From Selaginella moellendorffii (taxonomy: Eukaryota > Plantae > Lycopodiophyta): a stretch of DNA of 64,000 bases. Every line of letters begins with the position of its first letter. Positions within the stretch are counted from its first letter, which is position 1. A model generated the notes under the pieces. The model saw nothing but the letters and a program-made list of their open reading frames with translations, was not told the DNA's origin and made no database searches. Shown piece after piece: positions 1 through 64,000 of this stretch. The position numbers and the translations under genes are program-made. The stretch spans positions 1,248,769 to 1,312,768 of the forward strand of contig NW_003314311.1 in NCBI RefSeq assembly GCF_000143415.4, given 5' to 3'.

Positions 1-728
1 CTCTTAATTGTATGATGTGATGAGTTATGGGTAATTGCACGAGTAATGAGTTAACACCTTATTGCAAATCATTTCTCTAAGAAGAGAAAATGATTTACGT
101 GTTTAATTCTTCGTCCCTGACAACTCTCTTTTCGGTCTCATCTTTGACTAAACCTCAAGCTTGCATTCGCACTGCTTTCAATCCAATCCAAGAAAAGTTT
201 ATGAAAAAGCTTAGCAATGACTACTTGAACCAACAGACTAATCCCTACAGTCTTAATTGATCCACTTATAATCATGCCTAAAAAGGATCTACTAGTGTTG
301 TGCTAAATAGCTACAGACCAGCTTATTTGCCACTCATAGCAAACCTAAGGGAGGTTTACTTTTATCCATGCTATAAAAAACAACTCATAGAACCACCGAT
401 AAGCTAATATTAATCCTGCCAATGCAAAGTGTAACCTTGAGTTGCTAATATGCTTTACTTATAAGCCTAAGCATAAACTTGTGCTAATGTGCCTCACTCA
501 CAAGCCCAAGCACAAACTTATGCAAACAGAACATCTCACATCCATTTTATGAACCCTAAAACAAACTCACATAATATAGTATAAAAAGGTAACCAAATCT
601 ATACCCAAGGAATGAATGCAAAGCCTTTACACCCAAACATATATCCACTTGGATCATCATTTTCACTTTTGCATATGAAATGAAACTAATTGCCTAATCT
701 CATTGGATAATACTTACTGAGACTTATC

Positions 729-739
729 CTCTGATACCA
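729..739 (-). mobile_element. Primer-binding site (tRNA-iMet type) of an LTR retrotransposon running out of the left edge of the window
   Basis: Minus strand reads TGGTATCAGAG, 2 nt after ...GCTACA (plus tgtagc at 742). Confidence 0.7.
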
Positions 740-741
740 AA

Positions 742-2215
742 TGTAGCACATGTGGTTTTTACCCTTTATCCTATGGTGATTTACTATAGAATAACCACGA
801 AGCAGAACCTAAACCCTTTATGTACCACGTATCCAAAGGATAGTGGTGTGGAACCCGAGTTTCAGGGCCTTGGCCATTGAATGAAAGAACAGTGCTGAAC
901 TCCTAAGCATGGAGCTAAGGAGTGGTGGAACCAAACCACGAATCAACTCCCGAGCATACAGCCCCAAGAGTGAAGGGACAGGAGCATGGAGCAACTTGGA
1001 ACAGTCTTAGAGTATCCAGGATTCCAATGTTAAGATCAACATGCAAAACAAAACTTAGCATTATTTCAACATACCAATGGCTTAATGCGAAAATATAGGT
1101 ATTAGCATGGTGTGGAACTCAACCTCAGACCCAAGCCCCAAGCCAAATGCAGAACAAAGACATGCACATAAGCAGGAGCTAAACTATACCTCAGGTTGGT
1201 CAGCCATGCCCAACTTACCCATTACCCCTACTATACATTTAAACCCCCCCCCTCCCCAATGAGGAACACATACTTTACGCTTTCACCCCAAACCTCCTTT
1301 AGTGCCAAAAGTTAGAACCAACTTGAAACTTGCTAAATATGGAATATCTCTAGATTGCGAATTTGGCCACAGGACAAACACCATTGTGTTTAGAATAATC
1401 TCTACATTTTATAGATATGCTAAATGAATAAATCTAGACAATTTCCATAAATAGCATTTAAGGCCAAAATAAGACTAACACAAAAGGCATGATAGCGAGG
1501 GTGTTTGGCAAACACGGCAAGCTATCATTCAACGATATTGAGGGACTAATCTTAATACGCAAGGGTTTTTGCTAGGTTAGTGCAAGACAGAGCAAAAGAG
1601 AACTAACAAGCCAGGCTAAGTATGCTCAGCTAGATAGACATTTAGGAATTCCTTCCTTATGCTCATTTGGCCAAGTACAGATGCTAAGTCTAATTTACTA
1701 ACACTTAGATAAAAGGGGCTGATAAAGGGTCTAGCAATATTGACCTCTTACCGTTGTGGTAGTAAAGAAAGAATATCTGAAAGGATTAGCTAACAAGTAA
1801 CTTTTAATACCCACAATCACATTTGCAATATTTGCCTCAACTGGTTGTAATGTATGGCTTATATATGCAATGGGATGGCACTAACTAGGCATACTCAAAC
1901 TCTCTTACATCAACACACCTCCAATACCAATATCAAAAGGATCCACACGCAAAATAAAAGGTCGAATGTAGTTAGGACATGCCAAAACCAAAGGAGTCGT
2001 TGTAGCGCATGTGATCATAGGATGAGATTTGGATATATTGTTACCATGGATCCTTGGAACTTTGGGGGATAAATGGGGATAAAATAGCCACTAAGGGCTC
2101 TCTCATCAAGTAATTGCTCCTTTTCCAGTTGGCTTAAAGGGAGAGAGATAAAGTGCGCTATATATGGTATCGAAGCAAATGGCATGGGTTCGATTCCCAT
2201 TGATTAGTTGTTACA
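742..2215 (-). mobile_element. Candidate 5' LTR (~1.47 kb) of a minus-strand LTR retrotransposon
   Basis: Minus-strand termini TGTAAC...GCTACA form near-inverted ends (tgtagca at 742, tgttaca ending 2215), and the PBS follows directly. The partner LTR is not in the window, so the right boundary is inferred. Confidence 0.5.
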
Positions 2216-2319
2216 TAAAATATAAAATACCCTTAAGCAAGGTATATTCCTACCCCTAAATTTGAAAATTGTATGTATTGGGCATCCATGTGTACGTCCT
2301 TCCTTTTTTGGAGCATCCC

Positions 2320-2513
2320 AAACGAAAGTATCCACCATGGGACTGCAATATGGGTGGATGACTAGTTGTCTCACATGGAATAGCTAGTGTAGATTGCAAT
2401 ACGGGTGGATGACTAGTTGTCTCATATGGAATAGCTAGTCTACACAATGTGGCGCATCCCAGACGAAAGTATCCACCGTGGGTTGCCTCACATGGAATAG
2501 TTAATCTACACAA
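2320..2513. repeat. Imperfect ~50-bp tandem/dispersed repeats
   Basis: gggtggatgactagttgtctca(c/t)atggaatagctagt occurs twice in tandem; cgaaagtatccacc and atggaatag..tctacacaat recur. Confidence 0.7.
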
Positions 2514-2550
2514 TGGAAGGATTAATAGATTTAGTATAGAAATGGAGGTG

Positions 2551-3690
2551 CTAATTTAGTAGATTTAGTGTAGAAATGAAGGTGTTAATTCCCCTTGACT
2601 CAGTACAAAGCACATGAAAGCACTGGATATCATTCATACACTTCGGAGTAGAGAACTTTAGAACAGGCATAAGTTTATCATGACTAACTTGTAAATTATC
2701 ATGAGAAATACAGCACCCAAGATAAGTCGTATCCTTGGACCCAAACACACACTTTAACCACTTCAACTTTAAACTAGCTTCTTGCAGCTGATTTAACACT
2801 TTATGAACATCACAAATATGTTCCTTCTACATCCCCTTAAATGGATCAAGATATCATCAATGAAATCTATAGTCACCTTTAGCATATCAAAAAAAACTTT
2901 GTCTATCATTCACTAGAAAGTCACTAGATCATTGTTCAAACCAAACGGCATCACCAAGAACTCGTACAAACCAAATAGTGTATGAAAAGTAGTCTTATGA
3001 ATATCTTCTTCAGCCATCGATATTTGCAAGATTTAACTTAGTAAACCAACAACTTCTCCCTAGACAATCCAAGAGATTAGCAGTGTGAGGAAGAGGATAC
3101 ATATTTGGGATCGTTACTTCATTTAATTGACAATAGTCAATACAGAAATGAATACTCCCATTAGGCTTCATCACAAGATGAAGTTCACATGCCCAAGAAT
3201 TCTGCAACTTTTGAATAACACCCTTTTCCAACATCTCCTTAACATTTGCATGTAAAATCTTGATCTCTTTGGGTGACCATCATTAATCATCACAATCATT
3301 AGCATGTTCGAATGCACATTTGAAGATGTCCGAGAGAACACTCCAATCCCCACGAGTGACTGTGCTCAAACCATTATACCACTACAACGCCACCCTTAAA
3401 GACACATAGGAGACTCATGCAAACGTCGAGCATCATCTCAAAAATGATATGTGGCAATCACTATGAAGTGATCGAACCAATGGTACACATCATCCTTAGG
3501 ATTTTTTTGAAAGAACTTTAGCTGAATGCCAGGATTGGCACCAAGAGCAGGAGGAATTGTACCACATGCTGTGAATGCTGCCATCAATTGAGTTTGGTTA
3601 TTCAACTGCAATCACACAGTATCAAGTAATTGCACCAACTGTTGTTTCAAAGTCAAAGGAGAAGAAGACTATTACTTTGCCATGAAGATG
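2551..3690 (-). mobile_element. Degraded Ty3/gypsy pol (RT) with probable gag remnant
   Basis: Broken frames contain [41 protein letters not shown] and LKWLKCVFG..YLG, typical of gypsy RT. Many stops and frameshifts. Confidence 0.85.
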
Positions 3691-5170
3691 AATGAAAAGA
3701 AAATAGCAAAAGAAATGAAATGAAAAAAGTTAGAAGGAAAAGAAGATCTAAACAATGCAAAAGCTAAATCTAAACCAAAATCCTAAAAAGAAAGAATAAA
3801 AGATAGAAAATGGAAAAAAATTAGATCTAGACACTGCAAAAGCTAAATTTAAGCCAAAATCATTCCTCAAGAACAATCAAAAGTGCCCCTCAACTCCACT
3901 AATGTGAGTGCATGGAATATAGAAAGAGAATATACAAAATGTCTATATCAATTAACTTAAAAGCCCTAGTTTATATATAGAAGCGAATGGTTCAAATTGA
4001 AATCAATCTGATGGCTACCAAAATCCCACTATGCTAATATTAATATACAGCATCATAACCATACACTTGGACCTCATAGTTTGAATAAAATAAAATGCTC
4101 TAATGCTTGCTATGGCTTTCACAATGAAGAGGATGTGAGAAAATATTGATATGGAGAGTGTTTAAATTGTCAAGAGTTCAACATTAAGAAGAAGGGAAAT
4201 GATGAAAATTTATAATATAATATTGAACAACAGAGAAGAAAAAATGGATTTATGTTAAACATTCTGAATATAAAATTTTTAAAACCTTACCTTTATATGG
4301 ACTCTAGAAATTAATTTAGTCCAACCTCAATTAATCTAGAAATATAATCAATCTCGTATATCCATCTATAGTAAGTTTTAAATTCAAATCCCATGAGCAG
4401 AGGTTTAAGATTTAATTCTTCTTGTGGTCAGTAATGAATATATTCCTCAATAAATATAGAGAAATGATAAATGGTATAAAACTTTGGCAAAATCATCAAC
4501 TATAAGTATGATGAAAAGGTTGTTTGGCTCTAAATCAATGCTATTGTTGTAAAGGGAATACCACATCCTAAGATTCATCTAAGCACAACTGAAACTATAA
4601 TCTAGTAAAATGTGGCCATTCATAGTTCAACAAGAGTTATGCTTACCTTATTCAAAATCCAACAATAACTCAAGTTAACCGTGTGCTACAAGAATGGGGA
4701 GTAGATCATGGCTTCTTTACAGCTCTAAACACACACAGCAGAAGAAGACCAATGACCAAACAGACCAATGATTGAACTTTAGAATGGCAGAAAAAGGTTG
4801 ATATTTTTTTGAAGGAAGGTTGGAAGTTTCCCAATGGGTAAATATTTCCCATCAGGAAAGACTAAGCAAAATTTTGCTATTGGGACACAAATCTCTAGAC
4901 AAGTATAAACAAAACACTAAGTAAGCCACTTGAACTTAAGTAAGCAGAAACATTTGTACATTTCTACCCAATCTATCTAAAAATGATCTTGATTTAGCAC
5001 ATGAAAATATATATTCAAAAATAAAATAATATACCAAAACCTATTACTTCTCTAAACATAACTGAAAGTCTCCCCACGTGCTTAGTCCAAGTCCATAGTC
5101 AACAAGTCAATACTGTGCACCCCTCAGTCAGGGCTTTAAGAACCGCGAAAATGGCAGAGCCAAAGAAAAG

Positions 5171-5454
5171 ATGAAGGGCTTTCTAGTGCTGCTGCTTGTG
5201 TCTGCTATTATAATGCTTGCAATGACACACCAAGTTTCCTGTAGAGCTGGTGCTTTTGGGCATACAATTGGTGATCGTGTCCTCTTGGAGGAACAGGCAT
5301 CGCCAGTAGATTTGGCATCACCGCCTCCAGGATTGAGAAAACGGGATCCTGGTGAGTCTTCAAGAAACAGAACCGACTATAATAATAGTAGCCACTTTCT
5401 GTGACAGGTTTTTTACCTCCACCTGATGTGCCACCACTGTCTGGCAATCCATAA
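5171..5454 (+). CDS. Small secreted peptide precursor, 75 aa, exons 5171-5351 and 5408-5454
   Basis: N-terminal signal peptide MKGFLVLLLVSAIIMLAMTHQVSC. A 56-nt intron G|GTGAGT...TGACAG|G (5352-5407) joins in frame to give ...LRKRDPGFLPPPDVPPLSGNP*. Confidence 0.65.
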
Positions 5455-5629
5455 AGTTCTTCTCCTGCGAGGTACGAACGACTAATTACGAAACACAACA
5501 AGCAATAAACTTGAAGAGGTTCAAGTCCATGTTTTTTCATTTTGCATGAGTCATGTTTGGAAAAGCTTCTTTAAAAATGGACCACAATTTCAATCAAGGT
5601 GAACCATGAAGTCTCAGTGCAAAAGAGAT

Positions 5630-7580
5630 CTCTTTGCGGGCACCACTGCGCACCCACCTTTCTCACAGGAGAAATGCTGCTTTCCAAGCAGATGCACAGA
5701 CGTCTGTGAAGCACCCTGCAAGCGTTGCCTCGAGCCTTGCATCTGGAACGGCTAGCATCTCAGAAGCTTCGAGATTTGCGAGAGGTCACGCTGTGACAGC
5801 CCGTGCACGAAGCTGCTCATAGTATCCCTACATAGGCTTGTATGGCAAATCCCTACGTCATTTGGCATCGCAATCATACTTATGACACTGAAGAAGAGTG
5901 AGAGCTCCGACAGATTCATCGAGCTTCGACTGTGGCCATATCTTCGAGGTTCATCAGTGGATAGCTATGGACAATCACGACTTAGTGCTCTCTTCAATCG
6001 TTTTCAAGTCCTGGTAAGTTCTTTGTTTGCCGTTGCAGATACCTTAAACTTTTCCCAACTTTTTCTCAGCAGGACCGCAGAAAGACGCCTCAAATTCTGG
6101 AAGTATTGTTGTTGTTGTTGTAGTATAGTTTAAGATTTTATGACCCGATAGAAAATGTTCAACTCTAGTCAAAGATGGTCTTGTAACCCACAACCACACA
6201 ACAACGCGGGATGAGACATTGGTCCCATTGTAGTGTCCCTGTGTATTAAGCCCTAGCTGCTCAAAGATTTCATCGTTGAAGACAGTGGATTCCTTGAAAC
6301 ACATAGTTGTGACCACAGGATGCTTGGCCACCATCTGCATGAGCATCTCTTTCGACACCTTATTCATTCTCACCATGGATGAATTGCCACCCAATGCTTC
6401 ATTATTCGAGAGTAACTGGGCTTCTTCGGCCGGGGGATGTATCGAGCCATAAATCACCACCAAACATGCCAAGCTTGAAAAGCAGGCCAGGACAATGCCA
6501 CTCCATCCAGTCTACCCTGCCGGGTGCCGGTTCTAGAGCTTGGAACTTTTACGCTTACCTTTGCTGTTGACTTAGTCATAGCTCCTTCTTGTCACGCCAT
6601 TTGGAACCATGAATGCGTTCCTCCACGCCGCTGGGAACTATACACATTGCCCATTCGGATCGCTTTTCAAATATAGATATTATTCTTGATCAAATGATCC
6701 TTAAATGCCCCGTCCATCCTAGAGCTCTAGAGCCACCCGCGTGTATAGAAGTCTTGCAAGAAAAATGTAAGGATATTTTCTTCTCAATCTTTATCTTTGT
6801 GCAGTCAGAATTTCCCGTCGTGAAATATGGGATGGGAGCTTTTCGAATCGCGTTTTTATTGGGGGGGGGGGGGCTGACGATTCCCTCATTGTTGACAGGG
6901 AATGCATGGCCTGCAGTGGCGGCCCTGCTCTAGCTGAAGTCCGTGTGTGCCGCAATGGTGAGTAGCAAACGTGGTGTGTACTCATGGTACCGCATGGTTA
7001 ATGGTTGCACAATAAATTTGATATAGAGTGCACCTACTGTCCAGCTTGCTAGCCATTGTTGTAGAGCCATATTGTCCACAGTGGATAGTTGTCTAAAGAT
7101 CACAAGCTCCAGATTTAATCCCAAACGTTCTGTCCAGGCTTTTAACTCGTGCCACCACCTTTGTACACGAGACTTATAGAATCCTCCATGGCCTTATCTT
7201 GGTGATATCTTCTCAATGCTTTGACAAAGACGATTATTCTTTTCCAGGTTATGATTTCCATTGGTAGCAAGCTACACACCGTATTCTATAAATGGAACTG
7301 ATGTAAAACAGGACGCTTCCACCGAAAAAGCTTTATGTTGGCATTAAAGATTACTACAGCTTTTATCGGAAACACACCAAAAAAATTACTTACCTACAGA
7401 GCCTTTTTCCCCATTGTTAATTAGAGAATATTCGTGGTTCCTGTGAGGTGAGCTTGGAACCAGGGTAGAGTGGAGTGGTGTTGTCCAAGCCAAACCAGGC
7501 AAGCTCTCTCATGGTGGCTTGTGGCTCGATGCAATCTCGGTACTGCCGCTTTGGTGAGAGAATCCACAGAAGGCGCATGC
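5630..7580 (-). pseudogene. Fragmented coding-like relic (possibly BTB/LRR-type), family not established
   Basis: Several interrupted minus-strand ORFs with protein-like composition (6044-6472, 6930-7124, 7417-7580 'MRELAWFGLD'). No intact frame. Confidence 0.2.
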
Positions 7581-7733
7581 TGTAAGAATAATGATTGAAC
7601 ACGACAAGCAGTCCGAATCGTGATCAGATCTCTGGTGATTTCCGATTTGATTGAAGTTGTATATATATACAGCCATGTATGAATCAACGTGTGTTGAAGT
7701 GAAATCCGTTGTTCTTGCTCCGCTTTTCTTTCT
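7581..7733 (+). repeat. 5' LTR of copia element
   Basis: tgtaagaata...cttttctttct, directly followed by the PBS. Confidence 0.95.
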
Positions 7734-7790
7734 TGGTATCAGAGCGCTGGTTTCTGAACTCTTTCTTCTCCTTTCTTTGTGCCTCACATC

Positions 7791-10700
7791 ATGAGCTGCA
7801 GCAAAGTTGGATTGATCTTGCTTCAGGGAGTCACTGCCTTTGATGGGAGGAGAGGGTTCAACACTTGGTCCGAGAAAATGATGCGCGTGCTGCAGATGGA
7901 AGAACTCTGGGAAATCGTTTCACCACCAACAATCGCTGCAGATGCTCGTACGCGGCGAGCCCCTGCTGCGTTGGGAGCTTCAACTTCAGTGGAAGGAGAA
8001 GTTGTGGATGAAGAGGCAATTCGTGCCTCTGTTGCAGCAGCTCGACAACAGCTTGATTCAGGGGAACAAGCTGCGCTGGAGAAGAAGGAATCTCGAGCAA
8101 AAGGATTGATTCTTTCTAAGCTTGCAGATGCCCTTATGATGTGTTTGCGTCATAAGTGTGCTTGTGAGATCTGGGCTCATCTCCACAACAAGTATGCTGT
8201 TCTTTCCCTCTCCAAGATTAGCATGGTCGAGACTTGCATTCGTGAGACCCGTTTTCATCCAGGCGAGAACTTTGAAGAGTTCCTCGCCAAGATGCAAGAC
8301 CTGTGGATGGAGCTTGAAGGCAGTCCAGCAGCGTTCAACGAAAGCAAGAAAGTTCTGGCACTTTGCGAGGCCATGCAAGATTCTTCTTTTAGTTCTTTCG
8401 TCCCTACCGTTCGCATGATGTCGCTCAACTTTGAACAAGCTGAGCAAACTTTACGCTCGGAGCTGGCTGCGAGAGGTTTGATTGTGGACTTTGATCAGAG
8501 GCCTTCCCATGTTTTGATCTCACAGTCTACATCAAATGCTTCTGCATCAAGCAATCAGTCAGGGACTGATTCAGCTCTGTGGGCTGGAAATCATCGAGGC
8601 AGAGGAGGCCGCGGAAGAGGAGGACGAGGCAGAGGTCGCGGGTTTAGGGGAAATCCGCAGCAGCAGCAGAATTCAGGGAATTCTGGTAAAGAAGCAGCAG
8701 TTCGGGATTGTTTTGTGGGCAAGAACAAACAAGAATGCTGGACCTGTGGGATGCCAGGGCACTACTCCATGGATTGCCCAGTTGCAGCTTGGCTGCAGCG
8801 CATGAACATAGGGCTCGCAGCAAATGCTCAGGAAGGGGAAACACAGGAACTTGCGGCATCATCTGAGGTAGCAGTTCCAAACGTTTCTGAAAAACTGACC
8901 ATCGATTCAGGTTCAGAGAGACACCTGATGCAAAGCGGGTCGAACTTTGTGCAGTTGCGTGCTGCAAAAGGGAAGTGCATTCGTGTGGGAGATGGAAGCA
9001 TTTTACCTGTTCGCGCAACTGGGGATGTGCGAGTTCCACTGGGAAGAAAGACTCTGCTCTTGAAGAATGTGTGGTATGTTCCAAAGATAGTGAAGAATCT
9101 GGTTTCTGTAGCCAGGCTTACGGATGAAGGTCTGGATGTGAATTTCTCCAAACATCAATGTCAAGTTCTTGCAAATGGCCGTCCATTACTGCATTTTCCC
9201 AGATGTGGTAACCTGTTTGAGAAGGAGATAGCTTCTGGAGAAAAATCGAATGCTCCTGAGATATGCATGACTGCAGATAGTTCTCTCTGGCATTCTCAAC
9301 TTGCACATGCCAATCCCCCTCTCATCAGGCGTATGCAGAAGCAGGAGCTTGTGGATGGCTTCAACGACCACGTTCTTCAAAGTTCAGCAAAATGTCACAC
9401 TTGCATTCTTGGCAAGCAAACCCGTCGCACTTTCAAACCTACTGTGACCAGAAGCACTCGTCCCTTGCAGCTCATTCACTCAGATGTTTGTGGACCCATG
9501 CGACTGTTTGCTCAGAATGGCACGAAGTATTTTGTGACATTTACAGATGATTTCTCCAGGCACACAGATGTCTTCTTTCTTCGTCACAAAGATGAAGTCT
9601 TTAGCAAATTCAAGCAATTCGTAGTAGAAGCCGAAGTGAAAACTGGTCAGAGGGTTGGTTGTTTACGTACTGATTCAGGAGGGGAATACGTCAACAAGTC
9701 CTTTCAGCAGTTCTGTGCTGAACAAGGAATTCTTCATCAGCGCTCTTGCTCTCATACCCCTCAACAGAATGGAGTCTTTGAGCGCAAGAATAGGACAATC
9801 ATGAACGCAGTTCGGTGCTTCCTTCAAGAATCAGGACTACCAAAATTCCTCTGGGCTGAAGCAGTTGGATCAGCTGTGCATGTTCAAAACCTTCTCCCTC
9901 ATTCTCGCAATCCCAACAAGATCCCAGAAGAGCTTTGGACTGGTCAAAGACAATCGGTGGTGCATCTCAGGCGTTTTGGTTGTTTAAGCTTTGCAAAAAG
10001 GGTGGATGAGCATCTTGGCAAGTTGGAGAGCAGAAGCAAGCTGGCCTTTCTTGTTGGATATGATTCCAATTCAAAAGGATATCACCTGTACCAGCTTGGT
10101 AATCATCAAATTTTTGTAAGCATTGATGTTCGTTTTGATAAAGGAACACTCTACAAAGATCATGTTCAAGAAGAAGGAAGCTTAGATCAGAACATGAACT
10201 GGACTCCAGAAGAATGGAGTTGGGATGGTGTTGAAGACGGTGATGAAGATGACGATGATCTGACAATCATCTATCCCTCATCTCCTTTAGCAGATGATCA
10301 TCCAACACCAGTCTCTGGATCTTTTCTTCCTGAAGAACAGGGCGATGCTACTCATCGTGCACGAACTGGAGAAGTCAACAGGCTCACACGTGATCTACCA
10401 TTCAATGTGGAGAACTATGGGCGGACATCATCTGGACGATCAAGCAGAGCACCTCATCCCAAGCAATGGTCTTTTGCAGCAACAGAAATAGCTTCTGAAC
10501 CAGTCAACTTTGAGCAGGCAATTCAAGCTCCTGATGCAGATAAGTGGATTTCAGCAATGCAAGATGAGTTGAATTCTCTTGATGAGAACCAGACTTATGA
10601 CTTGGTGGAAGCTCCTGAAGGATGTGAAGTTGTTGGATCACGCTGGGTGTTCAAGCTTCACAGAAATCCTGATGGATCGGTACAACGTTACAAAGCAAGA

Positions 10701-12062
10701 CTTGTTGCTCAAGGATATTCACAAGTTCCTGGAGTGGATTTTGATGAGACGTTCTCACCAATTGTGAAGCAGACAAGTATCAGAATGCTTCTGGCTTTTA
10801 CAGTGGAGTTTGGTTTGTGCGCACATCACATGGACGTAAAAACAGCCTCCCTTAATGGGAACTTGAAGGAGGAGATATTTATGCGGCAACCCCCAGGTTT
10901 TGAGCTTTTTGGATCACGGTGCTCCGAACTCGTCTGCAAGCTTCGCAAGGCTCTTTATGGCCTTAAGCAGGCTTCCTGTCAGTGGTATGAATGTTTGGAT
11001 TCTTTTCTTATGGATCTCGGTATGCAGAGGTTGAACAGTGATGGAAATTTATATCTTCTTCAGCAGGGTGATCACTTTGTTGTGATAGCAGTTTATGTGG
11101 ACGACTGTTTGATTGTCAGCAACAATCACACTGTTTTGAAGGATCTGAAGATCAAGCTTATGAACAAGTTTGTGATGAAGGACTTAGGAGCTGTGCGGCA
11201 GCTATTAGGGATGGAAGTTGACAGGGATGAAGCAGACAGGACAATCACCCTCACACAATGCCAATATGTGAAGAAGCTTCTCAACCAGTTCAACATGACA
11301 AGTTGCAAATCCATGGCTACACCAGTCGTCACTGGCATCAAGTTCACAAGCAAGATGGATGATTTATTTGATCAGCCCTCGGTCTACCGATCGCTTGTTG
11401 GAGGACTACTCTACCTCGCCAACATGACTCGCCCCGACATCTCCTTTGCTATTGGTCTCCTCAGCCGATACATGCAGTCTCCGAGTTGTTATCATTGGCA
11501 GATGGCGAAGAGAGTTTTGAGGTATTTGAAAGGAACGGCTACTCATGGATTGGTTTACAAATGCTCAGGTCAATCCAAACTTGTTCTTCAAGCCTACTGC
11601 GATGCAGATTGGGCTGGCAACTTGGATACACGACATTCAACCTCCGGAATTTGCTGCATAATTGCCGGTGCTCCAGTTTCATGGGGAAGCAAGAAGCAAA
11701 CGACAGTTGCTCTTTCCAGTGCAGAAGCAGAATACGTAGCTGCCAGTACAGCAGCAAGGGAGATCATCTGGCTTCGTCGATTACTTGGAGAACTCAATCA
11801 ACAGCAATCAGATGCAACCATTCTGCATTGCGACAGCAGAAGTGCAATCGCCATGTCAAAGAATCCTGTGTTTCATGCTCGTACGAAACATATAGACATG
11901 CAGCATCACTTCATTCGCAAACATGTAGCAGCCGGAGATCTTCACCTGGAATACGTTCCTTCACAGTATCAGTTGGCGGACCTTCTAACCAAGCCACTTT
12001 CGGAGCTCACATTCATCAAGCTGAGGAATCAACTTGGAGTGTCAAGCACACCCTCAGCTTGA
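7791..12062 (+). CDS. Copia gag-pol polyprotein (gag, Zn knuckle, protease, integrase, RT, RNase H)
   Basis: Uninterrupted ORF with CWTCGMPGHYSMDC, IDSGSERH, HSDVCGP/LRTDSGGEY/ERKNR, YKARLVAQG, YVDD, CDADWAG and QLADLLTK. Integrase precedes RT, the copia order. Confidence 0.96.
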   Translation: MSCSKVGLILLQGVTAFDGRRGFNTWSEKMMRVLQMEELWEIVSPPTIAADARTRRAPAALGASTSVEGEVVDEEAIRASVAAARQQLDSGEQAALEKKESRAKGLILSKLADALMMCLRHKCACEIWAHLHNKYAVLSLSKISMVETCIRETRFHPGENFEEFLAKMQDLWMELEGSPAAFNESKKVLALCEAMQDSSFSSFVPTVRMMSLNFEQAEQTLRSELAARGLIVDFDQRPSHVLISQSTSNASASSNQSGTDSALWAGNHRGRGGRGRGGRGRGRGFRGNPQQQQNSGNSGKEAAVRDCFVGKNKQECWTCGMPGHYSMDCPVAAWLQRMNIGLAANAQEGETQELAASSEVAVPNVSEKLTIDSGSERHLMQSGSNFVQLRAAKGKCIRVGDGSILPVRATGDVRVPLGRKTLLLKNVWYVPKIVKNLVSVARLTDEGLDVNFSKHQCQVLANGRPLLHFPRCGNLFEKEIASGEKSNAPEICMTADSSLWHSQLAHANPPLIRRMQKQELVDGFNDHVLQSSAKCHTCILGKQTRRTFKPTVTRSTRPLQLIHSDVCGPMRLFAQNGTKYFVTFTDDFSRHTDVFFLRHKDEVFSKFKQFVVEAEVKTGQRVGCLRTDSGGEYVNKSFQQFCAEQGILHQRSCSHTPQQNGVFERKNRTIMNAVRCFLQESGLPKFLWAEAVGSAVHVQNLLPHSRNPNKIPEELWTGQRQSVVHLRRFGCLSFAKRVDEHLGKLESRSKLAFLVGYDSNSKGYHLYQLGNHQIFVSIDVRFDKGTLYKDHVQEEGSLDQNMNWTPEEWSWDGVEDGDEDDDDLTIIYPSSPLADDHPTPVSGSFLPEEQGDATHRARTGEVNRLTRDLPFNVENYGRTSSGRSSRAPHPKQWSFAATEIASEPVNFEQAIQAPDADKWISAMQDELNSLDENQTYDLVEAPEGCEVVGSRWVFKLHRNPDGSVQRYKARLVAQGYSQVPGVDFDETFSPIVKQTSIRMLLAFTVEFGLCAHHMDVKTASLNGNLKEEIFMRQPPGFELFGSRCSELVCKLRKALYGLKQASCQWYECLDSFLMDLGMQRLNSDGNLYLLQQGDHFVVIAVYVDDCLIVSNNHTVLKDLKIKLMNKFVMKDLGAVRQLLGMEVDRDEADRTITLTQCQYVKKLLNQFNMTSCKSMATPVVTGIKFTSKMDDLFDQPSVYRSLVGGLLYLANMTRPDISFAIGLLSRYMQSPSCYHWQMAKRVLRYLKGTATHGLVYKCSGQSKLVLQAYCDADWAGNLDTRHSTSGICCIIAGAPVSWGSKKQTTVALSSAEAEYVAASTAAREIIWLRRLLGELNQQQSDATILHCDSRSAIAMSKNPVFHARTKHIDMQHHFIRKHVAAGDLHLEYVPSQYQLADLLTKPLSELTFIKLRNQLGVSSTPSA

Positions 12063-12070
12063 AGGGGGAG

Positions 12071-12223
12071 TGTAGGAATAATGATTGAACACGACAAGCA
12101 GTCCGAATCGTGATCAGATCTCTGGTGATTTCCGATTTGATTGAAGTTGTATATATATACAGCCATGTATGAATCAACGTGTGTTGAAGTGAAATCCGTT
12201 GTTCTTGCTCCGCTTTTCTTTCT
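12071..12223 (+). repeat. 3' LTR of copia element
   Basis: Identical to the 5' LTR except position 5 (A/G); preceded by the PPT. Confidence 0.95.
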
Positions 12224-12249
12224 CATGCATGCCCAGGATCTGCCGCCAG

Positions 12250-13424
12250 GATCTCGTGGAGATGAATGGGCTCATTACCGACACGTTGTGTTGGAATCTC
12301 CCAGCATTTTATCTCAAAGAGCAGCTCAAGGTAAGATCATCCTGCAACCCAGCTGCTTAAGCTTCCATGACCACTACTGCTTCTGCTTGTGCAGAAAATG
12401 GTTGGAGCGATGGTGAATTGCACGTCCGACATGCATGCTTGACAGGTGGGATAAAATGATGCAGCAGCAGTCAGAAGTGGAGATTTGCCAGGATCTTAAA
12501 TATAAGCTTAGTACTGCAAATGTTATTTGGAAGCAACTATGCCGAAGGTCAGAGGGCTATTGAAATCATAACAGAGCGACTCAACAGGATTGGATCATAC
12601 CGGGTAGTAGGTCTGTGGACCTCTGTCAGGCTTATGCAAAATTGACCGATTTTGCGTCGTTCGATCTGGCTCTCTGGTAATCACGCTCTGGTTCAAGCTT
12701 CAAAAACAGCTGGAGGCTGTACTTCTTGGGGTGATTGCTCAACGCCGGGAGACGGTTAAACAAGGAAGCAAGTCTTATGGCGATGACTTGCTCGGCTTGA
12801 TGCTGACCGAGAGCGAGAGTGAGAATCAGCGACAGAACGAATGCAAGACATTCTACCTTGCCGTGCATGAATCAACGGCTTCGCTGCTATCCTGGACTAT
12901 GATGCTGCTGGCTGTTTATCCCGATTGGCAGGAACGTGCTCGTGCTGAAGTACAGGAAATTTAGAAGGATGGTGCACCACATTGATGCCGATAAGATCAG
13001 CGAACTGAAGCACAAGTCGGGAAAATCTTAAAAGTTTTTGATTTCCAATACTCTTTCGGTGTCGATTCACAGGTAGGAATGATACTTAACGAGACCTTGC
13101 GCCTGTATCCACCGGTCATAGCGTTTTTCAGAGCCTGCTTCCAAGATACCTGGGTGCAAGACTTGTTCGTTCCAAAAGGAGCCGCTGTCACCTTCCCAGC
13201 CCTAGCAATTCGCCACGGCAAGGAACTTTGGGGACCAGATGCCAACGATTTCGACCCAGAGCGCTTCAAAGATGGCATCTTCAACGCCTGCAAGCATCCC
13301 CGAACGCTTTCATTTCTCCCTCGGCCCTCGAGTGTGCGTCGACCAGTTGTTCGCATTGATGGAAGCCAAAGTCGCATCTCTGAAGGCGTTCCATGGAATA
13401 CCGCTCATACTCAACAAGCTATGA
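12250..13424 (+). pseudogene. Cytochrome P450 pseudogene, CYP72 clan
   Basis: GDEWAHYR, DDLLGLML, ECKTFYLAVHESTA..WQERARAEV, ETLRLYPP (ExxR), WGPDANDFDPERF and heme region FSLGPRVCVDQ. 5' part missing, in-frame stop at 12962 and frameshifts. Confidence 0.9.
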
Positions 13425-15044
13425 AACAAGGACCTCGGTGCTGAATGCTGATCATATATGTCAACAAGAGGCTGTGTCAAATGTAAGTCGCCCTTGGAAA
13501 TGTTGTGTTTTCTCTGTCGTCGTAAAGATGGGCTGCAAGTCTTGGGGTTGCAGAGGGGGCCTTCCCTCAGCATGAAACTTCGCCGTTGACCCCCCAGTCA
13601 AAGACGTGGACCAGTTGCCCACGCGTTGACTGGGCGGGTACGAAGCAGCCGTTGGCCTTACAGTCGGCAGTTGACTTGTGCGGGATAAGGTAGACGTATC
13701 AGACAGAACAAGATTTCAACCATCTGCTTGAAATCTTTTGCTGCTGTACACGGCAACAGCAGATTTGTTTTGGAGCATATTCTTAGCAAGTTGCAAGCAA
13801 ACTCCCACCTTTCGCATTCATGCTTACTACTCTGTTCTTTGAGGGCTGGGTCCATATCCCGATTTAGCGGACTGTGGTTTCCAATTTCCAAGCTCGAGAT
13901 GCCCATTATCTTAAAGACCTTCAGTGATGCCCATTATCTTAAAGCCCTTCAGTGCATGCCCCCGCATTTGCATACCTGTTCCCCGTTGCTCCAATCCAGG
14001 GACCTGCCTGTGTAGCTCCTACTTTCAGGCTCGCGCAGGCACCTAGAAAGCACAATGAGAGTGATGTGTCCCAGTTTAATATCATCCAAATCCCATCTTC
14101 CATCCTTTGGCCCCTGTTGAACGAGATTGTGCGTCTTTCTGTGCTTCTTGCTAGCATTTTCGATGTCCACAAAGTATCGTAAGTGCTTGAATCTTTTTGT
14201 TTGCCTGGACGCTGCTTGCCTGGAAGAGCACATTGACTCTGAGTGGCTCGACCTGGGGACAACACCTGAATCCGCTTGAAGTTATCGAATGAATGCGTTG
14301 GCGTTCTTCTTTACTTTCTTGAAGAGTCCCTTCGCAACGGCCTCAAGGAAATCTTTCATCAAGAGGCAACTCCATTTGCAATGGTCACCGGCATGATCTG
14401 TCACAAGAAATCCAACTAGTACCTTGAATGGAGATGGGTCTTGAATAGTCATACCTGCAACTCTCGGACATCTCAGGCACCAGCAAGAGTTCTGATATCT
14501 TCGTGAACATGGAGGCGGTAAAACCATATTCAGCGGTTAACATCCTCCAAACTCAAATGGAAAAAAGATTTACCTCTCGGTCAGTATTTTCCGAGTTCGA
14601 CATCCTTCCGCAAGAACTAGCGATGAATTATGTATCAGATCAGCCAGAAGCTTACAGACTTGATCAGTAAAGGCACGCATTTTGAAATCCGATACAATTA
14701 TATGCTCTGTTTGCATAAAATATCCAGCCACTGACCAAAGCATTGCTACGGCAGCAATCTCTGTTGGTGTACATACAAGACATGATGCTACCTAATGCTA
14801 CACAAAACCAAGCGAGCGCAATGGTGTGTACCTCTTCCATATGGTCCACTTGAAGAGCAGTGAACTATATACCAGATTATGGTTCAAGACCGTCGCTTCT
14901 TCCTGCTAGCGGCTAAAGCCAGACCGAGGGTCCTGGAGGTTGCGCTTGCCGATGCTTGTGCAGGTCCCCCCGTCCCTCCCCAACCCCCACACACAAAGCA
15001 GCTCCACACCTCGTGCTCTTTCTTTCTCCTTTTGACGTCGAGTT

Positions 15045-16187
15045 CTACGGGTTGTAGACGCAGACGGCCTGGAGATTGAGGCGGCACACGCTTGCGGGAA
15101 GTTCCAGCCAATTATGATGCTTGAGATGGAGAGCTACGGGCTTATCCAGCATCGAGCATGTTGCTGCGCGCATGACTACCAAATCGCCACCTTGAAGAGG
15201 CCAGTCGACTAAATATGCTGGAGGCGGTGTCCCAAAATCTGCAAACTGGTCGGCGGTTGCCCACGCTACCGGCCTCCACACCGGAGGCCCGCCTCCTCCT
15301 CCTTCCAGTTCCAGCAATACAATGCCCCCAGGTAATTTATTTTCGCACTGGCCGACCACTATCACCTTGTGTGCGTACCGGAAAGGATCCACTCTGTGGT
15401 AAGAGTAGCCTTCAAAACCTTGTGGCAGCGGGAAGTCGTTCCAGGCTTTGGCACCTGGAATTGGAATTGCGGTCCAGGCTTCAGAGTGAAGATCATAAGC
15501 CTGCAACTTGCTATCCCGAAATATGAGCTCCCCAGCAAGATTCCCCGTCGGTATCCCGCTACTAGTTGACGATCCCCAGGCTTGGGAGCTCGAGTGCCAA
15601 GTGTAAACGGTGTGAACTCCGCGTGCTGTGCAGAGGACGTGAATGCTAAATTGCTCCTGGTTGCCTCGCATTTCCAGCTTGATCTGACCCAAGCGGTGCG
15701 CCGATGCTGGATCGTTGGCGCTGTCGCTCACGTTTAGAACGGGGAGCTCTAGTTGGAATCCCGTGCGAGGGTTGCACACGGCCACCCGCAGCGGGCATCG
15801 TGGCCATCCCGGCAGCCAGTCAGACAAGACGTCCTCTCTGTGAAAGCCACAGAGGAGGCCCGAGCAGGAGGCCATAGGAATGAAGTCCCGCGGCAACAAC
15901 CTGTTTGACACAATTCCTACCAGTTGCTCCTCTGGATACCAAGCCAGCACCGGCGGCCACGAGAGATCGTCGTCAGACTCCTCCGTCAAGAGCAAAAGCA
16001 CACACTCCTTCCCCCTCACTGCAATGTCCAGGCGTGGCAGACCGATCAAGGCCTTGCCAGCCGCACTGATTTCTGATTCACCCTCCAAACCTCTCACAAC
16101 ACGCCTCGCCTTGTCGTTGCTCTTCTTCAGCTTCTTCATTGCAGCACCGCGCCTCGCCTTGTCGTTGCTCTTCTTCAGCTGCCTCAT
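15045..16187 (-). CDS. Intronless F-box-associated/kelch-like domain protein lacking a recognisable F-box (380 aa)
   Basis: MASCSGLLCGF...VAVCNPRTG matches the ASCxGLLC/VCNPxT pattern of plant F-box-associated domains. N-terminus is a duplicated 16-aa basic repeat. Confidence 0.6.
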   Translation of the reverse strand: MRQLKKSNDKARRGAAMKKLKKSNDKARRVVRGLEGESEISAAGKALIGLPRLDIAVRGKECVLLLLTEESDDDLSWPPVLAWYPEEQLVGIVSNRLLPRDFIPMASCSGLLCGFHREDVLSDWLPGWPRCPLRVAVCNPRTGFQLELPVLNVSDSANDPASAHRLGQIKLEMRGNQEQFSIHVLCTARGVHTVYTWHSSSQAWGSSTSSGIPTGNLAGELIFRDSKLQAYDLHSEAWTAIPIPGAKAWNDFPLPQGFEGYSYHRVDPFRYAHKVIVVGQCENKLPGGIVLLELEGGGGGPPVWRPVAWATADQFADFGTPPPAYLVDWPLQGGDLVVMRAATCSMLDKPVALHLKHHNWLELPASVCRLNLQAVCVYNP

Positions 16188-16966
16188 GCCCTAACATTAA
16201 GATTCTCTTCTGCCCTCTCATTTGCGACAAGGCGCTGAAGCGGCGTGCTTGGTGGTCGTTGACAGACATTGCACACATAGCAAAGATCTTGTATAAATTC
16301 TTGTGCATTCCAAGGCAAGTTTAAATGTGAAAATCCTAATTAGGTATGGAAGTGTACTAAAGTTGCTAAGGTCTATGTACTAAGATCAGCTAATTAACTT
16401 TTGATTGAAATATTCTTTTTCCTTGATAACATTTTTTGCGCCATTTAATAAAATCTGCATTTGGATGGTGCCAGAAGTATTATTAAGGAAGGGGAATATT
16501 TTGATTGAGAACCGGCTGGCTGATCTTGGTATATGGATCTTAATAACTTCAATATACATTCATAGCTAACTAAAGTTTCCGCTCTTAAAATTCTCTTTTC
16601 TAGATTTTTAAGAAGCACAATTGAAGGAGATTTATGGAGAGTCTGATTTATGTTGAATAGGGGCGCTTAAGGCATTTTAAACAGCACTTGCAAAAGAGTG
16701 GGTACCCAGATGAATGGGAAAGCAAAGCAAATGGCCAAGTGTGCCGCCATATTTAAGTTTCTGGGAACAAATACTTTTCTGATATGTTTTTCTTTGTTTT
16801 GTTTCTTAGAACTATTTTCTTTTTATTTCGTGCAAAGGTGATTAATCTTGCAACTGATGAGGCTGACAAGGGTTTTTATGTGGTCTGACTGCTAGAGCCA
16901 CGTGACCAAAAGTTGACCCCTGTAGTGGGGATTGATGATGAGTACTCCTATGATCAGCTTCACACC

Positions 16967-17295
16967 TATGTAAATAGATTTTATGTAAATAGATTTTTAT
17001 GTAAATAGATTTTATGTAAATAGATTTTTATGTAAATAGATTTTATGTAAATAGATTTTTATGTAAATAGATTTTATGTAAATAGATTTTTATGTAAATA
17101 GATTTTTATGTAAATAGATTTTTATGTAAATAGATTTTATGTAAATACATTTTATGTAAATAGATTATTATGTAAATAGATTTTTATGTAAATAAATTTT
17201 TATGTAAATAGATTTTTGTAAATAGATTTTTATGTAAATAGATTTTTATGTAAATAGATTTTTATGTAAATAGATTTTTATGTAAATAGATTTTT
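16967..17295. repeat. Minisatellite (TATGTAAATAGATTT[T])n, 21 copies of a 15-16 bp unit
   Basis: Counted directly; the TGTAAATA core is invariant in all 21 copies. Confidence 0.97.
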
Positions 17296-17299
17296 GTTC

Positions 17300-18165
17300 A
17301 GATGTTGCTGGCTTTGTTTTTTGCGAAAGATGCAGTGCAGCCGTAGGTACAAAAGGTAGGGCATGAATGTACAAACGCTTTGCATCAAACTCAAACTTTC
17401 TGCAGTATGTGCTTCGCTTTCTCAGTGGACCTGCTGAAAGCCAAGCGTGAGTATGAAATCCAAGTAATTGTTGTTTCCCAGATTTAAGAAACCAAGAGAT
17501 TGAATCATCCGCAGGTATGGTTCTATTGAGCTGCTGGAGGAGTCTTGTAAACTCGGGAAATATTCTGCAAGGGTTGTTCGTGGGATGATCAAGGGTGAGC
17601 TGGGATTGCGGACAAAGGAGAAAATTTGGGAGCTTAGAGATGGTTGCAGGAAAGCCTGGGAACTGGTAAGTATTCGCAAAATTTGGACCTCGTTGTAACT
17701 CAACATTTGGTTGAAGGGATTCAATAGCCTCAGACCTGTGTGCATTGACAAGAGCCTGCTCGAGCTCCTCGACGCTGTTAATCAGAAAGCAAAAGGTCCT
17801 CTTTCGCAGCAGAAACAAAAGGTGTATAGAGGGACCCACTTGTTAGAAAATAAGAGGAACCTGGCACGGCTGGAGCGGTAAGGACCGAGGCCAAAACGTA
17901 ATCGGGCTGGATTTGTGCGGATCTGGTGGTAGAAGCATTGCAACCATAAGTTACATCAAATTGCTTACTTTTGAGAGGGTAGTAGCCTTTGGAGGCGAGC
18001 AAAGGCAGGTGATAGTAGAAAGCTTCGTCCAATGATTGTGCTACTGCACCAGAGAGCGACTCTTACGTTCTGTGACCAACTGCTGAAGGAATCTGAGACG
18101 AGGCACTTCACAGGCCCGGCCCGGGCTGCAAATCGTCCAAAGAGGATGCTATGTGATGGATCCAT
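17300..18165 (-). pseudogene. Frameshifted coding-like relic of unknown family
   Basis: Overlapping minus-strand ORFs 17246-17839, 17778-18032 and 17965-18165 look like one broken gene. No motif recognised. Confidence 0.3.
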
Positions 18166-18178
18166 TGTCAGAACCGGA

Positions 18179-18262
18179 AGTGTGCGTCAGCCAGTTGTTC
18201 GCATTGATGGAAGCCAAAGTCGCATCTCTGAAGGCGTTCCATGGAATACCGCTCATACTCAA
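18179..18262 (+). repeat. 84-bp duplicate of the P450 heme-distal segment (copy of 13331-13414)
   Basis: agtgtgcgtc..ccagttgttcgcattgatggaagccaaagtcgcatctctgaaggcgttccatggaataccgctcatactcaa is near identical at both sites. Confidence 0.93.
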
Positions 18263-18319
18263 TACACTCCTGTCTGGATCACATCGTCACCCTGCACATT
18301 TTAATGGAACTTCTGAGAC

Positions 18320-18880
18320 TGGTGCTGGATTTGCTAAGGCCTTCTACCTGGTACCTCGCCACCTTTTGATCTCCCAGCTCTTGGAACTGGACGCTCCGAC
18401 ACCATTGATTGCTGTGGTTGTCGAGCTGTACCGATTAGTGAAGCTCCAGAGGGGACACGGTTCCTTTCACAAGTGGGGTTAGGCAGGGATGCCCATTGTC
18501 TCCAACCTTTTTGCCATTTACATCGGGGCGCTCGAAACCATGATCGAACCTAACAACTCTCTGGGAATGCATCTGTTTCTCGTCCTGTATGCCAATGATC
18601 TTCTTCTAGTGGCACCGGATACCGCGCCATGCAGCGACTCTTTAATACGGGCAGGCATGCAAGTCAATTTGTCTAAGACGCAAGTCACGGTGTTTGGCCG
18701 TTGCAACAATGCCTCTATAACAGGGAACCTGTGATCAAAACAAAGGCATACACATAACAATGTGGTTACAGTCTGGAGAGAAAAGATACATGGTCAAGGT
18801 CGTTCCAGTAGCCCTTTACGCCATTGAGGCAACTGGGCCAGGACTCCCAGGTATGCTCGAAGGAGAGTTCCCTACACAAT
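18320..18880 (+). mobile_element. Degenerate non-LTR (LINE) reverse transcriptase fragment
   Basis: FAKAFYLVPRHLL, GVRQGCPLSPT, LYANDLLLVA (YADD mutated) and GMQVNLSKT. Frameshifted. Confidence 0.85.
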
Positions 18881-19218
18881 CTTGGTGCTAGAAAGTCATA
18901 GTCGCGGCATTGACGTGCAAAACACCTTGATCAAATCTTTTGTCCAGTCCAAGTTTGTCGTGCTACGTGGGAAGGCTCCATGTTTCATCAAGTCATATTT
19001 GGTTTCTTAGCCACTATTCTTTTGTCCAGTCCAAGTTTGTCGAGTTGTTCAGTTTGATAATTTCTTGGCCAGCTAGCTTATAAACTGGAAACAATTTTAA
19101 AACTCCGGATTCTATCTATTCTTAGTGATCACCACCTCTTCTTTTGGATAACTTGGCCTTGGGTCTAGGAAACGAGGTCTGGAATTCCTCTCTCGATGCT
19201 CTCGGGCGAAGTTTCAAG

Positions 19219-22200
19219 TTAGAAGCTCATCGGTGGCATACCAGCGAAAGAAGTGGAAGGCGGCGGTGGCGGCGGAGACATTCCATACGGGATTTCATAC
19301 ATTCCGGGAGCGGTCGGTCCCGGCAGTGCCAGTGGAAGAAGCTGCGCGTACAAGTTCTACATCACACACAACCATGTCAAGTCCAGAGATGGCAGTGAAA
19401 ACAAGTAAAACATACTTGTTTGGAGAGCATATCTTTGTCTTCGCTAGACTTGGAGCGCAGCTCTTGGAGAGAGTCATACTTGTCCTTCATGAGCTCGTCT
19501 ACCTTGTTTGTGTACTCCCTTATGAACTGAAAGATATCTAAGTTCCATGACAAGGCCTTTTCGAGGAAAACGATACCTGGATCATATAGGGGACGACATA
19601 ATCCAGCATTTTGTGCATCCATGCCAGCTCCAAGGCCACATCGGCTCTTACAAGATCGTAGCAAATGTATAGGCAAGCGGCAAAACAATCCCGTCTCCCC
19701 TGGAGGCCAAAGTTTAGTTTTATAAATGATGTATGCGAGAAATCAACTTACTTGCTCGACAAAGAATGTGAGTAGCTCTTCGGTTAGCATTCCATCCCCA
19801 GACTCCGAGCAAGTTTCCATGGCATCCTTGTACAGCTCGTCCTTTTTTGAAAGCTCTACAGACTGCCGCCACCTTCCAGCCTTGTTGTAGATGAAAGCTG
19901 CGATGCGACGAAATTCCAGTAGCTCATGTTTTTCAATCTGCAAGGAAACGATGATATGAGGAATTCTATCTAGAAGAACGAAGATTTCTTACTTGTTGAG
20001 CTAGCGAGATTTGATCAAACGTGTCATACATTTCGATAGACTCCCGCAGTTTGTCAAACTCTTCTTCCTCGACATACAACGCATTGAGTGCTTCGTTCAC
20101 TGCGCTAAGGTTGTGGCTTTGAACCGACACCAGGTATGGTTTTATCATAGGCAAGTGACCAGCCTGCAGCAGAAAACATAGATTAAGATAAACAGCCAAA
20201 GAACGCCTTGTACCTTTCTGAGAAGATTCACCACTTGTGTATGATCGACACGAGAAGACAGGACAAGCAACAGATCGTTGAGAAGATCTGGATGTTCTTC
20301 GAGATAAAACGTGATAGCCCGGTAGTATAATTCAATCTTCGCCATCTTCACAGCGATATCTTTAAACTGCGTGTGATCCCAAGCTTCTGGAGAATGAGCT
20401 ATCATAGTCGCTGCAGCATTGTCAAACTCGTCGTACTGTATGTAAAGGAAGGTTAGCTCCTTCCAGTGCTGTTGCTCGCTGCACGCTCGAATAAGCTTGG
20501 GGATGTTGACGCGAGCGCTGAATAGCTTCAAGTGCTCCATAAGCTTGTCGGGAAGATACTTCGCATACAGCACTCCTAGCTCAGTAAAAATTCCCATGTG
20601 TGCGCGTTCTAGTCCCAAGCCGCTCTCCATCAACGCAATAAGCTCTTTCCACCTTTCGTGTTTCTGATAGTAGTCACTGACTTCCTCAAGGTCGTCTACC
20701 TGAATTTTTACAAGTATGAAACTCAGCAATAAGATAGAAGAGAACAAAAGCAAACAAAAACGTACCTGGACAATAACGTGCAGTCCACAAATCTGCGCGA
20801 GCCTAAACTCCTCCGCATCAACACAAGCAAAACAGACCTCTTTCCATACTCTGGAGTTGTCAGCTTTCCTGGATGCATCCACAGCGTCCTGGAACAGCTT
20901 CAGTTTTATGAGCGTCGTCGCCAGCTGGCCCCAGTTGGAAGTCTGAGTGAAGATGATTCTGGCAGCCTGATAAGCACCATCCTCGTAGAGCCTTTCGCCA
21001 ACGCTCGGTAAGTTGGCGACGTGCGGCTGGAGGAGAAAATCTTCGATGTCGCTCAGTTGATCTGACATTGCATAGGCGTATATCAGCTCCGAGTCGACTT
21101 TTGGCTCTTTGATGCTCTTCCGGACCATCAGGAGGTACTTCACAAGATCATCATAAGCTTTGACCTCCTCTGCTGCCTTGATAACTTCACTGAAGTGCGT
21201 CGTGTCCTTTGCACGAGTGAACGAATCGATAGCCTCAGCCACCGCTCCAATTTTGAGTTGAGCTTTGGCGACTTGCCTCCAAACATCTGCTTCTTCCACC
21301 CTGTTTGCAAAGTCAACACCTCGCCCGATGCTTTGCAAGTTCTCGAGAAGAACGTTGACGGCTTGGGTGTGCAGGGAAAACTTTTTGAAAACCGTGAATG
21401 CTTCTTCATAGAGTTCCGCACCGACAGCAATCTCCCCCACTGCAGGACCGTCGAAGTTGTCCAAACGATTTACGTAGTCCATAACTCGAGACTTATCTGC
21501 TTTGATGGCCGTGAGTATAAGGAGGTTCTGCAGGTTTGGATTGTCGCTGAATGCCGAGTTTTGGAGCACAATTTTCTCAAGAAGCTCTATCAGCTCGTGC
21601 GGAAGGTCCGCTAGCATAAAAGCTTTCACAGCAGCTGAGACTTGATCGGGGCTTCGAGTATCAGGTAGAGCGGTAGAAACGATTTGATCAATAAACTGCC
21701 GTCTATAAAAGTTGTCTGGATTGAGAAGCTTTGCCCAGAGTTCGGGATCCATGCGCTCCACAACATATCTGAAAAAGAAGTTAACAGCTGATTAATGCAA
21801 AACCGAGTAGAGCATACCTTGCTTGAACTTTGAATAGCGAGTTTCTGTTTGTTACATGTATCAAATCGTCATCACACTGGCCCCGATGGTATGCAATAAC
21901 AGCCAGCGTAGGATCCCGATTCTCACAGTACTTTCCCACGACTTGAGAATCATAGTAAGGATTGGTGGTGAGAAAATGTTCAGGGTTGTTGCTTGTATCC
22001 ACAGCAATCTTAGCAAGGGCATTATGCACAGCTACGTCTTTGCTTCCCTCAGAGACCAGGTTCTCCAAAAATGGAGTGAGCAACCTCAGTCGATTCCTGC
22101 TTCACAAATTAGACAATGCAAAGAAATAATGTAAATATATAGCTCACCGTTTCTGACACTCGGCCACAAGTGGTTCTACGGGAACAAGAGACCGGATAGA

Positions 22201-25200
22201 AAACACCAAATTCTTGATAAAATCTTCTTGACAATCTTCCTCAAGAAGCTGGCCGACAACTAGTGGTGCATTTCCTGGGTTTACCTGTACGATAACGCAT
22301 AGTTGAATTTTTAGGAAAACGAAGAGATGATTTACCTTTTGAACGTAGCCTTCAATGTAGCGGAGCATGTTCTTTGAGTATAGATAATGTGTCAGTTCGG
22401 GGATAAATCCAAAGCGGTCGCAGACGTTTATCAATGGACGGGCATCTGGAAGCTGTATTTCCATGAGAAAATTCCTAGCTCGCTCTGCATCGTAGAACTT
22501 CGATTCCCTTGTTGCACGTTCCACTTCTTTCAGCTGACCAATTTTAGCAGCTGCTTCGATGTACTTAAAGTGAACGTTGGCGTCCTCACTGGAGACTAGA
22601 CGTGTTACGGTAATAGAATGAAGAACCATCGTTACTCACCTTTTTGCAAGTTGCGCTCCCAGGAAGAAAAATATGCCTTCATAGCATCTAAACTGCTCAA
22701 ACAAGTCAATACAATGTTCGACTCCAAGTTGCTCTGCATATTCTTTGGCCACCTGAAAACGGGCAAGACTGTCAAAGCACAAAATATTTTGCCAGAAGTA
22801 CCTGCACGACGATCTGCAAATTCTGTCGCATATCAATCAGAAGCAATTCTTTCATGCAATCCAACGCCCAGTCTTTTGAAAGTGTGCCAAAGAACTCGAC
22901 TAATGCCTGCACTACCATGTCAAACTTAATCTAAGCATCTGAAAACTGCTTACCTGACCATCCATCGTATGGGTGTTTATTATGACTCTTTTTATGTCCG
23001 TCAACTCTGTGTAATGCTGCAAGAAATAGTTTTTTTACTGTCAGTGAAATATTTTAAACACTAGATGTGCCTGAAGTGCTCTCATGAAAAGCCCAGACTT
23101 TTCGCAAAGCTGAGCAATGCGAGATCGGTCATAGTGGCTGAAAACACCATTTGCCATGATGGCCTCTGCCACATTAGGAAATGTCAACAGGTTGATCTCG
23201 AGAACCTGCATACGTGTCTTGTGAATATATGAACAAATGCTCACTAAATGGAAAATACAAGACCTTTGTTTGAAGCATCCCGTGTTCCGGAAGATTTTCC
23301 TTCAACACATCTAAAAGAAAAGCGGTAGTTTCCCGGATCATGTTGCGCTGTAAAGAACACCTAAAATGTTGGTTCATCATTGTATTTCTTTTCAAAGGAG
23401 AAACAGAGAACATACCTGGAGAAATAATTCAATGATGATGTTGTAATCAACTGGACAGCCACCGTCCATTTTAGATAAAATCAACGCAAAATTTACTGCA
23501 GCCTGCACAGAGTAATTCTTAGATGAGGACCACAACGAATCGTGAATCTACCTGCGGATCGATGGCTAATACTGATTGCAACAAGAAAAGATAGTCTGGC
23601 GTGTAGTTAACCTGGCGTTCAATGTAAGAGTTCATACAAGAACTATGATATCAGCGATATTAAAACCTGCTTGGAGTAGATTAATATCTTATCAAATTCC
23701 CTTCTCTCGGCAAATCCAGCAATAACTTTTGCCGTTGCTCGGGCCTTAATGTAAACTTTCAGGGCCATTTCGGCATCAACCGCCTGCTAGAATCATTAAA
23801 GACTATAGAAATAAAGTAAATCAAGCATACCCTGATGAGGTTCCCCAGATCTTCTGTACACTCCAGCTTGTCCTCCGCTAACCAGTTTTCCAGCAGATGT
23901 TTCTTGCTCTGACTTACAACCAGTCGAGACAACTCCAAAGATTCGAATGCATTTAAGCGACCTTTCGTTAACAAGGTGCCAAAATATTGAAGCAAGGGAG
24001 AAGTTTGCCCAGGTGGAACAGTGATCAGCTGCCAACATCAAACTAATGAATGTTATAAGGGTAACCATGATAATGTGATGCCCACCTGAAGTTTTGCAAC
24101 AGTTTCAGGAGTCCGAAGAACACCTTGAGGAGACTCGGCGGCCAAGTCTGCTGCTTCTCTGTACTTGGTTTGCGAAACTAGCTCGTGAAATCTTTGCACG
24201 ACCTACAGAAACATCACTCAAAAACGGAAAATAATGTTGAACCAACGATTACGAGTTTTTCAGCTCCAGGGAGGTTCGCTCGCTTTGCAAGGCTTACTGC
24301 AAGGTCCATATTTTTTAGCTGTAAAATCACAAATGAATGCTTCTTTTGTTGAACGTTTTGCGCTACCTGATCGCTGATGAAAGAAATAATTGTCGTCTCA
24401 TTGATTGTGCCCATGAGAACTTGGCCGCGTTTGTTCACAGCATAAAAACCTCCATTTGAAGGAGCGTCAGCAGAAATGAAAAAGGGATCTACGCTGATAC
24501 GATTCCTATACACGGCAACAGCGGTCTCCAAATCATAGACAAAAAGAAGTCCCATTTTCGAGAGGACATAGATAACACCATACTTTTGAGACATCTGAAC
24601 AAAAAAAGAAGACGTAACGTTTACGAGCTATGAGCCTTATATACCTGAATTGCAATGGGAAAGTCGTCAGCGAATTCGGGAGGAAAAAAGAGCTCGGCCT
24701 GTTTTTTCCCAAACCCAACCTTACCTGCAAGCAACTCGCTTAATACGTAGAAAACTAGTATTAAAATGAATGAAACCTGTCTGTGCGCCAAGTTCGATTA
24801 CATGCAGCTTTGACACAACCTGGGCCCCGGAATAGTTCTTTGATGCAAAAGATATAATAACAGATGCAGCGTCATTTGCGGCAAACTGTAGAAGCATAAA
24901 CTCCTTTAGATAATGTCAAGATATGGTATCAATATACTTACAGCCTTTCATTGCGTGCCTTAGGCCCGGTATCTGCAATTACCTTGAAAGATCCAAATGC
25001 CGCAGCATGAGCTTCAAGTGACTGACTTCGCTTTTGGTCTACGGAATAAATCTGCATATTTCCTTTCACTAGTTGAGGACGCTGCAGATAGAAGTTGACG
25101 TTAGCAGTGAAGAAATTGCTACAAGTGGATGGTTCCAAGGCACCGTGTTCTGTGAAAGGTTGCCTCTAGAAGAACGAAGCGTACCTCCGGAGGGCCTGGA

Positions 25201-25967
25201 GCAATCCCGATCAAAACAAGCCATTTCTCAGTGGGGTCACAGCGATAATTGATGATCTGGTGGCCATTCAAATTGGCCGCTCTCTCAAACATCTTCACCG
25301 GCTCAGGCGGCCCTGACTCAGGAAAAAAATAAAAGGAAATAACCAAACTGATCATAGAAAAACACTAACCTTCAATAGACCAGTGATAAACCGCATCCTG
25401 TGTCACCAGTCCAATGATTTTCGGTGTGATCCATTTCCAAAAGACGATCTTCACATAACGTAGCATGAGGTGAGAAGCATAACACCAGCGTGCAGACAGA
25501 CCTGTTCGTTCATTTGATAAGCTTTTAGCTTGGCCTTGGTGTCAAGGTTAAAAACTTGTAGCTGCTCTTGTGCTATCAACACCCACAAAAAAAAAAAAAA
25601 AAAACAGAATGAGAAAAATGTTAGAGAAAACGCTAGAATTGAGCTGTGGTTACCTCTAAGAGCGAGAACTTTTCCCAAAGGATTCATCAAAGCCGAATCC
25701 GCGGCGATCGGCCGACGCAACGGTTGCTTTGGTACGCTCAAATCCACAATCATGAGACTGTTCTGTGGCGAAGTCTCCCTGACACAGATATATTTCTCGG
25801 ATTCCATGGTGACGAAAGAAAATCCCACAAACTGAGCCCCGATCCCAAGCCCCGTGAGCTACATTTCCACACAAAAACTCAGCTGGATCCATCAAGCTGG
25901 AGCGATCAGATCGAGAACTCACCGATACGATCTCCTTAGTCACGATTGGCGCTCCCGTTGCCGTCAT
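19219..25967 (-). CDS. CHC: Clathrin heavy chain (multi-exon)
   Basis: [12 protein letters not shown] start, [43 protein letters not shown] and [10 protein letters not shown]-terminus [12 protein letters not shown]...MSF*. Many ~55-nt introns. Confidence 0.97.
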
Positions 25968-27158
25968 CGCGCGCCACAAGAACCCTAGCTAGAGCGCTCG
26001 AGCCGAGAACCAAAACGCCATAGGGCTCGTACGACAAGGGCACGGAAGGCGCCAAGAAGAGAGGGAAGATTCTCCAGTTAAAACAAGAGATGCCCGTTTC
26101 AAATTTCCTGGGGTATATTCCACGATCGTGCGCGCCAAAACTCGGCGTTGATAAAAAGGATTTGTCGTCCTGCGGTGGCCATTGATTAGGTCATTTAGGC
26201 CGTTGGACGGATTTCGAGGAATGGAGGCGCAGCGCCGCCAGTGCTGCTGGCGCGAGCAAAGAAGCTTCTTTTTTCGAGGATTCCATGGCGCCTGGAGGTG
26301 AGTGATCTTGCCCAGAGCAAATAGAATAGAAAGAAAGAGCGAAAGAAAAGATTGGGGACGAAGAAAAAGAGATCTGGCGATGGCATTACGCCACAGACAG
26401 TGATGGCGCTTGAATCTCGTCATTTGCTCTCTTTGGGACGCTGGCTGCTGCATTAGAATCGCGAAAGCGACTGAGATAATTTACATTTGTGAGAGAACTT
26501 AGCCAAAAAAAAAAAACGAGAGAGATGAGATTCGTGAGAAACTTTAGAGAGTTTAAGGAAGAAAGATGAGAGAGATCACGGCCAATGAAGGAGATATTTC
26601 CGATTTTTTTTCTCCTCGTTCGTTCTCTCTCACGTTGTTTTTTTGTTTTTTTTTTCTTCTCGGTCGCTTTGCTAGGTGTCCCATTGAACACCCAGACGAT
26701 GGCGACGGCTTTCTTTCCAATGAATGACCCTCATTGATGCGTCATATGTGTGGAGAAAGACCATGAAAAACCAGGGAGAATACCGTCGCTGGATCCTGGC
26801 TACTCTGGGAGGCACCTGAAAGAGGTACGCTACGGAACTCCTTGCTCTTGTTTTTCCTTCGTTGTTTTTACTTTTTCTATCTTCTTCTGAAGGTTTTTCA
26901 TACGTACACTGTGGTCTACCTTTCGGCTTTGTCTATAACTAGGAGCAGGATTCTCGGCTGTTTGTCGCATTTCGCTAGAGGCTCCTCGCGTTTGCTGCGC
27001 TCGAATCGGGTCTAGATCACAAAAGCCGGCCCCAGAAGAGAGAGTAGTTCCAGCCGGCCTTGGAGGAGAAAGAGGAGAGTTTGGTTTTCTTCGGCGTGAG
27101 AGATGCTGGAAGCGAAGTTGGAAGCTGCGAGCAATGGCGAGAGAAGTGTGGTGATGTG

Positions 27159-28777
27159 ATGGGGAACTGCTCCTGCTCGGCCTGTTGCTACGACTGCTGT
27201 GACGATCTCTGTTCGCGGATGGCACACCGGTGGACAAAGCTTCGTCCAAGGCTTCTGGATGTCATACAGATGGAGGATGCGGAGGCTCTCAGAATTTTGA
27301 TCGATGAGGAGTCGGCAGTGCCTTCGACAACGGGCAGACCAGACTCGCTGGAGTATGTTGTCTCGCACAGGGAAAAAATTGATGCTCGGTTTGGAGATGA
27401 TCTTTCGGAGATGAAGCCGTTTTTGCAGCAAAGAGCTCCTCAAGTGGAATTCAGAAGCGAGAAAAGGGAAGGCCTGGAAATCTACGTTGTCACTTGGAAC
27501 ATGAACGGGAAGGTATCACTTTTTGCTCTTTTACATCGTTCATTCTTACAGGTTTTCCTTTTGCTTCTAGATTCCTCGATATGATCTTGCAAGGCTTCTG
27601 GATGACTCCAGTGGCAGAAAGTACGATTTGTACGTGATTGGACTTCAAGAAGCTCCAAGCAGCTACGTAGACTCGTTTTTCTTGGAGGTTCTCGGCGAAA
27701 GCTACTGGTAAGAAGCTCACAGATTTTCCACAGTTTAATTTTTCATTCTCTCTTTTTGTCTAGCCTGGTTGCCTCCTCAATCATGGCATCCTTGCAGCTC
27801 TTTGTTTTCGTGAAGATTACACTGTTGCCATTCATGTCAGGTAAAGTGTACCAAACTAAAGCCGAACTTTTTCTCATGGATCTTTGGATCTTTGGTTTTT
27901 AATCTCTTTTGTCAGATTGTAGAAGTGACAAAGTTGGAGTTGGAGGATTTGGAGGAGTAATAGGCCGCCAGAAAGGAGCCACGGCGGTCACGTTACGTTA
28001 CAGGGAGCTCACATTCTTGTTCCTCTCTTGCCATCTTGCTCGTAAGCCCCTTTGAGTAGAATCGCCTTTCATCCTAATCCTGTTTCCAACGCTCCAGTGC
28101 AGCTCACGAAGGCAATGTAGAGGCAAGAAACTCTCAATACACACGGATATGCCAGAACGTTTTTGCGAGGCCATACTCTTCCACCGTCTGCGCGTGCCTA
28201 CAAACAACCACCGGCATTGTGGCAGACGACTTTGCTTTCAAGGAGCGGCAGCAACAGCCCTTCAAGAACGCAAACGCAGTGGAGGAGTCGGACCTGGTCA
28301 TCTGGGTGGGAGATTTAAACTACAGGGTCGTCGGGCATAGAAACTCCGTGGGAGTTTTGATCAAGAACAACTTGGAAAAGGTATTTTCTTTCCATTCATA
28401 TCTCGTCCTTGGAACCATTATGGTTTTTCCAGCTCTTGTGGTCGAGAGACCAGCTCTCTCGAGAAGCCCGACACGGGAGGATCTTCACTGGCTTTCGCGA
28501 AGGCCCGCTAACTTTCAGACCAACTTACAAATACGACGTTGGCACGGACAACTACGACACTAGTGCGAAGGTACTGTTCTTCATTTCTTCTCCAAAATCG
28601 AAACTTTGATCTACAATCCAGGAGAGAGTTCCCTCGTGGACGGATAGAATCCTCTTCAAAGTAAAGGACACGGGATGGGTCACCGCCAACGTTCACGACT
28701 ACGCTTCCATAGATTCGATGAGGAGCTCCGACCACCGGCCTGTCAAGGCTGTGCTAGCACTAAGCATTTCGCTATAA
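27159..28777 (+). CDS. Inositol polyphosphate 5-phosphatase (short, 5PTase11-like; multi-exon)
   Basis: YVVTWNMNG, YVIGLQE, GRQKGA, FLSCHLA, WVGDLNYRV, PTYKYDVG, RVPSWTDRILF and SSDHRPVKA. N-terminus MGNCSCSACC. Confidence 0.92.
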
Positions 28778-28817
28778 CAGGCCTTGTGTTTTTCCGCGTA
28801 GCCCAGAAGCATGACTT

Positions 28818-28867
28818 GACAGTTTGGCCGAGTGGTCTAAGGCGTTGGATTTAGGCTCCAATCCGTT

Positions 28868-28897
<30 letters not shown>
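28818..28897 (+). tRNA. tRNA-Leu (anticodon UAG)
   Basis: GACAGTT/AGCTGTC acceptor stem, TGGCCGAGTGG A box, TTGGA-TTTAGGC-TCCAA anticodon arm, variable arm, GGTTCAAATCC B box, T-run terminator at ~28923. Confidence 0.95.
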
Positions 28898-28898
<1 letters not shown>

Positions 28899-29286
28899 TA
28901 ACTTCGTTGTTATATGGAACAATTTTTTTTTTTCTCATTTTTTGCAATAACCTAATTCATTGAACTTCTCCTTTTTGCATCGATCGATCGATCATTAACA
29001 AAGCTAGAAATCTTCACGATACCATGGATCAATCACGCTCGAACTTTTTTCCTCTACATTTTTACCATTGTAGCTGCAAATACAAAGGAGTACCAGCACA
29101 AGCTAACAGAGAGAAGCAGCAGAAGCTATCAGAGAGGACACCAATGTGAGCTTTTGCTACTCTCGAGAAGAATCCATCATGGATCACACATTCTTCTTCC
29201 AACCAAGCTAGAAAACTTCACGATCCCATCGATCGATCACTCAAAGATCGATTTTTTTTCTTCTCACCAACTGATGTGAGCTTTCG

Positions 29287-29508
29287 CTACTCGAGAGAAG
29301 AGTCAGTCTTCGCGACGGTACGTTGGAAGACGAGGATATCACTCGGAGAGTTCGTGCTGCTAGTGTCAGCATTACCTTGATGCGTGTAGCTCTTGGGCTC
29401 GTCCTTGGCTGCTGCTGGATCCACATCTTTCTTTTCTTTGCGGCAATCCTTCGCCTCTGGCGCTACTGGCGAGGCATTCTTCTGAGCGTCTGGGAGTGAC
29501 TTTTCCAT
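29287..29508 (-). CDS. Small hydrophilic protein (73 aa) of unknown function
   Basis: ATG just after a good 3' splice site (TTTCTCCAG at ~29522). Charged low-complexity body ending SDILVFQRTVAKTDSSLE*. Confidence 0.45.
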   Translation of the reverse strand: MEKSLPDAQKNASPVAPEAKDCRKEKKDVDPAAAKDEPKSYTHQGNADTSSTNSPSDILVFQRTVAKTDSSLE

Positions 29509-29729
29509 GGACAATCAAAACCTGGAGAAACAAACCTTGAGAACTTTTAGATTCAATCGAGAGAGCTCACACCACTTCACCTCTAAACTCCAAGCTTTCG
29601 CGCTCGAGCTCCAAGCACGACAAGTGTCCTTGTAAGTGGCATAAGTAGCTTCTGCCAAATGGCCAAAACCAAGTGAATCAAAATGGAAAAAACTTAAAAG
29701 AAGTGCAATTACCTCGAGGAGCTCTTTCA

Positions 29730-32675
29730 CTACCAGTAGTCCTTGCATGAGCAAAACCCGTCTTTGAACTCGTGAAACCGGTTGGCGTCTCTCACTGTGA
29801 TTTGCCTCCCTGTGATCTTGGAGATGAACTTGGTAGCCGTGTGACAATCGGTGCAAACCCGGAGATTTTTCACCACCCGGAGAGGAGTTCCACTCGGTGT
29901 CGATATCAAGCCAAAAGCCATAGCTTGCTTCTCGCTATGATAGCAAAGAACTTGCTCTTTCTCCTCCTCTTCCACGTCCATCAACACCACCTCCGTGTCT
30001 GGAACATAGCCGGCCTCTCTCATCAGCACCCCGAGTCTCTGCAGCTCTGCGAAGATCTCGTCGTTTCGAGGATGAGTCCTGCTTCCGGAAGCAAACTTAT
30101 GGACCTTGTCCTTGATCTCGATCCAGCTCAAACCGGGGACTTTCTTTCCGCAGTCACGACCAATCCGTCTCCTCAGCTTCGCGGCGGCATCAAACTTCCC
30201 ACACACTGCGTGGATGTCCGAAAGTAGCACGTAAGAAGCCGAGTTCCTCCGGTTTAGCTGGACAAGCCGCTGAGCTGCTCGGACACCCCGTTTCATATCC
30301 TTGTGGACTTTGCAAGCGTTGAGAAAACTCATCCAAGCGATAAAGTCCGGCTCCAGCGTCATGTTTTCTAGCAAGTCCTCCACGTCCTGGAGCTGTCCCA
30401 GCCTCCCCAGCAAGTCGAGAATGCAAGCGTAGTTCTCGTTCACTGGAGAGAGGCCATAGTCTTGGAGCATTGAGACGAACCAGTTGCGAGCATCCTTGAG
30501 CAGCCCGGCATGGTTGCATCCGCTCATAACTTTGACGAAGATCACGGTGTCGATGGCCTCTCCGGCCTGCTGCATCGCGTGGAAGAGCTCGAAAGCAGCA
30601 CTGGCACTTCCCTGTTGAGCATACGCTGCTATGATCGAAGTCCACGAAACCATGTCCTTGGAAGCCATCTTCTCAAAGACCTGCCTTGCTTCGTTCAGCT
30701 TCCCACACTTCCCATACATGTTTACCAGCGTGTTCTTCACAACCATGTCCTGCTCGAGCTCCGTCCCGGCAACAGTGGCATGAAGAATCCTGGCTTGAGC
30801 TAGCGCGGCCAAGTTAGCACAAACGTCGAGAACGAGTGAAAACGCTACCTTGTCAGCTCTCACTCCTTCTATGTCCATTCTTTTGAAGAGCTCAAGAGCT
30901 TCCAGTCCCTGTCCCTGCTGAGAATGAGCTGCGATCATCGCGGTCCAGACAACCACTGACTTGTTGTGCATGGCGTCGAAAACTTCGATTGCCTTGTCAG
31001 GAACGTCACATCTGGAATACATGTTGATGAGATTGGTGCCGAGAACAGTGTCTAGCTCGCATCCCAGAGTGATCATTCTGTAATGAAGCAGCTGACCGAG
31101 AGTTAGATCCGGTAAACACGCACAGGCCTCGATAACACTCGTGAAAGTTGATCTGTCACCTCTAAGTCCTTCCAGCTCCATCTTTCGAAACATAACTATC
31201 GAGTTTGCAGGACGAGACTGTTGATTGCAAGCTGCTATAATCCCGTTCCACGAAACCACGTCCCTTTGAGACATATTCTCAAACTTCGCCATCGCATCCT
31301 CATAGCTTCCAACTCTGCTATAGAGATTGATAACTGCGGATTCAAAACCAATATCACCCTCGATTCCGCTGCTCCTGTCGAGTGCTCTTGCTTCTTTCAA
31401 GCCTCGGATGGATACACACGCCTCAAAAGCCGCGTAGAAGCTCAACTTATCCGGCTTCATTCCCTCCAAGTCCATTTCTCTAAACAGCTGCAGTGCCTGA
31501 TGACCATGCCCGAGCCGGGCATACGATCCTACGATGCTGTTCCACAAACCTACTGTCGCATTCTTCCCGGCTGTTCTATCAAAAACCATCTTTCCTTCCT
31601 CCAAACTTCCACACTTCCCATACATGTTGACAAGGCAGTCGGTCACGCTGAGCTCCAAACTACAAGCTTCGATACGCTGGTGTATAAGCCTCCCACGGAC
31701 TAAGTCCTGTAAGTTCGCACAGCAATCCAAAACGCTCACGAAAGTCACAGCATCCGGCTCAAAACCTTCAAAGTCCATCACCTCTAGCAGCTTGAGACCC
31801 TCCAAAAACCGGCCATTTTGAGCATACGCACCAGTCATGATCGTCCACGAGACAACGTCCTTGAAAGGCATCCAATCCAAAATCCTCCTCGCATCCTCCA
31901 GCCTCCTGCATTTCCCATACAGCGTTATAAGCGAGTTTCCAAGCAGAAGATCACACTCTACAAAACCAGAAGCTACAGCACTCTCGTAAACTCTCTCACC
32001 TTCTTGGCACTCACCTTGGCTGGAGCAAGCATCCAAAACGCACGTAAGAGTCGCGGCTTGAGGCCTCACTCCTCGCTGCTGCATCGCTTGAACAAACTTT
32101 AGTGCCTCGCGACCATTCTTTTGCTGCGAGCAAGCCGAAAGAATCGCGTTCCAAGTCACAACATCCGGCCTTGGAGTGCTGTAAAAGATCTTCGCTGCCT
32201 CCTCCAAGCTCCCACACTTTCCATACAGCGTCACCAAAGAGTTCCTCACCACGGTATCCTGTGAAAGCCGCGAATCCTCCGCTATAGCCTCGTAGATCCT
32301 TCTTCCTTCCACGAGAGACCCCAGCGAAGAACACGAGCTTAGCACGGAGCTCACGATGAAAGCGTCCGGGAGAGCGCCACCGTCGTATAGCATTCTCCAG
32401 TAGTGCTCTATCGCCTCACTGTAATGCCCGTTTTGGGCAAAGCCTGTGACGATCATCGTCCATGAGAAGACATTCTTCTCTTGGATCCCATCGAAGACGC
32501 GCTTGGCGTCGCCGATGCTAGAGAGCTTGGCATACATCGCTATCAGGAGATTTGCCAAGTAAGTGGAATCGATGGCGCCGCTAGAAGCGAGAATCTCGCG
32601 GTGCAATGCCTGGCCCTCCTCCAAGACGCGGCAGTGGCGAATGCGCGCGGCGAGATCGTTGAGCCGCGATCGCAT
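29730..32675 (-). CDS. PLS-class PPR protein with E/E+/DYW deaminase domain (organellar C-to-U editing factor)
   Basis: Intronless ORF with PLS repeats, PG box PGLSWIEI, HSEK, CTDCH and terminal CSCKDYW. Confidence 0.96.
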   Translation of the reverse strand: MRSRLNDLAARIRHCRVLEEGQALHREILASSGAIDSTYLANLLIAMYAKLSSIGDAKRVFDGIQEKNVFSWTMIVTGFAQNGHYSEAIEHYWRMLYDGGALPDAFIVSSVLSSCSSLGSLVEGRRIYEAIAEDSRLSQDTVVRNSLVTLYGKCGSLEEAAKIFYSTPRPDVVTWNAILSACSQQKNGREALKFVQAMQQRGVRPQAATLTCVLDACSSQGECQEGERVYESAVASGFVECDLLLGNSLITLYGKCRRLEDARRILDWMPFKDVVSWTIMTGAYAQNGRFLEGLKLLEVMDFEGFEPDAVTFVSVLDCCANLQDLVRGRLIHQRIEACSLELSVTDCLVNMYGKCGSLEEGKMVFDRTAGKNATVGLWNSIVGSYARLGHGHQALQLFREMDLEGMKPDKLSFYAAFEACVSIRGLKEARALDRSSGIEGDIGFESAVINLYSRVGSYEDAMAKFENMSQRDVVSWNGIIAACNQQSRPANSIVMFRKMELEGLRGDRSTFTSVIEACACLPDLTLGQLLHYRMITLGCELDTVLGTNLINMYSRCDVPDKAIEVFDAMHNKSVVVWTAMIAAHSQQGQGLEALELFKRMDIEGVRADKVAFSLVLDVCANLAALAQARILHATVAGTELEQDMVVKNTLVNMYGKCGKLNEARQVFEKMASKDMVSWTSIIAAYAQQGSASAAFELFHAMQQAGEAIDTVIFVKVMSGCNHAGLLKDARNWFVSMLQDYGLSPVNENYACILDLLGRLGQLQDVEDLLENMTLEPDFIAWMSFLNACKVHKDMKRGVRAAQRLVQLNRRNSASYVLLSDIHAVCGKFDAAAKLRRRIGRDCGKKVPGLSWIEIKDKVHKFASGSRTHPRNDEIFAELQRLGVLMREAGYVPDTEVVLMDVEEEEKEQVLCYHSEKQAMAFGLISTPSGTPLRVVKNLRVCTDCHTATKFISKITGRQITVRDANRFHEFKDGFCSCKDYW

Positions 32676-33005
32676 CCACCTCACATTCGATCGATCGCGC
32701 GAGCCCTAGAAAAACAGGGGATTATAGTAAGTCTTGTCATAAACCCTAGAGCATTTTCGCGATGGCGAGGTCGAGGAGCGCCAATGCGGCGGTGGGGCTA
32801 GGGTTCGCCGCCTTCGCGCTGGCGATGGGAGCTCTTCCATTCTTCATCAGGTACTGGCTGGAAACGCATTCATAGCGCTTGCATTGGATGATTTCCTGTG
32901 GATTCTTGCGTTCTTGGCCTCCGATTCATCCGAGGGATGATATTTCGAGGTCTAGATGCTATCCTCGGTGATTGTTGTGTCTGGAGTTTTTTCTCTCTTT
33001 TTTTT

Positions 33006-33105
33006 NNNNNNNNNNNNNNNNNNNNNNNNNNNNNNNNNNNNNNNNNNNNNNNNNNNNNNNNNNNNNNNNNNNNNNNNNNNNNNNNNNNNNNNNNNNNNNN
33101 NNNNN
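33006..33105. other. Assembly gap (100 N)
   Basis: Run of N. Confidence 1.
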
Positions 33106-33396
33106 TTTCTTTGCTTTTTCTCTTGTAGTGTGTGTTGTTCTCGTGATACGTTCTGTGATTCATGCTTCTTGATGCTTGCAGCAAATGGAAGACTGCGCCA
33201 ATCATTGATGCAAACAAGCCGCTCTCTAGAAGTGCTATAATGAGAGGACCTTATGTGAACAGTGGCTCTCGCGACGTTGGACCCGACCCCAAGAGTGGAA
33301 CTTACGACTAAAGAGAAGGAAAAGAGGAAGACCAAGGAAGAAGAATAAGAAGAAGTGGAGGAAGAACAAGGTGGTGTAGAGAGGAACTAGGCAGAG

Positions 33397-35645
33397 ATGC
33401 ACAACAGGGTAGCGTCGTTTTGCGTCATGGGCGATCTCGTCAGGCGTGCTCAGTGCCAGAGTTTTCCTGGGCAGTGTCAGGGGATGAAACTTCGACGTCC
33501 CAGGCTGGGAGAATTCCGGGTGGCGAGACGAGCGTTCTGCTCCAACGCACTGACAGTGGTGAATGCGCTCACGGTGGTCGACGCTCTCACGGTGGTGGAG
33601 CCTCCGGCTTCTCATACACTTCGTCCGGGGCTTGGGAACACGTTTCTATCTCGCAGCCAGAGACGCATAGGACTGAAGAAGGATCCGGCCAGTGACAAGT
33701 ACGCGATTGTGAGGCAGGCTCGTCAGGAGGCAATAGCTGCTTACATTCCGGCGTATCCAGTCCCGCCTAGAGCTCGTGCCGACGCGGAAGATGGTGATGC
33801 AGCGTTGATTTGTCCGGGATGTGGTGTCTACATGCAAGACACGGATCCCTTGCAGCCGGGATACTTTAGAGTTCCTATCAAGCTCGACGTCCAGATTGAC
33901 CGAGATGTTATTACGCCGGAAGAGATGGCGAGGCTAGAAGCGACTTGCGGAGAGCCAGTGCCAGGGCCGCCGGAAAAGAAGAAAGAAGCTGACTCTAGCT
34001 ACTCTTACTTCGAGTTCGTCAAAGGAGAGATGACAGAGAAGGAGTACCGGGAGTTCACTCCCCCGAGTGACTACCACAAGAATGACGTGAAGAGTCTGGA
34101 GGAGACATGGGAGGATATCATCGACGGGGCTGAGGAGGCGGATGAAAGGAAGAAACGGAGAGATATGTTGAAGTCGTTCAAGCGCGAGAAGCCGTCTGAG
34201 GAACGGCTTGTGGTGTGCGCGCGGTGCCACTCGCTAAAGTACTATGGGCGCGTGAAAGAGAAAACAGCCGAGACGCTACTTCCGACGTTCGACTTTGACA
34301 AGATGGTCGGCCAGCGCTTGAAAACAGCTTATGGTAAACGAGCCGTCGTTCTCATGGTCGTCGATTCATCAGACTTCGACGGCTCTTTTCCTCGACAAGT
34401 CGCCAAGTTGATCTCTGAGGTTGAGGCACAGATGGCTGCTACTTACAGAACTGGATTTACCGGTAACTCGCCTCGACTGATAGTCGCTGCAACGAAAGTC
34501 GACTTGCTGCCCCCGCAGCTCTCACCGATGCGGCTGGAACAGTGGATAAGGAAGAGGGTGATCATTGGCGGAGCTCCTCGGCCGACTGCAGTCCATCTTG
34601 TGAGCGCGACAAAGAACTGGGGTGTACAGGCACTGACCGAGAGGATCACAAAAGTTGCTGGGCCTCGAGGCGACGTATGGGTTGTCGGAGCTCAGAACGC
34701 TGGGAAATCTTCGCTCATCAATGCTCTGGCACGTTTCAACGTTGGGAAGCACGAGAGCCGCCTCACTGAGGCGGCACATCCAGGGACTACGATCGGAATC
34801 CTCAAGATAACAGGGATCCTCCCGCAGAACATCAAGCTCTACGACACGCCCGGCATTTTCCACTCGCACCAGCTCACGATGCGGCTCAACGAGGAGGACT
34901 TCAAGAGCGTCCAGATGCGAAAGGAGCTCAAGCCCAGAACCTTCCGCATAAAGGTAACGTTTTTCCGCTGAGGTCGTCTACGTTCTAAAGCTGTAGTATC
35001 AATGTAGGTTGGCCACAGCATCCAAGTGGGAGGATACTTGAGACTGGATCTCTTAGAAGCTCCCGCCCGCACGATATACATGACAGTGTGGGCGTCACCT
35101 TTCATCTCGTTGCACATGGGAAAGACCGAGCGTGCGCTCGATGTTTTCAAGAAGCATATCGGCGTGGAGCTCAAGGTTTGCTGGTTTTGTCCACTTCCTG
35201 TTGTCTAATTCCCGGTTTTGTCCATCGCTAGCCTCCTTCGAGCCTGAAAAGCTGGATCGAGCAGGGACAATTCGTATCTCAAAAGTTTCGAGTCCATGGC
35301 GACGACTGGGAAGCGAGCACGGTAGATATCGCGGTCGCGGGACTGGGCTGGGTGGGCCTGGGACTTAAAGGCGAGGCAGTCATCGAGGTGTGGACATACG
35401 AGGGGGTGGCGGTCTCCACGCGAGAGGCTCTGGTGTACGACTACGCACGGATTTTCGAGACTCCTGGTTTCACGATCGTCCACCAGACCGAGGAGAAGCC
35501 AAAGAAGAGGCCGTCGAATGCAGAGACGGGCTTCAACCGGCGAGAGGACAGATGGGCCAGGGAAAAGATGAAAGCTGGGCCTAAACCGAAGGCTCTGGAG
35601 ACACCAAAGGCGGAGCTGGAGGGCGAGCCGATGGAGCTCTGGTGA
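33397..35645 (+). CDS. BPG2: Circularly permuted YqeH-type GTPase, BPG2-like; exons 33397-34953, 35008-35175, 35232-35645
   Basis: CPGCG...CARCHSL Zn finger, G4 TKVD, G1 GAQNAGKS, G2 PGTT, G3 DTPG and DIAVAGLGW. Splices keep the frame; N-terminus resembles a transit peptide. Confidence 0.88.
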
Positions 35646-38600
35646 TAACGAAAGGAGGGAGCAACGTCGAAAAAACAAAACAAAAGGAGGGAGATGCAAA
35701 GATCCGTGGGTTCCAGGTAAAAAGTTCTTTGTCAAGTACCTCACAACTTGTCTTTGGTGTGCCATGCAGGCATCCTTAAAAATCACACACAACACAGGTG
35801 GCTTGTTTCAATGATCTCCACTCGCTACTCCCTGGTGGGATCGTGACAAAGTCATATCTCTCGAGAAGCCGCCAAGACGAGAAAGTAGAAAGAGCAATGA
35901 CGCGATCAAAAGGACCGGGGCTTGTCAAAGAGGACCGGGCTTGTCAAGATCATGCCCTGTTCTTCGAGGTATAGCTTTTCTCTCTCGAGAATTCACGGGT
36001 TTTTCTTCCAGAGCTATCTTACTGTTTGGAGAGCTCTTTGGGGAGATGCTTCTAGTGGCTACGAAAGCTATCATCCATTGCTAAGTATGCCAGCACTTAA
36101 AGCAATGCACAGGTTCTCTTCTATCTCTATCTCTCTCTTATATTTTTTGTGGACTTTTATTTGAGTGAGAGGTGCTTGTGTGACATGTCTTCCACTGGAA
36201 AGCCAAAGCCAAGTTTCCTAGTTGACAAAGGGAAGAAAAGTAACATCTAACTCTAGTTTCTAGGAGAGTTTATAAAATCTTGGTGAGGCATGGCTCCACT
36301 CCAGTCCTCCAGGCTATATGTTCTCTTTCGGTAGAGGAGAAATTTTCTATCCCTATGGTACAAGTCATCTTCACTGGAAAGGTGCTAGGCTTTTGAATTC
36401 TTAACCAAAAGCTTGAATTGTTAATCTAAAAGCTTGGAGCCCAAGTGATTGTTTGTTTACAAATGAGTGCTTGGAAGCTTTCCAAACAAACAAAACCATA
36501 AGCAAAATGTGCCTTTAGAAAATAATAATTAGTATTAGTATTTTAGTAATAATATTATTATTAGAATTTGAATTTGAAATGTAGACAGCCACTTTGCACT
36601 CGTGCGTGATGCTTTGTTAGTTTACAATAATCCATGGTGGAAGGTAGAAGATCCATCCATGTATAATATTAATCCTCTAGCTTGTTTTCCTGAAAAGAAA
36701 CAATGGTCTCGGTTTTGGAATGATCTAACCAACTTCTTTCTCGCAGTGCATGATGAGGTTTAATTTCCCGCACCGAGATAATCTAAACTTCTACACCCCA
36801 AGACTTAAACAAAAGCCCCGAAATCTCCATAGTCTTCGCGGCCAAGCTGTGATTCACATCCCCCGAAGCTAGCATAGCTCGATCCATTCACATATCCATC
36901 GTTTCACTCCAATCCAGTCTAATCCATACTGGACAAAGTCTCCCCGCAAAGAAAGAAAAAAGTTGCAAGAAGTTCTTTATCATTTCCGACGCGCATATCA
37001 TCAACTTATAGAGAGGTTGACGTAGAAGCTTAACCCAATTTCTTCCAGAGCTACATGCACAGAGATGAAAAGAGAAAACTGTAAAGAAAAGGAGGTGTAG
37101 AAGGATGAAGTAGAATCAATTAATTCTCTCTGGGGATTTTGTTGGTTTTCTCATGCATATCTGCAATGGCGGTCTCCAAAAGCCACGACTGGAGATCCAG
37201 TGGTGGTTATTCCCCGTGTGGCTCACACATGAAAGCCAAGAGGGCTGACACGTGAAGGTGACGAACTCAAGGATGACATCCATTGTATTCGTATTTTAAT
37301 CGTCTCTTGGGACGATTCTATTCTTCTTTGCCACTGGTGGTGGTGGTGGTGGTGATGGTGGACGATGATTTTATGGAGCTTCTTGGCCTCTCTGGTTCCA
37401 TTCGGAGGAAACACACTCAAGTGGTGGCCTTTGATGCTGCTCTCTAACACACCTACAAACCGAGAAAAGAGAAAAGAGGGAACCACCAAACTTGAGCTTG
37501 AATCAACGATCCTAGAGTGAGATTTTACCTGGTGTTGGAGTGCGAGGAGTTTTCTCTTTTCGCATAATTGCTATCATTTAGCCTTCACTGCAATCACCAA
37601 CAAGAGAGATCACCAACGAGGAGAATTTCACTTAATTACCAGGCCCCGAGATGTTCTTGTTCTTTCCCCAGAGCTCTAGGGGATAAAACAACGCCGAGCT
37701 GCTAAAACCGACGTGTTTGCAATGTCAAGATTCTAAAAGCCTTGAAAAGAGAAAAGGCTCCTTTTGTTACCTCATTCCATCACCCGCTTACACCCGGACG
37801 GGCTTTTCGAGCGAGCTCCGTTTGCCTCCCAAAGCGCAGGAAAGAGCTGATGTGCCATTTTCTTCACTCCGCATTATGGAAGCAGAGACCCCTGTTTGTT
37901 GCTCCCAAAGTTTGAAAAGTAATAGAAAACCTGAGAAATCAATGAGATTCACCTTGCTTGTTGCTCCAAATACAGCCTGATACCCCTGGTTGAAAGAAGG
38001 GGGGCGGGGAAGAAAAATTCACCTCACACCACTCACCGCCCCTTCCTTGGATCAGGCTTTTGAAAAAAGCGAGAAAGCAACAAGGCGAATCATCATCGTC
38101 TCGCCGTACCTGTGATACGTCCACAAATGCCGTTTGGTGCGCCGGAGGAAGATCACAAAGATTCGGTGTTTTAGTTAGCTAGCCAGTCAAAGGACTGGAA
38201 GCAGCCACCATGTAAATAAAACAAAATCTGCGAGAGACGAGGGAGTTTTTAAAATCACAAACAAATGCAAAATGCCAACCAGAGAGAACAGCTCAAAAGA
38301 AGTGCTCGATAACTCAGAGAGGTGGTGCAAACGTAGCCTCAGAAACTTTCAAGCCAGGATCCGAAAGAAGACGCAAGAACCGCAGGAACGAGGACTCTAC
38401 TTAATAGTCGGGTTCGTAGAGCCTCAGACGACCATGGACCACCAAACCGACAGACATAACTCAGCGAAACATAAAGATGAAGCAGCTACATAGCTCACTA
38501 CAGAGAAAGAGAAAACAACAACAGTAAAGGAAAATAAAAAACCACGAGAAATATATGCAAGAAACACAAAGCACCGAAACAATGCCGACTAGAAAAATTC

Positions 38601-39843
38601 GAAAAAGTACCAGCAAGTAGCAGTCGTAAACCTTTACGAGTTCCGTTCCCACTACCCTCCGACTGCAAGAGAGAGAAAGGCAAAAGAAAAAAGAGTGTAA
38701 GAAGACAACATGAACAGGGAATAAGTAAGAAAGACGCAAAAGAGAGAGGATCTCTTCTTAGTTCTTACCTTGAGAGCAGCCGTCCGTCAGGAACAAGGGA
38801 ATCCATGCAAGAGGCCTCGGCATGATGGAATCCTCTCCATGCGCAGCCAGAGTATATAACTCGTGCTATCCATCACACCACCAGGAGCACGCTTGCTTTA
38901 CTTGACACCTTTCCTCTTGCCTGTGGCTGTGCTCCCCTGGATGCTATACACTGCTGCTGCCGGCTGGGCTGCCTGCACAGAAGCTTAAGCACGGAGTTGG
39001 ACGAACGAACTGTAGAAAAAGAAAAAAAAAAAAGCTTCCAAGTGAGAAAAGCAAAGTTTAACATTCTGCACAGAAGCATAAGCACGGAGTTAGACGACCT
39101 GTGGATAAAACTAAAGCTTCAAAGTGAGAAAAGCAAAGTTTAACAAAGAAAAGCACTTACTGTCAACTCCAGTCCGTTCCTTACCCCGCGAAAAGCCCTC
39201 TTTTCCATTCTCTTACTCCTGCAGCAGATGCTCTGTATTGCGCGGTAAAGAGAGCGCATTTTTTGTTGGCAAGTCCGCTGTTAGGTGGTCCGCTTTCGCT
39301 TTCTCTGCTTTCTTCCCCCTCCCAAGAGTCCTTCCTCCTTCTCGTCCGCCTTTGGAGCGAGCTCTTCGGCAGCAGCGCTTGATATATGTGTAGGTTTTAG
39401 CGAGGTTTTTCTTCCGCAGCACGCTCTTTGCATGCGTCTTATAATTCCTCCTCCTCCGCAAGTCCCAAGTCGTCTCGTCTCCGGAAAATCGATTCTTTGC
39501 GTTTCTTCCGCAGTTTCGGCCTGACTCATGTCGTCTGTGTGATTGCTATCATGCCATCCAGCAGCGTTCGCTTTGCCTTGTTTTCCCTGTCTCTGTTTTC
39601 CAGCTGAGGAGCCGAGACAAGCGCTCCCTTGTCTTCTACAAAAATTACTCTTCCATATCAGTGTCGTTCTTCAAAGGCTTTGCGCACTCGGGAGTTCCAT
39701 GATGAAGCGTGGCCTGGGAATTTGCTTCTCCTCAATCACCCAATGCATGATGTTGGCCTCCGGCGGTTTCATATCTGGCTGAAGATTTCCTTTCCTCCAA
39801 CTGAAGCTCCTCGCATCCACAGCAAAGAAGTATCCGTCCCAGC

Positions 39844-41433
39844 ATGCCGGCAAAGGAATACGATCCGTCCGCGTTACTTAATGCCAAGCCAGGAAGTTGT
39901 AGCCCCTCCCCATCGCATTCCCGGAAAGTTTTCGAGAGCCTCTCTTCCATGCTGGACAACTTCAAATATTGCAGGCCGAAGCAGGACTTCCAGCACAGCT
40001 TGGTGCCGCTCCGGAGCAGGAGGTCGGATGCATGGCCGCGAAACAGCACCAGCAGCAGCAACAGCAGCACCAGCACCAGCACCAGCAGCGGCAAGGACGA
40101 ACAGAAGTTTCACAGAGAGGCGAAAGCTCGCCATCGGAGGAGCGCTGAATTGCAGCACCACTACATGCTCCATCCAAATTCCGGTTATCTGTTCGCCACG
40201 CCTAAGTTTGAAAAGGCCCGGAGCTCCCAGTCCACGGACGAGTCGGACGAAGTCCTGGGAGATTTGCAGCCGGTCATCGAGGAGCTTGGTTCCAGTAACT
40301 CGGCCAGCCGGAGGCATGCGGCGGAGAGAGTGAGACGGCTTGCAAAGTCGAGCACCAGGATAAGCATGACGCTGGTGAAGATGGGTGCAATCACACCACT
40401 TATCGCCATGCTGGATGCCTCCGCCAACGATAAAGGTGTCCAACACACGGCCCTGCTTGCACTTCTCAGCCTCGCCATCGGAACTAACGTGTAAGTTCTC
40501 CACGTCTCACACACCTTCCCAGTTTCGTTCCTGTTCCTGTTCCTGTTTTTCGTCCGTCCGGTCGTAGCGATAGTTTTCGAATTTCCGCCACATCGTCGGT
40601 GTCGCTGATATGTTCCTTCCATTGGTGTTTGCAGGAACAAGGCTGCCATAGTGACTGCTGGAGCCGTCCCGAAGATGGTGAAACTTTCTCAGGAATCGGG
40701 AGGAACAGTCCAAGAAGGCCTGGCAGCAGTCTTCCTCAGCTTGTCTGCTTTGGATGTGAACAAGCCCGTAATTGGACATTCTGGTGCTGTCCCAGCTCTC
40801 ATCAATATCTTGAAGCAGGGAGCAAGCTTGAAAGCCAAAAAGGACGCATTGAAAGCGCTGTGCAATCTCTCCATCTTCCACGGCAACGTTAAGGTGATCG
40901 TCGACGCTAATATAATCCAGTCCCTGCTAGATATGATTTACCACCCCGAGCTTGTGGAAACGGCAGTAGATCTTCTGGGAAATCTAGCAGCAACTGAAGT
41001 AGGCCGGCGAGCTATTGTCGACAAGCAAGACGCTGTCCTCATACTGGTGGACGTTCTCGGCTGGGCTGACGCTCCACAGTGTCAAGAGAAGGCCGTATCT
41101 GTCCTCATGACCATGGCGTACCGGAGCCGTGCGTTGAGACAGGCAATTTCCCGTTGCGGAGCAGTATCGGCACTCTTGGAACTGTCCATATTGGGGAGCT
41201 CTCTAGCACAGAAGGTAGCTGCATGGATCCTCGACTGTCTCAAGCAGGATGACGACTTTGGCAGGAAGAGCTCGACTACGTTTCATGATGTCTTCTGCTG
41301 TGAAGACGCGCAACCCGGAAAGTTTGTCCATAAAGTCCTTCAAAACCGCAACATGATGGCCAGAGAAGGCATGAATCCGCAACTTGGTCCTGGTTGTGAT
41401 ATTTCTGACCACTTCATTTCAATCACACTGTGA
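39844..41433 (+). CDS. Armadillo-repeat protein (PUB-like ARM array, no U-box seen); exons 39844-40490, 40635-41433
   Basis: GAITPLIAML, NKAAIVTAGAVPKMV, SGAVPALINIL, KKDALKALCNLS and QEKAVSVL. GT-AG intron 40491-40634 is in frame. Confidence 0.9.
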
Positions 41434-42093
41434 TTTTCAGCTCCGCTCATCATGTCTGGAAAGAAAAAAAAACAGCATTTAAAAACAGGAGTCACGAGAA
41501 ACAAAGCCAGATATTTCCTCATACCCTCAAGATATTCCTGGAGGGGTCTCAAATTCCTGGCGTCTTTTGTAAATTGCAGAATGAATGTTCTTTCACCTGT
41601 GCAGTACAGTTGTGTAACTGTGTAATTTTTTTCCTCAACAATCCACGGTCAAACTCAGTCACCAAGCACAGCCAGCTTTCCAGTCGGTTTCTGTGCGAAG
41701 GAACGCCAACAAGGTTAGGCAGTACAAACAAAAAAGAATAACAGAGTCACCATCAGCAAACCTTACCTTATTCTTTCCTTCGTAAGACGTGAACATCGGA
41801 TTCTGCAACCGGACTCCAGCAAGCCAACTCCCTCACCCGGAACGACAAGTCCATACAAAACAAGCTCTTTCCGCACGAAAATCCTGACCGGCAATATGAG
41901 CATGCGCCCCCCTATCAAACTCATCAGACAGACTTTGAATTAATATCACAAAATACAGCTCACTACGCTACAAAATAGAAACTGATGCCTCACAAACCAC
42001 AAGACATCAGAGAGGTGTTGGGGACTCCTCGCAAGAGCTCTCCTTAGATTGGTCTTGTTGCAACTCTGTGTGTCGCCGTTAATACATAAAATT

Positions 42094-44206
42094 TCAAGGA
42101 AAATGAAACAGCAGCCTACCTTTCTTTTTAAGCTTGTTCCGGAAACTTCTTTTCCTGCTGAAAGCTCCCTCCTGCAATAATTTTAAAAGACCTTTAGATG
42201 AAGGAACGCATGAACAACATATAAGTACCACTGGTTGGCCATCAGAAATTGCTATACGGACAGCGTCCGCAAGCGGTTTACTGGATTCTGTGTAAAGACT
42301 TGTAACAACGCCGGTATTACCAGCCCGTCCCGTTCTTCCCACTCTATGGAGATAATCGACTGCGTTTAACGCAAACTCGGCCTGCAAAGAGCTAGTTGTA
42401 AAAAGCTTTCAAACTTTGTTTTACTCACCTGGACGATATGACCAATATCACGGATGTCAAGTCCTCGAGCGCCTGAATCTGTACACAGCAGTATCCCGCC
42501 TTCATCTTGAAACCTTTTCAAGTTGCTAGTGCGCTCCTCCAAGGGGATATCTCTATGGTAACATAGTGGTACGATGTTTACTTTCTCCAGAATTTTGGAA
42601 ATGGCAGTAACTGACTCGATGGTGTTCGCGAACACCATCGTCCGCATAAAGGATGGTGGCGGACCTGCCTCATTAACTTCTGGCCGTGCGGCAATGGCTT
42701 TGAGAAGTGCTTCTACTCGCTTTTTAGAATCGACCTCAATCCACTGATGCTTTACACTGCAGCAGAAACTCGATAAGTTACGAGAACACTAGAACCACAC
42801 ACTACCTTGGAATTTGTCGGTGAAGGAAATCGCCGTTGACCCAGGTAGCGTCCGGGAATTGGTACGAGAGCATTATAGCAGGAGTTTTTTTCCCTACTAC
42901 CGGCAGTGTAGCAGCCACAAAAATGTATTGCTTGCTCCTTTTGTACTTTTTCCTGTATGTCTTGCGCTTTTTCTTTGTAGTGTCGTCCCCCTTTTCATCA
43001 CCGCCAGATTCTGTTGGTCCGGGAGTACAGTCAGTAGCTGTCTCAGAATCGATGTCTGCTGCCGCTTCCTTCCACTCACTGGCTATCTCCTTTTCCATAT
43101 CAGAATCACCGTCGGATTCAAATTCCTCTTCTTTAGAAGGTTCAAAGTCGGTCCATGGCTTGGTTTCCTCCTTTTTTTGCTCACTACCCGGCTTCTGGAT
43201 GGCTTTTTCCTCCGCAGCAAGCTTTTTCTCGGCAAGCCTGAGCAGTGGAATCAACCGTTGGGTCACTTGCCGTTCAAAACCCCCTGATAAGAGCATATCC
43301 GCTTCATCAAAGACCTGTGTACCTCGTTAAGTATGTAGTTCGGCAGAAGATAGAAATGAACAATCAACTCACCACATAACGGGCATCTCTTAAAAAAGCC
43401 GTTCTACGCTTTTGCTTTGGATCGAAGCTGAAGAGGTGGTTTATCAAGGCTCCCGGTGTAGCAAACACAAAATCTGGGGGCGATGTTGGCCATCCCTGAA
43501 AAGAACATAGTAAATTATCAGGAACTCGGGTGAGCATTTTCTCACGTACCTGACCTCCCGTTATGACAGCAACCCGAACAAAATCACCCAGCTTACTGCA
43601 AACCTTGGTCGCCATCTCGGCAGCTTGTTGACACAGGGTAGCGTTCGGGCACAAAACCAAAGCAAAGCTGCGTGGAATGTAAGCATTCTCGTCCTCGGCT
43701 TTCTTCTCCTTGAATTCCTCATTCGACTTTGCAAGGAGTTGAAAAATCGGAAGGAGATACGCATGAGTTTTTCCACTGCCCGTCTCGGCAGCCAAAATTA
43801 CGTCACCACCTTCTAGAATACGAGGAATTGCAGCACCCTGGCAGAACGAAGAGCAAACTTGTTACCCCATAATCACACACAAAAACAATTCTCCTCACAA
43901 ACATACCTGTATCGCCGAGGGACGATCAAACCCCGCCTTCATAGCAGCCTGTGAGATTTCCCCGGACAATCCCAGCGAAATCCAGCTGACGCCAGGCTCG
44001 GCATGAAAAGAATACCTGGCCTGCTGCTTCTTCTTCTCCTTGGCGCTCGCAGCGACGGAATACACGCGAATGAATCCCCCGCATTGCGATTGCGATCGCG
44101 ATTGCGCCCTAGCGCCCCTGCCGCCGCGCAATCCCGACCTCCATATCCACTGGCAGAACGTTGGCGACGAGAATCCGAGCTGCCGATGCGCCGGGGCGCC
44201 AAGCAT
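42094..44206 (-). CDS. RH22: DEAD-box RNA helicase, RH22-like (multi-exon; last exon uncertain)
   Basis: Q motif GFDRPSAIQ, AAETGSGKT, DEADMLL, YIFVAATLP, ARGLD, HRVGRTGRAG and EGAFSRKRSFRNKLKK. Confidence 0.88.
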
Positions 44207-44386
44207 TTCTCCACCACGCCCTAAACCCTAGCTCCACCTCTAAAACCCTATCCCGCCAAATACATTTTAAAACCAATGCTTGATAGAGATTAGGGCTTTT
44301 GGGCACTATACTGTACTCTTCAATGATTGGCGGGAAGAAACAAAAGTTTAAAAACCATTCTTTTTTTTGCTCCTTTTCTTCCTCTT

Positions 44387-45532
44387 TTAGTTTCCAATGG
44401 GCTGAGACAATTGATCCAAGAACACGGCCTCCAGCCCCGAGAAAGATTTGTTGATCTCCGAGAGGTCATCGTCCTGGTCGCAGCAAATCCCCAGATCGCT
44501 CACGCTGAAGCTATTCCCACCACAATCGCCCTCGTCCCAGATCATCGACTGGCACTTGAAATCGTCCCCTTGCTCCATGATCGTCAGCCCACCACCCAGC
44601 GCTGGCAGCTCCGCGGAGAAATCTGAGCTAAAGATCTCCGGCTGGGTGATCATTTGCCTGTGATCGACGTCGCAGCAGCTGGAGCAATTCATCTGGATCG
44701 CGAGCTTGTCCTCTCGGCAGCGCTTGAGGATCGCTCTGTTCTCGCTGGGTTCCTCCACCAGCGAGCTCGGCACGATCCTGCTAGTGCCACCATTGTTCTT
44801 GCTGGTGTTGGTGGCGATGCTCAAAGCACTCCCAGTGTTCTTCGCTTCCACCACGCAGCTCGTCGACGAGCTCGAATCGCTCGACTTGTTGGGCTTCTCG
44901 ATGCAAAGCTTCTTCGCTGGAGCAGCGTGAATTCCTGGCACTGCCGCCACTGCTACTCCTGTTTGATCGGATGCCGCGGAGCTGCTAGTGCTACACCCGG
45001 AGTTGGATCCCGACTCGGGGAAATTGAGCTGGGCGGATGGGCCATAGTGGATCTTCGCGGCGCGATCGTAGGCAGCAGCGGCGTCCTCGGCGGTGGTGAA
45101 AGTCCCCAGCCAAATCCTCGCTCCTCGATTGGGCTCTCGAATCTCCGCGACCCATTTCCCCCAAGTTCTTTGCCGGACGCCGCGATACTGGCACTGGGAG
45201 TTTTGTGGACCGCCCTTGCCTTTCATACACCCCTTCTTGCTGCGCTGGGGGCTCCTGTCACTGCTCGTGCCGCCCAGATTCGCCGAGGAGCTCGACGATG
45301 CCAGCGAGAATTTCTTGGATCTTGCAAGATTGTGATCGCTGCTGGATGCCGCCGCGGTGGCCGCGCCCGGGAGATGATGGATCAGCGCCGCCGGCGGGAT
45401 CTTGTAGACGATCGGGGCGGCGCCGGCGTCGATCATCTTGGGGAGGACCCTGTGCGTGTTCTTGCTGCCGGGCGCGTTGATCCGGCGCACCGAAAACACT
45501 TCTTGCGGGTTGGAGCACGACCGAGGAGGCAT
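44387..45532 (-). CDS. AP2/ERF transcription factor, DREB2 (A-2) type
   Basis: [13 protein letters not shown] followed by [34 protein letters not shown]; acidic C-terminus. Start may lie in an upstream exon. Confidence 0.92.
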
Positions 45533-45888
45533 TCTTTTTGCGAGATTTCGCTCTCTTTCCTCGAGATCGATGATCCTCGCAGAGCTTTTCGGCGCCCGGC
45601 CTGCGCCAAATATGATCCTCCTCCTCCCGCGACCTATTTCTGGATCAAACCAATCCAGCAAAGACTTACTCCAAGATTCCTCCTTGGCGCTCCGGGATCG
45701 CTCGCCCTAGCTCCAAGATCACTCACATTCTTCCTCTAGATCGCCATAAACCCTTCCTCCCTCCCAACAGAAGCAAAGCAAATGGCATGGAATAAAACTT
45801 ACCTGCCAAGACATTAACTTTTTACCCCCCAAAGATTACAAGAAAAATCCCCCGAAATAATAAGTCGGCCGCCGCCTTGTGGCTTAAG

Positions 45889-45930
45889 TTACGTGGCGTT
45901 AAACATCCAAACGGGCGCCTGCCACGTGTC
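45889..45930. promoter_or_regulatory. Paired ABRE/G-box motifs upstream of the DREB2-type gene
   Basis: TACGTGGC and GCCACGTGTC about 30 bp apart. Confidence 0.5.
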
Positions 45931-46377
45931 GTGCGTCACCGCCGTTAAACAACCACAACGTGCGTCACATCCGGCCGTTAGGTATGCCACGCCAGCCCTA
46001 GTCTATTGTCCTCGTGATATTCCATGGTTGGCTTCGCGCCTCCTCAAACTCTCAAACAAACTAAACAACAACAAAGAACAAATATAGGGCTGGCAGGCAA
46101 ATCTTGGCTAAGTGCCAAATTCTCACACAGCCACTAGCTATGGCCTTTTGTTTCCATACAGTTCAATAGAATAGATTGATTAATCGAAAGAAATTTGCAA
46201 TTATCTTAACCATGTACACTCTTTTGGATTGTTTAGATGGATTGTTTATTTGGCAATTATCTTATCAACATTCTTATAGGATTTTTAGATGGATTGATTC
46301 ATCAGAATAAATTTGCAATTTTTTCTTAAAAATGCACATTGTTTTATTTAGACTTCAACTATGAAGAAAGGGCGGGA

Positions 46378-46451
46378 ATCCACGTGTCGGACACGTGGAT
46401 GATTTTGGCGGGAAAAAGCATATGCTTTGGGTTTTTAGGCTAGAACCCTAA
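46378..46451 (+). promoter_or_regulatory. RPA2 proximal promoter: double G-box palindrome, E2F site, telo-box
   Basis: ATCCACGTGTC-G-GACACGTGGAT (46378-46400), TTTTGGCGGGAAAA (46403-46416) and AACCCTAA (46444-46451). Confidence 0.65.
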
Positions 46452-46459
46452 AGAGCGTC

Positions 46460-47888
46460 ATGTATGGGGACAATGCGGCTATGGATTTTGGGGGCGGGGG
46501 GTTCATGCCCTCGCAGCCCAGCGGCTTCGCTACTGGAGGCGGCGATCCATCCGTGAAGGTATGATTTAGAGCGTCTTGTTCTGGCGATCTTTGCGATGGA
46601 TTGATCGGTTTTTCGTCCGTTATAAAGAAATCTGGGGCTCCAAGCAGCGGTCTCTTTCCGCTTACTGTGAAGCAGATGAGCCGGGCGATTCAATCGTCTA
46701 CTGATGATAATCTTATTGTGGACGGCCAGTCTATGAGCAATGTAAGAAAGAGCTATTTTTTTAATTTTTTTTCTCTTCTTGTTCTGCTGATAGAATTCAC
46801 GCAGGTCACGATGGTGGGGATGTTGCTCGGGAAAGAGGAAAGGGCGACGGATATTTCCTTCATGCTTGACGATGGAACTGGCAGAGTCGAAGTGAAAAGA
46901 TGGTACTAGCAAAAGCTCTTTTTTCTTTTTTTTTTCTTTTCTGATAGTGTTCGTTTTTCTTCTTTGTTTCAGGATCGAGTCACCGGATGCTCCCGAGGCT
47001 TTGCAGCTACACAGCATTCAGTAAGTACTTGGAAAATGGAGAGAAAAATGAATTGGACGCTTATTTTTGTTATGGTTCTCGCTGCTTTCTTATTTCCCAA
47101 CTTCAGGCACGGACAGTATGTACGAATTCACGGACACCTTCGGACGTTCCAGAACAAGAGAACAGTTGTCGCTTTTGCAGTGAAGTAATCTCACTCGATT
47201 CTCTGCTCTTGGAACTCCATAGCTAACTTCGTTTTGCAGGCCTATCACAGACTTCAACGAGATCACGTTCCACTTCCTGGACTGCATCTTTGCACATACC
47301 TACAACACGAAATCACAGGTAGCAAGTACTCTTAGCATTGTTTTGTAGAGAGTTTTAAAGTTTCAGCTTCTAGGGGGCGGCAAGGCCTGACGGTCCCGCG
47401 TCTCCTCCCACTTTCAATCACACAAACTATTCCAATCCCGTATCCAATCCGGTAAGTGCATTGTAAAATCCATGTAACGGGGAAGTAACGCACCGTTCTT
47501 TTTTTATTCCTTGGCAGTATGCTACTCCAGCGGCTCCTGCGAATTCCAATGGGATGAGTGAATGCCAACGCCGGGTACAGGCGGTTTTTGAGGAGCCATC
47601 TGTTAAGTCCGTAGCTTTCGCATTTCGAAGCTTGCGATGATGTTAAATACTCCGGTGCTTGTTTTATTTCTTGGCAGGGAAAGTGAGCAGGGCCTTCACG
47701 TTGATGAGATTGCGAGACGCATTACTGGTTTCTCCAAGAAGCAAGTCAGGTGATATTACGTTTTCATCGGTGAAGGCTCCTGATAATATTTTAACACTCG
47801 CAGAGATGCGGTGGAGTTTCTGGTGAACGAAGGTTACGTTTATTCCACTGTCGACGACGAGCATTTCAAGTCCACCAACACTTACTAA
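46460..47888 (+). CDS. RPA2: Replication protein A 32-kDa subunit (multi-exon)
   Basis: [54 protein letters not shown] and winged-helix end [19 protein letters not shown]. Confidence 0.93.
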
Positions 47889-48304
47889 TGTCCGATGGAT
47901 CCGCTCAGTAAAAAAAAGTAAGAGAGGTACTTGCGAAGTTTGCGGAAGTGTAGCCAAAGGTACTTATAGTTCTATATTTCTCCCAAGGAAACCTGTCACA
48001 ACTTTTTTCAAAGACAGGAACCACGATGAAAGTATAGAGAAACTTTGTTTTTATCGTACGCAACGAGTCTATAACTTAGCTTTCGAGTTAGATAATCCAA
48101 GTTGCACGATGCGGCCGTGATCACCGGGAACTTAGACACTAGATACTCACAAAACCGCGACTCCAACTAGCTTGGATCGATCATTCTCGCCTTCTCCAAG
48201 CTTGCGATAGGTTTCTCCTGCCATAAAACTATCAGAATGGAAGCATAACTTTCTTTTCTTACTTGGTCGTCGTGTTTGTTCTTGTGCCCAAGCTCGTCGT
48301 TAAT

Positions 48305-48378
48305 GGCCGCGTAGCGCAGTGGATGAGCGCGTCAGACTTCGGATCTGAAGGTCGTGGGTTCGAATCCCACTGTGGTCG
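48305..48378 (+). tRNA. tRNA-Arg (anticodon UCG)
   Basis: GGCCGCG/TGTGGTC acceptor stem, TAGCGCAGTGG A box, TCAGA-CTTCGGA-TCTGA anticodon arm, GGTTCGAATCC B box. Confidence 0.93.
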
Positions 48379-48421
48379 CTGGAAGTCCACATTCACACAC
48401 TAAAGCTTACACATATATTTT

Positions 48422-52979
<4,558 letters not shown>

Positions 52980-53108
52980 AACAAAAGGAACAAGATTTGC
53001 AAAAGCATGCCCACCTCAATGTGTGGATATTCATTCACGTTGCGAACAGGCATGGACGAGGAATGGCGAACGCCAACCGACCGTCCACGTGGCCCTATAA
53101 CCGATGGT

Positions 53109-56100
53109 TTAGAACGACAAAAGCTCGTGCAAGAACTTGTTCACGTCCCCGTTTTTACAGTCGAAAGCTACCAGCTGGTCTACAAGTTCCTGCATCGCCA
53201 CAACAAGAATTAGGAACTTCTAAGGAAAAATGATCACCTGATATTCCCGATCCCTGGCAACAATTTTTGGAACTTGAAGACGATGGATAGATTTGCCCAT
53301 CTTCATGGACTCCAGTATCTCTGCTGCTCTGTTGATTATTTCATGAGGGACACCTGGTGCAAAACCTTTTAGAAAAGTCGTGGTAAAAGCTACAGCCACG
53401 TACCAGCAAGTTCAGCACAGTGAAGGCCTGAGTTAAAAAACAAATGTAAGCATGGATGAAAAAGAAAACCTATATTACCGTAGCTAGGGGCCTGGTATCC
53501 CGGGACAAGTCTGCAGCTGAATATTTCAAAATTTGAATCAAAGAGATAGGCTGATTACCTGTAAAGAAAGACGATATCTGCCAGTCGGTTGGGGTCGCCA
53601 TTGTTGCCTGTCGGTTCTAGGATGCTCATCGTATAGAAAGCTATCCTTGGCGACTGCAAAAAGATGTTTACAACACGCTAAGTAGAAAAGCGTTTCACCT
53701 TGGGCAGAAAACATCCTTCCGACAATTCACTGAAATGTGTACATGCCAGAATCTAAAATGACAATTGTCAGGAAAGCAGAGGAAAACAAAACGGGATGAA
53801 GACCTTCGGCGAGGATTCAGAACCAGCAAAGTGGTGAAGTGTTGAGCATAGAAGACCAATGCCATCTACAAAAACAAATCCCATGTGTAGTTTATTGTTT
53901 CCTCTTTTTTTTTTTTTTGTTCGCGTTAATCGCATAATACCTGCAGACATTGTGCCACTGCCAAACTCGTCAATTAAGCATAGCGACTTTGAAGTTGCAT
54001 ATCTGAAAACGTTGTTTATCACCCCGCAACACATAAAAATGAATGCTTACCTTAGCATTACTGATATTTGATGGAGGTCAGTCATAAAAGTTGACTGAGG
54101 AACCTTGGTAGATTGCTTGCATGGCAACCGAGTAAAGATTCTGTCTGTAGTGCCGATCACTGCCTCATCTGCCGGCACAAAGCTCCCGATGTGTGAAAGG
54201 AAGACAATAAGCGCAACCTGCGGGACTTAACAGTCAGATTAGAAAAAAATACATAAGTGACTGCTCTAACTTACTTGCTTGATGTAGACGCTTTTCCCGG
54301 AGTAATTTGGACCAGTTACAACAGAAATTCGCCCTGTAGACAAAGAAATCAGCATCAAACAGACACATATTATCTAACCTTTCTCTTCAATTTGCGTGTT
54401 GTTTGGAACAAACGTATCGACTGTCAGTTCTTGTAAAGGATGCCTGACAATTTTTTCCAAGTTTTAGAGAGCAGATCCCTGTTTTGTACCTTCCGTTCTT
54501 TATTATCAGTATGTCATCTTCAACGAGTCGAGGTCTGTTGTAGTTATACTCGCCTGCGCTTATTGCCATTGATACGAGACTGCATTAAGGTAGAAATAAA
54601 ATAAAAAGATAAATGATTTGCTAGAAAAGAACTCAAGCTACCAATCCAGCTGCGCAGTCAAGTCCGCTGAATATCTAACTGCGGGTTCGTACTTTTGCAC
54701 TTTAGACTCCAGCTCCTTCAAAATGGCGCGTTCCATATCTGAAAGATTCAGAAAATAACCGTGAACGTCATAAAAGCCAAAGTGATTACCCAGAATTTTG
54801 TAGTAAATATCTCCCAGCACCTCGTCTAGTTCCCTGGTTTTGGTTGTGTGATAGAAAAATTCTTCGTCGTTGCCACACCCACTTTTGAACTGAGAGTCGT
54901 TTGCCTAAAGTCAGTTCAAACAACCTCTAGCGCGCTTACAGCGAGTTGGAAGTCTGGAGCTATCTCTAGCACTTCTGGCTTAAGCTCGCCAGGAAAACAC
55001 ATCAAGTACCCTGTTTTACCAACCAGCAGCTGTAGAAAGAAACTAAAAAGCTGACTGACCAACTTGTGGAATATAGACTATGGAGCCTTGTCTCTGACGT
55101 GGTAACTTTTTAATCTCCGATGATGCAATCTGAGAAAAAAGGAATCAGATTCAGCAAGTAGCTTGCAGCTATTGCCATACCTCGTCCAGGAATTGTGGAA
55201 GACCGTCGTAGATTGCTTTCAACTCATCTAGCTACGAAGAAAAGAAAAGTAAACGAGGGGCTCCCACAGAAGAAACAGCTTACTTCTTGACATATACCAC
55301 GCGCGACAAATGTATCACAGGCCTCGCCACAGGTTTGATCAAAATCAAGAACTCCCTTGACCTTGAAGTCGATGTGTCAAAAACTATCAAAATTTAGTGA
55401 CCTTACCAGGTCGCTAACATAAGCAAAATCTTCCGTAACGGTTGAAAACACCTGCAATGCATTCAAACCGTCAATGTAGGCAATCAAATTATCTACGGCA
55501 AACCTTTTGAAATATCTCCAGGTTGGAGATTTGCACTCTGTCTTGCCGGCTTGAAAGAAAAGCTGCTAGAGTTTGCCTGATTTCAATAAGTGCATTGATG
55601 CTCTGAGAGACGGATTCGTTAACAAATAATCAAAAGTGCCACACTGATTCACAAACTTTTAGAAACGTCGACCAGTCCGTACGACTTGAAAGGAAGCTCG
55701 GTGATGCAAACTTCTGAAACAAAGGCATGAGGCAGGAACAGGATGCAGCCTCTTACTTGCAGCAACCGCGGAATACTTTTCACTTGCTTCATTGTGTTTT
55801 GCAGCAACTGAGTTAGATCATGTGATGACTTCAGGACCGATATCTTTTTCTCCGTCAATGACTCGAGAAAGCGAAGACCTACAAAGGATACAGTATCCAA
55901 ACGGTCGTTCAATGCAGCCCAGTCCAGTATAGGTCGGGAAAACCACGTCCTGCCAATATTTGTATGGATAACTTATAGACTAGAATCTTGGAAGTACCTC
56001 AGTAGCCGTCTTCCCATTAACGTTACACACTGAAATCCAGGAGTCAGTGCCTGTTGTAAAGAACTGCAAAGTACCTTATTCATCATACCGAAGACGGAAA

Positions 56101-57220
56101 ACCTGATAAACTTTATTATGTTAGACTATGAACGTTCCTCTCGCCATGTCTACCCTTCTTTTGGTTTGCCGATTCCCATGTGGCTGGGATGCTTGTCGAC
56201 TTGAAAAATTTGTAGTGCATCGTAAGTCGTCGCGTCGAGATTCAAAAATCCATTCCTAGAACAATAAAATATAAGGCATTGGAAAATGAACCGAAAGAGG
56301 ATACAGGGACAGCTCCGACACGTTGAATATGCGCAATCTCGAAACGCCATCCTCGGCATCTGACGATTCAGGCATCAGCTCCTGCTGTAGTATCGCTATG
56401 AGCGCACCAGCAGCACGAACTTGCATCTCACTCTCGAGATTCATCAAAGTGTTCAGCTGCATTGGCATAGAGGTCTCGTCATCACAGATTTAAAAAAGAC
56501 TTGAGACACTCACATAATGGATTCTCTCCTTTTGCGGCAAATCACGATGCATTCCACGCAGCTGGAGCTGCATTAGCCTGTACACATGTCAGCAGGCTAA
56601 AATCGAATTGCTTATCATCCATCCTAACCTGTGCCAAGCTTGCTCGTAACTGAAGTAAGAACTCTTCACAAGCTTTACCTCCGCACCTTGTGTCTCCTCG
56701 TCAACTGCAAATCACGAAAACAAAGTCATGGAATGCAAAAGAGAAAGAGAAACAAACACGATAAGAAGCCACCTTGCTTTCGAAGAGAGCCGATAAAAGA
56801 CTCTTCCATTTTTGTGCTGGTATAGATGATCGCCGGCTGTGCTTGGAACTTAACTGCGTCAAGCATAAAACCCAAATCGCGGAGCTCTCTACAAAAGTCG
56901 CTAAACATCATACCGAGCTGGACGCAAGGATAGTCGGCATTTTCCTCTTCCCAGGCATCCATCACATACAAAGTGGCTGAATCGAGCTCGTAGTACGCGG
57001 CGCCAAGCCTGAGAGGGGAATCAAAACAAAGATCGAAGAGGAAAGAGAAATCCACACCGGCTGCCTTGTAGAATGCACGCCATGTACACCTGCGCCTTTC
57101 GCAAGAATCGAGCGCGTCAGTGGGCGCCGGGACGTGATCTATCGATCGAGAAAGAATGTAGGCTACCTGATCCTCCTCTTGCTCCTCCGCCGCCTCGCCC
57201 TCGCCCCCCTCGGGCTCCAT
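53109..57220 (-). CDS. MSH5: MutS homologue 5 (meiotic crossover; multi-exon)
   Basis: VYMACIL, LQIFQVDKHPSHMGIGKPKEGFSVFG, WFSRPI, TGPNYSGKSVYIKQ, HIGSFVPA, STFMTDLHQ and LIDEFGSGT. Confidence 0.93.
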
Positions 57221-57289
57221 CGCTGGGAAGAAAATAGAAACCTAGGTTTAAACCCCTTCCCTCGCATTGTCGATTTTAAACTTCATAGA

Positions 57290-57760
57290 CGTCGTGATCA
57301 ACCTCAACTTTGCGAAGTTCTCCAAATGGCTATGGTATCCCTTCGATTTTCGCGATTCCACGGCGGCCGTGACTACTACTCTTGGAGTCTCTCCAGTGGC
57401 TCACAGATCGAGAACACCCTCTTCACGATCGCTTCGTATCGCAGTTTCTTCTCCAAGTAATCGCGGGGCGACGAATTTTGATGCTTCGCTACCACCACCG
57501 CGTTCTTTGCAGCGATGAAGATCTTGACATACTCCCGCAGCGGCTCGGCTTCCTCGATCACCTCCTCGCTCCTCAGATACGTCAAGCACTGACTGACGAT
57601 CCACCATCGCCGCAAACTCCTTGCCCATTGCCTGCTGCTCGCCATGGGCTGGAGAAGGCATGGCGAATATAGTCCAGCTTCTTCTACGCTCATCCTCGCA
57701 GAGATCCAGGCGGCTTCTTTTGCTGAACTTTTTGAAGAGAAAGATGGTGTGATCCAAAAT
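57290..57760 (-). pseudogene. Truncated, deleted paralogue of the 60119-60973 ORF
   Basis: GEQQAMG, QCLTYLRSEEVIEEAEPLREYVKIFIAAKN..HQNSSPRDYL are shared with 60119-60973. Internal deletions and frameshifts; 5' end missing. Confidence 0.88.
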
Positions 57761-58209
57761 CTCGCCTACTCTACTTTAAGGACTGTGTCTGTGAGAGCAT
57801 GGCTAGACAATTCCACTCTTACTTTGCCAAGTTGAAGATTAAACCTTTTAAAAAATATCTATAAAAAAATTTCCTTATAATAAAAACAAAGGAAGCATAA
57901 ATAGCAAAAAACCACTACAACATTATTATAAAATAAATTTTATAAAAATTAGATCTATACGACAATTTATTCTTATAAAAAAGTCTTATAATAATTTTTC
58001 AGCTGTAATAATTTAATTAATGGTATTTGATAACTAACCATCAGGAAGAAATGAAATAAAGATGAGTGAAAAACAAAATGATAGAAATAGAATTAGCCAC
58101 TAATAGAATCATCCCTTTTGTTTTTCCTCTAATTGGATTTGATCCTGCAAAGATTAAAGCATTTTTAATCAGCCATTTTTCACTGTACTTATATAATACC
58201 CCTTTTCTT

Positions 58210-59709
58210 TTATACTAGTCTCATGGCCTGGAATAATCTGTTCATGCATTTCCAGTCAACTGCTTCCGGCTCAAATGGCATGTTGTAAAACAAATCCCTT
58301 GCAGCCTCTATGTAGTTGGCTCTCATGAGAAGATCTAGCACACAGCAGTAAACTTCCCTCGTTGGAGCAATACCAAAGTCACAAACCATGCACTGCAAGT
58401 ATTTCCAAGCAGTGTAGACATCGCCGCCATGGTTGCATCCAACCAAGATGGAAAGGAGCGTCGCAGTCTCAGGCTCGACTCCCTCCACCACCATCGTGTG
58501 TACCAATCTCAAAACCTCGCTAATAAACCCAACCTTCGCATTGCCCGCCACCATTATATTCCACGACACAGAGCTGAGCTTTGGAGCTCTAAGAAACACG
58601 GCCTGGGCATATTCGAGGCATCCATTACCAACATAGGCAGCCAGAAGAGTATTCCATAGCGCCTGGTCTTTATACGTGAACCTATGAAACAAAGACACGG
58701 CTTTGTCAAGATTCCCGGACTGGGAATATGCCGAGAGCATGACAGTACAGGAGACAAGGTTTGAAGGCAGTATTTCATATACTCTAATGGCATCTTCAAG
58801 ATGCCCATTTCGGGTATATGCCAGAAGCATGTTATTCCAAGTGACGGAATCCCAGTACGGCATGGAGCTGACAAGTACAGTAGATTCCTCTACAGCGCCA
58901 TGCATTTCATACAGAAGCAACATTGTGTTACAAGCCACTGTATCGTGCATTTTCATGCCAGAAAACAAGGTTTTCGCTTGATCGAGATACCCGATTTGGG
59001 TATAAGTTTTCAAAAGAACATTCCACGAGAACATATCTCTGGCGGGCATAGAATCAAAGAAGCTCTTTGCATCGCAAGCTTTTGACGTTCTCGCAAATGT
59101 ATTTAGAATGGTGTTGTATGACACCAGCGTCCACTCGCGCATCGAATCAAACAAATCTTTTGCCTGATCGTAGCTTTCATTCGCTGCCATTAGAGTGTTG
59201 CAGCAAACCACGTCCCACTCCGGCATGTCATCAAACAAAACATTCGCATTATCAAAACACTTCGCATTTACAAATGCCGCAAGCATCGCCGTATATGAGA
59301 AGATATCCCACGCAGGCATCCCACAAAAGATTCGCTCGGATTCCTGCAAATGCCCAAGCCGGGCATATGCGCCAAGAAGACAATTCCACGCAACTAGACT
59401 CGGATCCGGCATTAGATCAAACGTTTTCTTAGCTTGGACGAGAAAACCATTCCTTCCGTACGCGGAGATCATGAGAACCCACGAGTGGGAGTCTTTGGGA
59501 GAAATATCCGCAAAGATCTTCTCGGCACTCTCGACGCTCCCACACCTGCCGTACATCTCCACGAGGAGATTCGAGAGATAGAGCCGCGAGTTCAGCACTA
59601 GAGACTGCCGCGAGAAGACCCACTCGTGAATCACTCGAGCCCGGCTCTCGCTGCGGCAAGACCGGATGAGCTCGACGCAATCCTTGAGCGTCTCAGCAGC
59701 GGTAACCAT
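58210..59709 (-). CDS. PLS-class PPR protein (499 aa, rich in short repeats, truncated E, no DYW)
   Basis: NLLVEMYGRCGSVESA, repeated FD.MP..D..SWN units, and CCVLDLL...NMPFEPEAVDW. Confidence 0.88.
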   Translation of the reverse strand: MVTAAETLKDCVELIRSCRSESRARVIHEWVFSRQSLVLNSRLYLSNLLVEMYGRCGSVESAEKIFADISPKDSHSWVLMISAYGRNGFLVQAKKTFDLMPDPSLVAWNCLLGAYARLGHLQESERIFCGMPAWDIFSYTAMLAAFVNAKCFDNANVLFDDMPEWDVVCCNTLMAANESYDQAKDLFDSMREWTLVSYNTILNTFARTSKACDAKSFFDSMPARDMFSWNVLLKTYTQIGYLDQAKTLFSGMKMHDTVACNTMLLLYEMHGAVEESTVLVSSMPYWDSVTWNNMLLAYTRNGHLEDAIRVYEILPSNLVSCTVMLSAYSQSGNLDKAVSLFHRFTYKDQALWNTLLAAYVGNGCLEYAQAVFLRAPKLSSVSWNIMVAGNAKVGFISEVLRLVHTMVVEGVEPETATLLSILVGCNHGGDVYTAWKYLQCMVCDFGIAPTREVYCCVLDLLMRANYIEAARDLFYNMPFEPEAVDWKCMNRLFQAMRLV

Positions 59710-60118
59710 TCGATGGAAAAGTTAATATCACGTAGATCCCATCCAGCAGTCTTGATCGACACAGATTGTGGCATCTCGTTTGTTTTTCTCTCGAACGAGC
59801 ACCTGCAAAAACGCAAGGAGTCATTGAGTTAATATCACATACCAATCGTGATCGACACAGAAACACGTTCGAACGACAAAAAGGAAAGGAGTCGAGTTAG
59901 ATGTAGTAGAAAAATTTATGTCACATACTGAGGCAGTAGCTCTTCCCATCCAGCAACCTTGATCACGAAAACAAAGCCATGAACAAAGAGAAACGAAATA
60001 TTGTCTCGGCGTATATAAATAACCATTGCTGAGATACGATTGTCTCTGATATTTTTATCTCTTGACCATCTACTTGTTTTCACATACCATCTTTGTTTGG
60101 GTTTCAGTGACGGCTCCG

Positions 60119-60973
60119 TCATCCTTGCATTAGAAAACCTTTTCTCTGCATTAAATTCTTTCGTTTCCTTCTCCTCCACTCCCGCGCTTCCACGCTCAAC
60201 TTCGCGAAGTTCCCCAAATGGCTGAGATATCCCTTCGATTTTGCGATTCCAAGCTCCCAGTGGCCGTGACTACTACTCTTGGAGTCACTCATCCTCTCCA
60301 GTAGCCTCTTCGCGATCGCTTCGTATCGCAGTTTCTTCGCCAAGTAATCGCGGGGCGACGAATTTTGATGCTCTTCTACCACCACCGAGTTCTTCGCAGC
60401 TATGAAAATCTTCACATACTCCCGCAGCGGCTCGGCATGCTTCCTCACCTCCTCGCTCCTCAGATACTCCGAGTATGTCAAGCACTGACGATCCACCAGA
60501 GATGATCCATCGCTCTTCTTCGCTGAAAACTCCTCGCCAATTGCCTGCTGCTCGCCTCCAAGCAAATGAAACACCGGCGAGCCAAGATCGCTCGAAAAGG
60601 CGAGACGAATATCGTCAAGCTTCTTGTCGAGATGTCTACGCTCGTTCTCGCGGAGATCCAAACGGCTTCTATTCGCATGGACGATTTGGAACCACGCGAA
60701 GAGCCTCCCAAAGAGAAAGATGGTGTTCTCGCATACGTACTCTTTGTGGCGAGGGAGACCTTTGACATAGTATTGCTCAAAGCCCCTGTGGATGAGACTG
60801 TGGATCCGCGAGGAGAGCTCCCTGGCCGCGATGGAGAGAGGGATTTGGAACTCCGCGGATACCCTGTGCCTCCTCAGGCGCTCACCATGAAGATAGCTCC
60901 ATAACTGGAAGCCCACGCTGATAAATCCCACCACCAGTGCCACTCCAGCCGCTACAGTGGCCGAGAGATCCAT
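60119..60973 (-). CDS. Intronless protein with N-terminal TM helix; resembles an uncharacterised bacterial family (284 aa)
   Basis: Open frame from ATG, hydrophobic residues 4-27, motifs PLSIAARELSSRI, YVCENTIFLFG, FHLLGGEQQAIGE and CLTYSEY. Two degraded paralogues in the window support it as a real gene family. Confidence 0.75.
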   Translation of the reverse strand: MDLSATVAAGVALVVGFISVGFQLWSYLHGERLRRHRVSAEFQIPLSIAARELSSRIHSLIHRGFEQYYVKGLPRHKEYVCENTIFLFGRLFAWFQIVHANRSRLDLRENERRHLDKKLDDIRLAFSSDLGSPVFHLLGGEQQAIGEEFSAKKSDGSSLVDRQCLTYSEYLRSEEVRKHAEPLREYVKIFIAAKNSVVVEEHQNSSPRDYLAKKLRYEAIAKRLLERMSDSKSSSHGHWELGIAKSKGYLSHLGNFAKLSVEAREWRRRKRKNLMQRKGFLMQG

Positions 60974-61197
60974 GAGAAGTCTTGAAGAGACTCAGCCTTC
61001 TTTCTCTTCTTTCGCTTTCGCCAACCATTGTTGACTTAGTCAAGAAAGGAAGTTGCTCTCGCTTCGGATGTCGGTGGCGACGTAGTCGGGGTTTTGACGA
61101 GCTCAGGACCAGACTGGGGTCTACAGTCGCAAGGCATATGGATGAGAGATTGGCACCCTTTTCCCAAAGAGAGTTCTAGTTATTCTTTTATACTGGC

Positions 61198-62270
61198 TTG
61201 TCTTTCCCTCGTTGGAACAATAACAAAGTCACAAACCATGCACTGCAAGTATTTCCAAGCGGTGTAGACATCGCCGCCATGGTTGCATCCAACCAAGATG
61301 GAAAGGAGCGTCATATTCTCAGGCTCGACTCCCTCCACCACCATCATGTGTACCAATCTCAAAACCTCGCCAACTTTCGCATTTTCCGCCACCATTATAT
61401 TCCACGAAACAGAGCTAAGCTTTGGAGCTCTAACAAGCACAGCCTGCGCATATTCGAGGCATCCATTGCCAACATACTAGAACCTGGCCTTTAGAACGAG
61501 AATCTACGAAACAAAGGCATGGCCTTCCGGACTGCGAATATGCCGAGAGCATGACAGTACAGTTTGTCATATACTCTAATGGCATCTTCAAGATGCCCTT
61601 TTTGGGTATATGCCAAAACCATGTTATTCCAAGTGACGGAATCCCAGCACGGCATGGAGCTGACAAGTACAGTAGATTCCTCTACAACGCCATGGATTAC
61701 ATACGAAAGCAGCATTGTGTTACAAGCCACTGAGTCGTGCACTTTCATGCCTGAAAACAAAGATTTTGCATGACCAAGATACCCACTTTGGGCGTAAGTT
61801 ATCAAAAGGACATTCCACGAGAACATATCTCTGGCAGGCATAGAATCTCTTTGCTCTTTGAAGCTCTTTGCATCACAAGCTTTTAATGTTCTCGATAATG
61901 TTTTTAGAATGGTGTTGTATGACACCAGTGCCCATTCGCGCAACGAATCAAACAAATCTTTTGCCTGATCGTAGCTTTCATTTGCTGCCATTAGAGTGTT
62001 GCAGCAAACCACGTCCCACTCCGGCATGTCATCAAACAAAACCTTCGCATTATCGAAACACTTCGCATTTACAAATGCGGCAAGCATCGCCGTATGTGAG
62101 AAGATATCCCACGCAGGCATTCCAAAAGATTCGCTCGGATTCTCGCAAATGCCCAAGCCGGGCATAACGCGCCGAGAAGGCAATTCCACGCAACTAGACT
62201 GGGATCCGGCATTAGGTCAAACGTTTTCTTAGCTTATTCCTTCCGTACGCGGAGATCATGAAAACCCACG
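61198..62270 (-). pseudogene. Pseudogenised copy of the PPR gene at 58210-59709
   Basis: Near-identical peptides (MPEWDVVCCNTLMAANESYDQAKDLFDS) with several frameshifts and deletions. Confidence 0.9.
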
Positions 62271-62335
62271 GCTCATTGGATTATAAAGTTCAAAGTTTGA
62301 AGCTAGGTTGATCCATAATACAGCATTCTACCCCC

Positions 62336-62722
62336 ATGGCATTCTGTTTGATCCATCTCGTCTTGGTGCTATTGGCCATCTTCCATGGTACAAGCGCCCT
62401 GTGTCCTCCTGATAATCATTTTGAAAACTCATGCCAAAATATCAAGTACAACGGCTGTCAGCTTGTTGCAACTTGTCCTGATAGGAATGGTTTGCGGAGG
62501 GTGAGCAGCCTGGATGTGAACACTTGCATCAGCAACAACGGAAGGTCCTTGAACTGTGGCCACGGTTTCCAAGCGACATGCATGAATGTGAGGTGCTACT
62601 ATGCTACTCCCAGGGCCTACATCAATGCTGAGTGTGCTAAACCCAACGGGGTATACATGTCCACCACAATAAACGTTGGCAATTGCATCAAGAACAACGA
62701 CGGTGTGCTTGCATGCTGCTAA
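62336..62722 (+). CDS. Secreted cyanovirin-N homologue (CVNH lectin), 128 aa
   Basis: Signal peptide plus two internal repeats of F..(S/T)C...L.A.C....G....S(S/T)(L/I)(D/N)V..CI.NN(D)G.L, the CVNH signature. TATAAA about 50 bp upstream. Confidence 0.9.
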   Translation: MAFCLIHLVLVLLAIFHGTSALCPPDNHFENSCQNIKYNGCQLVATCPDRNGLRRVSSLDVNTCISNNGRSLNCGHGFQATCMNVRCYYATPRAYINAECAKPNGVYMSTTINVGNCIKNNDGVLACC

Positions 62723-62899
62723 GCAAATATCTAGGTGCCATAAAATATGAGCAAATCCTAATAAAAATAGATTCATATGTTACAAGAATGATAACTGTGA
62801 TTGAGTATTGTCATAGTACTACCAGATACCATGTACCAGAAGCAGTATGATTGCATGTATGTAGTAACATGTTGTGCGACACTTAGTGAGGTTGAGAGC

Positions 62900-63230
62900 G
62901 TGGATCGACCTTTTGAGGTAGTACTTCTCAAAAACAAGATTGTGGATCTGCGAGGAGAGCTCCCTGGCGACCATAGAGAGGGGGATTTGGAACTCTACAG
63001 ATGTCCTGTGCCTCAATCACTCGCATCGCGTTGTTTTTTATTACAGTGCTACAATTTGCCACTGCCTGTTAAGGCGGTCAACGGGCCAGGGCTTGCCCGT
63101 TGACCGCTATCGCCGGGCTTGCACCTTAAATGCGGTAATGGGCTCGTCCTGGCCCGTTAACAGCCTTATAGCTGGAATCCACGCTGTTAAATCCCACCAC
63201 CAGTGCACAACAGTGGCCGAGATCCATGAG
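62900..63230 (-). pseudogene. Third, interrupted copy of the 60119-60973 ORF (5' part)
   Basis: MDL-ATV start region and EFQIPLSMVARELSSQIH match; interrupted by an insertion at ~63015-63168. Confidence 0.82.
63070..63168. mobile_element. ~99-bp MITE-like element with 21-bp terminal inverted repeats
   Basis: TAAGGCGGTCAACGGGCCAGG (63070-63090) versus CCTGGCCCGTTAACAGCCTTA (63148-63168), 2 mismatches. No TSD seen. Confidence 0.6.
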
Positions 63231-63539
63231 AAGAACGCTTCCCAAAAACGAATTGATGACAAGTTTCTAAACGCTTTGCACGAGAAACGTTCGAGTGAGA
63301 AAAAAACTCCCAGGTTTTACTCATGTAATAAAAAAATGCCATGTTGCGGATTCTTGTCGATACAATGTTAGTCGATGCCCCTTCTTTGTTGACTTAATAT
63401 GACATTAGCATGTGAGAGATTTTATGTGGTTTGGTTAAGCAAGGAGAATATGGTTGGAATTTCTGGCATATTCCATTGTGTTATATTATAAACATGTTTA
63501 TTTAGACTTTCTGAAACAAATTTTATAAAAATCTTAATA

Positions 63540-64000
63540 ATTTATAAACTTTCTGAAAACTTGCCTTTGGGCTGGATGCAACCATGGCCGCCTCTCTATG
63601 TAATTGGCTCTCATGAGAAGACTCGTTGAAACAATACCAAGGGTCGCAAATGATGTGTATGGTAATAATAAGAAGGATTATAAACCCATTTCCAATGTAT
63701 AACCATGCCCGCCACCACCTAGCATTTACAAGTAAAACAACAATTACCAAAACGCTTACCTGATCAAAATGAAGGTAAATATGAGTGAAGAAGTAGACAA
63801 AGAGCAGCACTCGAAAGATCTAGAACACAAAGAGAAAATCGCAAAAGGAGTCAAGATCTTTGGTCATTATATTCCACGAAGCTTTGCTTGGCCTGGTCTT
63901 TCTGCAAGAACATACGAAACAAAGACACGGCCTGGTCAAGATTTCCGGACTGGGAATATGCCGAGAGCATAATAGCATAGCATCTTCAAGATGCCCGTTC
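63540..64000 (-). pseudogene. Third, more degraded PPR copy (continues past window end)
   Basis: aaacaaagacacggc..gtcaagatt.ccggactgggaatatgccgagagcat and gcatcttcaagatgccc match 58687-58806; cctctatgta.ttggctctcatgaga matches 58304-58330. Confidence 0.8.

What the first reader, a model, noticed from the sequence alone, without database searches (positions are those of the whole stretch)
60119..60973. Intronless bacterial/prophage-like gene amplified in a plant tandem array: candidate horizontally acquired defence gene
Seen: an intronless 284-aa ORF with one N-terminal TM helix and no plant domain I recognise, in a window where most core genes have many introns. It has two decayed paralogues within 6 kb. 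Recalled, not verified: the motif series PL..AA.(D/E)L.SR, Y...NT.(F/Y)L, F.L..GEQ.AIGE, C(L/I).Y.E(F/Y) resembles an uncharacterised bacterial family, some members of which are annotated as lysogenic conversion proteins of P2-like prophages. Established: P2-like accessory loci are hotspots of anti-phage genes. Inference: this may be an HGT-derived, possibly immunity-related gene under birth-and-death evolution, lying beside another gene of patchy microbial distribution (CVNH).
Basis: partly seen in the sequence, partly recalled or inferred. Interest (0 to 1): 0.85.

Follow-up and report, generated by a model that had tools for sequence, protein, structure and literature searches.

The report
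Bacterial prophage-type membrane gene in plant
A land-plant genome carries one intact, apparently transcribed, intronless gene for a membrane-anchored protein whose relatives are otherwise bacterial and prophage accessory genes, so it was most likely taken from bacteria; what it does in the plant, including any role in immunity, is untested.

Summary
Window 60119-60973 (minus strand) is an intact 284-aa ORF with one N-terminal membrane helix and no Pfam family. Decayed copies lie 2.9 kb and 2.1 kb away.

It is the consensus of a large bacterial family: 333 hits, best E 6.5e-17. Members include the "lysogenic protein" in the Z region of P2-like prophages (phrog_5606). The family is distantly related to Drt1b, the membrane partner of reverse-transcriptase-nitrilase defence systems.

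The plant gene sits in a 2.8-kb tandem unit together with an RNA-editing-type PPR gene, so it is not contamination. Contigs from eight or nine studies and two organism labels cover it colinearly, but skip the dead copies and the spacer. That fits transcription without introns.

New here: three metagenomic homologues group with it (bootstrap 99), and they share derived motif states found in no other of 309 members. Two of them lie on demonstrably eukaryotic contigs. This points to one old transfer into a eukaryotic lineage.

The defence reading rests only on association. Most bacterial homologues are stand-alone genes in ordinary neighbourhoods with no reverse transcriptase nearby. The plant copy is very divergent.

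Verdict: a credible horizontally acquired gene of unknown function. Moderate interest.

The parts
60119..60973 (-). Intact intronless ORF of 284 aa (stop codon included). It is a divergent member of the bacterial 'P2 Z-region lysogenic protein' / phrog_5606 / Drt1b-like family.
60890..60967 (-). Codons 3-28: the single N-terminal membrane helix (signal anchor), followed by a basic stretch.
   Evidence: Hydropathy peak 2.08; AlphaFold helix with pLDDT 90-95
59998..61035 (-). Stretch covered colinearly by contigs of the probable RNA runs X1, X3 and X8 with 0-2 differences and no joints. Taken as the minimal transcript, with about 62 nt of 5' UTR.
   Evidence: tables 2 and 8
57297..57760 (-). Decayed paralogue A (aa 80-262 equivalents, with frameshifts, deletions and stops). 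No contig of the probable RNA runs lies on it.
62912..63233 (-). Decayed paralogue C. Fragments match aa 35-71 and the start-codon region only.
58210..59709 (-). Intact 499-aa PLS-type PPR gene, the other half of tandem unit A.
   Evidence: (PPR E 9.5e-56)
61180..62189 (-). Broken PPR copy of tandem unit B, split into ORFs of 86 and 232 aa. It is 85% identical to the intact PPR.
63891..63980 (-). PPR fragment of tandem unit C. The array may continue beyond the window end.

Best explanation
The ORF is a horizontally acquired member of a large bacterial family of single-pass membrane proteins, and it is still coding.

What the family looks like (shown):
- One N-terminal membrane helix, then a helical domain of about 200 aa.
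- Conserved motifs PL..AA.DLQSR, NT.F, W, GEQRAIGE and C.GY.
- In E. coli the family is the 'lysogenic protein' at the Z/fun accessory slot of P2-like prophages.
- It is remotely related to Drt1b, the membrane partner of RT-nitrilase defence systems.

History (inferred from the tree and the repeat structure):
- The gene entered a eukaryotic lineage once. The window gene groups with three metagenomic homologues, two of which lie on demonstrably eukaryotic contigs.
- In this land plant it was later caught, together with a neighbouring PPR gene, in a local 2.8-kb tandem duplication.
- Reciprocal decay followed. Unit A kept the PPR gene, unit B kept this gene, and unit C lost both.

Likely mode of action (inferred, not shown):
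- The helix anchors the protein in a membrane. The basic stretch after the helix places the helical bundle in the cytosol.
- There the bundle uses the retained polar cluster (R56, N83/T84, W94, E141-Q142, E147) to bind a partner or ligand.
- By analogy with Drt1b and prophage exclusion genes, the bacterial relatives probably act as membrane-tethered sensors or effectors.
- The plant copy has a very long branch, six altered conserved residues and a new basic C-terminal tail. It has probably changed or narrowed that activity.
For: Family membership:
- phrog_5606 E 2.9e-12.
- 333 phmmer hits, best E 6.5e-17.
- Motif alignment.
- P2-EC58 Z-region ORF1 E 3e-10.
- Atlas shape matches to clusters named 'Phage protein' and 'Lysogenic protein family', TM 0.58-0.85.

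Bacterial range: 183 confirmed loci across Acidobacteriota, Cyanobacteriota, Actinomycetota and Pseudomonadota.

Prophage slot: the gene lies between the tail sheath and tail fibre assembly genes of a P2-like prophage.

Drt1b relation:
- 36 of 37 aligned members hit PADLOC model RTasTM, best E 1.9e-10.
- The biology of that partner protein is described in PMC9226505, PMC9122126 and PMC13275509.

Plant residence:
- The tandem unit is shared with a PLS-type PPR gene.
- The same window holds a DYW-type PPR, an AP2 gene, a U-box ARM gene and a copia element.

Transcription:
- Colinear contigs lie on 59998-61035 in X1, X3 and X8.
- The same runs have none on the decayed copy A, on 61043-61436, or on 62422-62815 and 63013-63200.
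- DNA run X10 covers every bin.
- 20 runs from 8-9 studies hold the stretch.

Eukaryotic clade:
- Bootstrap 99 / SH-aLRT 91.
- The constrained tree is 20.8 log-likelihood units better than the free quick tree.
- GGEQ and AREL.SR occur in the family motifs of only the window, P0003 and P0244 sequences among about 310 members.
- A U6 snRNA gene lies on L085.
- A multi-exon prephenate dehydratase gene lies beside P0244.
Against: - The RNA status of the runs is the tool's guess. Only contigs were available, so strand, ends and expression level are not shown.
- Both differences from organism B are non-synonymous, and two of three paralogues are dead. The survivor could also be drifting.
- The window protein's branch is very long (2.77 substitutions per site). 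Its placement could in principle be affected by long-branch artefacts, although the clade partners have short branches.
- This genome's own proteins are absent from the protein collections. Failure to find plant homologues is therefore weaker evidence than it looks.
- The mechanism is not tested at all. The fold searches gave only generic helical-bundle matches (best Z 8.3, at noise level for helical proteins).
Confidence: 0.72

Rival explanations
1. Transcribed relic. The gene was acquired from bacteria but no longer has a selected function. It is the last open copy of a decaying tandem array and will go the way of its two paralogues.
For: Two of three copies are dead. The branch is very long and six of the 20 invariant or nearly invariant family residues are replaced. 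Three of the four variants seen in other samples change the protein: R112H, L138F and V38A, against one silent change.
Against: An 855-nt frame stayed open across enough time to reach about 30% identity with its nearest relatives. The core residues R56, N83, T84, W94, E141, Q142, G146 and E147 are retained. AlphaFold folds it confidently (pLDDT 84). Organism B also keeps it intact and apparently expressed.
Confidence: 0.2
2. Ancient eukaryotic or plant family inherited vertically and lost many times, rather than a transfer from bacteria.
For: Four sequences from at least three different genomes, two of them demonstrably eukaryotic, form one clade only 27-31% identical to the window protein. 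This implies considerable age. Plant genomes may be under-represented in the databases searched.
Against: No named eukaryotic protein appeared among hits in the 5.8-billion or 1.84-billion sequence collections. Bacterial diversity is vast and spans many phyla. The eukaryotic genes checked (window, L085) read as single uninterrupted ORFs. A scan of JGI metagenomes with the eukaryote-clade alignment found only bacterial-type sequences.
Confidence: 0.06
3. Bacterial contamination or chimeric assembly.
For: The ORF has no introns and its relatives outside the small metagenomic clade are bacterial.
Against: The gene and its pseudogenised copies alternate with copies of a land-plant PLS-type PPR gene in a tandem repeat. 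Independent runs from 8-9 studies and two organism labels hold it. GC3 of 65% is close to the neighbouring genes at 55-59%. It is at most 38% identical to any bacterial protein.
Confidence: 0.02

Closest known systems
P2-EC58 Z-region ORF1, 'putative lysogenic protein' (CAD54907.1; RefSeq 'lysogenic protein' WP_087889723.1; phrog_5606)
   Same: Same family by sequence (E 3e-10 to the phage record, E 2.9e-12 to the PHROG). Same architecture: one N-terminal membrane helix followed by a helical domain. Same motif series.
   Different: The phage gene is a moron at the Z/fun slot of a P2-like prophage, flanked by inverted repeats. The plant gene is chromosomal and only 28% identical. It has S54, S59, H99, Q143 and A221 in place of nearly invariant Q, N, R, R and Q. 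It also carries an extra basic tail of about 55 aa. No function has been shown for either gene.
Drt1b, the transmembrane protein associated with UG1/UG5-large RT-nitrilase systems (PADLOC RTasTM; clusters 85 and 1858 of Mestre et al. 2022)
   Same: Remote profile similarity: 36 of 37 family members hit the model (best E 1.9e-10), and the plant protein hits at E 1.4e-4. Both are single-pass membrane proteins of about 230-250 aa.
   Different: No reverse transcriptase or nitrilase lies next to the plant gene, or next to any of 46 bacterial neighbours examined. E-values are far weaker than expected for true members. This is a sister family, not Drt1b itself.
Bacterium-to-eukaryote transfers of bacterial accessory or immune genes (for example the TIR case in PMC13142454, and the other bacterial-type intronless genes noted in this genome)
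   Same: An intronless gene of bacterial type that is integrated, expressed and patchily distributed among eukaryotes.
   Different: Here the donor family has no demonstrated immune activity, and no plant phenotype or induction pattern is known.

Membership tests
P2 Z-region 'lysogenic protein' family (phrog_5606) | Significant sequence match to the family profile and its members | tested here: met
   phrog_5606 E 2.9e-12 over aa 30-156. 333 phmmer hits, best E 6.5e-17. AJ512683.1 E 3e-10.
P2 Z-region 'lysogenic protein' family (phrog_5606) | One N-terminal membrane helix followed by a helical domain of about 200 aa | tested here: met
   Hydropathy 2.08 at aa 3-21. AlphaFold all-helical, pLDDT 84. 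Shape matches to family clusters, TM 0.58-0.85.
P2 Z-region 'lysogenic protein' family (phrog_5606) | Conserved residues of the motif series (PL..AA.DLQSR, NT.F, W, GEQRAIGE, C.GY) | tested here: inconclusive
   All 5 invariant columns are kept (L53, R56, W94, Q142, G146). Of the 15 nearly invariant columns, six differ: S54, S59, H99, Q143, A221 and position 260. F170 is Y.
P2 Z-region 'lysogenic protein' family (phrog_5606) | Location in a prophage or other mobile element | tested here: not met
   The plant copy lies in a PPR tandem repeat. Most bacterial copies are also stand-alone chromosomal genes. Only 8 of 2.9 million viral contigs carry a relative.
Drt1b (RT-nitrilase-associated membrane protein) | Strong match to the RTasTM profile | tested here: inconclusive
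   Plant protein E 1.4e-4. Best bacterial member E 1.9e-10. This is remote homology only.
Drt1b (RT-nitrilase-associated membrane protein) | Encoded next to a UG1/UG5 reverse transcriptase-nitrilase gene | tested here: not met
   No RVT or nitrilase domain among 25 upstream and 21 downstream neighbours of bacterial homologues. There is none beside the plant ORF, whose immediate neighbours in the tandem unit are PPR copies. The only reverse transcriptase found among the window ORFs scanned is the copia element at 7779-12062.
Horizontally acquired gene in a plant | Physically integrated in host DNA | tested here: met
   The tandem unit is shared with a PLS-type PPR gene, with decayed copies interleaved. 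Plant genes are found elsewhere in the window.
Horizontally acquired gene in a plant | Nested in prokaryotic diversity and absent from most eukaryotes | tested here: inconclusive
   All named hits are bacterial. The small eukaryotic clade has bootstrap 99. However, the tree is unrooted, and plant genome coverage of the databases is uncertain.
Horizontally acquired gene in a plant | Expressed in the host | tested here: inconclusive
   The contig pattern fits a transcript. However, the runs are only guessed to be RNA and no raw reads were available.

The most novel reading that the evidence does not exclude
A prokaryotic prophage-borne membrane effector or sensor, kin of Drt1b and of the P2 Z/fun-slot genes, was domesticated by a eukaryotic lineage. 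It now works as a membrane-tethered component of plant antiviral, anti-microbial or cell-death signalling. This would add a new entry to the short list of immune modules shared between bacteria and eukaryotes.
Probability: 0.1. Interest if true: 0.8.

Novelty: new member of a known kind. Interest (0 to 1): 0.5.

Why it matters
Bacterial genes in plant genomes are a known phenomenon, and this genome seems to have many. What is particular here is the donor family. It is an uncharacterised, Pfam-less group of membrane proteins that occupies a phage-exclusion slot of P2-like prophages and is related to the membrane partner of RT-nitrilase defence systems.

If the stand-alone bacterial proteins prove to be anti-phage effectors, the eukaryotic clade found here would become a test case for how such a protein is re-used after transfer. 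That clade comprises this plant plus three metagenomic homologues, two of them on demonstrably eukaryotic contigs.

The locus also shows a clean example of reciprocal decay after tandem duplication of a two-gene unit.

Tried and rejected
- **Word-indexed search with the plant protein alone:** nothing found. The exhaustive search was needed.
- **Operon partners in bacteria:** no conserved partner and no reverse transcriptase. One subgroup sits between the carboxyltransferase and biotin carboxylase genes of an acyl-CoA carboxylase operon, which argues against a universal defence role.
- **Fold searches:** Foldseek against PDB and BFVD gave nothing at E <= 0.001. VIA-align wide gave a best Z of 8.3 (ClyA protomer, four-helix-bundle chemoreceptor sensor domains). 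This is within the noise range stated for helical proteins, so I do not claim a pore-former or sensor fold.
- **Domain fusions in longer bacterial members:** only a sub-threshold NAL1_N match in two proteins.
- **DUF1088 hit of the plant C-terminus:** 21.7 bits against a cut-off of 27. Treated as spurious.
- **Donor lineage:** not resolvable. FastTree and quick trees placed the long plant branch without support.
- **Identity of the metagenomic eukaryotes:** the atlas search with the neighbouring prephenate dehydratase exon gave no usable taxonomy.
- **Supplements of the P2/P4 hotspot papers:** no mention of this protein.
- **Literature:** no paper on the family's function or on its presence in plants.
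- **The joint at 59789/59866 in one X1 contig:** it has non-canonical ends and the contig carries 13 mismatches. I read it as a paralogous copy with a deletion, not an intron.

Full report
**Observation**

The window holds an ATG-initiated ORF of 284 codons on the minus strand at 60119-60973.
- An in-frame stop lies seven codons upstream, and there is no other upstream ATG.
- Residues 3-21 give the only strong hydropathy peak, 2.08. They are followed by a basic stretch.
- No Pfam or NCBIfam model reaches threshold.
- tblastn of the protein against the window finds two further copies on the same strand.
  - Copy A at 57297-57760 has frameshifts, deletions and stops.
  - Copy C at 62912-63233 keeps only fragments of the N-terminal third.

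**The tandem unit**

The repeats belong to a tandem unit of about 2.8 kb that holds this ORF plus a PLS-type PPR gene.
- Unit A keeps an intact 499-aa PPR (58210-59709) and a dead ORF.
- Unit B keeps the intact ORF and a broken PPR (61180-62189).
- Unit C has fragments of both and runs towards the window end.
- The PPR halves are 85% identical. The ORF halves are 78.6% identical, with gaps.

Elsewhere the window carries a PPR-E-DYW gene, an AP2 gene, a U-box ARM gene, a clathrin exon and a copia element. This is land-plant DNA. Interleaved pseudogenised copies rule out bacterial contamination.

**What the protein is**

Matches to profile libraries:
- PHROGs gives phrog_5606 at E 2.9e-12.
- PADLOC gives a weak match to 'RTasTM'.

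The exhaustive phmmer search finds 333 proteins at E <= 1e-3 and 53 at E <= 1e-10. The best is 38% identical at E 6.5e-17. Hits are mostly 230-270 aa, and the match covers aa 5-190.

A scan of one genome per prokaryotic species confirms 183 loci in Acidobacteriota, Cyanobacteriota, Actinomycetota, Pseudomonadota and other phyla.

An enterobacterial member is 58% identical to ORF1 of the 'proviral Z-region' of phage P2-EC58, annotated 'putitive lysogenic protein'. The plant protein hits the same record at E 3e-10.

In E. coli:
- In EC-107 the gene lies between the tail sheath and tail fibre assembly genes of a P2-like prophage. From my own knowledge of phage P2, this is the position of the Z/fun gene.
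- Other E. coli copies are broken and lie inside an integrative conjugative element.

Only 8 of 2.9 million viral contigs carry a relative. The family is mainly chromosomal, with occasional prophage carriage.

**Relation to known defence components**

Thirty-six of 37 aligned members hit the PADLOC model for the RT-associated membrane protein, best E 1.9e-10.
- That protein is Drt1b, clusters 85/1858. It is encoded beside a minority of UG1/UG5-large RT-nitrilase genes.
- It is reported to be required in the E. coli E101 system (PMC9226505, PMC9122126, PMC13436386, PMC13275509).

However, among 25 upstream and 21 downstream co-directional neighbours of bacterial homologues there is no reverse transcriptase or nitrilase.
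- The neighbours are mostly housekeeping enzymes. A few genes are defence-like: nSTAND1, ResIII/EcoEI_R and SIR2_2.
- Four homologues are followed by a biotin carboxylase gene, and two are preceded by a carboxyltransferase gene.

The family is therefore a stand-alone relative of Drt1b, not Drt1b itself. A defence role is plausible for the prophage copies but is not established for the family.

**Structure**

With the 37-sequence alignment, AlphaFold gives pLDDT 84 and pTM 0.72.
- The membrane helix runs on into a long helix.
- A helical bundle with a small hairpin at 150-164 follows.
- The plant-specific tail (aa 230-284, including RRRKRK) is poorly modelled.

Shape searches:
- They match only the family's own clusters in the ESM Atlas. 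These are named 'Phage protein' and 'Lysogenic protein family', and one is a cyanobacterial cluster with HMA_2.
- PDB and BFVD give nothing significant.
- The wide structural search tops out at Z 8.3, which is noise level for helical proteins.

**Expression**

Twenty runs from eight or nine studies hold the stretch. Nearly all are labelled organism A and one is labelled organism B.

Laying four of them on 57300-63200 (5901 letters) gave the following:
- The three small contig sets guessed to be RNA cover 59998-61035 colinearly, with 0-2 differences and no joints.
- The same three sets have no contig on decayed copy A, on 61043-61436, or on 62422-62815 and 63013-63200.
- The DNA run covers all 30 bins.

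This is the pattern expected of an unspliced transcript of the intact copy. However, the RNA label is a guess, and contigs cannot show strand or ends.

Organism B differs at two positions, both non-synonymous: R112H and L138F.

**A eukaryotic clade**

One hit, P0003 (32% identity), lies on a 1.5-Mb metagenomic contig.
- The contig has no long ORFs around the gene and carries a U6 spliceosomal RNA gene nearby.
- Its true ORF is 283 aa with an N-terminal membrane helix.

Its relatives:
- P0244 is 64% identical. It sits beside a prephenate dehydratase gene split into five pieces, which means a gene with introns.
- P0053 is 47% identical. It is on a short contig.

Shared derived states: in an initial set of 309 members, only the window protein and P0003 have GGEQ and AREL(S/E)SR in the family motifs, the latter losing the otherwise nearly invariant Q. 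P0244, retrieved later, also has both.

Tree evidence:
- A careful IQ-TREE analysis of 60 sequences joins the four with ultrafast bootstrap 99 and SH-aLRT 91.
- Forcing the clade improved the quick tree by 20.8 log-likelihood units.
- The window branch is 2.77 substitutions per site, against 0.25-1.05 for the other three.

A scan of JGI metagenomes with the four-sequence alignment found only bacterial-type sequences.

The simplest reading is one old transfer into a eukaryotic lineage, followed by fast divergence in this plant. The donor is not resolvable.

**Limits**

- This genome's proteins are not in the protein collections. 'No plant homologue found' is therefore suggestive, not conclusive.
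- The identity of the metagenomic eukaryotes is unknown.
- No experiment or induction pattern bears on function.

**Verdict**

The immunity reading is an untested analogy.

The gene is a new, divergent, probably expressed eukaryotic member of an uncharacterised bacterial and prophage membrane-protein family.

Noticed in passing
window 57297-63980: Reciprocal decay after tandem duplication of a two-gene unit. Unit A kept the PPR gene and lost the ORF. Unit B kept the ORF and lost the PPR gene. Unit C lost both.
   Followed up: yes
window 62336-62722 (+): Intact 128-aa CVNH-domain ORF with a signal-peptide-like start, inserted between array units B and C. The probable RNA runs cover only its first ~70 nt (to 62405 in X1; X3 barely touches it), so its expression is unclear.
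   Followed up: partly
L085:4556-4655 and L085:7866-8714: A 1.5-Mb contig of an ENA long-read metagenome (ERZ26858887) is eukaryotic. It carries a U6 snRNA gene and has sparse ORFs. It holds an intronless 283-aa homologue whose public gene call is truncated at the N-terminus and so misses the membrane helix.
   Followed up: partly
L087:5353-8558 and L087:10001-10798: A second metagenomic eukaryote has the homologue about 1.4 kb downstream of a multi-exon prephenate dehydratase gene.
   Followed up: no
L025, L052, L061, L062 (also L033, L064, L070): In several Acidobacteriota-like MAGs the family gene sits, with overlapping stop and start codons, between the carboxyltransferase and biotin carboxylase genes of an acyl-CoA carboxylase operon. 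This context is conserved and not defence-related.
   Followed up: partly
P0006 (Desulforapulum autotrophicum HRM2_22560) and P0022: Two long bacterial members (557 and 622 aa) carry a C-terminal extension with a sub-threshold match to the plant NARROW LEAF 1 N-terminal domain.
   Followed up: no
window 29730-32684 (-): Intact 984-aa PPR-E-DYW RNA-editing-type gene. The plant is therefore a lineage with organellar RNA editing.
   Followed up: no
window 7779-12062 (+): Uninterrupted 1427-aa Ty1/copia polyprotein ORF (gag, integrase, RVT_2), possibly a young element.
   Followed up: no
window 59143-60027: One 807-nt contig of run X1 spans the PPR 5' part and the ORF 3' flank, with 13 mismatches and a 76-nt deletion. 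This points to a further paralogous or allelic unit outside the reference copy.
   Followed up: no
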